A DNA stretch of 56,916 nt from an uncultured Bdellovibrionales bacterium (lineage in GTDB: Bacteria > Patescibacteriota > Minisyncoccia > Moranbacterales > UBA9337): the NCBI GenBank assembly GCA_964605525.1, contig CAZSCV010000007.1:1-56916 (forward strand), in the 5' to 3' direction. The notes under the pieces were generated by a model, which made no database searches, was not told the origin of the DNA, and saw only the letters and a program-made list of their open reading frames with translations. The translations under genes and the position numbers were made by a program. Of the stretch, positions 1 to 56,916 are shown in pieces (positions within the stretch are counted from its first letter, which is position 1; every line of letters starts with the position of its first letter).

Positions 1-17
1 CGTATGTATAAAACATG

Positions 18-91
18 TGGGCGATCCAGGACTCGAACCTGGGACCTCAGCATTATCAGTGCTGCGCTCTAACCACCTGAGCTAATCGCCC
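18..91 (-). tRNA. tRNA-Ile(GAT)
   Basis: Reverse complement GGGCGATTAGCTCAGGTGGTTAGAGCG-CAGCA CT GAT AA TGCTG-AGGTCCCAGGTTCGAGTCCTGGATCGCCCA folds as a cloverleaf; CCA not encoded. Confidence 0.96.
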
Positions 92-169
92 GTTTTTTCA
101 ATAACCAAAATCAACTATTTTTACGCTAAGTGAAACTAATTCGTGTTTATACTGAGCGAAGTCGAAGTG

Positions 170-242
170 TGGACCGGACAGGACTTGAACCCGCTACCTC
201 CTCGGTGCAAACGAGGCGCTCTACCAGGTGAGCTACCGGCCC
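170..242 (-). tRNA. tRNA-Ala(TGC)
   Basis: Reverse complement GGGCCGGTAGCTCACCTGGTAGAGCG-CCTCG TT TGC AC CGAGG-AGGTAGCGGGTTCAAGTCCTGTCCGGTCCA folds as a cloverleaf. Confidence 0.95.
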
Positions 243-277
243 TAATTTTATTTTTAAGACTTTTTGTAAATGAATTT

Positions 278-331
278 TGGACGTGGCGCTCGAACTCTAT
301 CCGCCTTTGGTGGAAGGTGAGCTACCGGCCC
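278..331 (-). pseudogene. degenerate tRNA-Ala-like remnant containing a short palindrome
   Basis: 315-331 is identical to 226-242 (first 17 nt of tRNA-Ala). It ends GTTCGAGCGCCACGTCCA like a T-arm/acceptor end, and the middle is the hairpin tccgcc-ttt-ggtgga. Confidence 0.6.
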
Positions 332-359
332 AAAAAATGTTTTTAAATTTACCTTATGT

Positions 360-387
360 ATTATACATTTAAAAAATAATTTGTCCA
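360..387 (-). promoter_or_regulatory. sigma70-type promoter for tRNA-Ala/tRNA-Ile
   Basis: Minus strand TGGACA-N16-TATAAT. Confidence 0.6.
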
Positions 388-435
388 GTGTTAAGTTTGG
401 CTTGGCATTGATTTTTCAGCTTCTAATATGTGGAT

Positions 436-462
436 TTGACAAAACTTGAAATATGATATAAA
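436..462 (+). promoter_or_regulatory. sigma70-type promoter for secE-nusG
   Basis: TTGACA at 436-441; extended -10 TGaTATAAA at 454-462. Confidence 0.55.
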
Positions 463-511
463 TTTGGAATATCAATAAAGCCCCTGAGGGGCTTTTAAAA
501 AAGGGAAAAAT

Positions 512-694
512 ATGAATAAAATCATAAGTTTTATCAAAGAAGCCAAGGCGGAACTGATGAAGGTTAACTGGCCGACAAAAAAACAAACTATTAATTATAC
601 TTTAGTAGTTGTTTTATTGAGTTTGGTAGTGTCTGTTTTTTTGGGAAGTTTGGATTATCTGTTTAGCAGCATTTTGAAAGCATTTATTATATAA
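512..694 (+). CDS. secE: preprotein translocase subunit SecE
   Basis: 60 aa, ELxKVNWPTKK motif followed by a TM helix; upstream of nusG. Confidence 0.95.
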   Translation: MNKIISFIKEAKAELMKVNWPTKKQTINYTLVVVLLSLVVSVFLGSLDYLFSSILKAFII

Positions 695-704
695 TATTTT
701 TAAT

Positions 705-1250
705 ATGGCAAAGCAAACACAACATCATGGAAGGGCTTGGTATGTGCTTCATACTTATTCTGGATATGAAGACAATGTCTGTCGAAATCTCAAGCAAAGA
801 ATTGAGTCGATGGATATGCAGGATTTGATTTTCGACGTCATGGTTCCTACTGAAAAAAGAATTAAAATTAAGGCAGGAAAAAGAGCAGTAGTAGAAGAAA
901 AAATTTATCCGGGATATGTTTTGGTGGATATGATAGTAACGGATGCGTCTTGGTATGTGGTTCGAAATACCCCGAATGTTACCGGCTTTATCGGACTCGG
1001 AACAACTCCAACCCCGATTGACCCGGCGGAAATCCAGATGCTCAAAAAGAGAATGGGAGTGGCTGAGCCGAAATTTAAAATTGATGTAAAATCCGGAGAT
1101 TCTGTTAAAATTAACGAAGGACCATTCAAAGATTTTGACGGGAAAATCCAGGAAATTGACGAAGAGAAAGGAAAGGTTAAGGTTTTGGTTTCAATCTTCG
1201 GAAGAGAAACCCCGGTTGAATTGGACTTTTTGCAGATTAAAAAAATATAA
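705..1250 (+). CDS. nusG: transcription termination/antitermination factor NusG
   Basis: WYVLHTYSGYE NGN domain, YPGYVLV, KOW domain GPFKDFDG, IFGRETPVEL. Confidence 0.98.
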   Translation: MAKQTQHHGRAWYVLHTYSGYEDNVCRNLKQRIESMDMQDLIFDVMVPTEKRIKIKAGKRAVVEEKIYPGYVLVDMIVTDASWYVVRNTPNVTGFIGLGTTPTPIDPAEIQMLKKRMGVAEPKFKIDVKSGDSVKINEGPFKDFDGKIQEIDEEKGKVKVLVSIFGRETPVELDFLQIKKI

Positions 1251-1271
1251 TATTTTTAAAATTATCGTAAT

Positions 1272-1694
1272 ATGGCAAAGGAAATAATGACAGTTGTAAA
1301 ATTGCAAGTTCAGGCAGGAAAAGCCAATCCGGCTCCTCCGATTGGTCCGGCATTGGGACAGCACGGTCTTAATATCCAAGATTTTTGCGTCCGCTTTAAC
1401 GATGCTACCAAAGAAAGAATGGGAGATGTTATTCCTGTAGAAATCACCGTATATACCGACCGATCTTTTGATTTTATCATGAAAACTTCTCCTGCCGCCG
1501 ATCTTCTTAAGAAAGCGGCCAAGATTGAAAAAGGTGCCGGCAATCCGCTTAAGGATAAGGTTGGAAGCGTTACCAAGGATCAGGTCCGAGAAATTGCCAC
1601 AGCGAAAATGGAAGATTTGAATGCTGATGACATTGAGGGAGCGATGAAGATTATTGAAGGAACAGCGCGTTCAATGGGAATAACAATAAAGTAG
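1272..1694 (+). CDS. rplK: 50S ribosomal protein L11
   Basis: [18 protein letters not shown] and IEGTARSMG motifs. Confidence 0.98.
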
Positions 1695-1755
1695 ATTGTA
1701 TAATTAATTCGTTTCATGCTTCATATTTATTATGTGTTGTGTGAAGATAATATTT

Positions 1756-1789
1756 GTGGGAGAATTATCAAAAATAATTCGCTTACCAC
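1756..1789 (+). promoter_or_regulatory. putative ribosomal protein L1 autoregulatory binding site
   Basis: GTGG-GA-GAATTAT(caaaa)ATAATTC-gctta-CCAC: two helices around an asymmetric loop, 10 nt before the rplA ATG. Confidence 0.65.
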
Positions 1790-1799
1790 GAGAAACAAT

Positions 1800-2474
1800 A
1801 TGAAAAGAGGAAAAAAATATCAAGCAAGTGCTGAAAAAATTGATAAAAATAAGGTTTATTCTGTTAGTGAAGCGGTAAAATTGGTAAAAGAAAACAAGGT
1901 TGCCAAGTTTGATGAATCAGTGGAGGTTCATGTGCGAATGGAAATTGATCCGAAAAAAGGAGATCAGCAGGTTCGCGGAGCAACAGTCTTGCCGAATGGA
2001 ACTGGAAAAAGCAAAAAGATTGCAGTGGCTACCTTGACAAAAGCGGATGAAGCCAAGAAATCTGGAGCGGATATCGTTGGAGGTGAAGATTTGATTGAAA
2101 AAATAAAAAGCGGAAAAATTGAATTTGATATTTTAGTGGCGACTCCCGAAATGATGCCGAAATTGGCCGTGATTGCGAAAATCCTCGGACCGAAGGGATT
2201 GATGCCGAGTCCAAAGACAGAAACTGTGACGGAAAAAATCAAAGAAGCTGTGGAGATGCTCAAGAAGGGAAAAGTGAGTTTTAAAAATGACAACACTGGA
2301 AATTTGCATCAGGTGATCGGAAAGGTTTCTTTTGATGAAAAAAAGTTGGAAGAAAATTTTGTTTCTTTTATGGATGCTTTGAGAAAATCCAAGCCAACAG
2401 GAGTAAAGGGAAAATTTATTACCGGAATTACGATTTGCTCAACTATGGGACCAGGAGTAAAAGTTAATTTGTAG
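1800..2474 (+). CDS. rplA: 50S ribosomal protein L1
   Basis: KFDESVEVH, QQVRGATVLPNGTG, LGPKGLMPSPK, STMGPG; start moved to ATG 1800 (MKRGKKY). Confidence 0.97.
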   Translation: MKRGKKYQASAEKIDKNKVYSVSEAVKLVKENKVAKFDESVEVHVRMEIDPKKGDQQVRGATVLPNGTGKSKKIAVATLTKADEAKKSGADIVGGEDLIEKIKSGKIEFDILVATPEMMPKLAVIAKILGPKGLMPSPKTETVTEKIKEAVEMLKKGKVSFKNDNTGNLHQVIGKVSFDEKKLEENFVSFMDALRKSKPTGVKGKFITGITICSTMGPGVKVNL

Positions 2475-2506
2475 CTTGTAAATTTTTGGTATAGTAGGAA
2501 ATAAGG

Positions 2507-2535
2507 AAGCCTCGTCAAAAGCGAGGCTTTTCTTT
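2507..2535 (+). terminator. intrinsic terminator after rplA
   Basis: aagcctcg / cgaggctt stem followed by a T-rich tract. Confidence 0.75.
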
Positions 2536-2562
2536 ATGATGTTTCCATATTCCGTAGTTCTG

Positions 2563-2591
2563 TTGACATAAAAGGTTTTGTTGCGTAAAAT
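2563..2591 (+). promoter_or_regulatory. sigma70 promoter for the nucleotide-kinase cluster
   Basis: TTGACA-N17-TAAAAT. Confidence 0.7.
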
Positions 2592-2659
2592 AGTATACGT
2601 GCCTGGGAATGTCTTGTGAAAATTCTCAAAAGGCGCTAATTATTTTTTCATTTGAAACA

Positions 2660-3220
2660 ATGACAAAAAAAAGAATTGTAATCGGGCTAGTTGGAGCGAC
2701 TGGAAGCGGAAAGGATACCGTTGCTAAATATTTGAAAGAGAAGTATGACGTTCAATTGATGCGTTTTGCCGATCCGTTGAAAGAAACTCTTTCGATTTAT
2801 TTCGATGAATTTTCCAAGGAAGATCAGCAATGGCTGGCGGAAGAATTTATCAATCGCTTTGGACCGGATATCTTGCCACGCGCTCTTCGCAAAAGAATTG
2901 ATAATGGAGAAGGCGTGATTGTTGTTAATGGAGTGAGGCTCTGGGAAGATTTTCATTTTATCAAATCATATACTAACAGTTTTATTATTTATGTAAAATT
3001 GGATCAGAAAATTCGTTTTGAAAGAATTAAGGGTCGAGGAGAAAAGACTGATGACAATACCCTAACCTTTGAGCAATTCCAAAAATCGGAAAATGTTACC
3101 ACCGAGAAAGACGTTCCGACAATCGGAGAAAAGGCTGATTTCATAATTGATAATAGTAAAGATCTTGAATATCTTCTTTCTGAATCGGACAAGGTGATGG
3201 AAAAAATGATGAACGCATAG
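2660..3220 (+). CDS. P-loop nucleoside monophosphate kinase-like protein, paralog 1 (AAA_17/UPF0200/dNMP-kinase-like fold)
   Basis: N-terminal Walker A GLVGATGSGKDT, VVNGVR, lid RFERIKGRGE, ADFIIDN; start at ATG 2660. Confidence 0.85.
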   Translation: MTKKRIVIGLVGATGSGKDTVAKYLKEKYDVQLMRFADPLKETLSIYFDEFSKEDQQWLAEEFINRFGPDILPRALRKRIDNGEGVIVVNGVRLWEDFHFIKSYTNSFIIYVKLDQKIRFERIKGRGEKTDDNTLTFEQFQKSENVTTEKDVPTIGEKADFIIDNSKDLEYLLSESDKVMEKMMNA

Positions 3221-3451
3221 TTTTCTTGGAGAAAAGTAGATTGGAAATTTTTAGGATAATTTTAGGATGGAATATTTATATCGGATAAAACAATAAAATA
3301 TTTTCCTTCCAATTGTCCCTTTTGTTCGGTTTTTTCTGATTATTGCCAGTCTTCGTTTGATTAATGTGAGAAGGATTTATCCTGACTGCACAAAGACAGT
3401 GTAAGAAAAATATTTTATTGTTTTATCCTTAAGTTTGATTCTTGCATTTTT

Positions 3452-3997
3452 ATGAAAAAAATAATCTTAGGCCTGGCCGGCGAAGCGGCTAGCGGAAAAG
3501 GAACAGTTTCCAAATATTTGCAAGAAAAACATGGAGCGAAAGTCCGCCGTTTTTCTGATTTTTTGCGTATTACTTTGGATGCTTGGCATCTGGAGATAAA
3601 GCGAGAAAATCTCGCTAAGCTTTCTTTGATAATGCGCCAAGGTTTTGAGGAAGATGTTTTTTCTAAGGCGATAGTCCAGGGTGTTCTTGGCGACAAAGAA
3701 AATATTGTAGTTGTTGATGGAATCAGGAGAATTGAGGATATTGAAGATTTGAAAAAGCTGGAAGGATTCAAGTTTATTTATGTGGAAACGAGTTTGGAAA
3801 AAAGATATGAAAGAATAATCAAACGGGGAGAAAATTCGGATGACAAGACAAAAACTTTTGAGCAGTTCAAAAAAGACCACGAATTGGAAACTGAAAGAGA
3901 GATCACTTCTCTCAAGGAGATTGCGGATGTGGTAATCGAAAATAACAGCACTCCTGAAGAACTGCAAAAACAAATTGACGAATTGATTAAGAAATGA
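3452..3997 (+). CDS. P-loop nucleoside monophosphate kinase-like protein, paralog 2
   Basis: GLAGEAASGKGT, VVDGIRR, RYERIIKRGE, ADVVIEN. Confidence 0.88.
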   Translation: MKKIILGLAGEAASGKGTVSKYLQEKHGAKVRRFSDFLRITLDAWHLEIKRENLAKLSLIMRQGFEEDVFSKAIVQGVLGDKENIVVVDGIRRIEDIEDLKKLEGFKFIYVETSLEKRYERIIKRGENSDDKTKTFEQFKKDHELETEREITSLKEIADVVIENNSTPEELQKQIDELIKK

Positions 3998-4018
3998 TTT
4001 TGTCACTCAAGCATAGTG

Positions 4019-4063
4019 ATCTGCCAAGTTAACGCATATGCGATAATTTGGCAGATTTTTTTT
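4019..4063 (+). terminator. intrinsic terminator after kinase paralog 2
   Basis: atctgccaa / ttggcagat stem with inner gcatatgc, followed by a T run. Confidence 0.7.
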
Positions 4064-4154
4064 ATTCTAAATTCTCATAATCTTACTGTCGTGAGGTTAT
4101 GAAAATTTGAGAAGCGGTTGATTTTTGGGTGGTTTTTTGACTTAATCTCGGTGG

Positions 4155-4183
4155 TTGATTGGTTTTTTGGAGGGTGGTATAAT
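4155..4183 (+). promoter_or_regulatory. sigma70 promoter for dCMP deaminase
   Basis: TTGATT-N17-TATAAT. Confidence 0.6.
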
Positions 4184-4211
4184 AAAAAGGTAAAAAAATC
4201 TTTAAAAATAA

Positions 4212-4745
4212 ATGAAAAAAAGAATATCAAAAGACCAATATTATATGAATATTACGCGTGAAGTTGCCGGACGCACTCCTTGCTTTCGAGCGCATCACGG
4301 GGCGGTAATTGTTTGCGATGATCAAATTGTTTCTACTGGGTATAACGGCGCACCGCGAAAAACAAAGGATTGCTATGAAAGAGGGAATTGCTTGCGAAGC
4401 GAGCTGAATATTCCATCAGGACAGCGTTATGAATTGTGTCGTAGTGTTCATAGTGAGCAAAATGCGTTGATTAATGCTGCTCGCGCAGGAGTAAGTATTC
4501 TTGGCGGTACGCTGTTTTTATATTCAAAAGTTTTTGATAAGGAAGGTAATGAAAAAATAATCGATGCATATCCTTGTTTTATTTGCAAAAAAATGCTGGT
4601 TAATTCGGGAATAAAAAATGTAAAATGCAATCAAGAAGATGGCGCCATTAAGGAATATTTTATTGAAGATTGGATTCGGGATTGGCAAGAAAATGATCTA
4701 ATTGACGATGTGGAGCAATATGGAGCTAAGCTGATAAAAAAATAA
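4212..4745 (+). CDS. dCMP deaminase (ComEB/DCD family, Zn-dependent)
   Basis: GAVIV, STGYNG, HSEQNA (HxE) and PCFICKK (PCxxC) motifs. Confidence 0.92.
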   Translation: MKKRISKDQYYMNITREVAGRTPCFRAHHGAVIVCDDQIVSTGYNGAPRKTKDCYERGNCLRSELNIPSGQRYELCRSVHSEQNALINAARAGVSILGGTLFLYSKVFDKEGNEKIIDAYPCFICKKMLVNSGIKNVKCNQEDGAIKEYFIEDWIRDWQENDLIDDVEQYGAKLIKK

Positions 4746-4763
4746 TTTACAACTATATATTAT

Positions 4764-5318
4764 ATGGAAAAAATAATTCTGGGATTGGCCGGAGAAATTG
4801 CCAGCGGTAAAGGAACGGTAGCAAGGTATATTTTGGAAAAATATAAAGGATCTTCTCATAGATTTTCAACCGCTCTTCGAGATGTGGCAAAAAGAATGTA
4901 TTTAGAAGAAAACCGGGAGAATTTGCAAAAAATATCCACCATTTTTCGCGAAAATTTTCATGATAATATTCTTTCAGAAGTAATTTATCATGATGTTGAA
5001 AATGATAATCATAAGGTTATTGCGATTGATGGGGTGCGGAGAATAGCTGATATAGAATTTCTAAAAAAGATTCCGGAGTTTAAATTGGTATATATCAATA
5101 CGGATATGAAAAAGAGATATGAAAGAATAATTCAAAGAGGGGAGAATATGGATGATAATTCTAAAACCTTTGAGGAATTTAAGAAAGATCACGAAAGAGA
5201 AGCAGAACTGCAAATCAAGGGCTTGAAACAACGAGCGGATTTTGTGATTGATAATAATGGTAGTTTTGAAGAATTAAATTCTCAAATTGACAGTATTATT
5301 AAAAAATGCAATGATTAA
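4764..5318 (+). CDS. P-loop nucleoside monophosphate kinase-like protein, paralog 3
   Basis: GLAGEIASGKGT, IDGVRR, RYERIIQRGE, ADFVIDN; visibly closest to paralog 2. Confidence 0.88.
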   Translation: MEKIILGLAGEIASGKGTVARYILEKYKGSSHRFSTALRDVAKRMYLEENRENLQKISTIFRENFHDNILSEVIYHDVENDNHKVIAIDGVRRIADIEFLKKIPEFKLVYINTDMKKRYERIIQRGENMDDNSKTFEEFKKDHEREAELQIKGLKQRADFVIDNNGSFEELNSQIDSIIKKCND

Positions 5319-5382
5319 TCAGTTTTTTAATAAATTGGTTATAGGATAAATAAGAAGAACTTATCATTTAAGGAGAAAAACC

Positions 5383-6750
5383 ATGATCAGTGTAAAGCTA
5401 ATTGCTAAGACAGATGTCGATCCGATGGAGCTGTCCAGCCACGCGGCGCTTTCTTGCTATCAGGCGGAAGCACCGGAACTTGGAAAAAAAATTGATGTGG
5501 AAAACCGACTTTTTAATGTCGGTCATCATACTACCTTGCAACACAATTTTTTTACTTTTGCGATTGAAGGAATCGCGGTGGGTGACATTACTTTCGGTTT
5601 TCACTTGACTCACCCGTTCTATAATTCCGATCAAAGGTCAGGACGGTATTGCGCCAAGATGTTTTTGGAGCCGAATTTTTCGGAAATTGAAGGATATGTG
5701 AAAAAGTTTTGGCCGGAAATAAAATCAGTAGAACGAAAAAATGTTATTGCGTATATCAAAAAATCCGTTGGAATTTATCACAAAAACATTGCGCGAGCTT
5801 CGGAAATTTCCAAAGATTTCTTGAAAGCGGAAAGACCGTATATTCAAGAAAAATCATTGGAAATGAGTGCGCCAAAAATCGCGCAAGAGCAAATGAGGAT
5901 GTTTATTCCGGTGATTTTTCCAACTGCTTTCGATTATACGATCAATGACACGGTTTTGGCGGCGATGTACAGAATTGCATGGACGCCGTCTATGCGATTT
6001 GTTGTCGATCGGATGGTTACGGAAGTCCTGAAGAAATTTCCGGAAATCGCTTTTATGTTTTCCGAAAACAAAAAAAGCAAAAACAATTGGTCGCTGGAAA
6101 TTCCCAGTGTTTCGGCGGTGAAAATAAAATACAAACCACGGCACATTCTCTTGGATGTTTCTGGTGATAAGAACTTTATCGCGCCTGACGCGGAAAAGAT
6201 GCATCCGGTGGATCTTTTGCATTTTGATCCGATGATGATGAATAACTCGATCGGCGAGTTTAAAACTCGAACGGAAATTTCCATAGCGACTATGGGGCAA
6301 GATCAGCGACATCGAACTATCCGAAGAGGAATACCAAAATTTACCGGTTCATTTTATTTTCCTCCAATTCTTCGCAAGATGAAATTGGAAAATGAGGCGG
6401 AAAATCTTATGCGGGAATGGATAAAAATTTCAAAAACCATTCCTGGAACTTTAGCGATGATTTTGGCTCCTTATGGCACTATGGTGGCTTATGAAAAGGC
6501 AGGATCTTTCAACGCGGTAGCACACGAGCAAGCGAAAAGACTCTGTTGGTGTGCGCAAGAAGAAATCTATCACGCCGGGCGAGCGCTTCGGTTTGGAATC
6601 GAAAAAAAGAAAGGAAAGAATTCAAAACTTCTCCAAATGTTTGAGCCACCTTGTTATCGAGGTGGGAAATGTGCGGAGGGCGCGCGTTATTGCGGGCGGG
6701 ATTTGAAACTGCGAAAAACGGGAGATTTCTTTCCGAAAAGAAAAGTATGA
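5383..6750 (+). CDS. thyX: flavin-dependent thymidylate synthase with tandem Thy1 domains
   Basis: 455 aa. N-half has GHHTTLQH and QRSGRY; C-half has QDQRHR and KRLCWCAQEEI plus a PPC..GKC.EG..CG tail. SD AAGGAG. Confidence 0.8.
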   Translation: MISVKLIAKTDVDPMELSSHAALSCYQAEAPELGKKIDVENRLFNVGHHTTLQHNFFTFAIEGIAVGDITFGFHLTHPFYNSDQRSGRYCAKMFLEPNFSEIEGYVKKFWPEIKSVERKNVIAYIKKSVGIYHKNIARASEISKDFLKAERPYIQEKSLEMSAPKIAQEQMRMFIPVIFPTAFDYTINDTVLAAMYRIAWTPSMRFVVDRMVTEVLKKFPEIAFMFSENKKSKNNWSLEIPSVSAVKIKYKPRHILLDVSGDKNFIAPDAEKMHPVDLLHFDPMMMNNSIGEFKTRTEISIATMGQDQRHRTIRRGIPKFTGSFYFPPILRKMKLENEAENLMREWIKISKTIPGTLAMILAPYGTMVAYEKAGSFNAVAHEQAKRLCWCAQEEIYHAGRALRFGIEKKKGKNSKLLQMFEPPCYRGGKCAEGARYCGRDLKLRKTGDFFPKRKV

Positions 6751-6760
6751 ATAGTATAAT

Positions 6761-6789
6761 GCTGCCTCGGGTGATTGGGGCAGCTTTTT
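6761..6789 (+). terminator. intrinsic terminator after thyX
   Basis: gctgcctc / ggggcagc stem followed by TTTTT. Confidence 0.7.
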
Positions 6790-6819
6790 GTTATTTTTTA
6801 AATATGTTAGAATGAAATT

Positions 6820-7518
6820 ATGAGTAAAAATAAGCGAGGAAAATTTATTGTGCTGGATGGAACCGACGGCAGTGGAAAAGCTACGCAGACAAATATTTTA
6901 GTGAAAAAATTAAAGAAAGAGGGAAAAAAAGTGAAAACCATAGATTTTCCTCAATATAAGGATAATTTTTTTGGAAAAATGATCGGAGAATGTTTAGTTG
7001 GGGATTATGGAGATTTTATTGCAGTTGATCCTCATATCGCTTCAGCACTGTATGCTGCGGATAGATGGGAATCGAGTGAAATGATAAATAAATGGATAAG
7101 TAACGGATATATTGTAATAGCTGACAGATACACCAGTTCAAATCAGATTCATCAAGGAGGGAAAATAAAAGATTCAAAAAAGAGAAGAGAATTTCTAAAA
7201 TGGTTGGAAAAAATGGAATTTGAAGTTCTTAGGATTCCAAAACCGGATGCGATTGTCTATTTAGATGTTCCCTATGAAATTACAAAAAAATTATTGCAAG
7301 AAAAAAATGCTATAAATAAAAAAAAATATTCTATTGGAAAAAAAGATTTGGCTGAAAATAACAAAAAACATCTCAGTGATTCAAGGAAAAGTGCAATAAA
7401 ATTAGTCGGGGAATGTAATAATTGGATTAAAATAGATTGTGTTAAAAAAGGAGAAATGATGAGTATTGAAGAAATAAACGAGATTATTTGGAGTAAAGTT
7501 AGACAAATTATAAAATGA
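6820..7518 (+). CDS. tmk: thymidylate (dTMP) kinase
   Basis: FIVLDGTDGSGKATQ, DFPQY, YAADRW, IADRYTSSN, PKPDAIVYLDV. Confidence 0.93.
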   Translation: MSKNKRGKFIVLDGTDGSGKATQTNILVKKLKKEGKKVKTIDFPQYKDNFFGKMIGECLVGDYGDFIAVDPHIASALYAADRWESSEMINKWISNGYIVIADRYTSSNQIHQGGKIKDSKKRREFLKWLEKMEFEVLRIPKPDAIVYLDVPYEITKKLLQEKNAINKKKYSIGKKDLAENNKKHLSDSRKSAIKLVGECNNWIKIDCVKKGEMMSIEEINEIIWSKVRQIIK

Positions 7519-7940
7519 AAATTCAAGTAAAGAAAATAGAAAACAGCGCAATAGTTCCACGACAAATGCAAGAAGGCGATGCCGGTATGGATATTTTTTC
7601 CAACGAAGATGTTATTTTGCATCCAGGAGAGAGAATTTCTTGTAGATCTGGAATTGCTATAAAAATTCCAGCAGGATACGTTGGACTTATTTGGGACAAA
7701 AGCAGTGTTTCTCAAAAAAGCGGAATAAAAACATTGGGCGGTGTTATAGATAGTAATTATACAGGAGAATGGTTTATTGGACTTGTGAATTTAAGCCAGG
7801 AAGATTATGCTATTAAAAAAGGTCAGAAAATTGCCCAGGTGATTTTTCAAAAAATTGATGTTCCGGAGATTGAATTAGTTGATGAATTGCCGGAAACAAA
7901 TCGTGGCGATGGAGCATTTGGAAGTACGGATAAAAAATAA
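7515..7940 (+). CDS. dut: trimeric dUTP diphosphatase
   Basis: GDAGMD, GVIDSNYTGE, IAQVIF, RGDGAFGST; ATGA overlap with tmk. Confidence 0.96.
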   Translation: MKIQVKKIENSAIVPRQMQEGDAGMDIFSNEDVILHPGERISCRSGIAIKIPAGYVGLIWDKSSVSQKSGIKTLGGVIDSNYTGEWFIGLVNLSQEDYAIKKGQKIAQVIFQKIDVPEIELVDELPETNRGDGAFGSTDKK

Positions 7941-7957
7941 TAAATCGAGATATTTTT

Positions 7958-9454
7958 ATGACAAAATACAAATCGACAATTGGGATGGAGATTCATGTTG
8001 AGCTTAAGACGGCTTCTAAGATGTTTTGTGGGTGCAAAAATGGACTAGGGCTGGAAAAAAAGCCGAATGTGCACATTTGCCCGGTTTGCACGGCGCAGCC
8101 CGGGACGCTTCCTGTACCTAATCAAAAAGCGATTGAATTTGTGCAGTTGGCCGGTTTGGCTTTGAATTGCAAATTGCGAGAACAATCCAAATTTGACCGC
8201 AAAAACTATTTTTATCCCGATATCCCGAAAGGATACCAGATTTCCCAATACGATCAGCCACTTTGTGAAAACGGAAAATTGGAAATCGAAGGGACGGAAG
8301 ACAAAGGAAAAGGAATGAAGAAGGTGATTGGAATCACTCGGATTCACATTGAGGAGGACACAGGAAAGCTCACGCATCCCAAAGGAGCGGATTATACCTT
8401 GGTGGATTTCAATCGCGCAGGAGTGCCCCTCATGGAGCTGGTGACTGAACCGGATTTTGACGGCGGAGATGAAGCGAGAATTTTTTGTCAAAAACTTCAA
8501 CAAGTTTGCCGATATTTGAATATTTCCGATGCGGATATGGAAAAAGGAAATATGCGTTGTGAAGCAAATATTTCACTGTATAAAGAGGGAGAAGACAAAT
8601 TGTCGGGAACAAAAGTAGAAGTAAAAAACATCAACTCTTTCAAATTCGTGGAAAAGGCGATTAATTTTGAAATCAAAAGGCAGACGGAAGAACTGGAGGC
8701 AGGAAGAAAAATTATACAGGAAACGCGAGGATGGGATGCTAACCGAAATGCGACAATTTCCCAACGCAAGAAAGAATCCGCTCATGATTATCGATATTTT
8801 CCCGAGCCGGATATTCCTCCAATGGAATTTACCGAGCAAAATTTTTCCGAATTGAAATTACGACTTCCAGAAATGCCGGCGGAAAAATCCAAAAGATTCT
8901 CCGAGCAATTTGAGCTTGCATCTGATGCTGTTGAACTTTTAACTAGTGATCGTGATTTGGCGGATTATTTTGAAAAAACTGCCAGCGAACTTGAGGAAAA
9001 AATTTGCTCCAAAGAAATTTCCCGTGAAAAGAAAAAAGCGTTGAAATTGGCGGCAAATTATATCAACACGGAACTGCGCAAACATTTGACCGAAGGAGGA
9101 CATTCAATTCGCGATATTCAAATTACCCCGGAAAATTATTCCGAGTTTATTGGAATTGTGGCGGAAGGAAAAATCAATTCCAGCGCGGCACAGACAGTTT
9201 TGAAAGAGATGTATCGAACCGGAGGAGATCCTTCTCAAATTATCGAAGAAAAAAACTTGATGCAGATGGAGGATGACACTGAGTTGGAAACAGTCATCCA
9301 GGATATTTTGGCAAAAAATCAGCAATCCGTGGATGATTTCAAAGCCGGAAAAGACCGAGCTTTGCAATTTTTGGTTGGACAAGTTATGAAAGAAACAAAG
9401 GGTAAGGCTAATCCGGCTAAGGCAATGGAGTTGATCAAAAAATCAATTCAGTAA
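7958..9454 (+). CDS. gatB: Asp-tRNA(Asn)/Glu-tRNA(Gln) amidotransferase subunit B
   Basis: IGMEIHVEL, FDRKNYFYPDIPKGYQISQ, NRAGVPLMELV, EVKNINS, YRYFPEPD. Confidence 0.98.
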   Translation: MTKYKSTIGMEIHVELKTASKMFCGCKNGLGLEKKPNVHICPVCTAQPGTLPVPNQKAIEFVQLAGLALNCKLREQSKFDRKNYFYPDIPKGYQISQYDQPLCENGKLEIEGTEDKGKGMKKVIGITRIHIEEDTGKLTHPKGADYTLVDFNRAGVPLMELVTEPDFDGGDEARIFCQKLQQVCRYLNISDADMEKGNMRCEANISLYKEGEDKLSGTKVEVKNINSFKFVEKAINFEIKRQTEELEAGRKIIQETRGWDANRNATISQRKKESAHDYRYFPEPDIPPMEFTEQNFSELKLRLPEMPAEKSKRFSEQFELASDAVELLTSDRDLADYFEKTASELEEKICSKEISREKKKALKLAANYINTELRKHLTEGGHSIRDIQITPENYSEFIGIVAEGKINSSAAQTVLKEMYRTGGDPSQIIEEKNLMQMEDDTELETVIQDILAKNQQSVDDFKAGKDRALQFLVGQVMKETKGKANPAKAMELIKKSIQ

Positions 9455-9478
9455 AATCGCCATAGGGGCGATTTTTTT
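9453..9478 (+). terminator. intrinsic terminator after gatB
   Basis: aaaatcgcc / ggcgatttt stem followed by a T run. Confidence 0.7.
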
Positions 9479-9515
9479 ACGGTTCTTTTTATGATCAAAA
9501 AAAAGGGGGGTTAAT

Positions 9516-9710
9516 ATGAATTTTTCTGGAAGATGTTGCCTGTGCGAAAAGAAATGTCTAAGAGTGAGTAAAAAAAATAATACTGCTTGGATTTCAGGTG
9601 TTTTTTTTGAGACTCTGGCTGAAAGTCAAAAGCCGAAAGATTCTATCAGTGAGGGCGTGTCGTATCTTCCCTTAGTGCAGCATTTTTCTTGCGCTTATCT
9701 CGTGGGGTGA
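9516..9710 (+). CDS. small Cys-containing hypothetical protein (64 aa)
   Basis: Strong purine-rich SD (AAAGGGGGGG) before ATG; fills the gap between two terminators; CCLC..C N-terminus. Confidence 0.45.
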   Translation: MNFSGRCCLCEKKCLRVSKKNNTAWISGVFFETLAESQKPKDSISEGVSYLPLVQHFSCAYLVG

Positions 9711-9761
9711 CGGATAGCGGAAGAAAATTAAAAGGGCTGGGAAAAAAATCCCGCCCTTGAT

Positions 9762-10706
9762 TTATTTTCTGAGAAATTCAGAGGCTTCTTTTTCAATATT
9801 TTTGTATTTGTTTTTTTCTTTTTTTCCGATTGGAATCCAGATGATTCTTTTGTCCTTTTGAAACCAAGTGCGCTGGCGTTTAGCATAATTTTTTTCTGCT
9901 AGGTATATTTTTTCTTGCAGTTCCTCTTTGGTTTTTATGTTTCCTTTGAGAAATTCAGGAATCAGATTATAGCTCAATCCGAAGCTTTGGATTTTTTTCC
10001 AGCTCAATTTGTATTTTTTGTGCAGATTTTCAACTTCCTCGATCATTCCCATTGAAAATCTTTTCCCGACATTTTTCCGTATCCGTTCGTTTAATTCTTC
10101 CTTGTTTCGCAAAATTCCAATTTGGAGGAATTCAATTTCTCCCTCACCCCCAACCCCTCTCCCGGAGGGCGAGGGGGAAATGGAAGGGACTTTGCCGATT
10201 GATTTGCAGATTTCAATGGCGCGGATGAGGCGGACTTTGTTTTTGGCGTCGATGTTTTTCGCTCTTTCCGGATCCAGTTTTTTTAATTTATTAAAAAGTG
10301 TTTCTGCGCTTAATTCTTGCAGTTTGATTCGTAATTCTTTGTCAGGTTTCACTTCCGGAAAATCCACGTTATCGACGATAGCTTTTATCCAAAATCCGGT
10401 GCCACCGCAAATGATCGGAACTTTGCCGCGCTTCAAAATATCCTTGATTATTTTCTCGGTTTTCTTTTTGAATTTGGCGGCGTTGTATTCCGTTTTTGGC
10501 GAGGCGATATCAAGCATATGGTGCGGAGCCATTTTTTGTTCCGCTTCGGTTATTTTTCCTGATCCAATGTCCATTCCGCGGTAAATCTGTCGCGAGTCAG
10601 CGGAAATAATTTCACCATCAAATTTTTGCGCAAGCCGAATCGCCACATCCGATTTTCCGGAAGCAGTAGGACCGAGGATGACGATTATTTTATTGTTTAT
10701 TGACAT
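9762..10706 (-). CDS. miaA: tRNA (adenosine(37)-N6)-dimethylallyltransferase
   Basis: ILGPTASGKS, ISADSRQIYRGMDIGSGK, GGTGFW, YAKRQRTWF; start at ATG 10706 (MSINNK). Confidence 0.96.
   Translation of the reverse strand: MSINNKIIVILGPTASGKSDVAIRLAQKFDGEIISADSRQIYRGMDIGSGKITEAEQKMAPHHMLDIASPKTEYNAAKFKKKTEKIIKDILKRGKVPIICGGTGFWIKAIVDNVDFPEVKPDKELRIKLQELSAETLFNKLKKLDPERAKNIDAKNKVRLIRAIEICKSIGKVPSISPSPSGRGVGGEGEIEFLQIGILRNKEELNERIRKNVGKRFSMGMIEEVENLHKKYKLSWKKIQSFGLSYNLIPEFLKGNIKTKEELQEKIYLAEKNYAKRQRTWFQKDKRIIWIPIGKKEKNKYKNIEKEASEFLRK
10139..10178. repeat. GC-rich palindromic repeat inserted in-frame in miaA (copy 1)
   Basis: ctccctcacccccaacccctctcccggagggcgaggggga; 39/40 identical to 11627-11666; encodes SPSPSGRGVGGEG. 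Confidence 0.9.
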
Positions 10707-10728
10707 ATGTTTTGCAGTTTGATAGTAT
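10700..10728 (+). promoter_or_regulatory. sigma70 promoter overlapping the miaA start codon, firing away from miaA
   Basis: TTGACA(10700-10705)-N17-TAGTAT(10723-10728). Confidence 0.65.
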
Positions 10729-10734
10729 TTTTTC

Positions 10735-10912
10735 AAGCTGGTTTTCGCAGGAGAGATTGAATCCGCGAAAGGATTATCTCTGAAAACTTAACCCCTACGC
10801 CTAGAAGCAGCCAGTTAAGGCTCTGACTCAGGAAACGCCTTTGTAGGGGCGATTACAGCCAAGGTAGGAGCTAGGCAGGTTATTATGCAACAGTCATGAT
10901 AACCTGCTTTTT
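10735..10912 (+). ncRNA. candidate stand-alone structured ncRNA (~175 nt), family unassigned
   Basis: Own promoter upstream and + strand terminator at the end; GC-richer than flanks; helices gttttc/gaaaac, agagat/atctct, aatcc/ggatt, cccctac/gtagggg, agcc/ggct; no convincing ORF. Confidence 0.55.
10875..10912 (+). terminator. intrinsic terminator on + strand (antisense to miaB-miaA)
   Basis: 13-bp stem gcaggttattatg / catgataacctgc; the U tract is on the + strand only. Confidence 0.7.
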
Positions 10913-12320
10913 ATTTTATTGTAATCCCTTCTAAATTCCAAATATTAGCTTTGGCGATTTTTACTTTGATTATTTTTCCGATGAGGTTTTTTGACTCCGA
11001 CGTTTTGTCGGAGTGAAAATTGGGTACAATTTTCACATTTTTCATTGTGCGGGTTTTGCCGAAATAGTTTCTGTCTTTTTTGTTTTCAATCAGGACTTCC
11101 AAAGTTTTTCCGACATATTTTTTGTTATTTTCAAAACACGTTTTTTTGAGAATTTCATTGAGATAATTCGCTCTTCTTTCTTTTTCCATTTTACTGACGT
11201 TGTCTTTCATTTTCCAGGCAGCTGTTTCTGGGCGGGGGGAGAATTTTCCGAAAAATACCATATCGAATTTCGCCTTGCGCATCACTTCGGCGCTATCTTC
11301 AAATTGTTTTTTGGTTTCTCCCGGAAAGCCAACAATGATGTCGGAAGTAATTGAAAATGGAACAGCGGGCTTATGTTTTTTAAATGCTGATTTTATTTTC
11401 CGCATAATTTTCAGATATTCTTTGGCGGTGTATTTGCGATTCATATTGCGGAGAACTGCATCATTTCCGGCTTGAATCGGAAGATGGAAATTTTCGCAAA
11501 CCTTTTTGCACTTGGCGACGGTTTCAATCATTTCATCTGTCACATCTTTGGGATGGTTGCTCACAAAACTGATCCAAAATTTTCCGGGAATCGCATTAAT
11601 TTTTTTCAGGAGTTGGGAGAAATTAGCTCCCTCACCCCTAACCCCTCTCCCGGAGGGCGAGGGGGATTTGTAACTGTTCACGTTTTGTCCTAATAGGATA
11701 ATGTGTTTCGTCCCATTTTCGATCAGTCTTTTCACTTCAGAAATTATATCTTCTGTCGGGCGGGAAACTTCGCGTCCGCGGGCATTCGGCACGACGCAAT
11801 AGGCGCAAAAGTTGTTGCACCCGGTCATAATGGGGACGCCGGCTTGAAATTTATTCTTATACTGAGGTGTGATTGAAAAGTATGAAGCGTTATTTCTGGG
11901 GATTATTAATTTGGGATATGCTTTTAATTTTTTCTGCCTAAGGCGGACCAGCCTTGGGCTGGCAATAATAAACTTTTCAAACTTTTCGAATTCATTGATT
12001 GGAAAAAATAAATCAACCTTGCCCTTGAGTCTTCTTTGCACATCCGGTCTATTTGCCAAACATCCTGTCAGTATGATTTTAATTCTTGATTCCTGATTCT
12101 TGATTCCCAATTCTTGACTCTTAATTCTCAGATTGTGTATCTGTCCGTAAATCCGGTCTTCTGCCATTTGGCGAACTCCGCAGGTATTGAAAATTACCAA
12201 ATCCGCTTCGTTGATGTTTTCGGTTTCTCTAAATTTTTGAGACGACAAAAATCCAGCGATTCTTTCACTATCGCTATGATTCATTTGACACCCAAATGTT
12301 TTGATGTAATACTTTGACAT
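10911..12320 (-). CDS. miaB: tRNA-2-methylthio-N6-dimethylallyladenosine synthase (radical SAM, TRAM)
   Basis: KTFGCQMN, NTCGVR, TGC; radical SAM CNNFCAYC; HLPIQAG; DIIVGFPGET; adjacent to miaA. Confidence 0.93.
   Translation of the reverse strand: MSKYYIKTFGCQMNHSDSERIAGFLSSQKFRETENINEADLVIFNTCGVRQMAEDRIYGQIHNLRIKSQELGIKNQESRIKIILTGCLANRPDVQRRLKGKVDLFFPINEFEKFEKFIIASPRLVRLRQKKLKAYPKLIIPRNNASYFSITPQYKNKFQAGVPIMTGCNNFCAYCVVPNARGREVSRPTEDIISEVKRLIENGTKHIILLGQNVNSYKSPSPSGRGVRGEGANFSQLLKKINAIPGKFWISFVSNHPKDVTDEMIETVAKCKKVCENFHLPIQAGNDAVLRNMNRKYTAKEYLKIMRKIKSAFKKHKPAVPFSITSDIIVGFPGETKKQFEDSAEVMRKAKFDMVFFGKFSPRPETAAWKMKDNVSKMEKERRANYLNEILKKTCFENNKKYVGKTLEVLIENKKDRNYFGKTRTMKNVKIVPNFHSDKTSESKNLIGKIIKVKIAKANIWNLEGITIK
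11627..11666. repeat. GC-rich palindromic repeat inserted in-frame in miaB (copy 2)
   Basis: ctccctcacccctaacccctctcccggagggcgaggggga; encodes SPSPSGRGVRGEG. Confidence 0.9.
12083..12131. repeat. heptamer tandem array (TTCTTGA-like x7) in-frame in miaB
   Basis: ttcttga ttcctga ttcttga ttcccaa ttcttga ctcttaa ttctcag; encodes LRIKSQELGIKNQESRI. Confidence 0.8.
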
Positions 12321-12396
12321 TGAAGTTGTTTGAAAATTGAATAAACAGTTTTTCTAACATATCAAAAATTAACCCTAAAATCAAGGAGGGGGAAGT

Positions 12397-12675
12397 ATGG
12401 TGGAACTGTCAACTGAAGATCTCGTTGCGTTAGAGGCTCGCTTGCGCGAAGAGCAGGCGAGAATTGATAAAAAAATTGCGGAAATTATGTGGACGAATTT
12501 TCGCAATTTGGAGGATGGAGGTGTTCGAAAGTACCTCCTCGTTTCTAAATACGGGAACGATGTTATTGTCGTTCTTATCAAATATGGTTATCTGCATGAG
12601 GAGAATGGCGATCTCCTCCTAACAGAAAAAGGGGAGGAGTATGTTATTGATATGCATCTGAAAAATAATAAGTAG
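12397..12675 (+). CDS. small hypothetical protein with winged-helix-like C-terminus
   Basis: SD AAGGAGG; C-terminal LIKYGYL...LLLTEKGEEY resembles a wHTH wing; followed by a bidirectional terminator. Confidence 0.65.
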   Translation: MVELSTEDLVALEARLREEQARIDKKIAEIMWTNFRNLEDGGVRKYLLVSKYGNDVIVVLIKYGYLHEENGDLLLTEKGEEYVIDMHLKNNK

Positions 12676-12693
12676 CTTTCTATTTTTAGATGT

Positions 12694-12733
12694 AAAAAAC
12701 CGAAGTCTTGCAGCGACAAGCTTCGGTTTTTTT
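12694..12733. terminator. bidirectional terminator between orphan 12397 and thrS
   Basis: aaaaaaccgaag ... cttcggtttttt. Confidence 0.7.
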
Positions 12734-14481
12734 TATTTTTTCTCTTCAATTTCTTTTTTAATTTTCTCTGCAAATTCTTCAAGAGACAGGACTTCCTGTT
12801 TTTTATCTGCGCGTTTTCGGATGGCGACGGTTTTGGCTTCTTTTTCTTTTTCTCCGACGACAAGCATATAGGGAATTTTTTGTTTTTCCGCTTCGGCGAT
12901 TCTTTTTCCGAGAGATTCTGATTCAAAACTCATTTCTACGCGGATATTGTTTTCTAAAAGTTTTTGCTCGACTTCCTTAGCGTAATCTTCGAATTTTTCA
13001 CTGATTGGAATAATCTTGACCTGAACGGGGGAGAGCCAAAGTGGAAAAGCGCCGGCAAAATGTTCGATTAGTAACACTAAAAATCTTTCATACGATCCCA
13101 AGATTGCGCGATGAACCATTACCGGAGGAATTTTTTCACCTTTTTCGTTTGTATATTCCAGATTGAATCTTTTTGGAGTGGCAAAATCAATTTGAACGGT
13201 TGGGATTTGAATTTCTTTTCCAAGTGCATCTTTGAACATAAAGTCCAATTTTGGTCCATAAAGTGCCGCCTCACCTTCACAGCGTTTGGCTCCAAGTTTC
13301 ATTTCATCGGAAATTTCTTCAAGTATTTTTTCACATTGATTCCAATCTTTTTCATCCCCGATATATTTTTCCGGATGAGCGTAATCTCTGACGGAAAGTG
13401 AAACCCAATGGTTTCCCCAAAGACCGAGAGCTCCGTAGAAATCTTTAATAATGTTAATCATATTCTTGATTTCATCTTTCACTTGACTGGCTGTGCAAAA
13501 AGAATGTCCGTCTTCGACTGTTATCGCATAAACTCTGGACAATCCGCCAACCTCTCCTGTTTTTTCGGCGCGGTATTGTTTGTCTGATTCCATATATCTT
13601 ATCGGTAAATCTCTGTATGATCTTGTTTTTGAAGCGTAGATCTGTGTGTGATGCGGACATTGAACCGGTTTTAAGACGAAATCATGTTCTTTTTTTGATG
13701 TTACGTGAAACAATTCATCGCCAAACTTTTTGGCGTGTCCGGATATTTCAAATAATTCGACTTTCGCCAGTGATGGAGCGGATACTTTTTGAAATCCATA
13801 TTTGCGACAAACTTCTTCAATGTGTTTTTGCAGCGCATCTTTGATGATTGTTCCTTTTGGAGTGAAAAGCGGAAGTCCCGGTCCGATCAAATCAGAAAAA
13901 CAAAACAAATCCAGCTCTTTTCCCAATTTTCGATGATCTCTTTCCTTGGCTTTTTCTTGATTTTCCAAATATTCTTCTAATTCTTTTTTGTTTTCAAGAA
14001 CCACGCCGTACACTCTTTGCATTTGTTTGTTTTTTTCATTGGCTCGCCAATAGGCTCCGGAGATTTTGGTAAGTTTGAAAGATTGCGAGTTTATTTCTCC
14101 GGTTGAATCGATGTGGGGTCCGGAGCAAAGATCGACAAAGTTTCCGGTTTTGTATATTGTGACATTTTTGTTTCCTTCGTTTTGCAAATCCTTGATGATT
14201 TCCAATTTGTACGGCTGATTGGCTTTTTGAAAATGTTCGGCGGCGTTTTCGGCAGAAATTTCCTGTTTTTCAAAAGGATGGTTGGCTTTGATAATTGCGC
14301 GCATTTTTTCTTCTAAGAGCGGAAGGTCTTCGGGAATAAGAGTTCGTGGAAGGTCGAAGTCATAATAAAACCCGTCTTCAGTAGTCGGTCCCGTTCCGAA
14401 TTTGGCTTCCGGAAACATCTCCAGAACTGCTGCCGCCAAAATATGGGCAGTACTGTGTCGCAAAATTTCTTTATTTTTCAT
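12733..14481 (-). CDS. thrS: threonine--tRNA ligase (lacks the N-terminal TGS domain)
   Basis: LRHSTAH, DLCSGPH, RDHRKLG, LKPVQCPHH, AALYGPK, HRAILGSYERF. Confidence 0.97.
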   Translation of the reverse strand: MKNKEILRHSTAHILAAAVLEMFPEAKFGTGPTTEDGFYYDFDLPRTLIPEDLPLLEEKMRAIIKANHPFEKQEISAENAAEHFQKANQPYKLEIIKDLQNEGNKNVTIYKTGNFVDLCSGPHIDSTGEINSQSFKLTKISGAYWRANEKNKQMQRVYGVVLENKKELEEYLENQEKAKERDHRKLGKELDLFCFSDLIGPGLPLFTPKGTIIKDALQKHIEEVCRKYGFQKVSAPSLAKVELFEISGHAKKFGDELFHVTSKKEHDFVLKPVQCPHHTQIYASKTRSYRDLPIRYMESDKQYRAEKTGEVGGLSRVYAITVEDGHSFCTASQVKDEIKNMINIIKDFYGALGLWGNHWVSLSVRDYAHPEKYIGDEKDWNQCEKILEEISDEMKLGAKRCEGEAALYGPKLDFMFKDALGKEIQIPTVQIDFATPKRFNLEYTNEKGEKIPPVMVHRAILGSYERFLVLLIEHFAGAFPLWLSPVQVKIIPISEKFEDYAKEVEQKLLENNIRVEMSFESESLGKRIAEAEKQKIPYMLVVGEKEKEAKTVAIRKRADKKQEVLSLEEFAEKIKKEIEEKK

Positions 14482-14542
14482 AGTGTTGTAAAAATATTTA
14501 TATTGTAATTGTAAGAAATATTGAGTAAAAGCGCAAATTTTT

Positions 14543-17500
14543 TTACATTAACTCGATTTTTGCGCCGGTGGTTTTTTCTATTTTTTCGATCAAATCTTTT
14601 CCTATGGCGACGCTGTACGAGGTTTCCATTTTCGATCCATTAAGCGAAAGATAAATTCTGGTTTTTCCGAATTTGCAGACGCCGAGAGTGTCGGAAATAT
14701 TTTTGAGGGTCATTTGGCTGGATCCGGGAGGTAAAATAATAGTAAGTTTTTCATTTTCAATCGGTGCATCCTTTTTTTCAAAATGCCCGTTGCTTTTTTG
14801 CGTGTGCAAAACTCTTTTGAAACTTTCCAATTCTTGTTGGTTTATTTCCTTGGCGTCTTCAGCTAGGATTTTGAAAACCCCGTCTTTGTTTGAAAGTTTT
14901 CCTTCGACCAGAACAATGCGGTCTTCTTGCCAAATTGAGCCAATCCGTTCCAGCGTTTTGGGAAAAATTAGAAGTTCTATTTTTCCTTTCAAATCTTCAA
15001 TCGTGGCAAACATCATTTCTTGATGGCGCTTGGTGACGATTTTTTTGACCGCACTGATAACTCCTCCGACTTTCACCATTTGTCCGACCATATTTTGATT
15101 TAATGCGTTGATGGGAATTGCCATTTGGTTGAAATATTCCTGATAATCGGAAACTGGATGACCGCTTACATATAGCCCCAGCAGTTCTTTTTCCCATTGC
15201 AATTTTTCCTTCTTTTCTGCCGGAGCGGCCACTTCGAGTTGAATTTGCGCTTTGGAAAGAATTTCTTCGCCAAAGAGGCTGGTTTGGCTGGAATTTTTAT
15301 TTTTCTGGATATTCTTGGAAAAAGCCAAAATAGTTTCTATATTTTCCAAAATTTGATTCCGTTCCGCCATCTGATCAAGCGCGCCCACTTTTGCCAGCGC
15401 TTCAATTGATTTTTTATTCAAATCCCGAATAGTGATTCTTTCGAGCATATCTCCGAGACCTGCATATTTTCCATTCCTTTTTCTTTCAGCGACAATTTCA
15501 TGAGCGACCGGCTTGCCCACATTTTTGATGGCATTGAGTCCAAAGCGAATTTTTTCCTTGTCGTCAGCTCCTTTGACAACCGCAAATTCTTCAAAACTTT
15601 CATTGACATCCGGAGGCAAAACCTCGATTTCCATATGTTTTGATTCATCTACTTCAATGGCAATTCGATCAATGTTGTCCTGGTCGGAAGTCATCAGTGC
15701 CGCCATAAACTCTGCCGGATAATGCGCTTTGAGATATGCTGTTTGATAACCGATGAGTCCATAGCAGGCGGCGTGCGACCGATTGAATCCATATCCGGCG
15801 AACGGTTCGATAAAAGCGAAAACATTCTCGGCAGTTTTTTTGTCGATTCCATTTTTTACGCATCCTTCGACGAATTTTATTTTCTGCTCCTGAATTAAAT
15901 CCAAAATCTTTTTTCCTACCGCTTTGCGAAGGACGTCAGCTTCTCCTAAGGTAAAACCGGCAAGCTGTTGCGCCATTTGCATAACTTGTTCTTGATAAAC
16001 CGCCACGCCATAAGTTTTTTTCAAAATCGGTTCCAGTTTTGGATGCAAATAAGTTATCTTTTTCAAACCATGTTTGCGCGCGATAAAGTCCGGAATCCAA
16101 TCCATCGGTCCGGGGCGGTAAAGCGCTACCATAGCAATCACATCCTCAAGATTATTCGGCATTAATTGTTTGAGATATCTTTTCATTCCACTGCTTTCCA
16201 ATTGGAATACTCCCGTGGTATTGGCGTGTTGCAAAAGTTCGTAGGTTTTTTTGTCATCCAGTGGAATATTTTCAATGTCGATTTCCAACCCCTTTGTTTT
16301 GCGGACAATATTGAGAGTATTTTGGATGATGGTAAGATTTTTCAGTCCCAGAAAGTCCATTTTGAGAAGTCCGATTTTTTCCACATAGCTGGACTTGGTG
16401 GAAGATGAATATTGCGTGACTAATCCGTCCCCTCCTTTGGCGAGAGTTTGCAATGGAGAGTAGGTGGTAACAGGCTCTTTGGTAATTACTACTCCGCACG
16501 CATGCATTGAAGCGTGGCGGGCAACTCCTTCCAATTTTTTGGCGCTGTCAATCAGTTTTTTTCCATTAGGATCGCTTTCATAAAGTTGCTTGAATTCTTT
16601 TGCATCTTCAAGCGCTTCTGTGATATTGGAAAACATTGGAATCATTTTGGCGGTCCGATCGCAAAAGCTGTACTCCAATCCAAGCGCACGACCGGCATCG
16701 CGAATAGCGGCGCGGGCAGCCATCGTTCCAAAAGTAATAATCTGTGCTACGTGATCGTGGCCATATTTTTTTCGCACATAATCCAAAACTTCATCGCGGC
16801 GGTTGTCGGCAAAATCCATATCGACATCGGGCATGGATATTCTTTCCGGATTGAGAAATCTTTCAAAAAGCAAATCATATTTTATCGGGTCGACATTGGT
16901 TATTCCGATAAGATATGAAACAAAACTTCCGGCGGCGCTTCCGCGTCCCGGTCCGACGACGATTCCTTGCTGTTTTGCCCAATTGACGAAATCTTGAACG
17001 ATAAGGAAGTATGATGGAAATCCGGTTTTTTCAATAATTCCCAGTTCGTATTCCATGCGATCGCGGTGTTCTTGCGTGATATTTCCTTGATATTTTTTTT
17101 CGAGTCCTTTTTCAGTAAGATGGCGGAGATAAGTGACGTCTGTATATCCATCCGGAACATCAAAATGGGGGAGTTGCGTTTCTCCAAGCTTGATATGAAA
17201 ATCGCATTTATTGACAATTTCCTGGGTGTTGGCGATAGCCTCGGGAGTATTTTTGAACGCGCGTTGCATTTCCTCCGGAGATTTCATCGAGAGATCGAAA
17301 TCCATCAAACTCATGCGATTTTTTTCTTGGACTTTGCGGTTGGTTTGGATACAAAGAAGAATGTCTTGAATTTCAGCATCTTCTTTGTTGACATAATGAA
17401 TATCTCCGGTGGCGACAACGGGAATTCCGGTTTTTTTGGAAATTTCCAGCATCCCTTGATTGGCGGTTTTCTGCTGGATATTTCCCGGATGGTGTTGAAG

Positions 17501-18037
17501 TTCCATAAAGAAATTTCCCTTGCCGAGTATTTGTTCATATTCCAGCGCAATTTTTTCCGCGTTTTCCATGTGATCGTTGGTAATTTCACTGGGAATTTCT
17601 CCGGCTAGGCATCCGCTCATCGCAATCAGTCCGGTGGAATATTTTCTCAAAGTTTTTTTGTCAATTCTGGGCTTGTAATAGAATCCTTCCAAGTGGGCGA
17701 TGGAAACCAGATGCATCAGATTTTTGTAGCCATCTTCATTTTTGACCAAAAGAGTGAGGTGGTGCATTTTTCGATCAAGAGCTGTATTATTCTTACTGGT
17801 TAAATCATGGGAAACATACATTTCGCATCCGATAATCGGTTTGATTCCCCGTTCTTTGGCTTTGATGGAAAATTCTACCGCGCCATACATCACGCCGTGG
17901 TCGGTGAGCGCCAGCGAGTCCATTCCCATTTCTTTGGCGCGATCAAGAAGCTCATCGATTTTTGCCAAACCGTCCAGGAGTGAATAATGGCTGTGGACAT
18001 GCAAGTGTGTGAATTTTTTATTTGAATTTTCTGACAT
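14543..18037 (-). CDS. dnaE: DNA polymerase III alpha subunit
   Basis: PHP domain HLHVHSHYSLLDG, GPGRGSAAGS, RISMPDVDMDF, GLLKMDFLGL, YGFNRSH. Confidence 0.98.
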   Translation of the reverse strand: MSENSNKKFTHLHVHSHYSLLDGLAKIDELLDRAKEMGMDSLALTDHGVMYGAVEFSIKAKERGIKPIIGCEMYVSHDLTSKNNTALDRKMHHLTLLVKNEDGYKNLMHLVSIAHLEGFYYKPRIDKKTLRKYSTGLIAMSGCLAGEIPSEITNDHMENAEKIALEYEQILGKGNFFMELQHHPGNIQQKTANQGMLEISKKTGIPVVATGDIHYVNKEDAEIQDILLCIQTNRKVQEKNRMSLMDFDLSMKSPEEMQRAFKNTPEAIANTQEIVNKCDFHIKLGETQLPHFDVPDGYTDVTYLRHLTEKGLEKKYQGNITQEHRDRMEYELGIIEKTGFPSYFLIVQDFVNWAKQQGIVVGPGRGSAAGSFVSYLIGITNVDPIKYDLLFERFLNPERISMPDVDMDFADNRRDEVLDYVRKKYGHDHVAQIITFGTMAARAAIRDAGRALGLEYSFCDRTAKMIPMFSNITEALEDAKEFKQLYESDPNGKKLIDSAKKLEGVARHASMHACGVVITKEPVTTYSPLQTLAKGGDGLVTQYSSSTKSSYVEKIGLLKMDFLGLKNLTIIQNTLNIVRKTKGLEIDIENIPLDDKKTYELLQHANTTGVFQLESSGMKRYLKQLMPNNLEDVIAMVALYRPGPMDWIPDFIARKHGLKKITYLHPKLEPILKKTYGVAVYQEQVMQMAQQLAGFTLGEADVLRKAVGKKILDLIQEQKIKFVEGCVKNGIDKKTAENVFAFIEPFAGYGFNRSHAACYGLIGYQTAYLKAHYPAEFMAALMTSDQDNIDRIAIEVDESKHMEIEVLPPDVNESFEEFAVVKGADDKEKIRFGLNAIKNVGKPVAHEIVAERKRNGKYAGLGDMLERITIRDLNKKSIEALAKVGALDQMAERNQILENIETILAFSKNIQKNKNSSQTSLFGEEILSKAQIQLEVAAPAEKKEKLQWEKELLGLYVSGHPVSDYQEYFNQMAIPINALNQNMVGQMVKVGGVISAVKKIVTKRHQEMMFATIEDLKGKIELLIFPKTLERIGSIWQEDRIVLVEGKLSNKDGVFKILAEDAKEINQQELESFKRVLHTQKSNGHFEKKDAPIENEKLTIILPPGSSQMTLKNISDTLGVCKFGKTRIYLSLNGSKMETSYSVAIGKDLIEKIEKTTGAKIELM

Positions 18038-18050
18038 ATATTTTGTTTGA

Positions 18051-18157
18051 AATTTTCAATTTTCAATTTTCAATTTTGAAACAATTTTCAATGGTTCAAT
18101 CTTAAAATTTTAAAATTAAGACATTGTTTGAAAATTGTAAATTAAAAATTGATAATT
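18051..18157. repeat. ~110-bp AT-rich palindromic element with heptamer arms (copy A)
   Basis: (AATTTTC)3 AATTTTG AAACAAT ... ATTGTTTGAAAATT followed by heptamers; same core as 32780-32888. Confidence 0.75.
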
Positions 18158-18379
18158 AAAAAGCCTCGCTATGAAATAGCAGGCGTGGCAAAACGTAAAA
18201 ACATAAATTTAAACACAGTATTTTATTCATATATTTATTCTCCTCATAGCCCAGGTTTCCCAACGGGTTTTGCAGGAAAAGTTTTTATCTTATTTGAAAG
18301 TATAGCATATTTTTGAAAAATAAAAAATCGCGCCGATGGATGGATTTCCAGGGCGTGAAAGATGGTGTATTATTAAGAT

Positions 18380-19132
18380 ATGGAAATAGCAACATTTGAT
18401 TTGGAAAAAGAACTTTTAGGGAAGGGGTATGGTTTTGTTGTTGGGGTGGATGAGGCGGGGAGGGGACCATTAGCCGGACCTGTTGTGGCTGCGGCAACCA
18501 TTGTCCGGAATGACAAATTTCAAATTTCAAATTTCAAATCAAATTCAAATGAACAAAATTCAAATAACAAAAACTGGAATCTGATTCGGGATTCGAAGAA
18601 ACTTTCCGCCAAGCAGCGCGAGAAAGCTTTTGATTTTGTTTTGGAAAATTTTCACGTGGGAATCGGAATTTGCGACCACGAAACAATCGACCGAATTAAT
18701 ATTTTGGAAGCCAGTTTTTTAGCGATGAAGAAAGCGCTGACAAACTTGATAAAATCAAGTAATTTCCAATTTCCAATTTTCAATTTCCAATCAATTTCTA
18801 ATAATCAAATTTCCAGTGATTTAAAAAATGAAAAACAGTTGCTGAAATATATTATTCTTGTTGATGGGAACAAGAAAATTCCCAATTTTTCCGGGGAGCA
18901 GTTGGCGGTAGTTGGCGGGGACAAGATTGTTAAATCGATTTCGGCGGCGTCGATTGTCGCTAAAGTGACCAGGGACCGAATGATGATGGAAGCGCACGAG
19001 AAATACCCTCAGTATCATTTCGACAAACATAAGGGCTATGGCACTAAAATCCACATGGAATCGCTCAAACAATACGGACCTTGTGAAATTCATCGGAAAT
19101 CCTTTGCTCCGGTTAAAAAAACGTTAAAATAA
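18380..19132 (+). CDS. rnhB: ribonuclease HII with two low-complexity insertions
   Basis: GVDEAGRGPLAGPVVAAA, DSKKLS, VDGN, SISAASIVAKVTRD, KHKGYGT. Confidence 0.96.
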   Translation: MEIATFDLEKELLGKGYGFVVGVDEAGRGPLAGPVVAAATIVRNDKFQISNFKSNSNEQNSNNKNWNLIRDSKKLSAKQREKAFDFVLENFHVGIGICDHETIDRINILEASFLAMKKALTNLIKSSNFQFPIFNFQSISNNQISSDLKNEKQLLKYIILVDGNKKIPNFSGEQLAVVGGDKIVKSISAASIVAKVTRDRMMMEAHEKYPQYHFDKHKGYGTKIHMESLKQYGPCEIHRKSFAPVKKTLK

Positions 19133-19314
19133 AGAATTTTTGCATTAAAACTTATCTCACTCATTTTTATGCAATCGCATAAAAGTGAGTGAGTGGCAGA
19201 GAGTCTTATTGAGCGACTCTTGTCAAATTGGAAGTTCAATGGTAGACTTTTTCAGTAGTTAGATTTTCAAAAAATAAATAATTTAACTGTATAACAATTT
19301 AGCAATTTAATATT

Positions 19315-19515
19315 ATGCCAGTACCAAAACAACGACACAACAAAGCCAGACAAGGAAGAAGGAGAGCCGGACAGCTTCAAGCTGTCGGAATTAAAAAAAC
19401 TCAGAAATGCCTGAAATGCGGAGCAACGGTAATGCCTCACAGGGCTTGCGCCAAGTGCGGATATTACAAGGGAAATGAAATTGTAAATACTTTAAAAAAG
19501 AAGAAAAAGCAATAG
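19315..19515 (+). CDS. rpmF: 50S ribosomal protein L32
   Basis: [27 protein letters not shown]. Confidence 0.95.
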
Positions 19516-19555
19516 TTTTTTAAACTTCTCGCTTTACACTTCTAGTTTTTTATAT

Positions 19556-20047
19556 ATGGCCAATCGACATTTGCAAAGATCGATAGCAATGCAATCTCTC
19601 TTTGAGTGGGATTTTGGAGGATGTGGAGATAATACATCCAAAGAGATTATAGAACGCAATGTGGGTGAATTTGCTGCCGGACTCAAGGAGGCGAATCTTG
19701 TTGGATCGCTCGTGGATGGTGTTATCAGCCATAAAAAGCAAATCAATGAATTGATTGAAAAATGCGCTCCGGAATGGCCATTGGATCAAATTACTATCGT
19801 TGATAGAAATATTTTACGCTTGGGAATTTATGAGTTGATACATGGAAATTATCAAGAAGTTCCTCCAAAAGTGGCGATCAATGAGGCGATTGAACTGGCG
19901 AAAACTTTCGGCGGGACCAATTCCGCAAAATTTGTTAACGGAGTTTTGGGGACAATTTATCGAGAAATGGGAGAGCCAATGAAAGATGATTGCAGTGAAA
20001 AACACAAAAAACCCAAGAATGATAATGAAGAAATTATAAATAAGTAA
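19556..20047 (+). CDS. nusB: transcription antitermination factor NusB
   Basis: [38 protein letters not shown]. Confidence 0.96.
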
Positions 20048-20157
20048 AATTACAGATAAAATTAAATAAGTTCTAATTTTTTGTAATAGTAGGCAGCATA
20101 GGTCATTAGCAGTTTTTGGAAAACAGCCACTGACATTTGTTTCTTACGATTAAGCAA

Positions 20158-20844
20158 ATGTCTATTGAAAAATTTGCAGAGAATCTCGGAATTGAATTTA
20201 AAAATCTTGATTTTTTCAGGGAGGCTCTTACTCATCGTTCTTATTTAAATGAAAATCGTTCATATAAATTAAACCACAACGAGCGAATGGAATTCTTGGG
20301 TGATGCTGTTTTGGAATTGGTGGTTACTGAATTTTTGTATCATAACTATCCCAATCCGGAAGGAGAGCTTACGAGCTGGAGAGCGGCGTTGGTAAACGGA
20401 GAGATGCTGGCGAGTATTGCGGGGGAATTAGGAGTGGAGGATTATTTATTGATGAGCAGAGGAGAAGCTAAGGATACCGGGCGCGCCCGCCAATATCTTT
20501 TGGCAAATGCAATGGAAGCGATTATTGGAGCGATTTATTTGGATCAAGGATATGACAGCGCCAAAAAATTCATTATGGATAATGTGGCAATCAAAATTGA
20601 GGATATCTTGAAAAACAAATCATATATGGATCCGAAGAGCTATTTTCAAGAAAAAGCCCAGGAGCATGAAAGAATCACGCCGGCATACCGGGTTATCAAG
20701 GAATGGGGTCCGGATCATGACAAGCGTTTCGTTGTGGGGGTTTTCATCGGAGATGAATTGATTGCTGAAGGAGAAGGAATATCCAAACAAGATGCCCAAA
20801 GAAACGCCGCCGCCGCCGGATTGGAAAAGAAAGGATGGGAGTAG
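20158..20844 (+). CDS. rnc: ribonuclease III
   Basis: ALTHRSY, NERMEFLGDAVLEL, dsRBD with GPDHDK; start at ATG 20158. Confidence 0.97.
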   Translation: MSIEKFAENLGIEFKNLDFFREALTHRSYLNENRSYKLNHNERMEFLGDAVLELVVTEFLYHNYPNPEGELTSWRAALVNGEMLASIAGELGVEDYLLMSRGEAKDTGRARQYLLANAMEAIIGAIYLDQGYDSAKKFIMDNVAIKIEDILKNKSYMDPKSYFQEKAQEHERITPAYRVIKEWGPDHDKRFVVGVFIGDELIAEGEGISKQDAQRNAAAAGLEKKGWE

Positions 20845-20999
20845 ATAAAAAAATGTGGAACGTATTTCTTAAATCGATCGAAATTCAGGCGGTCGATTTT
20901 TTTTATTTCCTAAAATTCAAAAATGTAGTAAGATAAAATGGTGAAGTGAAAAATAATAAATCGTTAGTTTGGATTGCTAATTTTTAGTGATGATTTTGC

Positions 21000-23327
21000 A
21001 TGTTCTTAAAGAGTCTTGAAATACAGGGGTTTAAATCGTTTGCCAATCGAACCGTGCTGGAATTTGATCCAGAGCGGGGTTTTGGCGATGCCGAGAAAAA
21101 TGCTCAAGGGATTACGGCAATCGTCGGACCCAATGGAAGCGGAAAATCCAATGTCGCCGATGCGATTCGCTGGGTAATGGGGGAGCAGTCGATGAAAAAT
21201 TTGCGCGGAAAAAAATCCGAAGATATTATTTTTGCCGGATCAGGGAAAAAAGCCAGGCTCGGAAGCGCTTGGGTAAAATTGAGTTTTGATAATTCACAAA
21301 AAAGAATTCCCTTGGATTTTTCGGAAGTTTCAGTGACGCGAAAAATATATCGAAGCGGAGAATCGGAATATCTGATTAACGGCAGTCGGGTGCGCCTCGT
21401 TGATGTGGTGGATCTTTTGGCAAAAGCGGGAATTGGAAAAGAAAGCTATTGCGTGATTAATCAGGGGATGTCCGATGCCGTGCTCAATGCTAGTCAAATA
21501 GACAGACGGATGATTCTTGAAGATGCTGCCGGAGTGAAACAATTTCAAATTCAAAAAGAAAGAGCTTTGAAAAAACTCTTAAATACTAGAATAAATCTGG
21601 AAAGAGTATATGAACTTGCCAAAGAAATCGAACCGCATTTGCGGATGCTCAAACGGCAAGCGGAAAAATCAGCCCAAAGAAAGGAAGTAGAAGAAAAACT
21701 CAAAGAAGAGCAAGTGAAGCTCTATTCATTTTTGTGGCATAATTTTCAAAGAGAACGCAGTGGGTCATTTGAAGAAAAAGAGGAATTGGGGCGCCGAATG
21801 ATGAATATTCAACGCGAAGCGGATAAAATAAATGATGATCTAAAGAGTGAATCGGGAGAGGTAAAGGATTCTAGTGGGCAGGAAAAATTTGAGCAAGAAA
21901 GAGGATTGGCATATCAAAAACTGAATGAATTGGAAAAACAGCGGGCGATTATTGACGGTCGGATTGAAATTCTCGAAGAAAGAAAAGACCAGCAAAAAGT
22001 AATTCAAAGCATTCCCGTTGATCGAAAATATGTCAAAGGGCATTTGAGTGAAATTAAAAAAAATCATGAAAAATTGATTCAGAGATTGGAAAATGCGGAA
22101 TCGATGGATCAATTGCAGGATATTTCCGAATTTGCGCGTGTCATCAGTCAATCTATTTTTGAATTACTGGCGGATGTGGACAAGGGTGAAGCCAAGATAG
22201 AACAAATCCCGGGAAAATCAAAGGAGGAACTTGAAATTGTGGAAAAAATTGAAATTTATCGAAAGCAAAAAAGCAAAATTATAGAAGATATCGCTGATTT
22301 TAAGAAAAAAATTGAGCAAGCAGATTTGAAAATCAAGCAAGAAATCGAAAAAGATAAAAAAGCCCGAGAAAAATTTTTCCAATTAGAAGGTCAATTGCAA
22401 TCGAAGCAGGCAGAATTGAACAGATTGCGGGATAGTTTTAACGAAGCTAAGATTCGTTTGGCGCGTGTTGAAGTTCGAGAGGAAGATTTGATTGAAGAGG
22501 TTAAGAATGAATTGCAGGCAGAGGCGAAAAAACTTGAATATGACGGGAGTTTGGTTGATAAGGATAGGGCGGAAAGGGAAATAAGAAGATTGAAATTTCA
22601 AATGGAACAAATTGGAGGAATTGATCCGATGGTGATTCAAGAATACCAAGAAACAAAAGATCGTTTTGAATTTTTGACTCAGGAATCGAAAGATTTGGAA
22701 AACGCCATTGAATCGCTCAAAAAAATTGCCAAAGAAATGGACCAGAAGATTGAAAAAGTTTTTGCCAGCGCTTTCGACCAAATAAATAGCGAATTTTCCA
22801 AATACTTCAAAATTATTTTTGGTGGAGGAAAAGCCGAGTTGATTAAAACAAGAAAACCCCGCAGAATCCCGTTGCGGGATCGCGGGGCAGGCATAAAAAC
22901 AGAAGAACAAGAGAGTGATGAAGAAGATATTCCTGAGAATGATGATGGCGATGAAAAAGCTGAGATTGGAATTGATATTTCCGCCTGTCCTCCCGGCAAG
23001 AAAATTGCCAATTTGTCGATGCTTTCCGGAGGAGAAAGATCGCTTACCTCGATAGCACTGTTGTTTGCTATTATTTCTTATAATCCGCCGCCGTTTACGG
23101 TTCTGGATGAAATTGAAGCGGCACTGGATGAGGCGAATGCAAGGAGATTCAGTCGAATTTTACAGGAACTTTCCGGCGGAACACAGTTCATTGCTATCAC
23201 GCATAACCGAGAAACCATGCGCCAGGCTTCTTTTCTGTACGGCGTAACTATGGGAGAAGACGGAATCTCAAAAATTTTGTCAGTAAAATTGGAACAAATA
23301 GGAAAGGGCGGAAAAATACAAGAATAG
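21000..23327 (+). CDS. smc: short SMC-family ATPase (775 aa, no recognisable hinge)
   Basis: Walker A GPNGSGKS, signature LSGGE, Walker B/D-loop LDEIEAALD, ITHN; follows rnc. Confidence 0.85.
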   Translation: MFLKSLEIQGFKSFANRTVLEFDPERGFGDAEKNAQGITAIVGPNGSGKSNVADAIRWVMGEQSMKNLRGKKSEDIIFAGSGKKARLGSAWVKLSFDNSQKRIPLDFSEVSVTRKIYRSGESEYLINGSRVRLVDVVDLLAKAGIGKESYCVINQGMSDAVLNASQIDRRMILEDAAGVKQFQIQKERALKKLLNTRINLERVYELAKEIEPHLRMLKRQAEKSAQRKEVEEKLKEEQVKLYSFLWHNFQRERSGSFEEKEELGRRMMNIQREADKINDDLKSESGEVKDSSGQEKFEQERGLAYQKLNELEKQRAIIDGRIEILEERKDQQKVIQSIPVDRKYVKGHLSEIKKNHEKLIQRLENAESMDQLQDISEFARVISQSIFELLADVDKGEAKIEQIPGKSKEELEIVEKIEIYRKQKSKIIEDIADFKKKIEQADLKIKQEIEKDKKAREKFFQLEGQLQSKQAELNRLRDSFNEAKIRLARVEVREEDLIEEVKNELQAEAKKLEYDGSLVDKDRAEREIRRLKFQMEQIGGIDPMVIQEYQETKDRFEFLTQESKDLENAIESLKKIAKEMDQKIEKVFASAFDQINSEFSKYFKIIFGGGKAELIKTRKPRRIPLRDRGAGIKTEEQESDEEDIPENDDGDEKAEIGIDISACPPGKKIANLSMLSGGERSLTSIALLFAIISYNPPPFTVLDEIEAALDEANARRFSRILQELSGGTQFIAITHNRETMRQASFLYGVTMGEDGISKILSVKLEQIGKGGKIQE
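22857..22887. repeat. GC-rich palindrome in-frame in smc
   Basis: ccccgc-aga-atcccg-ttg-cgggat-cgcgggg; encodes PRRIPLRDRG in a variable loop. Confidence 0.6.
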
Positions 23328-23437
23328 AATGTTTTTGCAAAAAATAATATTCGATGTATAATTAAGAAAAATGAATTTCCAATATTGCTTGTTAAAAATA
23401 AATAAAAATAAATAATTAAATAATAATAAAAAACGTT

Positions 23438-23770
23438 ATGAAAAAGTATTATTCCTTGATTCTTTTTGCAGTATTCGTTTTACTGGCAGGTGCGATTTTG
23501 TTGGCCAAAAGCGGGAAGAATGATTTTGTTGAAAATAATCAAATTCCATCCTTTGTGAATGACGCTTCAAATAGCGGTACTTCCAATAATAATCCTATTG
23601 ATATTCAAGATGATATGAATAGTACTGATGCTAGTATTGAAAGCGTAGATTTGGAAAATATTGAAGTTGATTTCGAACAAGATGCTAATGAAACTGAAGA
23701 TCTTTTGGATGATTATTCTGATTTTGATCAGGATATTGACGCTGATTCCATTGATGAAGGTTTGTTATAA
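23438..23770 (+). CDS. membrane-anchored hypothetical protein with acidic tail
   Basis: N-terminal hydrophobic helix; Asp/Glu-rich C-terminus. Confidence 0.75.
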   Translation: MKKYYSLILFAVFVLLAGAILLAKSGKNDFVENNQIPSFVNDASNSGTSNNNPIDIQDDMNSTDASIESVDLENIEVDFEQDANETEDLLDDYSDFDQDIDADSIDEGLL

Positions 23771-23803
23771 ATCTTAAATAATTATTAATTTTTTCAAAAA
23801 TAA

Positions 23804-24643
23804 ATGAAAACTATTCTTAAAAGAAATAAAAAAATATCAATTTTATTGGGAAGTGTTTTTTTGTTTGCAACTGGATCGGCGAGTGCCGCGATTAACGTTG
23901 TTGAACCGAGTGTTGGAAGCAAAAAAGATCAGATGCAACAAATAAAAGAAGACCGAAAAGCGGATATGCAGGATCGTATTTGTGATCGAATGGAAGAGTT
24001 GGGCGGAAAAATCCAAGAAAGATTAAGAACGCGAAATGAAAATCAACAACAAAATCGTGATAAAAATGAGGTTCGCATTCAAACCAGAATGCAGGAACAA
24101 TTGGAAAATATTGAACAAAGGCGCCAGCTTAGGGATCAAAAAAGGGAGGAATTTTATTTGAGCTTGCAAGAAAGAGCGCAGACTGAGGAGCAAAATGCGG
24201 CTGTGTCAGAATTTAAAAATTCCATTGAAGATGCGGTTGAAATAAGAAGAGCGGCGGTTGACAAAGCTGTTGATGATTTTCATGATGGAGTTCAGCAAGC
24301 GATTGATGACAGGAACTCTTCTGTCGACAATTTGGTTTCTGACTATCAGAAAAGCCGGGAACGGGTAGCAGCTGAAGTTAAGAATGTTTGCGATATTAGT
24401 AGTGATGCTGTCGGCGTCAGGCAATCATTGCAGACTAAATTGCAAAAAGCAAAAGATGATTTCAAGTTAAGTAAGCAGGATATTCCGAATGTCGGTGAGA
24501 AAGTCAAGGAATTGGCGCAGATAAGAAAAGAAGCCGTTCGGAAGGCATCGGAAGATTTTGTGGCGGCTGTAAAATCTGCCCAGGAAAAGATGAGATCTGA
24601 ATTTCAAACTGAGGTCAAAAACACAGATTTGGAGGTTGAATAA
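23804..24643 (+). CDS. secreted coiled-coil hypothetical protein
   Basis: Signal peptide (..ATGSASAA); long Q/E/R-rich helices; two Cys. Confidence 0.8.
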   Translation: MKTILKRNKKISILLGSVFLFATGSASAAINVVEPSVGSKKDQMQQIKEDRKADMQDRICDRMEELGGKIQERLRTRNENQQQNRDKNEVRIQTRMQEQLENIEQRRQLRDQKREEFYLSLQERAQTEEQNAAVSEFKNSIEDAVEIRRAAVDKAVDDFHDGVQQAIDDRNSSVDNLVSDYQKSRERVAAEVKNVCDISSDAVGVRQSLQTKLQKAKDDFKLSKQDIPNVGEKVKELAQIRKEAVRKASEDFVAAVKSAQEKMRSEFQTEVKNTDLEVE

Positions 24644-24765
24644 TTTCCGCAAAATCCTCTTGGTTATTTGACATATTGCGGAGAATAGTATAGGATGGAT
24701 TAGTAAAAATTAAGCATTAAAAACAAGCAATCTGAAATTATGTTTGTTTGCGGTTTATAATATTT

Positions 24766-25107
24766 ATGTTGGTAATAAGATTTTCAAGAGTAGGAAAAAA
24801 GAATAAGGCTCAATATCGAATCGTTGTCCAGGAGCACACTGCAAATCCGAGAGGAAAACATGCTGATATCGTTGGAAGTTATGATCCGCATTCCAAAAAA
24901 AGCGTTCTCAAAAAGGATAAAATAGCACAATGGATAAAAAACGGCGTTCAGCTTTCTGACTCTGTTCATAATCTTTTTGTGGCGGAAAAAATTATCGAAG
25001 GACCAAAACGAGCGGTAAAAATGCCTAAAAAAGAAGTCGAGGTTGCAGTTGAGCAGGCGGCAGGAGAGGTTGTAAAAGCAGAAGAAAAAACTGAAGCAGG
25101 GAAGTAG
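24766..25107 (+). CDS. rpsP: 30S ribosomal protein S16
   Basis: MLVIRFSRVGKK, YRIVV, GSYDP, GVQLSDSV; start at ATG 24766. Confidence 0.95.
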   Translation: MLVIRFSRVGKKNKAQYRIVVQEHTANPRGKHADIVGSYDPHSKKSVLKKDKIAQWIKNGVQLSDSVHNLFVAEKIIEGPKRAVKMPKKEVEVAVEQAAGEVVKAEEKTEAGK

Positions 25108-25116
25108 TCTCCAATA

Positions 25117-25145
25117 TTGACAGGCTGATGATTCAAATATATACT
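25117..25145 (+). promoter_or_regulatory. sigma70 promoter of rplJ-rplL
   Basis: TTGACA-N17-TATACT. Confidence 0.75.
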
Positions 25146-25164
25146 GAAAAAATAAAATTGAAGT

Positions 25165-25232
25165 TTTCCGCAGACAGCAGGCATTGTATTGTGAAAATGG
25201 TGCGATACAAATAGGTCCTGCCGAGGAAAAGA
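25165..25232 (+). promoter_or_regulatory. L10 leader (rplJ autoregulatory RNA)
   Basis: CCGCAGACAGCAGG ... CCTGCCGAGG flanking a hairpin, the characteristic L10 leader pattern, upstream of rplJ. Confidence 0.8.
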
Positions 25233-25332
25233 TTTTTAGCGAAAGTTAATTTTCTTTATGCCTTACTGCGGGTTATCCGCAGTTTTTGTTTTCTCTGTAA
25301 AGTGTGTGAATTTTTTAAATTTAAATAATCCT

Positions 25333-25851
25333 ATGTTAACAAGAAAAAACAAAGAGCAAATCGTAAAAGATTTGACTGAAGAAATAAAATCCGCAAAATC
25401 TGTTGTTTTTGCTGATTTTAAGGGAGTTAAAGTTAATGAGTCGATAAAGCTGAAAAAAGAGTTAAAAAAAGAAGGTTCAAATCTCCGGGTGTATAAAAAG
25501 AATTTGATTGATATTGCTTTGAAAAATGCGAACGTTGATTTGAAGACGAAAGGAATGGAAGGGCAAGTAGCTGTTTCTATTGCCACTCAAGATGAAGTAA
25601 GTTCAGCGAGAATTATTGAGAAGTTTTCCAAAACCAATGAAAGTTTGAAAATATTGGGAGGAATTTTGGGGATTAAGGCTATGAGTGCGCAGGAAGTTAT
25701 TGCTTTGGCGAAATTGCCAAGCAAGGAAGAATTGCTGTCGAGATTGGTCGGAAGCTTGAGTTCTCCTATCCGAGGATTGATGAATGTCTTCCAGGGAAAC
25801 CAGCGTTCATTGGTTCAAGTTTTAAAAGCTATTAGTGAAAGTAAGCAATAA
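25333..25851 (+). CDS. rplJ: 50S ribosomal protein L10
   Basis: KEQIVKDL, VYKKNLI, ALAKLPSKEELLSRLVG; start at ATG 25333. Confidence 0.95.
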   Translation: MLTRKNKEQIVKDLTEEIKSAKSVVFADFKGVKVNESIKLKKELKKEGSNLRVYKKNLIDIALKNANVDLKTKGMEGQVAVSIATQDEVSSARIIEKFSKTNESLKILGGILGIKAMSAQEVIALAKLPSKEELLSRLVGSLSSPIRGLMNVFQGNQRSLVQVLKAISESKQ

Positions 25852-25912
25852 TTTAAATAATAATTAATAGGTCGTATAAGACAAATAAGACTTATAAGAC
25901 GTATATAAAAGT

Positions 25913-26350
25913 ATGACTGAAGAAAAAAAAGTTGAAGCCACAGAGGCTAAAGAAGAGAAGAAGGAAGTAGAGGTTCCGGAAAAATTCAAAAAGCTTGTTT
26001 CCGAAATTGAAAAAATGAGTGTTTTGGATCTTTCAGAATTGGTGAAAGTTTTGGAAGAAAAATTCGGAGTTAGTGCTGCTGCTCCAATGATGATGGGTCC
26101 TGCCGTGGCAGGCGCTGCAGGAGAGGCTGTTGAAGAAAAAACTGATTTCGATGTTGAATTAGTTGCTGCTGGAGAGCAAAAAATCAATGTGATTAAAGCT
26201 GTTCGTGAAATTACCGGATTGGGACTTAAGGAAGCCAAAGATATGGTTGATGCTGCTCCAAAAGTAATCAAGGAAAAAGCTGCGAAAGCAGAAGCGGAAG
26301 AAATCAAAAAGAAATTGGAAGACGCCGGAGCTACTGTTAACTTGAAATAA
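25913..26350 (+). CDS. rplL: 50S ribosomal protein L7/L12
   Basis: [44 protein letters not shown]. Confidence 0.98.
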
Positions 26351-26389
26351 TTTAAGAATTATTTTTCTAGACAAGCGACAGATATAACT

Positions 26390-26421
26390 AAAAATCCCCG
26401 ATGTGATGTCGGGGATTTTTT
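26390..26421 (+). terminator. intrinsic terminator after rplL
   Basis: aaaaatccccga / tcggggattttt. Confidence 0.8.
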
Positions 26422-26764
26422 GTATACAACAAGAAAGATGTCCAGTTTTCCAAAGATATGTAAGCGAATCTTCTGCTGTTGTATCTTTGGAAAACCGGTT
26501 GTTTTTTGCAAAAATAATCCCGCTAGCACCTCGTCAATATGACTTTATCATACTAATTCCGCGCTCGCGGTTTCTTTTTTGCCCTCTTTTCCCTAATCCT
26601 AGAAAAGAAGATTCATTTCTCCGTTTTTAGCGAAGAGGATTAGATTTGGTAGCACTTACTATTACCGTTTTTGATAGTAATATATTTCATTGCAAATAAA
26701 AAATCCCGCAGCGGCAAGTAGTAATATTGCCGTGCGGGGTTTTTGCTTTTTGAGAGGAAAAGGT

Positions 26765-27274
26765 TTAGTCATCCTTTTTGTATCTGTAGGTATAAGGATC
26801 ATCTCCCATAAATACAGGAATCCATGTTTTATGAGAGAAGAATAGAATAATTTCCTCTACATAACAATATTCGTCTTGGATATTGTTATATCCGAGGTAG
26901 ATTCTTGTGGGAGATTTTTCTGATTCCTCTATTTTGACGGAGAATATATATTCCCCGTCAGCTTCTTTGAATATGGCGATGTTTTCTCTGATGAAAAAAT
27001 CTTGATTTTTTTCGTCTTTTTTGCGAAAGAAACCGATCGGTTTCTTCGTTTTGTCGCTAAATTTCACGAGGAAATTTATGACATTCGGGTCACCATTTTC
27101 CTCTGATTGAATCTGAGTGATTGTCCATTCACTTTCCTCGGTTTCAAGTGTCGGGTCGAACGTTAACCTGCCATCATCCAACGAAGCTTCGTTGACGTAT
27201 GCGTACACAGAGTTTGTAGAAAAAAAAGATGCAATTAAGAAAAAAAATAAAATGATCAAGGAGTGCTTTTTCAT
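26765..27274 (-). CDS. secreted hypothetical protein (169 aa)
   Basis: Signal peptide MKKHSLIILFFFLIASFFSTNSVYA; SD-like AAAGAGG; hairpin terminator near 26700-26745. Confidence 0.7.
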   Translation of the reverse strand: MKKHSLIILFFFLIASFFSTNSVYAYVNEASLDDGRLTFDPTLETEESEWTITQIQSEENGDPNVINFLVKFSDKTKKPIGFFRKKDEKNQDFFIRENIAIFKEADGEYIFSVKIEESEKSPTRIYLGYNNIQDEYCYVEEIILFFSHKTWIPVFMGDDPYTYRYKKDD

Positions 27275-27445
27275 CAGAGTGCCTCTTTAAGTTAAAGTAC
27301 TTTTTAAAAATGCCGGCCAATCCAGCAATAGACGCTATACTATCAGTGTTTTTATAATAAATCAATAGCCCATGGTAATGTTCATATATATATGGATGGT
27401 CTTATTTGCAAACAAAAACCACCCGAAAGGTAGTTTTTGTTTGGA

Positions 27446-27520
27446 TGTTGGAGTGGTAGGATTCCTGCCTCTCCAGTGGGTCGCCGATGAGATCGACCTG
27501 CCTCCTCGGCGGGTCTATGA
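27446..27520 (-). other. GC-rich three-hairpin element downstream of tRNA-Gln ending in a near-copy of the tRNA 3' end
   Basis: 27446-27464 matches 27531-27549 at 17/19; hairpins ggtagg/cctgcc, ggtcg/cgacc, cctgcc/ggcggg. Confidence 0.5.
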
Positions 27521-27532
27521 TTCTTTTCAATG

Positions 27533-27604
27533 TTGGGGCGGTAGGATTCGAACCTACGCGTGGGGGCTTCAAAGGCCCCTGCCTTACCGCTTGGCTACGC
27601 CCCA
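27533..27604 (-). tRNA. tRNA-Gln(TTG)
   Basis: TGGGGCGTAGCCAAGCGGTAAGGCA-GGGGC CT TTG AA GCCCC-CACGCGTAGGTTCGAATCCTACCGCCCCAA. Confidence 0.95.
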
Positions 27605-27618
27605 AATATGTTTTAAAT

Positions 27619-29322
27619 TTATTGCTCTTCCACAATCGTCCCTCCAAACATTTGAGCGGCGTCTTGAAGTAGGGAGGCGGTTTCACTGGGCTTTGACTCC
27701 TGAGATGCTCCCAGGTGATTATTTTTCTTGGCAATCTTCACTCCTGCCTCTTCTTCAGTGGCAATATCAATCCGGCAATCAGCCTCTAGGATTTTATCGA
27801 AAACTTGCTTGATTGTCAATCTATTCTGCGGTTCATTGAATTTTTCTTTGTAAAAAGGAAAAGCAGTGGCAATTACAATTGTATTGCCGTCAATCCTAAC
27901 CGGTTCGCAATTGGAAAGAAAAGCCGAAAGAGAATGGTTGAACTTTTTCATTTCCAGAAGAAACTGACCCCAGGCGGTTTTCACTTGAGCTAAGCTTATG
28001 GGGTTGCAATTTGAATTTGCAGTCTGATTGGATTTTTCCTCGATTTGAGTTGGAGAAGATTGCGATTGCGCGTCGATTTTTGAAGGAGCAGGCTGTTTTT
28101 CTTCAGTGTAAGCGGACGGAGAAGTTCTTGTTGTTTTTGCGGATTGGATTTTTTTTTCCGGCAAAATAGGGGGATTTGCAACTTCTTCTTTTTGTGTATC
28201 TTCAATCTTTGGAGCGGAAAGGGAAGAGCTTCCGGTGTTTTTGGAGATTTTTATAAAGGCAATTTCCAGCGGAAGTTGAGGAAGGAAGGATGTGCGTATT
28301 TTGTTTTTCGCCTCGGAAAGAATTTCAACTGCCGAAACAATTCTTTCAAGTTCCGTTTTTTGGGCGAGGGAGGTTATTATTTCCGATTGTTCTTTTGTGA
28401 AGTTTTTGAGAATTTCCGGCATTTTGCAGTCAATAGAAAGAATCATCATTTGGCGAAGATAGTTGATAAGAGATTTTCCGAAAAATTCCAAGTCAAGCCC
28501 ATTTTTTGCTAGTTCGTTTAAGAGTAGCAGGGCTTCGGCTGTTTGGCGTTCAAAGAGTAATTCACTTATTTTTGCCACTTCCTTATGTGAAGTTGTTCCA
28601 AGAATTTCCTCAACCTCTTTAGTAGTGATATTTTTGTCTTCCAATGAGATAATTTGAGCCAAAAGAGATTCGGCGTCGCGCATTCCTCCTTCGGCGGAAA
28701 TTGCAATCATTTCCAGTGCCTCTTTTTCGATTTTCACTTTTTCATTTTTTGCGATAAAGGAAAGTTTGGAAATGATATCTTCCAACGAAAGTCGGGAAAA
28801 ATCAAAACGCTGGCAACGGGAAAGAATAGTTTCCGGAACCTTGTGAATTTCAGTTGTTGCCAATATGAAAACGGCGTGAGCGGGCGGTTCTTCCAATGTT
28901 TTCAGTAGGGCATTGAATGCGCCGGACGAAAGCATGTGAACCTCGTCGATTATATAAACCTTATATTTTCCGATGGATGGAGGAAGTTTGACGGTTTCTC
29001 GCAGTTCTCTGATATTTTCCACTCCGGTATTGGAAGCGGCATCGATTTCAATGATATCCATTGCGGTGCCTTCTGAAATGAGCTGACAAGATTGGCATTT
29101 TTCACAAGGTTCAAAATCCTTTCGATCAGCACAACTGATGGCTTTGGCGAAAATTCTAGCCAGAGTCGTTTTTCCGGTTCCGCGCGGTCCGGTGAAAAGA
29201 TAAGCATGACCAATATGCTCATTGGCAATAGCTCCGGAGAGAGTTTTGACGATATGTTGTTGTCCGATAATATCGGAAAATTTCTGTGGCCGGTATTTTC
29301 GGTATAATGTTTTTGAAATCAT
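27619..29322 (-). CDS. dnaX: DNA polymerase III subunit gamma/tau
   Basis: LYRKYRPQKF, GPRGTGKTT, Zn module C..EPCEKC..C, EIDAAS, IIDEVHML, SRC. Confidence 0.97.
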   Translation of the reverse strand: MISKTLYRKYRPQKFSDIIGQQHIVKTLSGAIANEHIGHAYLFTGPRGTGKTTLARIFAKAISCADRKDFEPCEKCQSCQLISEGTAMDIIEIDAASNTGVENIRELRETVKLPPSIGKYKVYIIDEVHMLSSGAFNALLKTLEEPPAHAVFILATTEIHKVPETILSRCQRFDFSRLSLEDIISKLSFIAKNEKVKIEKEALEMIAISAEGGMRDAESLLAQIISLEDKNITTKEVEEILGTTSHKEVAKISELLFERQTAEALLLLNELAKNGLDLEFFGKSLINYLRQMMILSIDCKMPEILKNFTKEQSEIITSLAQKTELERIVSAVEILSEAKNKIRTSFLPQLPLEIAFIKISKNTGSSSLSAPKIEDTQKEEVANPPILPEKKIQSAKTTRTSPSAYTEEKQPAPSKIDAQSQSSPTQIEEKSNQTANSNCNPISLAQVKTAWGQFLLEMKKFNHSLSAFLSNCEPVRIDGNTIVIATAFPFYKEKFNEPQNRLTIKQVFDKILEADCRIDIATEEEAGVKIAKKNNHLGASQESKPSETASLLQDAAQMFGGTIVEEQ

Positions 29323-29432
29323 AATTCTTTATATGTCTTATATGTCCCATAGGGCTTATAGTATCTTAGCATTTTTCCGGTAAAATAAAAACCCCGCTTT
29401 ATAGGGCGGGGAATTATTTATTATAAGGCTGT

Positions 29433-29891
29433 TTATTTTTTGAAAACCCAGAATTTGTAGCCGACAAAATTCCAAAACAAACCGACAGCAGTTCCGGCAA
29501 GTCCCCCGAGGCTCACCCATATTTGGTCAGTTAAGAAACTGAAATTAAGCAGATCGTTGATAGGAGCTTTGAGATAAGTTACGGTTATGGTCGCGACGGA
29601 AACATTGATAATCATTCCAATTACGCTAATGGATAGAAATTGAGAGAATTTCTTCCCCTCATCTTTCTTGGAAGCGTCTTTGAATGCCCAATGTTTGTTG
29701 AGAAAATAACTGAAGGTTACGGCTACCAAGAATGATAATCCTTTCTGGATTCCATATCCAGCGCCTTCTTTTATTCCGGTAGAAATAGTTTCAATGTTTA
29801 AAATAACCAAATCCACTCCGGTATTCATAACGCCAATTGCAGCAAAGCGCAAAAATTGTCCGAATGATTTCTTAACAGCTTGGTTGTCCAT
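29433..29891 (-). CDS. GtrA-family membrane protein
   Basis: QFLRFAAIG, SYFLNKHWAF, WNFVGYKFWVFK; four TM helices. Confidence 0.88.
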   Translation of the reverse strand: MDNQAVKKSFGQFLRFAAIGVMNTGVDLVILNIETISTGIKEGAGYGIQKGLSFLVAVTFSYFLNKHWAFKDASKKDEGKKFSQFLSISVIGMIINVSVATITVTYLKAPINDLLNFSFLTDQIWVSLGGLAGTAVGLFWNFVGYKFWVFKK

Positions 29892-29929
29892 TTTTTTATG
29901 ATTTTATGTTTATAATTTTACGGAATTTG

Positions 29930-30715
29930 TTAAATCCTTTCGGTTTCAACTTTTTCTTTTTCAATTTCTTTTTTTATTTCTTCAATATCCAGCGCCCATT
30001 CATCCATAGACGAATCTTTGCTTGACTCGACATTCTGGTCGCTTTCTTTTTCCTCTGCGATTTCTTCCAATGATTCGACTTGTTTTGTTTCTTCTTTTTC
30101 TATTTCCTCAGCATTATTGATAGGTTTGTGAAAAATCGGTTCCCCAGCAGATCCTTTTTGGAGAACGTTTTCGATTGCCGCCCATTCGCTATTGATGCTT
30201 CTTGGCACGACAATTACAACCTCGTCTCCTGGTTCGATTTTGAAATAGGTAATAGAAGCCAGAAGAATCCGGTAAGGCTTTCCTTCGGCGATGACGAAAT
30301 AATTTTCATTTTCATCTTGTCCGATAACACCGATGATATTTTTTCTTTCAGCCGGACCGATTTGCTTGTATATGAAAGAGCCGTCAGAAGAGATTGTGAG
30401 CTTGAGCATATCTCCTTCAACGAGTTTTGATTTTGACGCATAATTTGCCGGAACGGGATATTGTTTTCCATCCGTTCCTACCATTATTTGACCATCAAAC
30501 GTTCCCTGGATTATGTTTGATTCCGCATATTCTTCGTCAACTTTTCTTCTTCGTCCTGCTTTCTTTTTTCCTTCCAAATTCAAAAGCATGGCTTTGGCGC
30601 TCTGGATGGTTTTTTCGGCACTATTGATTGTGTCGCGCAATGCTTCAATTTGACGAATTTTGTCGTCCTCGGTCAAATCAGCCGCGGTTTTCATTTTTTT
30701 ATTTTCATTTTTCAT
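29930..30715 (-). CDS. conserved hypothetical protein (coiled coil + OB-like repeat + acidic tail)
   Basis: Long ORF with GTFDGQIMVG.DGKQYPVPANYASKSKLVEGD block; start uncertain (30742/30715/30694). Confidence 0.8.
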   Translation of the reverse strand: MKNENKKMKTAADLTEDDKIRQIEALRDTINSAEKTIQSAKAMLLNLEGKKKAGRRRKVDEEYAESNIIQGTFDGQIMVGTDGKQYPVPANYASKSKLVEGDMLKLTISSDGSFIYKQIGPAERKNIIGVIGQDENENYFVIAEGKPYRILLASITYFKIEPGDEVVIVVPRSINSEWAAIENVLQKGSAGEPIFHKPINNAEEIEKEETKQVESLEEIAEEKESDQNVESSKDSSMDEWALDIEEIKKEIEKEKVETERI

Positions 30716-30941
30716 TTTTATTTTTAAACTAGTAGAATCCAAAAAAGGAAATTAACCCCCCTGAATTTACCGTTTTTGTCTTTAATAAAATTATATAATA
30801 TTTTGCAAAATCAGGCAAACATTATTCTGATTTTCGTGCTATAATTAACCCGATATGTTTTATATACGCTATTTTTGACCGGACAATTTCATTATTGTTT
30901 GAACGTATAAGTTTCCAAAATAATAAACAGAAAAATAAATT

Positions 30942-32138
30942 ATGAATTTCAAATTGAAGAAAAGATATTTTGACGGAAATATAAAGAGCGGATTTGTCGC
31001 GCTGTACAGCAGTAAATCGATAATCAGAATTGCCGGAGGATTATTCGGAATTTTTTTGCCGATTTTTTTGTATGGAATTTTTGAAAATAATTTTTCCAAA
31101 GTGGCTTGGTACTACATTGCCAGTGATTTTTTTTACATTATTCTTATTCCGCTCGGGGCGATTTTTCTCAATCGGTTGGGGTTTCGCCGGGCGCTCAGGA
31201 TCAGTGTTTTTTTTGGAGCCTTTTTTTATGGGACATTTTATTTTGCCAGTGTGAAAAATGCTTTGTTAATTTCCGTTATCTCTCTGACGTTTCTTGTTTT
31301 ATGGAGAATTACCCATTGGATTCCGTACCATGTTGATTTTGCTAAGTTTACCGACAAAAAAAATCGGGGAAGAGAGGTTGGGTTGTTGGAGGCAACTACT
31401 GATGTTATTGGAGTAATAACTCCTTTTGCGGCGGGATTGATAATTTCTCGGGCTGGCTTCGGTACGCTTTTTTTAATTGCCGTTGCAATATATTTGGCTT
31501 CTTATATTCCTCTTTTAACAATTCCAAAAACCAGAGAAAAATTCAGCTGGAAATATTTCCAAACTTGGAAAGAATTTTTTTCTCGCCAGCGAAGGGCGAA
31601 TATTTTGGCGTATATGGCAGATGGAGCGGAAAATACTGTGGGAGCAGTTGTGTGGCCGATTTTTATTTTTGAACTTTTGAAAGGAAATTATGCGGAGGTT
31701 GGTTTTATTTCGGCTTTAATAACGGGAACTACGATAATACTGCAGATTTTAATGGGAAAATATGTCGATGAAAAATTTTCCAAAAAGAAATTTATTCATT
31801 TTGGAAGCACCTTATATGCGCTTGGGTGGATTTTCAAAATTTTTGTTATCACATCATTTCAAATTTTTGTTATTGATGCTTACCATAAGTTGATGAAAAT
31901 TTTTCTTCGTGTTCCGTTTGATGCACTTACATATGAAATTGCCGCTGATGAGGGTCACTTCGTTGATGAATATACAGTGATCCATGAAATGGCACTCAGC
32001 TTTGGAAAAGTTGCGGCTATGCTTTTGATTATTCCAATTTCACTTTCAACGAATTTGAGTTCAACTTTTTTGATAGCCGCACTGGCTTCAATAGTTCTCA
32101 ATTTTTTGCGCGCCAAAAAAGTAGCGGAGGCGAGTTAG
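30942..32138 (+). CDS. MFS-type transporter
   Basis: About 12 hydrophobic segments; NRLGFRR and KYVDEKFSKK loop motifs. Confidence 0.85.
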   Translation: MNFKLKKRYFDGNIKSGFVALYSSKSIIRIAGGLFGIFLPIFLYGIFENNFSKVAWYYIASDFFYIILIPLGAIFLNRLGFRRALRISVFFGAFFYGTFYFASVKNALLISVISLTFLVLWRITHWIPYHVDFAKFTDKKNRGREVGLLEATTDVIGVITPFAAGLIISRAGFGTLFLIAVAIYLASYIPLLTIPKTREKFSWKYFQTWKEFFSRQRRANILAYMADGAENTVGAVVWPIFIFELLKGNYAEVGFISALITGTTIILQILMGKYVDEKFSKKKFIHFGSTLYALGWIFKIFVITSFQIFVIDAYHKLMKIFLRVPFDALTYEIAADEGHFVDEYTVIHEMALSFGKVAAMLLIIPISLSTNLSSTFLIAALASIVLNFLRAKKVAEAS

Positions 32139-32200
32139 TTTTTTGGAAATAGCCGGAGAATTATGGAAAGCGTTAATTTTTTTAATTTTTTATTTTAGGT

Positions 32201-32209
32201 TGTGGATAA
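32201..32209 (-). promoter_or_regulatory. DnaA box upstream of mraZ
   Basis: TGTGGATAA, the reverse complement of consensus TTATCCACA. Confidence 0.45.
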
Positions 32210-32258
32210 GTTTTTAAAACCGCTTGTTATGGCGGTTTTTTTGTTTGGTAAAAAAGTG

Positions 32259-32320
32259 TTGACGCTTGGATAGCAGTGGAGTAAAATAGAGATAAGTGTT
32301 GCCGGGTGGAACAAAGTGGG
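32259..32320 (+). promoter_or_regulatory. mraZ promoter with MraZ-binding GTGG repeats
   Basis: TTGACG-N17-TAAAAT; GTGG at 32276, 32306, 32316 and GTGT at 32296, all on a 10-bp register. Confidence 0.7.
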
Positions 32321-32340
32321 TAATTCCTAATTTCTAGAAT

Positions 32341-32775
32341 ATGTTTATTGGAGAATACCAACATTCAATAGATCCGAAGAAAAGGCTGGCAGTGCCTTCT
32401 AAATTTCGCGGTGAGTTGGGAAACAAAGTTGTGGTAACTCGCGGGTTGGATAAATGTCTGTTTGTGTATCCGATGAAAGTTTGGGAAGATATTGCCGGAA
32501 AACTGGGAAATCTTCCAATGGGAGAATCCGGAACGCGAAGTTTTGTCCGTTTGATGCTTGCCGGAGCGATTGATGTGGAAATTGACAAACAAGGAAGAGT
32601 TTTGATTCCTGATTATTTGAAAGATTATGCCGGACTGGGAAAAAATGTGGTTATTGCTGGGCTTTTCAATCGTTTGGAGGTATGGGCGGAAAAAAATTGG
32701 AGCCAGTACAAGACCAAAGCGGAAAAAAATACGGATGAAATAGCGGAGCAGCTTGGGAAGCTGGGAATCTATTAG
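32341..32775 (+). CDS. mraZ: division/cell wall cluster transcriptional repressor MraZ
   Basis: MFIGEYQHSIDPKKRL, DKQGRVLIP, GLFNRLEVW. Confidence 0.97.
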   Translation: MFIGEYQHSIDPKKRLAVPSKFRGELGNKVVVTRGLDKCLFVYPMKVWEDIAGKLGNLPMGESGTRSFVRLMLAGAIDVEIDKQGRVLIPDYLKDYAGLGKNVVIAGLFNRLEVWAEKNWSQYKTKAEKNTDEIAEQLGKLGIY

Positions 32776-32779
32776 GATT

Positions 32780-32888
32780 AATTATCAATTTTAAATTTTC
32801 AAACAATTTTCAATAACTCAATGAGTTAATTTTAAAATTAAAAAATTGGATATTGTTTGAAAATTTAAAATTTGAAATTAGAAATTTA
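32780..32888. repeat. ~110-bp AT-rich palindromic element with heptamer arms (copy B)
   Basis: Perfect 15-bp IR aaattttcaaacaat (32793-32807) / attgtttgaaaattt (32852-32866); heptamers run up to the rsmH ATG. Confidence 0.75.
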
Positions 32889-33881
32889 ATGCAAAGTATT
32901 CACAAAACGGTATTACTGAAGGAAGCGGTAGAAAGCCTGAATTTGAAAAACGGAGATATTGTTATTGACGCGACTTTGGGCGGGGGCGGACATTCTCGCA
33001 AAATTATAGATAAAATTGGAGAAGCAGGAATTTTTGTAGGTTTTGATAGGGATATTAGTGCTTTGGAAAAATTTGCGGAATTTCCAATTTCCAATTTCCA
33101 ATTTCCAAATGATTTGCAAATACCGATTTTCAAGAAAGATAATATTTATTTGGTTGGTTGCAATTTTTCAGAAATAAAGAAAGTTTTAGAAATTTTAGAG
33201 ATAAAAAAAGTAGATGCGATTTTGGCGGATTTCGGACTTTCATCCGATCAACTGGATGATGCTAAAAGGGGGTTTAGTTTTCAATCCGGCGGTCCGCTGG
33301 ATATGCGGATGGGAAAATCGCCGAGAATGTTGAGCGACGAGGAGCTTACGGCGGAATATGTAGTCAATGATTACCCCGAGGCAAGTTTGGAAAGAATATT
33401 TCGCGTTTTCGGAGAAGAGCATTTTGCAAAAAGAATAGCAAGAAAAATTGTCGAAAAAAGGAGTGAAGGAAGAATAAAAACAACAACGGAATTAGTCGGC
33501 ATTATTTCCAGTGCTGTGCCGGAAAAATTCAAACATCGGAAAGTTCATTTCGCCACCAGGACATTTCAAGCATTGCGAATAGAAGTGAACAAAGAATTGG
33601 AAAGTATTGAAAAATTTTTGGCGAATTCAATAGATATTTTAAAAAAAGAGGGAAGATTGGCAGTAATTTCGTTTCATTCAGGCGAAGACCGGATCGCGAA
33701 AAATATCTTTCGGGAAAATGCAAGGGGATGCATTTGCCCAAAGGAATTTCCGGTTTGCCGTTGCGATAACGAGCCGCGGGTGAAAATAATCACTCGAAAG
33801 CCAGTTGCTCCATCGGAAGAAGAAGTAAGCGTTAATGCGCGTTCCCGCAGCGCTAGAATGCGGGTAGTGGAAAAAATATAA
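32889..33881 (+). CDS. rsmH: 16S rRNA m4C1402 methyltransferase
   Basis: HKTVLLKE, DATLGGGGHS, DFGLSS.QLD, PLDMRM, TFQALRIEVN, ISFHSGED, SRSARMR; start at ATG 32889. Confidence 0.97.
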   Translation: MQSIHKTVLLKEAVESLNLKNGDIVIDATLGGGGHSRKIIDKIGEAGIFVGFDRDISALEKFAEFPISNFQFPNDLQIPIFKKDNIYLVGCNFSEIKKVLEILEIKKVDAILADFGLSSDQLDDAKRGFSFQSGGPLDMRMGKSPRMLSDEELTAEYVVNDYPEASLERIFRVFGEEHFAKRIARKIVEKRSEGRIKTTTELVGIISSAVPEKFKHRKVHFATRTFQALRIEVNKELESIEKFLANSIDILKKEGRLAVISFHSGEDRIAKNIFRENARGCICPKEFPVCRCDNEPRVKIITRKPVAPSEEEVSVNARSRSARMRVVEKI

Positions 33882-33908
33882 AATATTCTTTGGGGGGACA
33901 CAAGGAAT

Positions 33909-34304
33909 ATGGAAAATAAAAATAAAAAAATCATCAATCGAGACGGACGTTGCTACCGCAGACAGCCGGTGTTTTCACGTACAGAAAACTCTTTCTCGGA
34001 AAAAAAAGTAAGCGTTAGTTTTGGGTTTATTAATATTAAAGTCATTTTAATTTTTTTGCTGGCGGCGACCGGATGCGTTTATCTTTCTTTTGTTAATGGA
34101 AGTGCGGTAAAGGGTTATCAGATAAAATCTATTGAAAAAGAGATTAGTGATTTGCAAAAAGAAAACGAAAGATTGAAAATTAACGAGGCTGAACTGAATT
34201 CTTTGCAACATATTGAAGAGGAAAGTAAAAATCTTATTAATATGTCGGAATCAAGCCAGCAATTAGTATATATCGAAGAATCAGGACCGGTAGCTTTGAA
34301 ATAG
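33909..34304 (+). CDS. FtsL-like cell division protein
   Basis: Single TM followed by a coiled coil; lies between rsmH and the PBP gene. Confidence 0.75.
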   Translation: MENKNKKIINRDGRCYRRQPVFSRTENSFSEKKVSVSFGFINIKVILIFLLAATGCVYLSFVNGSAVKGYQIKSIEKEISDLQKENERLKINEAELNSLQHIEEESKNLINMSESSQQLVYIEESGPVALK

Positions 34305-34362
34305 CTTGCTTGCTTCTATTGATAAAAATTTGAAGAAGAATCAGAAATAGAAATATGAATTT

Positions 34363-36150
34363 ATGAATGGACGGACGGTAAAAAACCCGGCAAGTAAATC
34401 GCACTCTTCAGAAATGTGGAGGATTTATATTTTGACTGTTGTGATATTCTTGGTTTCCGGAATTATCATCGCTCGTCTTTATTGTTTGCAGGTTTTAGCT
34501 TATGAAAATTATTCTGAAATTGCCCAGGGTCAGCATCAAATATTCAAAGAGTTGATTCCTGATAGGGGAGAAATTTTTCTCAAGGATAAAAATGAAAAAA
34601 GATATCCACTGGCGATCAATCGAGATTATCCAATGGTGTATGCTGTTCCGCGGGAAATAAGCGACCGTGAAAAAGTCGCTTATGCGCTTTCATCTATTCT
34701 TAATATGGACGCGGATATGTTGCGGCAAAAGATTTCAGATCCAAATGATGTTTTTGAAATTATAAAACACCGGCTTTCGGATGATGAGGCTTCGAAAGTA
34801 AGAGAGTTTAATGCTGATGGAATAAAACTTATCGATGAAAGTTTTCGCTATTATTTGGGAGGAGAGTTGGCTTCCCAAGTCATTGGTTTCGTTGGAAATG
34901 ATGGAGAAACATATAGGGGGAGATATGGCGTAGAAGCATCATGGGAAAACGAATTAAAGGGTATGCCCGGCTCGCTTAATCAAGAAAGAGATGCTGCCGG
35001 AAGATGGATTTCAATTGCGGATCGCGATTTGAAACCGGCTAATCATGGAGTTGATTTGGTTTTGACGATTGATTATACCGTACAATATGAAGTGGAAAAG
35101 ATTTTGCGCCAAGTAATGGAGAAGCATGGAGCGGATGATGGAGCAATATTGGTGATGGAGCCAAAAACAGGAAAGATTTTGGCTATGGCAGGTTGGCCGA
35201 CTTTCAATCCGAATGAATATTCGGGCGTGGAGGATATGTCAAGATTTATCAATTCTTCTATAAGCACTTCTTATGAGCCGGGATCTATTTTCAAACCGAT
35301 AACTATGGCAATCGGCATTGATGACGGAAAGATTGAGCCAGAGACGGAATATGTGGACACGGGGTTTGTCAAAGAGGCGGGATATGTGATTAAAAATTCC
35401 GAAGAAAAAGTTTATGGAAAAAGTACGATGAATAATGTTCTGGAAAATTCAATCAATACCGGAGTTATTTTTGTGGAAAAATTAGTGGGAAATAAAAATT
35501 TCTCCCAATATGTGAGCCGTTTCGGATTTGGAGAATTGAGCGGAATAGAATTGCCGGGTGAATCTGCGGGAAATTTGGCAAATCTCAAAGCTGTTAACAG
35601 GGATATTCAATTTTTCACTGCATCATTCGGGCAAGGAATTACCACTACGCCACTGCAAATGGTGAATGCCTTTTCTGTTATCGCCAATGGCGGGGTTTTG
35701 ATGAAACCTCAAATAGTGGATAAAGTAATTTATGCGGATGGAAAGGAAGAAGATGTAAGACCGCAAGAAATCCGAAGAGTAATCGGAGAAGATACGGCAA
35801 AAAAAGTTTCCGATATGTTGCGAAGCGTAGTAGTAAATGGTCATGGAAAAAGGGCTGACGTTCCTGGATATTTAGTAGGAGGAAAAACCGGAACAGCTCA
35901 GGTGGCGAAAAAGGGTTCGCAGGGATATGAAGATTCGATTACGATTGGGTCTTTTGCCGGGTTTGCTCCCATAGACAATCCGATGTTTACGGTTTTGGTG
36001 AAAATATCCAATCCAAAAGATGTGCAATGGGCCGAATCCAGTGCGGCTCCGGCATTTGGCGAAATAATGAAATTTCTGCTAGAGTATTATGATGTTAAGC
36101 CGACAGAGATTATTGACGATAAACAGACATTGCCTCCGTCGGAATTATGA
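34363..36150 (+). CDS. ftsI: class B penicillin-binding protein (FtsI/PBP2-like)
   Basis: PDRGEI, YEPGSIFK (SxxK), SIN, KTGTAQ; dcw position. Confidence 0.9.
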   Translation: MNGRTVKNPASKSHSSEMWRIYILTVVIFLVSGIIIARLYCLQVLAYENYSEIAQGQHQIFKELIPDRGEIFLKDKNEKRYPLAINRDYPMVYAVPREISDREKVAYALSSILNMDADMLRQKISDPNDVFEIIKHRLSDDEASKVREFNADGIKLIDESFRYYLGGELASQVIGFVGNDGETYRGRYGVEASWENELKGMPGSLNQERDAAGRWISIADRDLKPANHGVDLVLTIDYTVQYEVEKILRQVMEKHGADDGAILVMEPKTGKILAMAGWPTFNPNEYSGVEDMSRFINSSISTSYEPGSIFKPITMAIGIDDGKIEPETEYVDTGFVKEAGYVIKNSEEKVYGKSTMNNVLENSINTGVIFVEKLVGNKNFSQYVSRFGFGELSGIELPGESAGNLANLKAVNRDIQFFTASFGQGITTTPLQMVNAFSVIANGGVLMKPQIVDKVIYADGKEEDVRPQEIRRVIGEDTAKKVSDMLRSVVVNGHGKRADVPGYLVGGKTGTAQVAKKGSQGYEDSITIGSFAGFAPIDNPMFTVLVKISNPKDVQWAESSAAPAFGEIMKFLLEYYDVKPTEIIDDKQTLPPSEL

Positions 36151-36353
36151 TGGAATATGAAATTAAGAATAGAAATTTCATTAGCGGGCATTTATTAGGA
36201 TTTACGCATTTAAATAATTTTTGTATGGTTTTCCGAAAAAATATTTTTTTCTCCGGTCCTTTCGAGGGACACGGACAGCTACGAAAAAAACATTTTTTCG
36301 GAAAACCGGGAGCCTGGTTATTCAATCGCGTGAATCCTGATTTATAAAAAAAT

Positions 36354-37676
36354 ATGAAAGTTAAATCAAAATCGAAAAAAATTCAAATATTGGAAAAAAT
36401 TCTGCGTTTTTTAGCGCGAGCGGTTATTAATAAATATAACCCGAAAATTATCGGAATTACCGGTTCGGTTGGTAAAAGTTCTGCTAAAGAAGCAATTGCC
36501 TTGGTTTTGACTTCGAAATTTCGGGTGCGTAAAAGTGAGAAAAATTATAATAATGAAATTGGCATTCCACTGACTATTTTGGGTAGTGAAAGCGGAGAAA
36601 GTTCTTTTCTGGGATGGAGCAGAGTTTTTGCGAAAGGAATTTTCTTGCTTATTTTTCCTTGGGAATATCCGGAGATATTGGTTTTGGAAATGGCGGTAGA
36701 CCAGCCGGGAGATATGGATTATCTACTTTCTTTTGTTTCGCCGGATGTTGGCGTGATTACGAATATTTCAGCTAGTCATATGGAGTTTTTTGGCAGTGTG
36801 GAAAATATTGCCAAAGAAAAAGGGAAATTAATTAAGGGAATAAGAAACGGAGGAATGGCAATTATCAATGGAGATGATAGCGAAATTGTAAAAATTAAAA
36901 GGGACGCCCCTGTAAAATATATCGAATTTGGCTTTCAGGATAAATTGAAAGTGCAAGCAACAGATGCCAATTTTAATTATATAGATGGAAAAATTTCCGG
37001 AATCAGTTTCAAACTTAATTATCAAGGAAAAATTGTACCTTTCCGTTTGCCTCATATCCTTGCTTTTCATCAGATATATTCAATTTTGGCAGCAGTTTCC
37101 ATTGGAATGCAGTTTAAGATTAATTTGGTGGATATGGCGCAATCGCTGGAAAATTATTTTCCTCCCTGCGGAAGGATGAATTTGATTTCTGGCAAAAATG
37201 GAAGTAATATAATCGATGATACATACAACTCTTCGCCAGCTTCAGCGATAGCGGCGCTCAAGACTGTAGCGGGAACTTCGGCCAGCAGAAGGATTGCTGT
37301 TTTGGGGGATATGTTGGAACTGGGAAGCGAATCTGAATCCGGTCATTCTCGAGTGGCAGCAGAAGTTTTTTCTTCCGGAGTCGATTTGTTTTTTGCGGTG
37401 GGAAAAAGAATGGAAACAGCAGTTTCTGATTATTTGAAATCGGAAAAGAAAATTGAGGGCGATGAAAAAAAAGTTTTTTATTTTGACAATCCTTCTGTGA
37501 CTGCGATTGAATTGGAAAAAATAATCAAAAATGATGATTTGATTTTAGTGAAAGGCTCTCAATCGATGAGGATGGAAAAAGTTGTTGAGAATATTATGGA
37601 AAAACAATTTGATGCGCGCGAATTACTTTGCCGCCAATCAAAAGAATGGAGAAAAAAGCCATTCATTGAGCCATAA
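36354..37676 (+). CDS. murF: UDP-N-acetylmuramoyl-tripeptide--D-Ala-D-Ala ligase (MurF-like)
   Basis: GITGSVGKSSAKE, NNEIGIPLTIL, IDDTYNSSP, VLGDMLELG, VKGSQ. Confidence 0.88.
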   Translation: MKVKSKSKKIQILEKILRFLARAVINKYNPKIIGITGSVGKSSAKEAIALVLTSKFRVRKSEKNYNNEIGIPLTILGSESGESSFLGWSRVFAKGIFLLIFPWEYPEILVLEMAVDQPGDMDYLLSFVSPDVGVITNISASHMEFFGSVENIAKEKGKLIKGIRNGGMAIINGDDSEIVKIKRDAPVKYIEFGFQDKLKVQATDANFNYIDGKISGISFKLNYQGKIVPFRLPHILAFHQIYSILAAVSIGMQFKINLVDMAQSLENYFPPCGRMNLISGKNGSNIIDDTYNSSPASAIAALKTVAGTSASRRIAVLGDMLELGSESESGHSRVAAEVFSSGVDLFFAVGKRMETAVSDYLKSEKKIEGDEKKVFYFDNPSVTAIELEKIIKNDDLILVKGSQSMRMEKVVENIMEKQFDARELLCRQSKEWRKKPFIEP

Positions 37677-37682
37677 TCAGCC

Positions 37683-37691
37683 TGTGGATAA
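37683..37691 (-). promoter_or_regulatory. DnaA box downstream of murF
   Basis: TGTGGATAA. Confidence 0.4.
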
Positions 37692-37940
37692 CTTTTTAAT
37701 AATGTTGTTGACAGAAAGTCAATTCAGGTGTGAAATATAAGTAATAAGAAAAAAAGAGAGTAGGAGGCGGAGAAAACAAAAAATAAATTTGAATAGTCCA
37801 ATAAGCAAAGACGATGTACTTTGTAAACAAAAGACAGTTCCTGAGGGGGTTGTCTTTTGTTCGTTTCCAACTAGTTTTTTTTGAGGAGGTCGCTTTCAAT
37901 GAAAGTGATCAAACGAGAAAAATGAAAACGAGGGAAAAAA

Positions 37941-38072
37941 ATGATTACGAAAAAAAGAGCAATTCAAATTCTAATGTTGAGCCCGATTTATTTTCGCCTG
38001 TCGGTATCTCAACGACAGGAACTTGTAGTGGATTTTATCGCTACATGGAAAAAACCGTCTGTAATCAAGTAG
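37941..38072 (+). CDS. small protein (43 aa, MITKKRAIQILMLSPIYFRLSVSQRQELVVDFIATWKKPSVIK), not in the ORF track
   Basis: GAGGG SD before ATG 37941; amphipathic helical sequence; stop TAG at 38070-38072. Confidence 0.55.
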   Translation: MITKKRAIQILMLSPIYFRLSVSQRQELVVDFIATWKKPSVIK

Positions 38073-38342
38073 AGGAGAAAAAATGAAGATTACCGAATCT
38101 TCACTGCCCCGGAAATTTCTTTTTGTAAGTTTGAACTCAAGCTTACTTGTATAACAATACAACAAAAAAAGAAATTTCTCCGGGGCTTTTTATTTTTTTT
38201 TCAATCCGACATAATTCTACGGTCGTGGAATTATGTTAACTTTTTTTCATGCAAATGTTGGCGTTGATTCAAATTTTCCGGTAAATTACCGGCTTGATTT
38301 ATTTTATTTTTATTGCTAATATAACTTTTAGTGAAATATCTC

Positions 38343-38414
38343 GGCGCTATCGTCTAGCGGCTAGGACGCCAGGTTCTCATCCTGGTAACCGGGGTTCGAT
38401 TCCCCGTAGCGCTA
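38343..38414 (+). tRNA. tRNA-Glu(CTC)
   Basis: GGCGCTATCGTCTAGCGGCTAGGACG-CCAGG TT CTC AT CCTGG-TAACCGGGGTTCGATTCCCCGTAGCGCTA. Confidence 0.95.
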
Positions 38415-38489
38415 CAAAAAAATATGCATCAAGGGTTTCTTGCCTTAGCGGGCGACCATCAGTCAGGGTGGGATTCCCCGTAGCTACCG

Positions 38490-38531
38490 TCATTACAAAA
38501 AAACCAACCTTTTTGAGATTGGTTTTTTTGT
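38490..38531 (+). repeat. 42-bp direct repeat, left copy (terminator-like hairpin)
   Basis: tcattacaaaaaaaccaacctttttgagattggtttttttgt; 41/42 identical to 45052-45093. Confidence 0.9.
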
Positions 38532-38640
38532 GTTATAAATGTTGCAATATGAATTTTTTGATAAATATGTTAACCTAAGTAGGAAATTAAATTTACCACC
38601 ATTATGCGTAAGCAAATTAATTTTTTTTTCGTATAACTAA

Positions 38641-39216
38641 ATGGAGGGGCTGATATCCTACAGTGCAATGGACGACAACGAGCTGGTTGAAGCTTCAAAA
38701 AGTAATCCAGAAATTTTTGGCGAATTAATATTAAGATATCAAGAGCGTCTGTTTCGCTTTATCAGAAGAATTTCATATTTTTGCATTGAGGACATTGATG
38801 ATATTGTTCAAGAAACATTCATTAAGGCATACCGAAGTTTGAACATATTTGATACTGATTTGAAGTTTTCAACATGGATTTATCAAATTGCCAGAAATGC
38901 CACAATAGATGCTATACGAAAAAAACAGACTCGGCCACAGACAGTATGCCTAGAACAAGAGGATGTAATAAATTTTTTGCGGTCAGACGGTGGTGATATG
39001 CAGATTAATTTGGAAACAAAGGATCAGTTGAGGATCATTCAACGGATTATAAGCACATTGCCCCATAAATATCGTGAGGTGATGATTCTGCGTTTCTTGG
39101 AAGAAAAAAATTATGAGGAAATAATGGAGATTATTCAGAAGCCAAAAGGTACCGTGGCAGCATTAATAAATCGCGGAAGAAAAATTCTTTTTGATGAAAT
39201 AAAAAAAATAAAATAA
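38641..39216 (+). CDS. ECF (sigma-24-like) RNA polymerase sigma factor
   Basis: Region 2 DDIVQETFIKAY..FSTWIYQIARNATID; region 4 LPHKYREVMILRF..GTV..INRGR. Confidence 0.93.
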   Translation: MEGLISYSAMDDNELVEASKSNPEIFGELILRYQERLFRFIRRISYFCIEDIDDIVQETFIKAYRSLNIFDTDLKFSTWIYQIARNATIDAIRKKQTRPQTVCLEQEDVINFLRSDGGDMQINLETKDQLRIIQRIISTLPHKYREVMILRFLEEKNYEEIMEIIQKPKGTVAALINRGRKILFDEIKKIK

Positions 39217-39226
39217 CATAATATCT

Positions 39227-40009
39227 ATGAAAGATTTTTCAAAAATTATAGTTGAAAAAATTAAAGAGGCTCACATAATCCCTGAGTCAAGATTGAAGTT
39301 GCAGTGGAAGAGTTATCTTTTTTGGATTATTATGGCATGCTTTATTATTTTTGGGGCATTATCATTATCTATGGCGATTTTTAATATTATTGACATAGAT
39401 CCAAGATTTTTGAAATATTTAGGATTACAAAGACTTATAATGATACTTTTTATCACTGCCCCATATTTATGGATAGCATTATCATTATCAGCGCTTATTT
39501 TTGGAATTTTAGCTTTTAGAAAAACCGCTAAAGGATATCGTCGCAGCACCCTTTTCATAACTAGTCTTGTAGTGCTAATAATTTCAATTTTGGGCATACT
39601 TAGTCATATTCTAAAAATAAATAACCGCATGGACGGAGTGCTTTCAAAAAAGGCGCCAAATTTTAGGGATTTTACTGACCCAAGAGGCGCGCGATGGCAA
39701 AGACCTGGAGACGGACTAATTGGAGGAGAGATTACCAATATTAGCACGGACAGCTTTGATTTAAAAAGTTTTGATAATCAAGATTGGAAAATATATTACG
39801 ATCAAAAAACTGAAAGAGTTGATGATGTTCAAATTGCTAATGGTGAAAAAGTTGGTGTCATAGGAGAAAAAACCGGCGAATTTTTAATGCATGCGTTCTC
39901 GATAAGACAATTTCCTCCTGATTGGAATGGTCAACCTCTTCGTGGTCCAATGCCTCCGGGTCAAGACGGGCAATTTCCAAATGGCTTTCCGCCACCCCCG
40001 CCTTTTTAG
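39227..40009 (+). CDS. membrane protein, putative anti-sigma factor
   Basis: Directly after the ECF gene; three TM helices, a beta-rich (DUF5666-like) domain and a Pro-rich tail. Confidence 0.65.
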   Translation: MKDFSKIIVEKIKEAHIIPESRLKLQWKSYLFWIIMACFIIFGALSLSMAIFNIIDIDPRFLKYLGLQRLIMILFITAPYLWIALSLSALIFGILAFRKTAKGYRRSTLFITSLVVLIISILGILSHILKINNRMDGVLSKKAPNFRDFTDPRGARWQRPGDGLIGGEITNISTDSFDLKSFDNQDWKIYYDQKTERVDDVQIANGEKVGVIGEKTGEFLMHAFSIRQFPPDWNGQPLRGPMPPGQDGQFPNGFPPPPPF

Positions 40010-40207
40010 TTGGTATATTAGGAGTCATTATTTTTTATAAAGATCTTGCTATTTTGTGCAGGGTCTTTTTAGCATGACAATGCAAACCTTTTTTTAATTG
40101 TTCGTATTACTTTGTATAGGCATTCAAGGAGGGAGGGTGCTTATTTTATAAAATAATAACTCATATACCATCTTATTGTTATTGAAAGATGGGCATGGTC
40201 TAAAGTT

Positions 40208-40900
40208 ATGCAATTAAAACAAAGAAATAGTATCGCAATTTCGCTGGTTGCATTGGTGTCTTTTATTACTCCATCAGTTTCTTTGGCTGCGACTGGCATG
40301 GGAACACCAACTGTTGAGGATTGCGTTTCTAGGACTGGTCAAACTAAAGCACAATGTACAGAAATGATTAATAAATTTAAAAACATGTCTCCGAGTGATG
40401 CGGAAAATATGAAATTACCTTCGGGCGCAACAGAAAAACAAATGCCTAGCGAGGGAACAACTGGACAAATGCCTGCTTCAAAAAAGGGTGATGCATCATC
40501 AGTAAAGCCAAATAATGCTATTGATTCTAATCAGGTCGTAAGTGATATCGATGCAAAGATCGAAAGAGCTACTAGAATACGAGTTGAGAAAGAGCAGCAG
40601 TTTATTCAAGTAGAGAACAGAGTTGAAAAAATTATTGAATTTTTAAAGTCGAAAAATATAGGCACTACTGAAATAGAGAGCAATCTTGATATTTTCAAAA
40701 CTAAAGCTATATCCGTATTGGGTGCATTTGATGAATATGTCCAAGCCTTAAGTAGCAGTAAAACTGACATATCGGAAACTGCTCCTGCGGCAGTCCAAAG
40801 TACTCAAGCGCAAATTAAAATGACAATAACTGATTTGATTAATTCTTATGGTACGCTTCGAAATAGTTTGAGCGCTTCCATTGAAAAAATAACGCAATAA
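40208..40900 (+). CDS. secreted helical hypothetical protein
   Basis: Signal peptide; C-x10-C pair; coiled-coil C-terminal half. Confidence 0.75.
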   Translation: MQLKQRNSIAISLVALVSFITPSVSLAATGMGTPTVEDCVSRTGQTKAQCTEMINKFKNMSPSDAENMKLPSGATEKQMPSEGTTGQMPASKKGDASSVKPNNAIDSNQVVSDIDAKIERATRIRVEKEQQFIQVENRVEKIIEFLKSKNIGTTEIESNLDIFKTKAISVLGAFDEYVQALSSSKTDISETAPAAVQSTQAQIKMTITDLINSYGTLRNSLSASIEKITQ

Positions 40901-40901
40901 A

Positions 40902-41213
40902 ATGCAAATAAACATAAGTGAAAGAAACAAAAATAGACTATATCTAATATTTTTCATTATTTTTGTCATTATAATCATAGGTATTATTGCCTGGATTGAT
41001 CGACAAGAGGTGGATAAGAAAATTAATGAACAAGCAACGCTGATGTGCGCACAAAAAAACGCGATAAAGCAAGTTGATACGAATGATTCATTTGGCAATC
41101 AGCCAACTGATGCCAATGCCCCGATTAAAACCAAGAGCGAAGCAAATAACTCCCTTAAAAATGTTGATGACCTGATAAGTTCAGTCCAAGATGATGACCT
41201 ATTTGCACAATAA
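40902..41213 (+). CDS. membrane-anchored hypothetical protein
   Basis: Single TM; acidic C-terminus (NVDDLISSVQDDDLFAQ). Confidence 0.7.
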   Translation: MQINISERNKNRLYLIFFIIFVIIIIGIIAWIDRQEVDKKINEQATLMCAQKNAIKQVDTNDSFGNQPTDANAPIKTKSEANNSLKNVDDLISSVQDDDLFAQ

Positions 41214-41231
41214 TTTTTTTTATTAAACTTA

Positions 41232-42446
41232 ATGAAAACGAAGAAAAAGTATATTTTGATTGTTACAGTCCTTCTGATAATTGGCGGGGGTTATTATTGG
41301 TATAGTAAAAGTCAGTCAGGTAGCATGCAAATTCGGTATATAACCGCAACTGTTGAAAAAGGAAATTTAATGTCTTCAATTTCCGCCAGTGGAAATATCA
41401 CTGTTGATAATCAAGCAACTGTTGACCCGACGATTACGGGAACTGTAGCAGATTTAGCGGTGCAGGTTGGAGACTCGGTTATAAAAGACCAGTATCTTTT
41501 CAGCATCATCAATGATGATTTAAGCGTGAGCGTGGCCAAAGCGTCAGCTTCTTATGAATCCGCCAAGAATTCCTTGGAATCGGCAAAAATTGATGAAGAT
41601 AACGCCGAAGCGACATATGATAAAGCTAAAGACGCTGATGATGAAGATAATGATGCTTATACCAAAAAAGAACTTTCTGTTCTTAAGGATAAGATTGATT
41701 TAGCCGAAGCTAAGATTGTCCAATCTCAGAAGAGTTTGGACGCAAGTTTGGCGGATTATCGGAACACGCAATCTGAAGCTTTAAAAAGGAAGGTGACCGC
41801 TCCGATTGCGGGTACGATAAATGAGATAAATATCAAAAACGGAGATGATTTGAGTCGTACGTCTTCAAATAGCACGACCAACGCTCCAATCATTATCGGT
41901 GATTTAGAAACACTGAAGGCCTTAGTGGAAGTCAATGAGGTGGATATTTCCAAAATATCCATCGGACAGGAAGTAGCATTGAAATTTGACGCCCTGGATT
42001 CTTTGACAGTATCCGGAAAAGTGGAAAAAATTGACGCTCTGGGAGCAGTTGCGCAGGGGGTAGTTACATACAACGTGACCGTTGGATTGGATGTTTTAGA
42101 CGAAAGAATAAAACCGCAAATGAGCGTCACCGCTTCCATAATTTCAAACAGCAAGGAGGATGTTCTAATCATACCCACTAGCGCCATAACAACAGAAGGT
42201 GACAATTATTTTGTTGAAATTCTAAATAATGGGATGATTCCGCAAAAAATACAGGTTCAGATTGGAATGTCTAATGATACGCAGACGGAAATAACTAGTG
42301 GCTTGAATGTTGGCGACAAAGTAGTTACGCAAAAAATAGAATCATCTTCCTCCAGTTTGTCATCTGGCTCCTCTAATCAAAACAATAGTAGCGGTTTCGG
42401 TAGCATAATGGGCGGACCGCCAAGTGGCGGACCTTCTTCAAAATAA
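41232..42446 (+). CDS. MacA/HlyD-like periplasmic adaptor subunit
   Basis: N-terminal TM, ISASGNI, lipoyl halves VGDSV..APIAG, VNEVDISKI..GQ, GLNVGDKVV. Confidence 0.92.
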   Translation: MKTKKKYILIVTVLLIIGGGYYWYSKSQSGSMQIRYITATVEKGNLMSSISASGNITVDNQATVDPTITGTVADLAVQVGDSVIKDQYLFSIINDDLSVSVAKASASYESAKNSLESAKIDEDNAEATYDKAKDADDEDNDAYTKKELSVLKDKIDLAEAKIVQSQKSLDASLADYRNTQSEALKRKVTAPIAGTINEINIKNGDDLSRTSSNSTTNAPIIIGDLETLKALVEVNEVDISKISIGQEVALKFDALDSLTVSGKVEKIDALGAVAQGVVTYNVTVGLDVLDERIKPQMSVTASIISNSKEDVLIIPTSAITTEGDNYFVEILNNGMIPQKIQVQIGMSNDTQTEITSGLNVGDKVVTQKIESSSSSLSSGSSNQNNSSGFGSIMGGPPSGGPSSK

Positions 42447-42457
42447 AAGATACGACT

Positions 42458-43159
42458 ATGATTAAATGTGATAATCTCACAAAAATTTACAGAAATGGTG
42501 ATGTTGAAACTGTTGCCCTTGATAATGTTTCCTTCGAAATAAAAGAAGGCGAGTTTGTTTCGATAATCGGCCCGTCTGGCAGCGGAAAATCGACTCTCAT
42601 GCATATTTTAGGAGCGCTGGATAGTCCAACTTCCGGCAGATATTTTTTAGATGGTCAAGAAATATCTAAATTAGACGATGATGAGCTGGCCGATCTGCGA
42701 CGCAATAAAATCGGATTTATTTTTCAGTCTTTCAATCTTCTACCGAGAGCAACAGTAATTCGCAACGTTATGCTCCCATTGAATTATTCAGATGTTCCGT
42801 TAAAAAAACGCGAACAATTAGCCAGGGAAAAGTTAAGTCAGGCCGGAATGGAAGAAAGTAAATTTATGAATTTTTCTAATCAGCTATCCGGTGGACAAAT
42901 GCAGAGGGTGGCTATTGCCAGGGCACTGGTTAATAATCCGGCGATAATTTTGGCAGACGAACCAACTGGAAATCTTGATACTAAAACCAGCCAGGTTGTC
43001 ATGGAGGCCTTTCAAAAACTCAACCTGAAGGGGCATACTATAATTTTAATAACTCATGAAATGGATGTAGCTGATTATGCTAACAGGACAATTCACATTC
43101 GTGACGGCAAGATTGAAAAGGATGTGACTAATAAGCCCAATGATAAGCACTTACCATAA
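42458..43159 (+). CDS. ABC transporter ATP-binding protein (MacB/LolD type)
   Basis: GPSGSGKST, IGFIFQSFNLL, LSGGQMQRVAIARAL, LADEPTGNLD, ITH. Confidence 0.96.
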   Translation: MIKCDNLTKIYRNGDVETVALDNVSFEIKEGEFVSIIGPSGSGKSTLMHILGALDSPTSGRYFLDGQEISKLDDDELADLRRNKIGFIFQSFNLLPRATVIRNVMLPLNYSDVPLKKREQLAREKLSQAGMEESKFMNFSNQLSGGQMQRVAIARALVNNPAIILADEPTGNLDTKTSQVVMEAFQKLNLKGHTIILITHEMDVADYANRTIHIRDGKIEKDVTNKPNDKHLP

Positions 43160-43181
43160 AAATTTGATAAATTAACAAAAT

Positions 43182-44399
43182 ATGATAGTAGCTGATTTAT
43201 TCAGAGAAACAATTTGGTCGGTTTTGGGAAACAGGGTCCGCAGCAGCCTAACTATTTTGGGCATCGTCATTGGCATTGCTTCGGTTATAACGATGGTAGC
43301 TATTGGACAAGGATCAAAGAAGACAATTGAAGCCAGTATCGAATCAATTGGCTCTAACCTGATCAATGTTTCTCCAGGCGCGCAAAGAGGCATGTCCGTA
43401 AGTCAGGGAAGGGGCAGTGCACAAACACTGACTTTAGATGATGCTGATGCTATTAAAACCCAAGTTGAAAATATAAAAGCGCTGGCCCCGCAAATAGGCG
43501 CGAGTTTTCAAATAGTCGCTAAGGGTAATAATACTAATGTGCAAATTACTGGAACTACTCCGGAATATGCGGAAGTTAGAAATATAAAAATTGAAAATGG
43601 AAGTTTTTTTAATGAACTGCAAAATAAAACGATGGCCAAAGTGGCGGTCTTGGGTCCGGACACACGGGACGATTTGTTTGGTGAAAATGCTGACGCAGTG
43701 GGGCAGACTATTCGTATCAATGGAATGGAATTTTATGTGATTGGAATCACTGAGTCAAAAGGCGGATCTGGTTTCAATAACTCAGATGATGCCGCGTATG
43801 TTCCTTTTAATACTGTTAGGCACTATCTTTCCGGAAATGATTACATAAGTGGTATAAGCATTACTTCTGAAAGTCAGGATGTGATGACTTCTGTTCAAGA
43901 CCAAATAGAGAGCTTGTTACTGACACGGCATGGAATTTCCAATTCAGGAGAAGCAGATTTTAATGTCATGAATCAGAATGATATTATGCAAACGGCCAGC
44001 GATATTACCGGCACACTCACGCTTTTACTAGGCTCCATTGCCGGCATTTCGCTGTTGGTAGGTGGTATCGGGATTATGAATATGATGCTCACGACCGTAA
44101 CGGAACGCACACGCGAAATCGGTTTACGCAAGGCAGTGGGTACGAGAAAATTTAACATCTATATGCAATTTTTAGCTGAGGCGATAGTTCTAACTTTTTC
44201 CGGTGGCCTTATTGGGGTTCTTCTTGGATGGATGGCATCATTTTTGATATCGAAATTTGCTTCTACTGCAACTCAAGTATCCACCTGGTCTATTCTTCTG
44301 GCTTTTGGTGTTTCGGCGCTAGTTGGGGTAGTTTTTGGATTTTATCCGGCTCGTCGGGCAGCTAATTTAAGTCCCATCGAGGCATTGAGATATGAATAA
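43182..44399 (+). CDS. ABC transporter permease (MacB/FtsX-like)
   Basis: RSSLTILGIVIG, LLVGGIGIMNMM..VTERTREIGLRKAVG, YPARRAA..PIEALRYE. Confidence 0.95.
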   Translation: MIVADLFRETIWSVLGNRVRSSLTILGIVIGIASVITMVAIGQGSKKTIEASIESIGSNLINVSPGAQRGMSVSQGRGSAQTLTLDDADAIKTQVENIKALAPQIGASFQIVAKGNNTNVQITGTTPEYAEVRNIKIENGSFFNELQNKTMAKVAVLGPDTRDDLFGENADAVGQTIRINGMEFYVIGITESKGGSGFNNSDDAAYVPFNTVRHYLSGNDYISGISITSESQDVMTSVQDQIESLLLTRHGISNSGEADFNVMNQNDIMQTASDITGTLTLLLGSIAGISLLVGGIGIMNMMLTTVTERTREIGLRKAVGTRKFNIYMQFLAEAIVLTFSGGLIGVLLGWMASFLISKFASTATQVSTWSILLAFGVSALVGVVFGFYPARRAANLSPIEALRYE

Positions 44400-44448
44400 A
44401 AGTTTAATTTATCTATATATAACTGATTAATTATTAACAATAAAAAAA

Positions 44449-44820
44449 ATGAAGAAAAAAATTGCGATTATGGTGACATCCCTCTTAGTAGTTTTGGTTC
44501 TTGCTGGATGTAGTAATGAAAATTTTGGCAAAAACGATCAAAAAAATATTCCTGGAGCGGAACAAAGGCAGGATCCTCCAGCCGAATTATCATCTGCATG
44601 CCAAGGGAAAAACGAGGGTGATGGTTGCGAGGTAAGCATGCCACAAAGGGATAATAGCGGAAGCAGTAATAAGATTTCCGGAACATGCAAAAAGGCTCCG
44701 TCAGGAGATCAGCTATCTTGCATGCCTCAAGGCGGACAAGGAGCACCTGGTGGTTCCGGAAGGCAAGGCAGTTTCGGTAAATCTGATGATCAGGCGTCGA
44801 ACATAAATACAGAAAATTAG
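44449..44820 (+). CDS. lipoprotein with four-Cys domain
   Basis: Lipobox VLAGC; PPAELSSACQGKNEGDGC...GTC...LSCMP. Confidence 0.8.
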   Translation: MKKKIAIMVTSLLVVLVLAGCSNENFGKNDQKNIPGAEQRQDPPAELSSACQGKNEGDGCEVSMPQRDNSGSSNKISGTCKKAPSGDQLSCMPQGGQGAPGGSGRQGSFGKSDDQASNINTEN

Positions 44821-45051
44821 TTTTACTTACTAGAATCTCTGTCAAATATCTAAATGGGAATTAGAATAACTTAAGCGTGCGCGGTTGGGTAGGGTGGGAC
44901 AAATACGTTTACTTTATTATAAAATTTAGCATAGTTCCGTTTTTCGCCGTTTTGAATTTTCGAGCGGAAAGCGGAGTGAAAAACCTTTTCAAGAATTTTT
45001 TCCAAGAAAAGTTTTCCTGGAAAAAAGTTCAAGTTTCGGAGTATAAAGATA

Positions 45052-45093
45052 TCATTACAAAAAAACCAACCTTTTTGAGGTTGGTTTTTTTGT
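45052..45093 (+). repeat. 42-bp direct repeat, right copy
   Basis: tcattacaaaaaaaccaacctttttgaggttggtttttttgt. Confidence 0.9.
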
Positions 45094-45105
45094 TGGGAAT
45101 TTTCC

Positions 45106-45134
45106 TTGACAAATAACGTTTTTTTTGCTAGTCT
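45106..45134 (+). promoter_or_regulatory. sigma70 promoter for the surface-polysaccharide genes
   Basis: TTGACA-N17-TAGTCT. Confidence 0.6.
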
Positions 45135-45215
45135 GTCAAATCAATTCATAATAGTTTAAATTTTGTTTTTTCGAGTGTTTTTTGGGTAAAAAACGCCGGA
45201 AAATAAGCCAAAAAA

Positions 45216-46154
45216 ATGAATATTGTATTAATTAGAAAAAGAGAAGCCTTTGCCAGCTTGATTTTGTTGGCAGTTTTGGTTTTACCGTTTTTCTCTTTTG
45301 CGGGAACGTCAAAAATTTATGTAGATGATAGCGCGTCCGGAACGCAGAATGGAAGCGTCCATCATCCGTACAAAACTATTACCAAGGCACTTGAAAAAGC
45401 CAATGATGATGATGAAATTCACATTGCTTCAGGGACATACAAAGAAAATATTAAAATTTCCAACAGAGTGAAAGTTTTCGGAAGCGGAATGGATAAGGTG
45501 ACAATTATTGCCAGAGATGATTCGAAAGAAGTGGTGGATATGCATGGAAAAAGTGAAATTAACGGAGTGACTATCCGCGGAGGAAAATATGGTATTGAAG
45601 TTGACAAGGATAGTAAGGCTTCAATTATTGAGTGTCGTATTTTGGATAATGACAAAGACGGAATTTCAATTGAAAGTGGAAAGGTTAATGATAAATATAA
45701 AGTTTCCATTGTAGAAAGTAAAATTGAAAAAAACGGGCGAGCGGGAATTTTTTCTCAAAAAAGAAGATTGGTGATTATTGATAACGAAATTCGTGAAAAC
45801 GAAAGTGATGGAATTGACATTGAGAAAGGATCCAGCGTGTGGATTGCGGACAATGAAGTAAAAGATAACGAGGGAAGCGGTCTTCGAGTGGTTTTGGACG
45901 GAAGCGAGATTTGGACAAAGAAAAATACTTTTTACAACAATCATCGAGAAGGAATTGAAATCAATGCTTACGGACAAGCAGGAAGAGTTGATATCAATAA
46001 ATCAAAATTGTACAAAAATGACCGAAACGGAATTGCGAAAATTCAAAGAGGGGATTTTCCTGTTTCTATTTGGGATGGAGCGACAGTTCAAAGCAATAAT
46101 CTTTTTTGGGAAAACAAGCTTACTAACGTTACGGATGCAATCCGGGTTAAATAA
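45216..46154 (+). CDS. secreted right-handed parallel beta-helix protein (pectin-lyase fold)
   Basis: Signal peptide; IYVDDS..NGS..HPYKTITKAL; G.Y.E; repeated N..DGI.I units. Confidence 0.85.
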   Translation: MNIVLIRKREAFASLILLAVLVLPFFSFAGTSKIYVDDSASGTQNGSVHHPYKTITKALEKANDDDEIHIASGTYKENIKISNRVKVFGSGMDKVTIIARDDSKEVVDMHGKSEINGVTIRGGKYGIEVDKDSKASIIECRILDNDKDGISIESGKVNDKYKVSIVESKIEKNGRAGIFSQKRRLVIIDNEIRENESDGIDIEKGSSVWIADNEVKDNEGSGLRVVLDGSEIWTKKNTFYNNHREGIEINAYGQAGRVDINKSKLYKNDRNGIAKIQRGDFPVSIWDGATVQSNNLFWENKLTNVTDAIRVK

Positions 46155-46203
46155 CGCGAAAAACCCAAGCGTGCGAGCAGTATAAAACTTTCAAATAACA
46201 ATA

Positions 46204-47346
46204 ATGAAAATAGCATTTATCGGACAAAAAGGAATTCCTGCTAAGTTTGGAGGAGTTGAAACGCATGCCCAGGAACTAGCCAGTAGGTTGGCCGGTTTTG
46301 GCAATGAAGTTGTTATTTATGTGCGTAATAATTATACTGACAAAAAAATAAAAAAATACAAAGGAGTGAAATTGATTCATCTTCCAAGTATTCCAACGAA
46401 AAACTTGGATGCCATTTCGCATACTTTTCTGGCAACAATGCACGCTATTTTTTGCGATTATGACGTTGTTCATTATCACGCAATTGGTCCTAGCTCTCTT
46501 TCTTGGATGATAAAAATTTTCAAACCGCGGACGGTTCTGGTTGCAACTTTTCATTGCCAAGACTATCTCCACAAAAAATGGAGCGCTTTTGCCAGGGCAT
46601 ATTTGCATTTTGGAGAGCGTATGGCAAACACAGTTCCGAATAAAACTATTGTTGTTAGCAAATCGCTGAAAAAATACGCTGAAAAAAAATATCACAACGC
46701 GCCGGTTTTTATTCCAAATGGAGCTGATATTAAAAATAACGAAAATATTTCCGAATTGGCCGGGTGGGATATTCGAAAAAAAGGATATATTCTTTCTATG
46801 GGGAGATTGGTCAAACACAAGGGAGTGCATTATTTGATTGAGGCATTCAAGCAATTGGAAGATACGAACAGGCTTCCGAATAATTTCAAATTGGTGATTG
46901 TTGGAGCTGGATCTTTTACTGATGATTATGTCCGTTATTTGAAAACAATAAGCCAGAGCAGAAGCAGTATAATTTTTACCGGAAATCAAACCGGAGATGC
47001 TTTATCTCAATTGCTTTCCAATGCATATCTTTTTGTCCAGCCTTCTGAATCGGAAGGGCTTTCGATTGCGCTTTTGGAAGCGATGGGAAGTGGAATTGCT
47101 CCCTTGGCGAGTGATATCGCTGAAAATATTGAAGCAATTGGAGATGCCGGATTTTCTTTTTCGAATAAAAGCGTTGAAAGTTTGAGGGATAAGCTTGCCT
47201 ATCTTATGAATAAACCAGACGAAGTCAAAAGTATGGGAGAAAAATCCCAAGAAAGAATTTCCAAAGAGTTCAGCTGGAAATCTATCGCGGAAAAAACCAA
47301 CCAGTTGTATTTGGAGCTGAGAAAGAAAAAAGAAAAAAATATGTAA
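46204..47346 (+). CDS. glycosyltransferase family 4
   Basis: MKIAFIGQKGIPAKFGGVE, SMGRLVKHKG, PSESEGLSIALLEAM. Confidence 0.93.
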   Translation: MKIAFIGQKGIPAKFGGVETHAQELASRLAGFGNEVVIYVRNNYTDKKIKKYKGVKLIHLPSIPTKNLDAISHTFLATMHAIFCDYDVVHYHAIGPSSLSWMIKIFKPRTVLVATFHCQDYLHKKWSAFARAYLHFGERMANTVPNKTIVVSKSLKKYAEKKYHNAPVFIPNGADIKNNENISELAGWDIRKKGYILSMGRLVKHKGVHYLIEAFKQLEDTNRLPNNFKLVIVGAGSFTDDYVRYLKTISQSRSSIIFTGNQTGDALSQLLSNAYLFVQPSESEGLSIALLEAMGSGIAPLASDIAENIEAIGDAGFSFSNKSVESLRDKLAYLMNKPDEVKSMGEKSQERISKEFSWKSIAEKTNQLYLELRKKKEKNM

Positions 47347-47385
47347 TTTTTTTAAATAATCAAATAGAAGACTGTCTTTGAATGT

Positions 47386-48384
47386 ATGAAAATCGGATTT
47401 TTAGAAAAAATTAAAGGAGCGGTAAAAATTGACGGATATTTTATTTTTCTGTGGATTGTTTTCGCTTTTACTGCCAGCTTTATTTTGATCGTACAATGCG
47501 TTTCTTATCAAAGTGAAATGGTGATTTTGGTTATTCCAAAAAATGAAAAAATAGCAGCATCTTCTAGCGAGGTGACTGGAAACTTGGCCGAGGTATCTGA
47601 AACTTTGTTTTTTTATGAAAAATTGTTGCGAAATAACCCGGATTTGAATGATGAATGGGAATTTCTTTCAAAGGATGAGCGGAAAAAAATGTGGAATAAT
47701 AAAATTGAAACGGTTCATGAACCTGAGAGTACGACACTGATACTGCGAATTTCCGATCGAAGCCAGGTAAAGTCAAACCTTTTCGCCAAGAAAGCGACGG
47801 ACACCTTGTTTGATCTTGCCAGCCGATATTATAACATAAAGAGTGATATTGATTTGCGTATTGTCGAAGGTCCGATAACTGAAGTGGTTTTGAATGGATG
47901 GTATTGGATTATTTTTTTAAGTTTGCTGATTGGAGCGTTTTTGTCTTGGCTGGTACAGTTATTTTTTGTATTTATTGAAAAAATGCTTTCAACCAAGCCA
48001 AGCTTGAAATTTCCAGCGATAAAAATTCCGGAAATTAAAAAAAGCGGTAAAAACCAAAAAAAGGAATTGGAAAAATTAATTGAAGGTTATGCCGAAAAAG
48101 AAACTAATTTTTTTATTGCTAAAGAGGGATTGAGATTTCGAAAAAATAATCCTCCGGAGAATCTTCCGGTAGCTTTTTCCGCCGAGATGGAAAATGGCGG
48201 TGAATTTTCTGCAGAAAATAATCAGGAGGAGGCAATTGCCGAGATGCAATTTGGCGCAAATAATGACGCATCGGAAAACAAAAAAGAAGAAGATGAAGAT
48301 GAGAATGATGCGGATGCAATTCCTGAACCGACCGCTGAAGATTTCAAAAAAAGACTCAATCAGCTTCTGAAAGGAGATTTGTAA
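47386..48384 (+). CDS. Wzz-like two-TM membrane protein with acidic tail
   Basis: TM-periplasmic domain-TM layout with IRIVEGP before TM2; in a polysaccharide context. Confidence 0.6.
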   Translation: MKIGFLEKIKGAVKIDGYFIFLWIVFAFTASFILIVQCVSYQSEMVILVIPKNEKIAASSSEVTGNLAEVSETLFFYEKLLRNNPDLNDEWEFLSKDERKKMWNNKIETVHEPESTTLILRISDRSQVKSNLFAKKATDTLFDLASRYYNIKSDIDLRIVEGPITEVVLNGWYWIIFLSLLIGAFLSWLVQLFFVFIEKMLSTKPSLKFPAIKIPEIKKSGKNQKKELEKLIEGYAEKETNFFIAKEGLRFRKNNPPENLPVAFSAEMENGGEFSAENNQEEAIAEMQFGANNDASENKKEEDEDENDADAIPEPTAEDFKKRLNQLLKGDL

Positions 48385-48432
48385 TATTTGGAAATTGGTT
48401 TTTAAGTTAACAGTTCGAGTATTGCATAAATT

Positions 48433-49776
48433 ATGAAGAAATATTCACGAAAATTTTGGGTGATTTTTTGGCTGGCAGCTGCGATTTTTTTGGCGGCGTG
48501 GTATGCTTTTTGGCAAACGCGATATAGCGATAATACCGATCAATCGCAATTTTCCGGAAAAAATAAAAATGAATTTGGCGCTTTGTATGAAGTGGCGAAT
48601 TATTTTCTGAAAAATGACAATCAGGAAAAAACCTTTTTGATTTTGTTTCAAAATAACTTGGAACTTCGTCCCGGGGGAGGATTCATTGGTTCATTTGGAG
48701 TATTTAAATTTAAGAATGGAAAGCTGACGCTTTCGCAGATTCACGATACGGGAAATTTCGATGGAAGAATTCCGGACACTGTCGAGCCTCCATATCCGAT
48801 GAAGCAAGCACTGCGCATCAATTCATGGAAATTGCGTGACTCAAATTATTCTCCTGATTTTGAAACTAACGCCAAAAAAGCGGAAGAATTTTATTATATG
48901 GGAAAGGGAGAGGAACAATTTGACGGCGTTATCGGTATTACTTCCAACGTCCTTCTGTCTTTTCTCAAAGTGACTGGTCCGATTCAAATCGAGGGTTATC
49001 CGGGAACTTATGACAGCCAAAATGCAGTGATTGCCTTGGAGCAACAAGTGGAAAAGGGATATGTTGACCAGGGCATTTCTGCCGGAGAAAGAAAAAATAT
49101 TATGAATGAATTCGGGATAGAAATCTTGAAAAGAGTTTCTGATTTGAAGGGTTCTAGAGAGTTGGAACTTTTTGGAATTATTGCAGACGATCTGAGGAGT
49201 AAGGATATTCAACTATATTTTAAGGATGATAATTTGCAGGTATTGGCAAGGGAGAATGGCTGGTCGGGAAATGTGGACAAGCAGTGGGAGGGAGATTATT
49301 TGCTGGCACTAGATGCCAATCTCGGAGCTTACAAAAGCGATTATTATATTAAGCGCAGTATGGATTATTCTGTTGATTTTTCCAAGCAAAGACCGGAGGC
49401 GACTTTGAAAATAACCTACAAACACACAGCATTACAAAAAGATTGGATGACGAAAGATTATCTGAGTTATTTGCGCATTTATGTTCCCGGAGGATCTGAG
49501 TTTATTTCGACGGAAAATACGGACAAAAATATTCAAAAGGGAGAAGAGTTTGGGAAACAATATTTTGGAGCAATTGTGAATGTTCCGCTTAATTCGGAAA
49601 AAACCGTAATATGGAAATATTATTTACCGGAAAATATTACCGCTGAAGATTATGCCCTGGAAATTCAAAAGCAATCAGGCGTAAATGATGTTCCGGTAAA
49701 AACGGAAATCGTTCAAAAAGACGGAACAAAGAAAAATTTCGAACTAAAGCTACAGGAAGGAACAATTGTCCAATAA
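48433..49776 (+). CDS. DUF4012-like membrane-anchored protein
   Basis: LILFQNNLELRPGGGFIGSFG, LRDSNYSPDF, FDGVIGI, DANLG..KSD, YLRIYVP. Confidence 0.8.
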   Translation: MKKYSRKFWVIFWLAAAIFLAAWYAFWQTRYSDNTDQSQFSGKNKNEFGALYEVANYFLKNDNQEKTFLILFQNNLELRPGGGFIGSFGVFKFKNGKLTLSQIHDTGNFDGRIPDTVEPPYPMKQALRINSWKLRDSNYSPDFETNAKKAEEFYYMGKGEEQFDGVIGITSNVLLSFLKVTGPIQIEGYPGTYDSQNAVIALEQQVEKGYVDQGISAGERKNIMNEFGIEILKRVSDLKGSRELELFGIIADDLRSKDIQLYFKDDNLQVLARENGWSGNVDKQWEGDYLLALDANLGAYKSDYYIKRSMDYSVDFSKQRPEATLKITYKHTALQKDWMTKDYLSYLRIYVPGGSEFISTENTDKNIQKGEEFGKQYFGAIVNVPLNSEKTVIWKYYLPENITAEDYALEIQKQSGVNDVPVKTEIVQKDGTKKNFELKLQEGTIVQ

Positions 49777-50000
49777 AAGGCGATCGTTTTTTATTTCTAA
49801 AAAAGCCTCAATTCAGAAAGATTTTAGATATTCTAATAGTGTCAATAAGTGGAATGTCGTGAATTTGAAAGGTAACGAAAGGGGTTTTTGGTTTAGATTT
49901 TCTTGTTAGGCATTGGGTTTTGGTAATGAATTAAAGATGTTGTATAATTAAAAATGGTTAGAGTTGTAATTGCTAGATATTAATTTTTTTTATAAATATT

Positions 50001-50942
50001 ATGAAAAAAGTTTTAATAATTGGGTCAAAAGGAATGCTTGGACAAGAATTGGTTAGAACGTTTTCTGAAGATGTAGATTATGATATTGTGGCGTGGAATA
50101 GAAAGGATATTGATATAACAGATAAGGAACAAATTAGGATGAAGGTAAAAAAAGTAAAACCTGATGTGATTATTAATGCGGCGGCATACAATGCAGTGGA
50201 TAAATGCGAGGAAGATGAAAAGGAATATGAAACGGCGAAAAATATTAATGGAAAAGCGCCAGGATATTTGGCGCAGATTGCCAAAGAAATGGGAGCCATT
50301 TTTGTGCATTATTCAACCGATTATGTTTTCGGAAAAGAAATGCCTCCGATTCCAGAGCCGACAGGTTGCACGGGCAGTTGTGCGTCTTGCGGATTGCATA
50401 ATGACTATATTCCGGAAATCGGATTTGATGAAAATGCCAAACCGGCGCCAGTGAACAAATATGGCAAGACAAAACTGATGGGAGAAAAATCGGTGCAAAA
50501 AAAAGGAGAAAAATATTATATTATTCGCCTAGCTGCTCTTTTTGGCAGACCGGCAATTTCTAAAGAGGCAAAAAAAGGATTTTTCGAAGGAATTATTGAG
50601 GGAGGGAAAAAGGGAGAAGTAAAAAAAATTGTAGACGAAGAAACTACCTGCTTTACATATGCTCCTGATTTGGCAAAAAAGACAAAAGAAGTAATTGAGT
50701 CGAAAAAGCCTTTTGGGATATATCATATTACTAATAGTGATTATGGTACATGGTATGAAGCGGCAGCAGAGTTATATGAATTAGCAAAAATAGATTCAGA
50801 GCTTATTCCTGTTTCCAGATCAGAATTTCCGCGAATCGCTAAAACGCCGTTTTTTTCTGTCCTGATTAATACCAAACTCAATCCACTGCGAAGTTACAAG
50901 GAGGCGTTGGGGGAATACTTGAAAGATAGACGTAAGTCATAA
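50001..50942 (+). CDS. rmlD: dTDP-4-dehydrorhamnose reductase with a Cys-rich insertion
   Basis: GSKGMLG, INAAAYNAVD.CE, HYSTDYVF, YGKTKLMGE, GIYHITN. Confidence 0.88.
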   Translation: MKKVLIIGSKGMLGQELVRTFSEDVDYDIVAWNRKDIDITDKEQIRMKVKKVKPDVIINAAAYNAVDKCEEDEKEYETAKNINGKAPGYLAQIAKEMGAIFVHYSTDYVFGKEMPPIPEPTGCTGSCASCGLHNDYIPEIGFDENAKPAPVNKYGKTKLMGEKSVQKKGEKYYIIRLAALFGRPAISKEAKKGFFEGIIEGGKKGEVKKIVDEETTCFTYAPDLAKKTKEVIESKKPFGIYHITNSDYGTWYEAAAELYELAKIDSELIPVSRSEFPRIAKTPFFSVLINTKLNPLRSYKEALGEYLKDRRKS

Positions 50943-50971
50943 GACGTAAGACGTAAAAAAACACAATTTAA

Positions 50972-51015
50972 AACAAGGCTTTTCCGTCGTGGCGGAAAAG
51001 CCTGTTTGTTTTGTT
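50972..51015. terminator. terminator between rmlD and the convergent small ORF
   Basis: ggcttttccg / cggaaaagcc stem flanked by A and T tracts. Confidence 0.7.
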
Positions 51016-51028
51016 TAATCCCGGCTGA

Positions 51029-51277
51029 TTATTGGATTATTGATATGAAGAATTCGATTGGAGCAAATTTGCATAGTGTTCCAAGAGATATTCCCTGGGG
51101 ATTATGAATGGTAGTTGCAGGTGATTCTAGGTTGGCAAGAATTTCCTCAGTAGAACTCTTGTTTAGAATCTTTATCACACCTGATTTGCAACGCAAGAAA
51201 TCCTTGCCGTTGCTCAATATCATGTCTCTTGCACAATCAATCAGATAGACTGATGTTAATGGTCCGGAAATGGTCAT
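51029..51277 (-). CDS. small hypothetical protein (82 aa)
   Basis: SD AGGAG before ATG; convergent on a shared terminator. Confidence 0.5.
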   Translation of the reverse strand: MTISGPLTSVYLIDCARDMILSNGKDFLRCKSGVIKILNKSSTEEILANLESPATTIHNPQGISLGTLCKFAPIEFFISIIQ

Positions 51278-51434
51278 AACAATTCTCCTGTTGTCATTGT
51301 GTTAATCTTAAGGTGCTTTTTTTTGTTGGTTTTTTATAATAATATAATATCAACCGAAAGTCAACAATTGCTGATTTTTGGCATTAATAGTATTATTAGA
51401 GTAGTTAACAATAAAACAATTTAACAATGAAACT

Positions 51435-52679
51435 ATGAAAAATCTCAAAAAACAAGATCCGAAAGTGTATAAAGCAATTCAAGGAGAAATCAAACGGCAA
51501 CAGGAAGGAATGGAGCTGATTGCCAGTGAGAATTATGTTTCTGAAGCGGTGTTGGAGGCGCTGGGAACAGTTTTTACTAACAAATATAGCGAAGGTTATC
51601 CCAAAAAAAGATATTACGGCGGACAGGAATATACCGATGTTGTTGAACAGCTGGCGATTGACCGGGCGAAAAAACTTTTCGGCGCTGAGCATATCAATGT
51701 GCAACCGCTTTCCGGCGCGCCGGCTAATATGATCGCATATAGTGCGGTTCTTGAACCCGGAGATAAAATTCTGGGAATGGATCTTTCTCACGGAGGACAT
51801 TTGACGCACGGTCATCCTGTTACTCTTTCCGCGAAGGTGTATAATTTTGTCGGATATAAAACCGGAGCGGATGGAAAGATTGATTATGACGCGTTGGAAA
51901 AAATGGCGATGGCGGAAAAGCCAAAAATGATTTTGGCGGGATTTTCTGCTTATACTCGACAACTTAATTACCGAAAATTTCAACAGATTGCCAAAAAAGT
52001 TGGGGCGATTACGATGATTGATATTGCTCATATTGCAGGACTAATTGCCGGAGGAGCGATTCCCAATCCGGTTCAATATTTTGACATTGTTACAACTACG
52101 ACGCACAAAACGCTTCGCGGTCCGCGCGGAGGAATGATTATGTGCAAAGAAAAATTTGCCAAAGCAATTGACAAAGCAACTTTTCCTGGATTTCAGGGCG
52201 GTCCACATATGAATAATATTGCCGCCAAGGCGGTGGCATTCGGCGAAGCGCTCAAGCCGTCATTTGCAAAATATGCCGCCCAGGTAATTAAAAATGCCAA
52301 GGTTTTGGAAAAAGAACTGAAAAAATATGGCTTCAAATTGATGTTTGGGGGAACGGATAACCATATGGTTTTGGTGGATGTTTTCGGATCGAAGGGCGTG
52401 AGTGGAAAAGAAGCGGAAGTAGCATTGGACAAAATCGGAATTACGCTTAATAAAAATATGATTCCGGATGATCCGCGCAGCCCGATGGATCCAAGCGGAG
52501 TGAGAATCGGTGTTCCGGCCGTAACAAGCCGCGGAATGAAAGAAAGAGAAATTGAAAAAATTGCCAAATGGATCAATGACGCAATCGAAAATCACAAAGA
52601 TGAAAAGAAATTAAAAGAAATTCACAAAGAAGTGATTGCTCTTTGTAAAAAATTTCCGATTTATAAGAATATGAAATAG
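51435..52679 (+). CDS. glyA: serine hydroxymethyltransferase
   Basis: ELIASEN, NKYSEGYP..RYYGG, GGHLTHG, TTTTHKTLRGPRGG, GTDNH. Confidence 0.98.
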   Translation: MKNLKKQDPKVYKAIQGEIKRQQEGMELIASENYVSEAVLEALGTVFTNKYSEGYPKKRYYGGQEYTDVVEQLAIDRAKKLFGAEHINVQPLSGAPANMIAYSAVLEPGDKILGMDLSHGGHLTHGHPVTLSAKVYNFVGYKTGADGKIDYDALEKMAMAEKPKMILAGFSAYTRQLNYRKFQQIAKKVGAITMIDIAHIAGLIAGGAIPNPVQYFDIVTTTTHKTLRGPRGGMIMCKEKFAKAIDKATFPGFQGGPHMNNIAAKAVAFGEALKPSFAKYAAQVIKNAKVLEKELKKYGFKLMFGGTDNHMVLVDVFGSKGVSGKEAEVALDKIGITLNKNMIPDDPRSPMDPSGVRIGVPAVTSRGMKEREIEKIAKWINDAIENHKDEKKLKEIHKEVIALCKKFPIYKNMK

Positions 52680-52713
52680 TAAATCTAGGCTTTTATTAGC
52701 TGAAAAACGCTAC

Positions 52714-54034
52714 GTAATACATCATTTAAAAACCTAAGGATGGACGATTCGATTTATCATTTAAAAATCTAAGGATACTAACCCTTAAAACTATCATTTT
52801 TTAACAATTAGATTTTTGATATTTTTTCATCTAAACTTCTCTTAATTTCTGCTGGATTTAGTCTTTCATACATCATTCTAAGTTTGTCTTTTGAGATTTC
52901 TAAAAATTCTTTGTTTTCCATTAATCTTTGATAGGGTGTTCTAGCTCGGTCATATTTTTTAACAATTTTAGTATTAACTCGTTTTTTCTCAATCAGTTTT
53001 TTGTTTGAGAGAAAAAAGTTTTTGTAAAAATCTTGTTCATTCCAATACAAATCATTCATTTTTTGGAGTTGGCATTCTTTGTCCATTCTACCATAGCCCA
53101 TTAGCTTTCTCACATGAGTGTAATTTTTCTGTTCAATGTGAGCATTATCATTTTTAGCATACGGTCTACCTCGAGTAAATTCGATATTATTCGCCAAACA
53201 ATGATTGTAGAGTTGCCAATTGATAAATTCCGATCCATTGTCCGGATCAATTCCTTTTAAAGGGAAGGGTAAACGCTTGGCAATATTCTCTAACGCCAAC
53301 TTGATGCCTTTTTGACCTTTACCCATCACCGCCTCTGAGATTGTCCACTGACTGGCAATATCCGTGTAGGTAAGCGTAAAAATGAACTCTCCAGACGCAC
53401 TAGCTCCACAGTGGGCAATTGTGTCCAACTCTCCATATTCCAGTCTTGTTTCATCCCAGCTAGAAGTTTTAATGGGAATTTGTTTTTTTAAAAGACTGCC
53501 TGGCTTAGTGGTAGAAAAAACTTTACTATGTCTAAAGGTTCTAAACTTTTCCAATCTTCTATCAATGGTGGCTGATTTAATTTTACATAACCTTTCCTTA
53601 ATTGATGTGGGGATAATTAATTCTTTAAACTTTTCCAAGACTTCAATATATTCCGGGAGCATTGGTTAAAATCTTTGCCCACAAGGATAGTCAAATATTC
53701 TCCAGATTTTTGTGAGGTAAAAAATATCAGTGACATCATATTTTTCATGTCTTTTGCGATTGATTGGATTTTTACAGGTCAGATCAATTTTAGCAGAAAG
53801 TATTTGCGTTAAATAATTTCTACTTAGCCCAGTGTTTTTACTAAGCTCATCTAAGATTACAACTTTTTGTGACTTATCCACTTTCAGATATCGACCCTTT
53901 GCCTTCCTTACTAATTCTTTTCTTGATTTTAAGCTCATTTTCATAGGAATAGCTTTAATTGTTAGCTATTCCTAAGATTAGGTTTTAAATGATAATTCGA
54001 CTAGGGACAAACTTAGGTTTTGCATGATTTACTG
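52714..54034 (-). mobile_element. insertion sequence (DDE/rve integrase-core, ISNCY/IS481-like), ends approximate
   Basis: About 55-bp imperfect terminal inverted repeats, each with two ATCATTT(A)AAAA(C/T)CTAA sites (52721, 52756; inverted at 53978-53993 and 54012-54028), enclosing a transposase. Confidence 0.8.
52808..53944 (-). pseudogene. transposase interrupted by an in-frame TAA at 53666-53668
   Basis: The two ORFs (53666-53944 and 52808-53662) share a frame: ..CGQRF*PMLPE..; DDE residues in GELD, IDPDNGSEF, NDNAHIEQKN. Confidence 0.85.
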
Positions 54035-54077
54035 CGAGTATTTTCAAATTTGAAATTGAGGTGGTATAATAAAATTT

Positions 54078-54998
54078 ATGAGTAATTATAAATATGCACA
54101 TTGTTGGGATATTCATGAAACTCCAGAGGAAACTGAGAGGGTGGTTTTGGAATTGGAAAAAGCGGTTCAGAAAAATAACACAAAGAGTGTGAAAAAAATC
54201 TTGAAAGATCCAAGTGTTCTTCGTAGTATTACTATTCGAAGAGGGCAAAATGGGAAAAATCATAAAATATTTTTGAAGTCATTTGATTTTTTGCTTGAAG
54301 ATGAATTTGGCGAAAATGAAAATGCCGCAAGTTTTTCAGTTGAAAAAATATTAGATTTTCTTCATAGGGAGGATATTCCAGAGCAAGTATTGAATTCATT
54401 GGCAATTGTTGCATTTCACGCGCAAAACAAAGAATTATTTTTCAATGTAATAGATGGAATTATTGGAAATTTTGAAAATTTCTTAGATAGAGAGGTGGTA
54501 ATTGAAGCGCAACACGATTTGGCTTCTTGGAAAAGTTTTTATGAAAAAAACAAAAAAGAAGCAATTAATATTAATAGATGGATAATTGGAGAATGTGACA
54601 AAATTGGAGCTGGCGTGTTGAGAAAAAAAACAACTTTTGGATTGGCTTATGATAAAGAGATAAAACACAAGAGCAAAGCTGAGAGTTTCAAGAAAACAGG
54701 AGAAGAACTCAAGGAAAAGTTTAACAATAAATATAATGCTTTGCGAATGGAGATGGCATATGGCGAAAGCTTGTTATTGTACGCCAAATTAAAAAGCGGA
54801 TTGCATCGAGAGAAGATATTAAGAGAGGCAAAGGATGTCACGCTCGAGGCCTTGAAATCTTCAATTAAATCAGGATATATGAAAGCAGAAATGAAGATCA
54901 GTAAACTGCTTGGTGAAATTTATCTGGAAATTGGAGATGAAAGAAAGGCGAAAAGCTATCGTAAAAGATTTGAAAAAATAGAGGATGGATATTATTGA
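54078..54998 (+). CDS. hypothetical helical protein (306 aa, possibly TPR-like)
   Basis: Long ORF; helical repeat-like C-terminus (KLLGEIYLEIGDERKAKSY). Confidence 0.7.
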   Translation: MSNYKYAHCWDIHETPEETERVVLELEKAVQKNNTKSVKKILKDPSVLRSITIRRGQNGKNHKIFLKSFDFLLEDEFGENENAASFSVEKILDFLHREDIPEQVLNSLAIVAFHAQNKELFFNVIDGIIGNFENFLDREVVIEAQHDLASWKSFYEKNKKEAININRWIIGECDKIGAGVLRKKTTFGLAYDKEIKHKSKAESFKKTGEELKEKFNNKYNALRMEMAYGESLLLYAKLKSGLHREKILREAKDVTLEALKSSIKSGYMKAEMKISKLLGEIYLEIGDERKAKSYRKRFEKIEDGYY

Positions 54999-55228
54999 GA
55001 ACTATTGACAGGGGTCAGTAGCAAGTAGTAGTATTGAAATACATTAAAAATCGAAGTAGGTTCAGCGGTAAAAAAAGTGGCGCAAGTTCGTCATGTTGCT
55101 GAATGCAGTCAACCTTTCAACAATTGGGTTTTGCCAATGAGAATAGGTTTTTATTGTGTAAAAAAATACAAATTTAGATATTTTAAATCAAGAGTTAATC
55201 TATTAATTTAATTAAGTGAGAAAAAATT

Positions 55229-56338
55229 ATGGAAAAAGATTATAATGCGGATAAGTTGTTTTCAGAAGAAGGAGAATCCGATGAAACAATGACAAATAAG
55301 AAGCAGAAAATTTTGATTACAGGAGGGGCTGGATTTATCGGGCATCATTTTGTGGAGCATTTCCTCAAGAATACCAATTGGGATATTTATGTGGTTGACA
55401 ATCTAACTTATGCGTCAGGAGGATTGAGCAGAATAAAAGATATCGAAGCATATAATGTTGATAGAGTAAAAATTTTTACAGCGGATTTTACCAAACCTCT
55501 TGATCAGCAGGGTTTGATTGATGAAATTGGGCAATTGGATTATATCGTTCATATGGGAGCAGAAACTCATGTTGATAATTCAATTAAGGATCCGAGAAAA
55601 TTTGTGTATGCAAATGTTGTGGGAACATTAGAAGTTTTGGAGTTTGCTCGATTATATCAACCAAATTTGAAGCGTTTCATTTACTTTTCTACTGATGAAG
55701 TGTTTGGACCGGCCCCAGAAGGAGTGTCGTACAAGGAATGGGATAGATATAATTCAGGAAATCCTTATTCTGCTGCTAAAGCGGGAGGAGAAGAGTTGTG
55801 TGTCGCATATTACAATACATATAAAATGCCGATCATTATTACTCATACGATGAATGTTTTCGGCGAAAGACAGCATCCGGAAAAATTTATTCAAAAAGTC
55901 ATCAGAAAAGTATTGGCTGGAGAAGAAGTTACTATTCATGGTAATTCAGACAAGACTAAGTCCGGAACTAGATTTTGGATTCATGCTAGAAATGTTGTCC
56001 AAGCGATGATGTTTATTATAAGCCACAAAGACACCGAAAATGGCGACAAGTTTAATATTGTTGGAGAAAGGGAGGTTTCTAATCTCGAAATAGCCCAAAT
56101 GATTGCAAAAATTCTTGGGAAAGAATTGAAGTATAAAATTACAGATTTTCATGATGAGAGGCCGGGACATGATTTTCGCTATGCTCTTGATGGAGGAAAA
56201 ATGGAAAAAATGGGATGGAAACCTCCAGTTGGATTTGATGAATCATTTAAAAAGACTATCAAATGGATGGCAGCGGATAATCACAAAAAATGGCTTTACG
56301 ATATGGGAGAATTTGATACAATAAAAGAAGTAGCGTAA
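55229..56338 (+). CDS. rmlB: dTDP-glucose 4,6-dehydratase
   Basis: LITGGAGFIG, AETHVDNSI, STDEVFG, YSAAKA, ERPGHDFRYA; start may be 55289. Confidence 0.88.
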   Translation: MEKDYNADKLFSEEGESDETMTNKKQKILITGGAGFIGHHFVEHFLKNTNWDIYVVDNLTYASGGLSRIKDIEAYNVDRVKIFTADFTKPLDQQGLIDEIGQLDYIVHMGAETHVDNSIKDPRKFVYANVVGTLEVLEFARLYQPNLKRFIYFSTDEVFGPAPEGVSYKEWDRYNSGNPYSAAKAGGEELCVAYYNTYKMPIIITHTMNVFGERQHPEKFIQKVIRKVLAGEEVTIHGNSDKTKSGTRFWIHARNVVQAMMFIISHKDTENGDKFNIVGEREVSNLEIAQMIAKILGKELKYKITDFHDERPGHDFRYALDGGKMEKMGWKPPVGFDESFKKTIKWMAADNHKKWLYDMGEFDTIKEVA

Positions 56339-56356
56339 TAATTAAAAATAAAAATT

Positions 56357-56779
56357 ATGATGGAATTAAAATTCAAGGAATTGCAAATTCCAAAATTTCA
56401 AGGACAGGGAGAATATCTAATTAGTCCAGTTGAGCTTAAAGATTATATTGATTGGGAAGTCAAAAGAATTTACTATATAACCGGGGTGTCTAGTGGAGTA
56501 AAAACCGGATCTCATTGCCACAAAGAAGAAAAGGAATTATTTGTGATGCTTTCCGGGACTTGCATGGCGGTAATTGACAGAGGAAATGGTTTGGAAGAAT
56601 TTGAAATGAAGGGACCGCAAAGTGCGATGTATATTGGAAATTATGTTTGGCATAATTTCAAGGATTTTTCTGAGGGTGCTGTGCTTTTGGCTATTACTTC
56701 GACAAACTATGTTCCTGATCGTAGTGACTATATCGAAGATTACGAGGAATATAAAAAAGAAGTAGTCTTGCTGAAATAG
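56357..56779 (+). CDS. FdtA/QdtA-family cupin (dTDP-4-keto-6-deoxyhexose 3,4-ketoisomerase)
   Basis: VKRIYYI, GSHCHK..ELF, VWH, LLAITSTNY..SDYIEDYEEY. Confidence 0.85.
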   Translation: MMELKFKELQIPKFQGQGEYLISPVELKDYIDWEVKRIYYITGVSSGVKTGSHCHKEEKELFVMLSGTCMAVIDRGNGLEEFEMKGPQSAMYIGNYVWHNFKDFSEGAVLLAITSTNYVPDRSDYIEDYEEYKKEVVLLK

Positions 56780-56916
56780 AAGAAATAAAACGAAAAAATC
56801 AGGGGATTGGAATTCCTTTTCTTTGGCTTTTTTGCTTAGAACTGATAAAATAAAAATAGAATTAAATAGTTTTTCCCAGAAGGTAATCCACCAGTTCTAC
56901 TGGTGAGACTTGAATA

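Follow-up and report, generated by a model that had tools for sequence, protein, structure and literature searches.

A recent insertion at the miaB–miaA junction of a patescibacterial genome carries a predicted antisense transcription unit

Two tRNA-modification genes, miaB and miaA, follow each other on the − strand of the window (the whole 56,916-nt stretch of DNA that was analysed), and the DNA between them bears signals for transcription in the opposite direction. What does this short segment encode, and how did it come to lie between the two genes? A sequence-only reading had proposed a structured stand-alone RNA with a conformational switch, possibly 6S RNA or a new family. The comparisons described here point to recently inserted DNA with a predicted transcription unit of its own, and away from both of these assignments.

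Inserted DNA in an ancestral gene overlap

Pfam assigns the two flanking genes as the sequence-only reading had named them (Table 1). In the three closest relatives, L002 (89–94% nucleotide identity to the window), L001 (~90%) and L061 (82–91%), miaB and miaA overlap by 28 nt without a spacer. The blastn alignments of the window to these relatives break off at about 10694 and restart at 10911. The edges of the segment that they lack are marked by a perfect 12-nt direct repeat at 10685–10696 and 10911–10922. The left copy encodes residues N-K-I-I of MiaA on the − strand, and the right copy includes the miaB stop codon TAA, which is the reverse complement of 10911–10913. Both copies have the derived ACAAT, where the relatives have GATAAT. 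The first codons of miaA (MSIN) come from the left end of the insert, giving the N-terminus MSINNK in place of the MEFRS(D/H)NK of the three relatives. These comparisons show a 214-bp insertion, recent and lineage-restricted, into an ancestral 28-nt miaB/miaA overlap. Both genes were kept intact by the 12-nt duplication of the junction, with miaB retaining its stop codon and miaA gaining a new start and four codons.

That the miaB–miaA region is a recent insertion and not an old intergenic spacer was a point absent from the sequence-only reading.

Table 1 Features at and around the miaB–miaA junction, in coordinates of the window.
Feature	Position	Strand	Basis or remark
miaA (tRNA dimethylallyltransferase)	9762..10706	−	Pfam IPPT, E = 1e-66
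Direct repeat, left copy TTATTTTATTGT, 12 nt	10685..10696		Repeat search: 100% identical, spacing 226
214-nt insert	10697..10910		Absent from three closest relatives (blastn)
Sigma-70-type promoter TTGACA-17-(TG)aTAGTAT	10700..10728	+	10/12 score; overlaps miaA start codon
Predicted ~180-nt non-coding transcript	10735..10915	+	From promoter and terminator positions; no ORF, no Rfam family
Hairpin 1	10740..10788	+	MFE and centroid, pair probability 0.8–0.99
Helix 2, closing stem CCCCUACG/UGUAGGGG, inner hairpin 10809–10822	10792..10849	+	MFE only; weakly supported
Intrinsic terminator, 15-bp stem 10873–10909, then UUUUUAUUUUAUU	10873..10917	+	Terminator-like site scan; stem pairing kept in L062
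miaB (radical-SAM methylthiotransferase)	10911..12320	−	Pfam UPF0004 + Radical_SAM + TRAM
Direct repeat, right copy, 12 nt	10911..10922		Contains miaB stop codon
Weak candidate promoter TTGGAA-17-TAAAAT	10913..10941	−	9/12 match, inside miaB 3′ end

No source of the inserted DNA was found among the phages, plasmids, IMG/VR sequences and related loci searched; BLAST against the phages and plasmids returned no match. There is a short likeness between GCAAAACATATG at 10704–10716 and GCAAACATATG, the ancestral sequence that precedes the former start of miaA. When the insert was aligned locally with the 3′ regions of miaB from the window and its relatives, p against shuffles was about 0.02–0.1, and tblastn of MiaB against the insert gave no match. 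Beyond the 12-nt repeat, an origin by tandem duplication and decay of the junction or of the 3′ end of miaB was rejected.

A predicted transcription unit on the + strand

The promoter and the terminator are called as consensus matches. The −35 box TTGACA (10700–10705) and the −10 box TAGTAT (10723–10728), preceded by the TG of an extended −10 element, agree with the sigma-70 pattern of TTGACA and TAnnnT at a spacing of 16–18 nt with an optional TGn. The start codon of miaA (CAT, 10704–10706) shares bases with the −35 box, and the predicted transcription start is A10735 or A10736, about 7 nt past the −10 box. The window has roughly one promoter site of such quality per 4 kb of strand, among them sites upstream of the L10 leader and of the tRNA genes.

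The terminator hairpin pairs 15 bases within 10873–10909 and is followed by TTTTTATTTTATT, a U5AU4 tract that shares bases with the miaB stop codon. No other terminator-like site in the 57-kb window has as long a stem, and the U·G wobble and U tract of this hairpin are compatible with the + strand only. A stem-loop, an adjoining U tract and a compensatory change in the only second copy (L062, described below) together mark it as a rho-independent terminator. No + strand gene is present downstream. Within the insert there is no plausible ORF, only ORFs of 4–8 codons with poor spacing, and an ATG within the terminator is lost in L062. In all frames, the insert resembles nothing among 5.8 billion protein clusters, so it is not a piece of any known gene.

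The insert thus holds a complete predicted transcription unit with a near-consensus promoter, a ~140-nt ORF-free body and a strong intrinsic terminator, on the strand opposite to miaB and miaA. Because of the promoter, the terminator and the absence of an ORF or a downstream gene, a stand-alone non-coding + strand unit is the most economical reading. On these points the sequence-only reading agrees with ours.

The second copy and the predicted fold

IMG/VR and the JGI metagenomes were searched with the six-frame translations of the element joined by X residues. Nothing was found in IMG/VR; an 18-mer match there (L060) is an unrelated terminator hairpin. The JGI metagenomes yielded one further copy, L062 from Ga0265296, which is ~98.5% identical and shares the miaB-3′/miaA context. 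Its promoter has both hexamers identical to those of the window, with two substitutions that fall in the spacer only. In its terminator stem, a G-C pair has become A-U (10879/10904) and the U·G wobble has become U-A, so that pairing is kept. A longer hairpin stands in place of the apex, and the U tract is retained. Within helix 2, C10800U keeps its pair as U·G, and hairpin 1 is identical in the two copies. All substitutions within the RNA preserve pairs on the + strand; this count covers five or six events, scored on a structure that was itself predicted from these sequences. As the sole other copy is the same insertion at ~98.5% identity, covariation is assessable only for the terminator; among the confidently folded positions of the RNA body, a single substitution is informative. 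Divergence between the copies is ~1.5% in the RNA and equally high in flanking miaB, so purifying selection on the RNA body cannot be shown.

The minimum-free-energy and centroid structures both consist of three separate hairpins, with the 3′ end sequestered in the terminator. The nested helices of the sequence-only reading are borne out in hairpin 1, where the inner stems 10752–10757/10776–10781 and 10760–10764/10771–10775 close a GCGAAA loop. They are less secure in helix 2, where the outer-stem pair probability is 0.2–0.3 in the window and 0.6–0.7 in L062. The switch that it proposed between gcctag and ctaggc is not borne out: the sequences are there, but their equilibrium pair probability is ~0, and L062 has a C·A mismatch. 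The description as a structured RNA holds for the whole 178-nt molecule (z = −3.8) but not for the body without the terminator (z = −0.96; 33 of 200 shuffles fold as well). The body being close to shuffled sequence, the apparent structuredness is mostly due to the terminator.

Searches for related RNAs

Rfam gave no match in the region, either with the whole window at gathering thresholds or with both strands of 10600–11000 (401 nt) at E<=10, a search that included the 6S, SRP, tmRNA and RNase P models. ARAGORN placed no tmRNA there. By eye, the short GAAGCAGCCA resembles helix 8 of 4.5S RNA, a likeness without model support. Searches with blastn and nhmmer found neither a further copy in the window nor a homologue in 57 miaA loci from GTDB genomes, and BLAST, nhmmer and a covariance model found no other copy in 345 kb of patescibacterial loci. 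The covariance model, built on the 141-nt core, recovered from these loci its two training sequences and one 21-bit match in the miaA coding sequence of L018, which we take as spurious. In the literature, we found no paper on CPR 6S RNA or on small RNAs at the miaB–miaA locus. With two copies of ~98.5% identity, one the same insertion as the other, and a body z of −0.96, the new structured RNA family suggested by the sequence-only reading is not demonstrable.

Possible roles of the insert

The explanation that we prefer, and to which we give about an even chance, is a recently acquired, lineage-restricted and self-contained unit that would yield an orphan RNA antisense to the transcript of the miaB–miaA junction. 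The RNA of ~180 nt would be fully complementary to the new intercistronic segment, which is now the 5′ leader of miaA. As no + strand gene follows and the complementarity to this leader is full, the likeliest effect would be in cis, by antisense pairing with the read-through miaB–miaA transcript. The + strand promoter overlaps the miaA start, and miaA is reached only by transcription across the insert. Convergent RNA polymerases could collide at the miaA start or occlude it. Pairing and interference together might uncouple or dampen the expression of miaA. We infer this mechanism from the geometry of the locus. Interference of the promoter with miaA, which the sequence-only reading had also raised, is a reasonable proposal. 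RNase III could cleave the sense/antisense duplex.

A gene for RNase III lies in the window at 20137–20844.

It is rather unlikely that the insert is a functionless remnant of foreign DNA or of a decayed accessory cassette (for example, a small-gene cassette that has lost its ORF), with the promoter and terminator as relics and any transcript as noise. The insignificant fold of the body, the equal divergence of RNA and flanks, and a distribution limited to two near-identical copies are all consistent with a remnant. So are unrelated antisense cassettes at the same junction in L009, L030, L031, L026 and L062, the last with an ORF of 114 aa. However, the promoter hexamers, hairpin 1 and the terminator architecture are intact in both copies, the terminator has undergone a compensatory change, no frame retains an ORF or a protein similarity, and the other junction cassettes share no sequence with the insert.

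The functional strand might instead be the − strand, which we consider improbable. With the insert, miaA would then have gained a structured 5′ leader or intercistronic spacer, transcribed by read-through from miaB or from the weak TTGGAA-17-TAAAAT promoter (10941–10913), and the reverse complement of the terminator hairpin would serve in processing or, as a 5′ stem-loop, in stabilisation. No good − strand promoter adjoins the miaA start, so miaA has to be transcribed across the insert in any case. The − strand also folds at least as well, with z = −2.18 for the body, slightly better than the + strand body, and −4.2 for the whole. At the end of miaB, a derived ATA>ATT substitution and an alteration of +3 nt have given the candidate promoter its 17-nt spacing, as against ~14 nt in the relatives, whose −35 box is ATGGAA. 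Against this, a 9/12 match is near chance (10 found against 5.8 expected per 3 kb), and neither strand matches an Rfam cis-regulatory family. The three G·U pairs of the window copy become A·C mismatches on the − strand, and each of the four one-sided differences between the two copies agrees with the + strand.

Quite improbable, in our view, is a non-autonomous mobile element, MITE-like or miniature integrative, that made a 12-bp target duplication and by chance carries a promoter reading outward or inward. A discrete insert between perfect 12-nt direct repeats has the form of a target-site duplication. The genome also contains a small repeat inserted in frame into miaA and miaB, and the element is present in the L002-like genomic backbone of L062. 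Yet no inverted repeat joins the insert ends, the element is single-copy in 57 kb, no copy in another context appeared in any collection searched, and no transposase or integrase lies within 0–31 kb. The L062 copy argues further against transposition. There, 135 nt of window-like miaB 3′ end, the element and a window-like miaA start sit together on the L002-like backbone, joined at 3–4 nt of microhomology inside the truncated resident miaA. The junctions in L062 lie at ~1720, where a miaA 5′ fragment meets a miaB 3′ fragment, and at ~1021–1090. The arrival of the element with its window-like flanks points to recombination of a whole segment, although this is one 2-kb metagenomic contig in which an assembly chimera is possible and the far crossover lies beyond the contig end.

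A divergent housekeeping RNA (6S, SRP, tmRNA or RNase P) or a new family of structured RNAs with wide conservation is barely credible and already largely refuted: 6S RNAs are hard to detect by sequence, and a length of ~180 nt with a stand-alone promoter and terminator is compatible with 6S-like RNAs, but the Rfam and ARAGORN searches were negative, the fold is one of three independent hairpins, the last of which ties up the 3′ end as the terminator, and not a closed rod with a central bubble, and the locus is empty in the ~90%-identical relatives, with no detection elsewhere in the JGI metagenomes that, by their protein-source lists, hold the miaA contigs of these relatives. We infer that the predicted RNA is not a housekeeping RNA.

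Other cassettes at the same junction

Larger miaB–miaA gaps are found in L009, L026, L028, L030 and L031, with inserts unrelated to that of the window. The antisense cassettes in L009, L030, L031 and L026, like the 114-aa ORF cassette of L062, each have their own promoter and terminator, and in L062 that cassette and the element stand in tandem. We detected no sequence similarity between the window insert and the other junction cassettes. Rfam gave no match on L026, L028 and L019, and Pfam, NCBIfam and PADLOC assigned no family to the cassette ORF of L062 or to either of the window's two small antisense ORFs. A bolder proposal, which we regard as a long shot, is that self-contained antisense cassettes insert repeatedly where miaB and miaA overlap in Moranbacteria and related lineages. 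Each cassette would bring its own promoter, a payload in the form of an RNA or a small protein, and a terminator next to the miaB stop. The cassettes would be installed with a junction duplication and passed between lineages as whole segments. The RNA of ~180 nt would then be the first case of an RNA as payload, under selection for retuning miaA (i6A37 tRNA modification) in a streamlined CPR genome.

This analysis is useful chiefly for a negative result: the candidate is neither 6S RNA nor a conserved new RNA family. The more interesting leads are the cassette hot-spot at the junction and the apparent segment transfer in L062. If the RNA is made, the locus would record the datable birth of a small RNA or antisense unit in a very small CPR genome, where an insertion of ~200 bp split two translationally overlapping tRNA-modification genes and a 12-nt duplication rescued both frames. 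A new promoter, convergent with miaA, would then also govern this gene and hence the i6A37 modification of tRNA.

Comparison with known systems

Several known systems share features with this locus. Promoter-bearing miniature insertion elements are represented by the Correia elements of Neisseria and the enterobacterial ERIC sequences and MITEs. As in these, an insert of ~200 bp flanked by a direct repeat of its target has brought a promoter beside a host gene. Unlike them, the insert lacks terminal inverted repeats and is single-copy, and its sole second copy lies in the same flanks; the 12-nt duplication is also longer than usual target duplications. Homology-facilitated illegitimate recombination and the import of segments between related strains have been described for naturally transformable bacteria. 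The joining of a window-like segment to an L002-like backbone at 3–4 nt of microhomology is of this kind, whereas the L062 case is known from a single contig that may be chimeric.

With 6S RNA (RF00013), which binds the sigma-70 holoenzyme and templates pRNA, the predicted transcript shares its size of ~180 nt and its status as a stand-alone non-coding bacterial gene. It differs in matching no covariance model, in lacking a rod with paired ends and a large central bubble resembling an open promoter, in ending with a self-contained terminator, and in not being conserved even in the ~90%-identical relatives L001, L002 and L061.

A functional parallel to the preferred antisense unit may be RnaG of Shigella flexneri, a cis-encoded RNA antisense to icsA that is reported to act by pairing and by transcriptional interference (PMC2879508). 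As described there, RnaG is likewise a short untranslated RNA with its own promoter opposite the 5′ region of a gene, and the convergent geometry of the window would permit similar interference. Unlike RnaG in that description, the RNA of the window is predicted from sequence, overlaps a new leader or intercistronic segment and the −35/start-codon region and not the coding body, and lies on recently inserted DNA with homologues confined to two near-identical strains.

Insertion of the element between miaB and miaA

We compared the junction of miaB and miaA with 57 miaA loci from GTDB genomes and with L061, the locus of the closest metagenomic relative, obtained via its protein P0002. The source organism is a Candidatus Moranbacteria-like patescibacterium, its MiaA being best matched by Moranbacteria MAGs. 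In the three closest relatives, L002 (89-94% nucleotide identity to the window over the neighbourhood), L001 (~90%) and L061 (82-91%), the two genes share a 28-nt overlap without a spacer. The blastn alignments of the window to these loci end at about 10694 and restart at 10911, and a perfect 12-nt direct repeat brackets the 214-nt insert. The right copy closes miaB, whose stop codon TAA is the reverse complement of 10911-10913, and the left copy codes for the MiaA residues N-K-I-I. MiaA now starts with MSIN from the insert end, in place of MEFRS(D/H) in the relatives, and the former miaA ATG in the miaB 3′ end is mutated (ATATGG to ATTTGG). As both repeat copies share the derived ACAAT where outgroups have GATAAT, the duplication is genuine. 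Tight miaB–miaA synteny is the rule across Moranbacteria; therefore the spacer is derived and not ancestral. These alignments show the segment to be a recent insertion whose junction duplication left both genes intact.

Around the former miaA start the ancestral sequence (CATATGTTTGC) is similar to 12 nt of the insert at 10704-10716 (CATATGTTTTGC). The duplication may originally have spanned about 37 nt, or the segment may have come in from a donor in which a miaA start already lay beside the element. The insert is not a degenerate tandem duplicate of the miaB 3′ end (local alignment p ~0.02-0.1, no residual protein similarity).

Features of the insertion, its neighbourhood and the comparison loci
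Feature	Position	Strand	Detail
ORF, 64 aa	9516-9710	+	AAAAGGGGGG upstream
miaA	9762-10706	-	Pfam IPPT, E = 1e-66
Palindromic repeat in miaA	10141-10163	-	CCCCCTCGCCCTCCGGGAGAGGGGTTAGGGGTGAGGG
Direct repeat, left	10685-10696		TTATTTTATTGT
Insert	10697-10910		214 nt
Promoter -35	10700-10705	+	TTGACA, 17-nt spacer
Promoter -10	10723-10728	+	TAGTAT, extended -10 TG; 10/12 match
Hairpin 1, inner part	10752-10781	+	loop GCGAAA
Second helix, closing stem	10792-10799 with 10842-10849	+	
Terminator	10873-10909	+	15-pair hairpin, then TTTTTATTTTATT
Direct repeat, right	10911-10922		TTATTTTATTGT
miaB	10911-12320	-	Pfam UPF0004 + Radical_SAM + TRAM
Palindromic repeat in miaB	11615-11651	-	CCCCCTCGCCCTCCGGGAGAGGGGTTAGGGGTGAGGG
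Second divergent promoter	12285-12313	+	TTGACA-17-AATACT with TG
ORF, 92 aa	12397-12675	+	AAGGAGGGGG upstream
RNase III (rnc)	20137-20844		
L10 leader promoter	25117	+	TTGACA-17-TATACT
L10 leader	25150-25298	+	RF00557, 47.8 bits
L062 miaB 3′ part, full	2-1021		
L062 antisense cassette	about 1027-1512		sigma-70-like promoter, 114-aa ORF, terminator abutting miaB stop
L062 miaB-end remnant	after cassette		short
L062 miaA 5′ fragment	after remnant		truncated after about 32 codons
L062 miaB 3′ fragment	1719-1854		135 nt, joined directly to miaA 5′ fragment
L062 element copy	1855-2064		
L062 miaA start	contig end		MSI...
L009 junction insert	2564-3001		RibF-like ORF
L026 junction insert	325-718		~330-nt ORF-poor stretch, TTGACA-17-TATAAT promoter, terminator
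L028 junction insert	2667-3001		
L030 junction insert	2418-3001		receiver-domain ORF
L031 junction insert	2521-3001		membrane ORF
L019 spacer	2880-3010		~85-130 nt, gtcatttcgagcgagc...gctcaagatgac
L061 reverse transcriptase (RVT_1) and bAvd-like gene	1-1233		~9 kb from miaA

Transcription signals and predicted fold

The promoter and the + strand-only terminator claimed in the sequence-only reading are both present, and the miaA start codon (CAT, 10704-10706) lies partly within the -35 hexamer. In 2 x 57 kb our own scan found 27 promoter-like sites as good as this one. Some of them stand immediately before the ribosomal protein L10 leader and before tRNA genes; promoters of this type are thus evidently used by the organism, and the one at the L10 leader is useful as an internal positive control for their use. 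The terminator hairpin has the longest stem among the terminator-like sites of the whole window. Its polarity is given by a U.G wobble, which would become an A.C mismatch on the - strand, and by a U tract on the + strand only. No + strand gene follows the element, as the same reading had noted; its internal ORFs have only 4-8 codons with poor spacing, and no frame resembles any of 5.8 billion protein clusters. An AGGAG within the element RNA is no evidence of translation. Shine-Dalgarno sequences are missing before most genes of the window (almost none within 25 nt of the start, ~29 genes checked), so miaA is no exception in having none.

In the overall predicted fold three hairpins form independently of one another, and the terminator holds the 3′ end. 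The nested helices described earlier can be drawn, but only one of them goes beyond plausibility. The inner part of hairpin 1 is well defined (p = 0.8-0.99), as is the terminator (p about 0.99), whereas pairing in the second helix's closing stem reaches just p = 0.2-0.3. The switch pairing gcctag with ctaggc did not hold up: its equilibrium probability is near zero, and the changes in the second copy, L062, hit non-partner positions and create a C.A mismatch.

A second copy of the element

BLAST of phages and plasmids returned no copy of the element, and an 18-mer match in IMG/VR was rejected as an unrelated terminator. A pseudo-protein query was built from stop-free translations of the element, five frames joined, with six 8-codon seeds spread over 10726-10856. 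These seeds had no match in IMG/VR and found one locus in JGI metagenomes, L062 (contig Ga0265296_1043409, 2075 bp). Because the miaA contigs of the three relatives are also in the JGI metagenomes searched (by protein-source lists), the relatives' genomes are unlikely to have a copy of at least 90% identity at another place. A covariance model of the 141-nt core, run against 345 kb of patescibacterial loci, recovered only the two training sequences and one weak match within coding sequence. What had been suggested as a possible new family is, on these searches, a very narrowly distributed instance with one further copy and no new family.

The first part of L062 shares 95% identity with L002 and 88% with the window; from 1719 on the contig is window-like, with the miaB fragment differing at 2 of 135 positions. 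The miaA 5′ fragment and the miaB 3′ fragment join at a microhomology of only 3-4 nt. Such a join is not expected from shared k-mers of an assembler, and we read L062 as a real recombinant. The structure suggests that a segment was imported between lineages differing by about 12%, by a process like homology-facilitated illegitimate recombination; the alternative is that this single 2-kb contig is chimeric. For the 114-aa ORF of its cassette, Pfam, NCBIfam and PADLOC gave no family.

The two copies have the same promoter hexamers and differ by two substitutions in the spacer between them. One substitution, C10800U, falls in the RNA body (10735-10864) and turns a predicted C-G pair into U.G, while U10865C and G10874A turn predicted G.U pairs into G-C and A-U. 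In the terminator stem the changes are G-C>A-U (10879/10904) and U.G>U-A; the terminator apex has a longer replacement sequence that still pairs, and the U tract is retained. On the + strand all four one-sided transitions are tolerable, whereas on the - strand they would give mismatches (about 1 in 16 by chance). This is suggestive, although the argument is circular, since these same sequences, read on the + strand, were the source of the predicted structure.

Other insertions and repeats in the neighbourhood

Unrelated inserts antisense to miaB/miaA occur at the same junction in other patescibacterial loci; that of L026 has no Rfam match. These loci make the junction look like a hot spot for insertion. 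The L019 spacer forms a long imperfect hairpin that resembles a REP- or MITE-like palindromic repeat. A G+C-rich palindromic repeat of ~37 nt lies in frame in both miaB and miaA, translates as SPSPSGRGVRGEG, and has zero copies expected by chance. The peptide is also in MiaA of the closest relative (P0002), is absent from P0003 and P0004, and has a different sequence in its place in L062 MiaB. The repeat has the look of a small, mobile palindromic element, analogous to the Rickettsia palindromic elements, for which in-frame insertion into coding genes is tolerable.

The exceptions to the scarcity of Shine-Dalgarno sequences are two small ORFs (92 and 64 aa) facing the opposite way to their neighbours, with no match to any Pfam or NCBIfam family. 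The second divergent promoter overlaps the miaB start region with the same geometry as that at the miaA start, and faces the 92-aa ORF, whose position is conserved in L061 and in a further locus, L058. The L061 reverse transcriptase lies beside a bAvd-like gene; such a pair is the hallmark of a diversity-generating retroelement.

Possible function

The promoter and terminator signals of the element are intact on the + strand and retained in the second copy, the comparison shows, with no coding capacity and no known RNA family. We give about an even chance to the element being a transcription unit for a ~180-nt antisense RNA that uncouples or reduces miaA expression. The RNA would be perfectly complementary to the new miaA leader, and the convergent promoter at the miaA start together with antisense pairing, possibly with RNase III, would uncouple or reduce miaA expression. 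No good - strand promoter adjoins miaA; a 9/12 candidate in the miaB 3′ end (TTGGAA-17-TAAAAT, 10941-10913) has a match level near chance. Therefore transcription of miaA must pass through the insert and run head-on into the + strand promoter.

The strongest competitor, although rather unlikely, is that the element is a relic without function, left from foreign or cassette DNA. The RNA has diverged as much as its flanks, so purifying selection on its body is not demonstrable; on the other side, the terminator is, from the two copies, the sole part of the element with real comparative support. It is improbable that the function lies on the - strand, as a leader. The full 178 nt give z = -4.2 on that strand and -3.8 on the + strand, and the 138-nt body without the terminator gives -2.18 and -0.96 (33 of 200 shuffles fold as well as the + strand body); the terminator points to the + strand. 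A non-autonomous mobile element seems slightly less probable again. The segment is flanked by a direct repeat; it has no terminal inverted repeats, no second copy within the window, and no sequence relationship to the inserts at this junction in more distant lineages. The window genes at 0-31 kb are housekeeping genes (nusG, L11, L1, nucleotide kinases, thyX, gatB, thrS, dnaE, rnhB, nusB, rnc, smc, dnaX), with no transposase, integrase, reverse transcriptase or Cas gene among them. A divergent housekeeping RNA or a widely conserved RNA is very improbable: the search against all of Rfam 15 gave no match at the element at gathering thresholds and nothing relevant at E<=10 on both strands of a 401-nt focused segment, and ARAGORN found only four tRNAs, all elsewhere. 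The 6S RNA considered earlier is not supported by the same searches or by the predicted shape, since 6S RNA is a closed rod with a central bubble whereas the element RNA would form separate hairpins.

Small insertions that carry strain-specific sRNA or antisense units are already known, and the antisense unit proposed here would be a new, uncharacterised instance of that kind. The more unusual aspects are those of the locus, namely a 12-nt duplication that resolved a gene overlap, antisense cassettes that recur at this junction in other lineages, and the apparent lateral graft of an element-bearing segment in L062.
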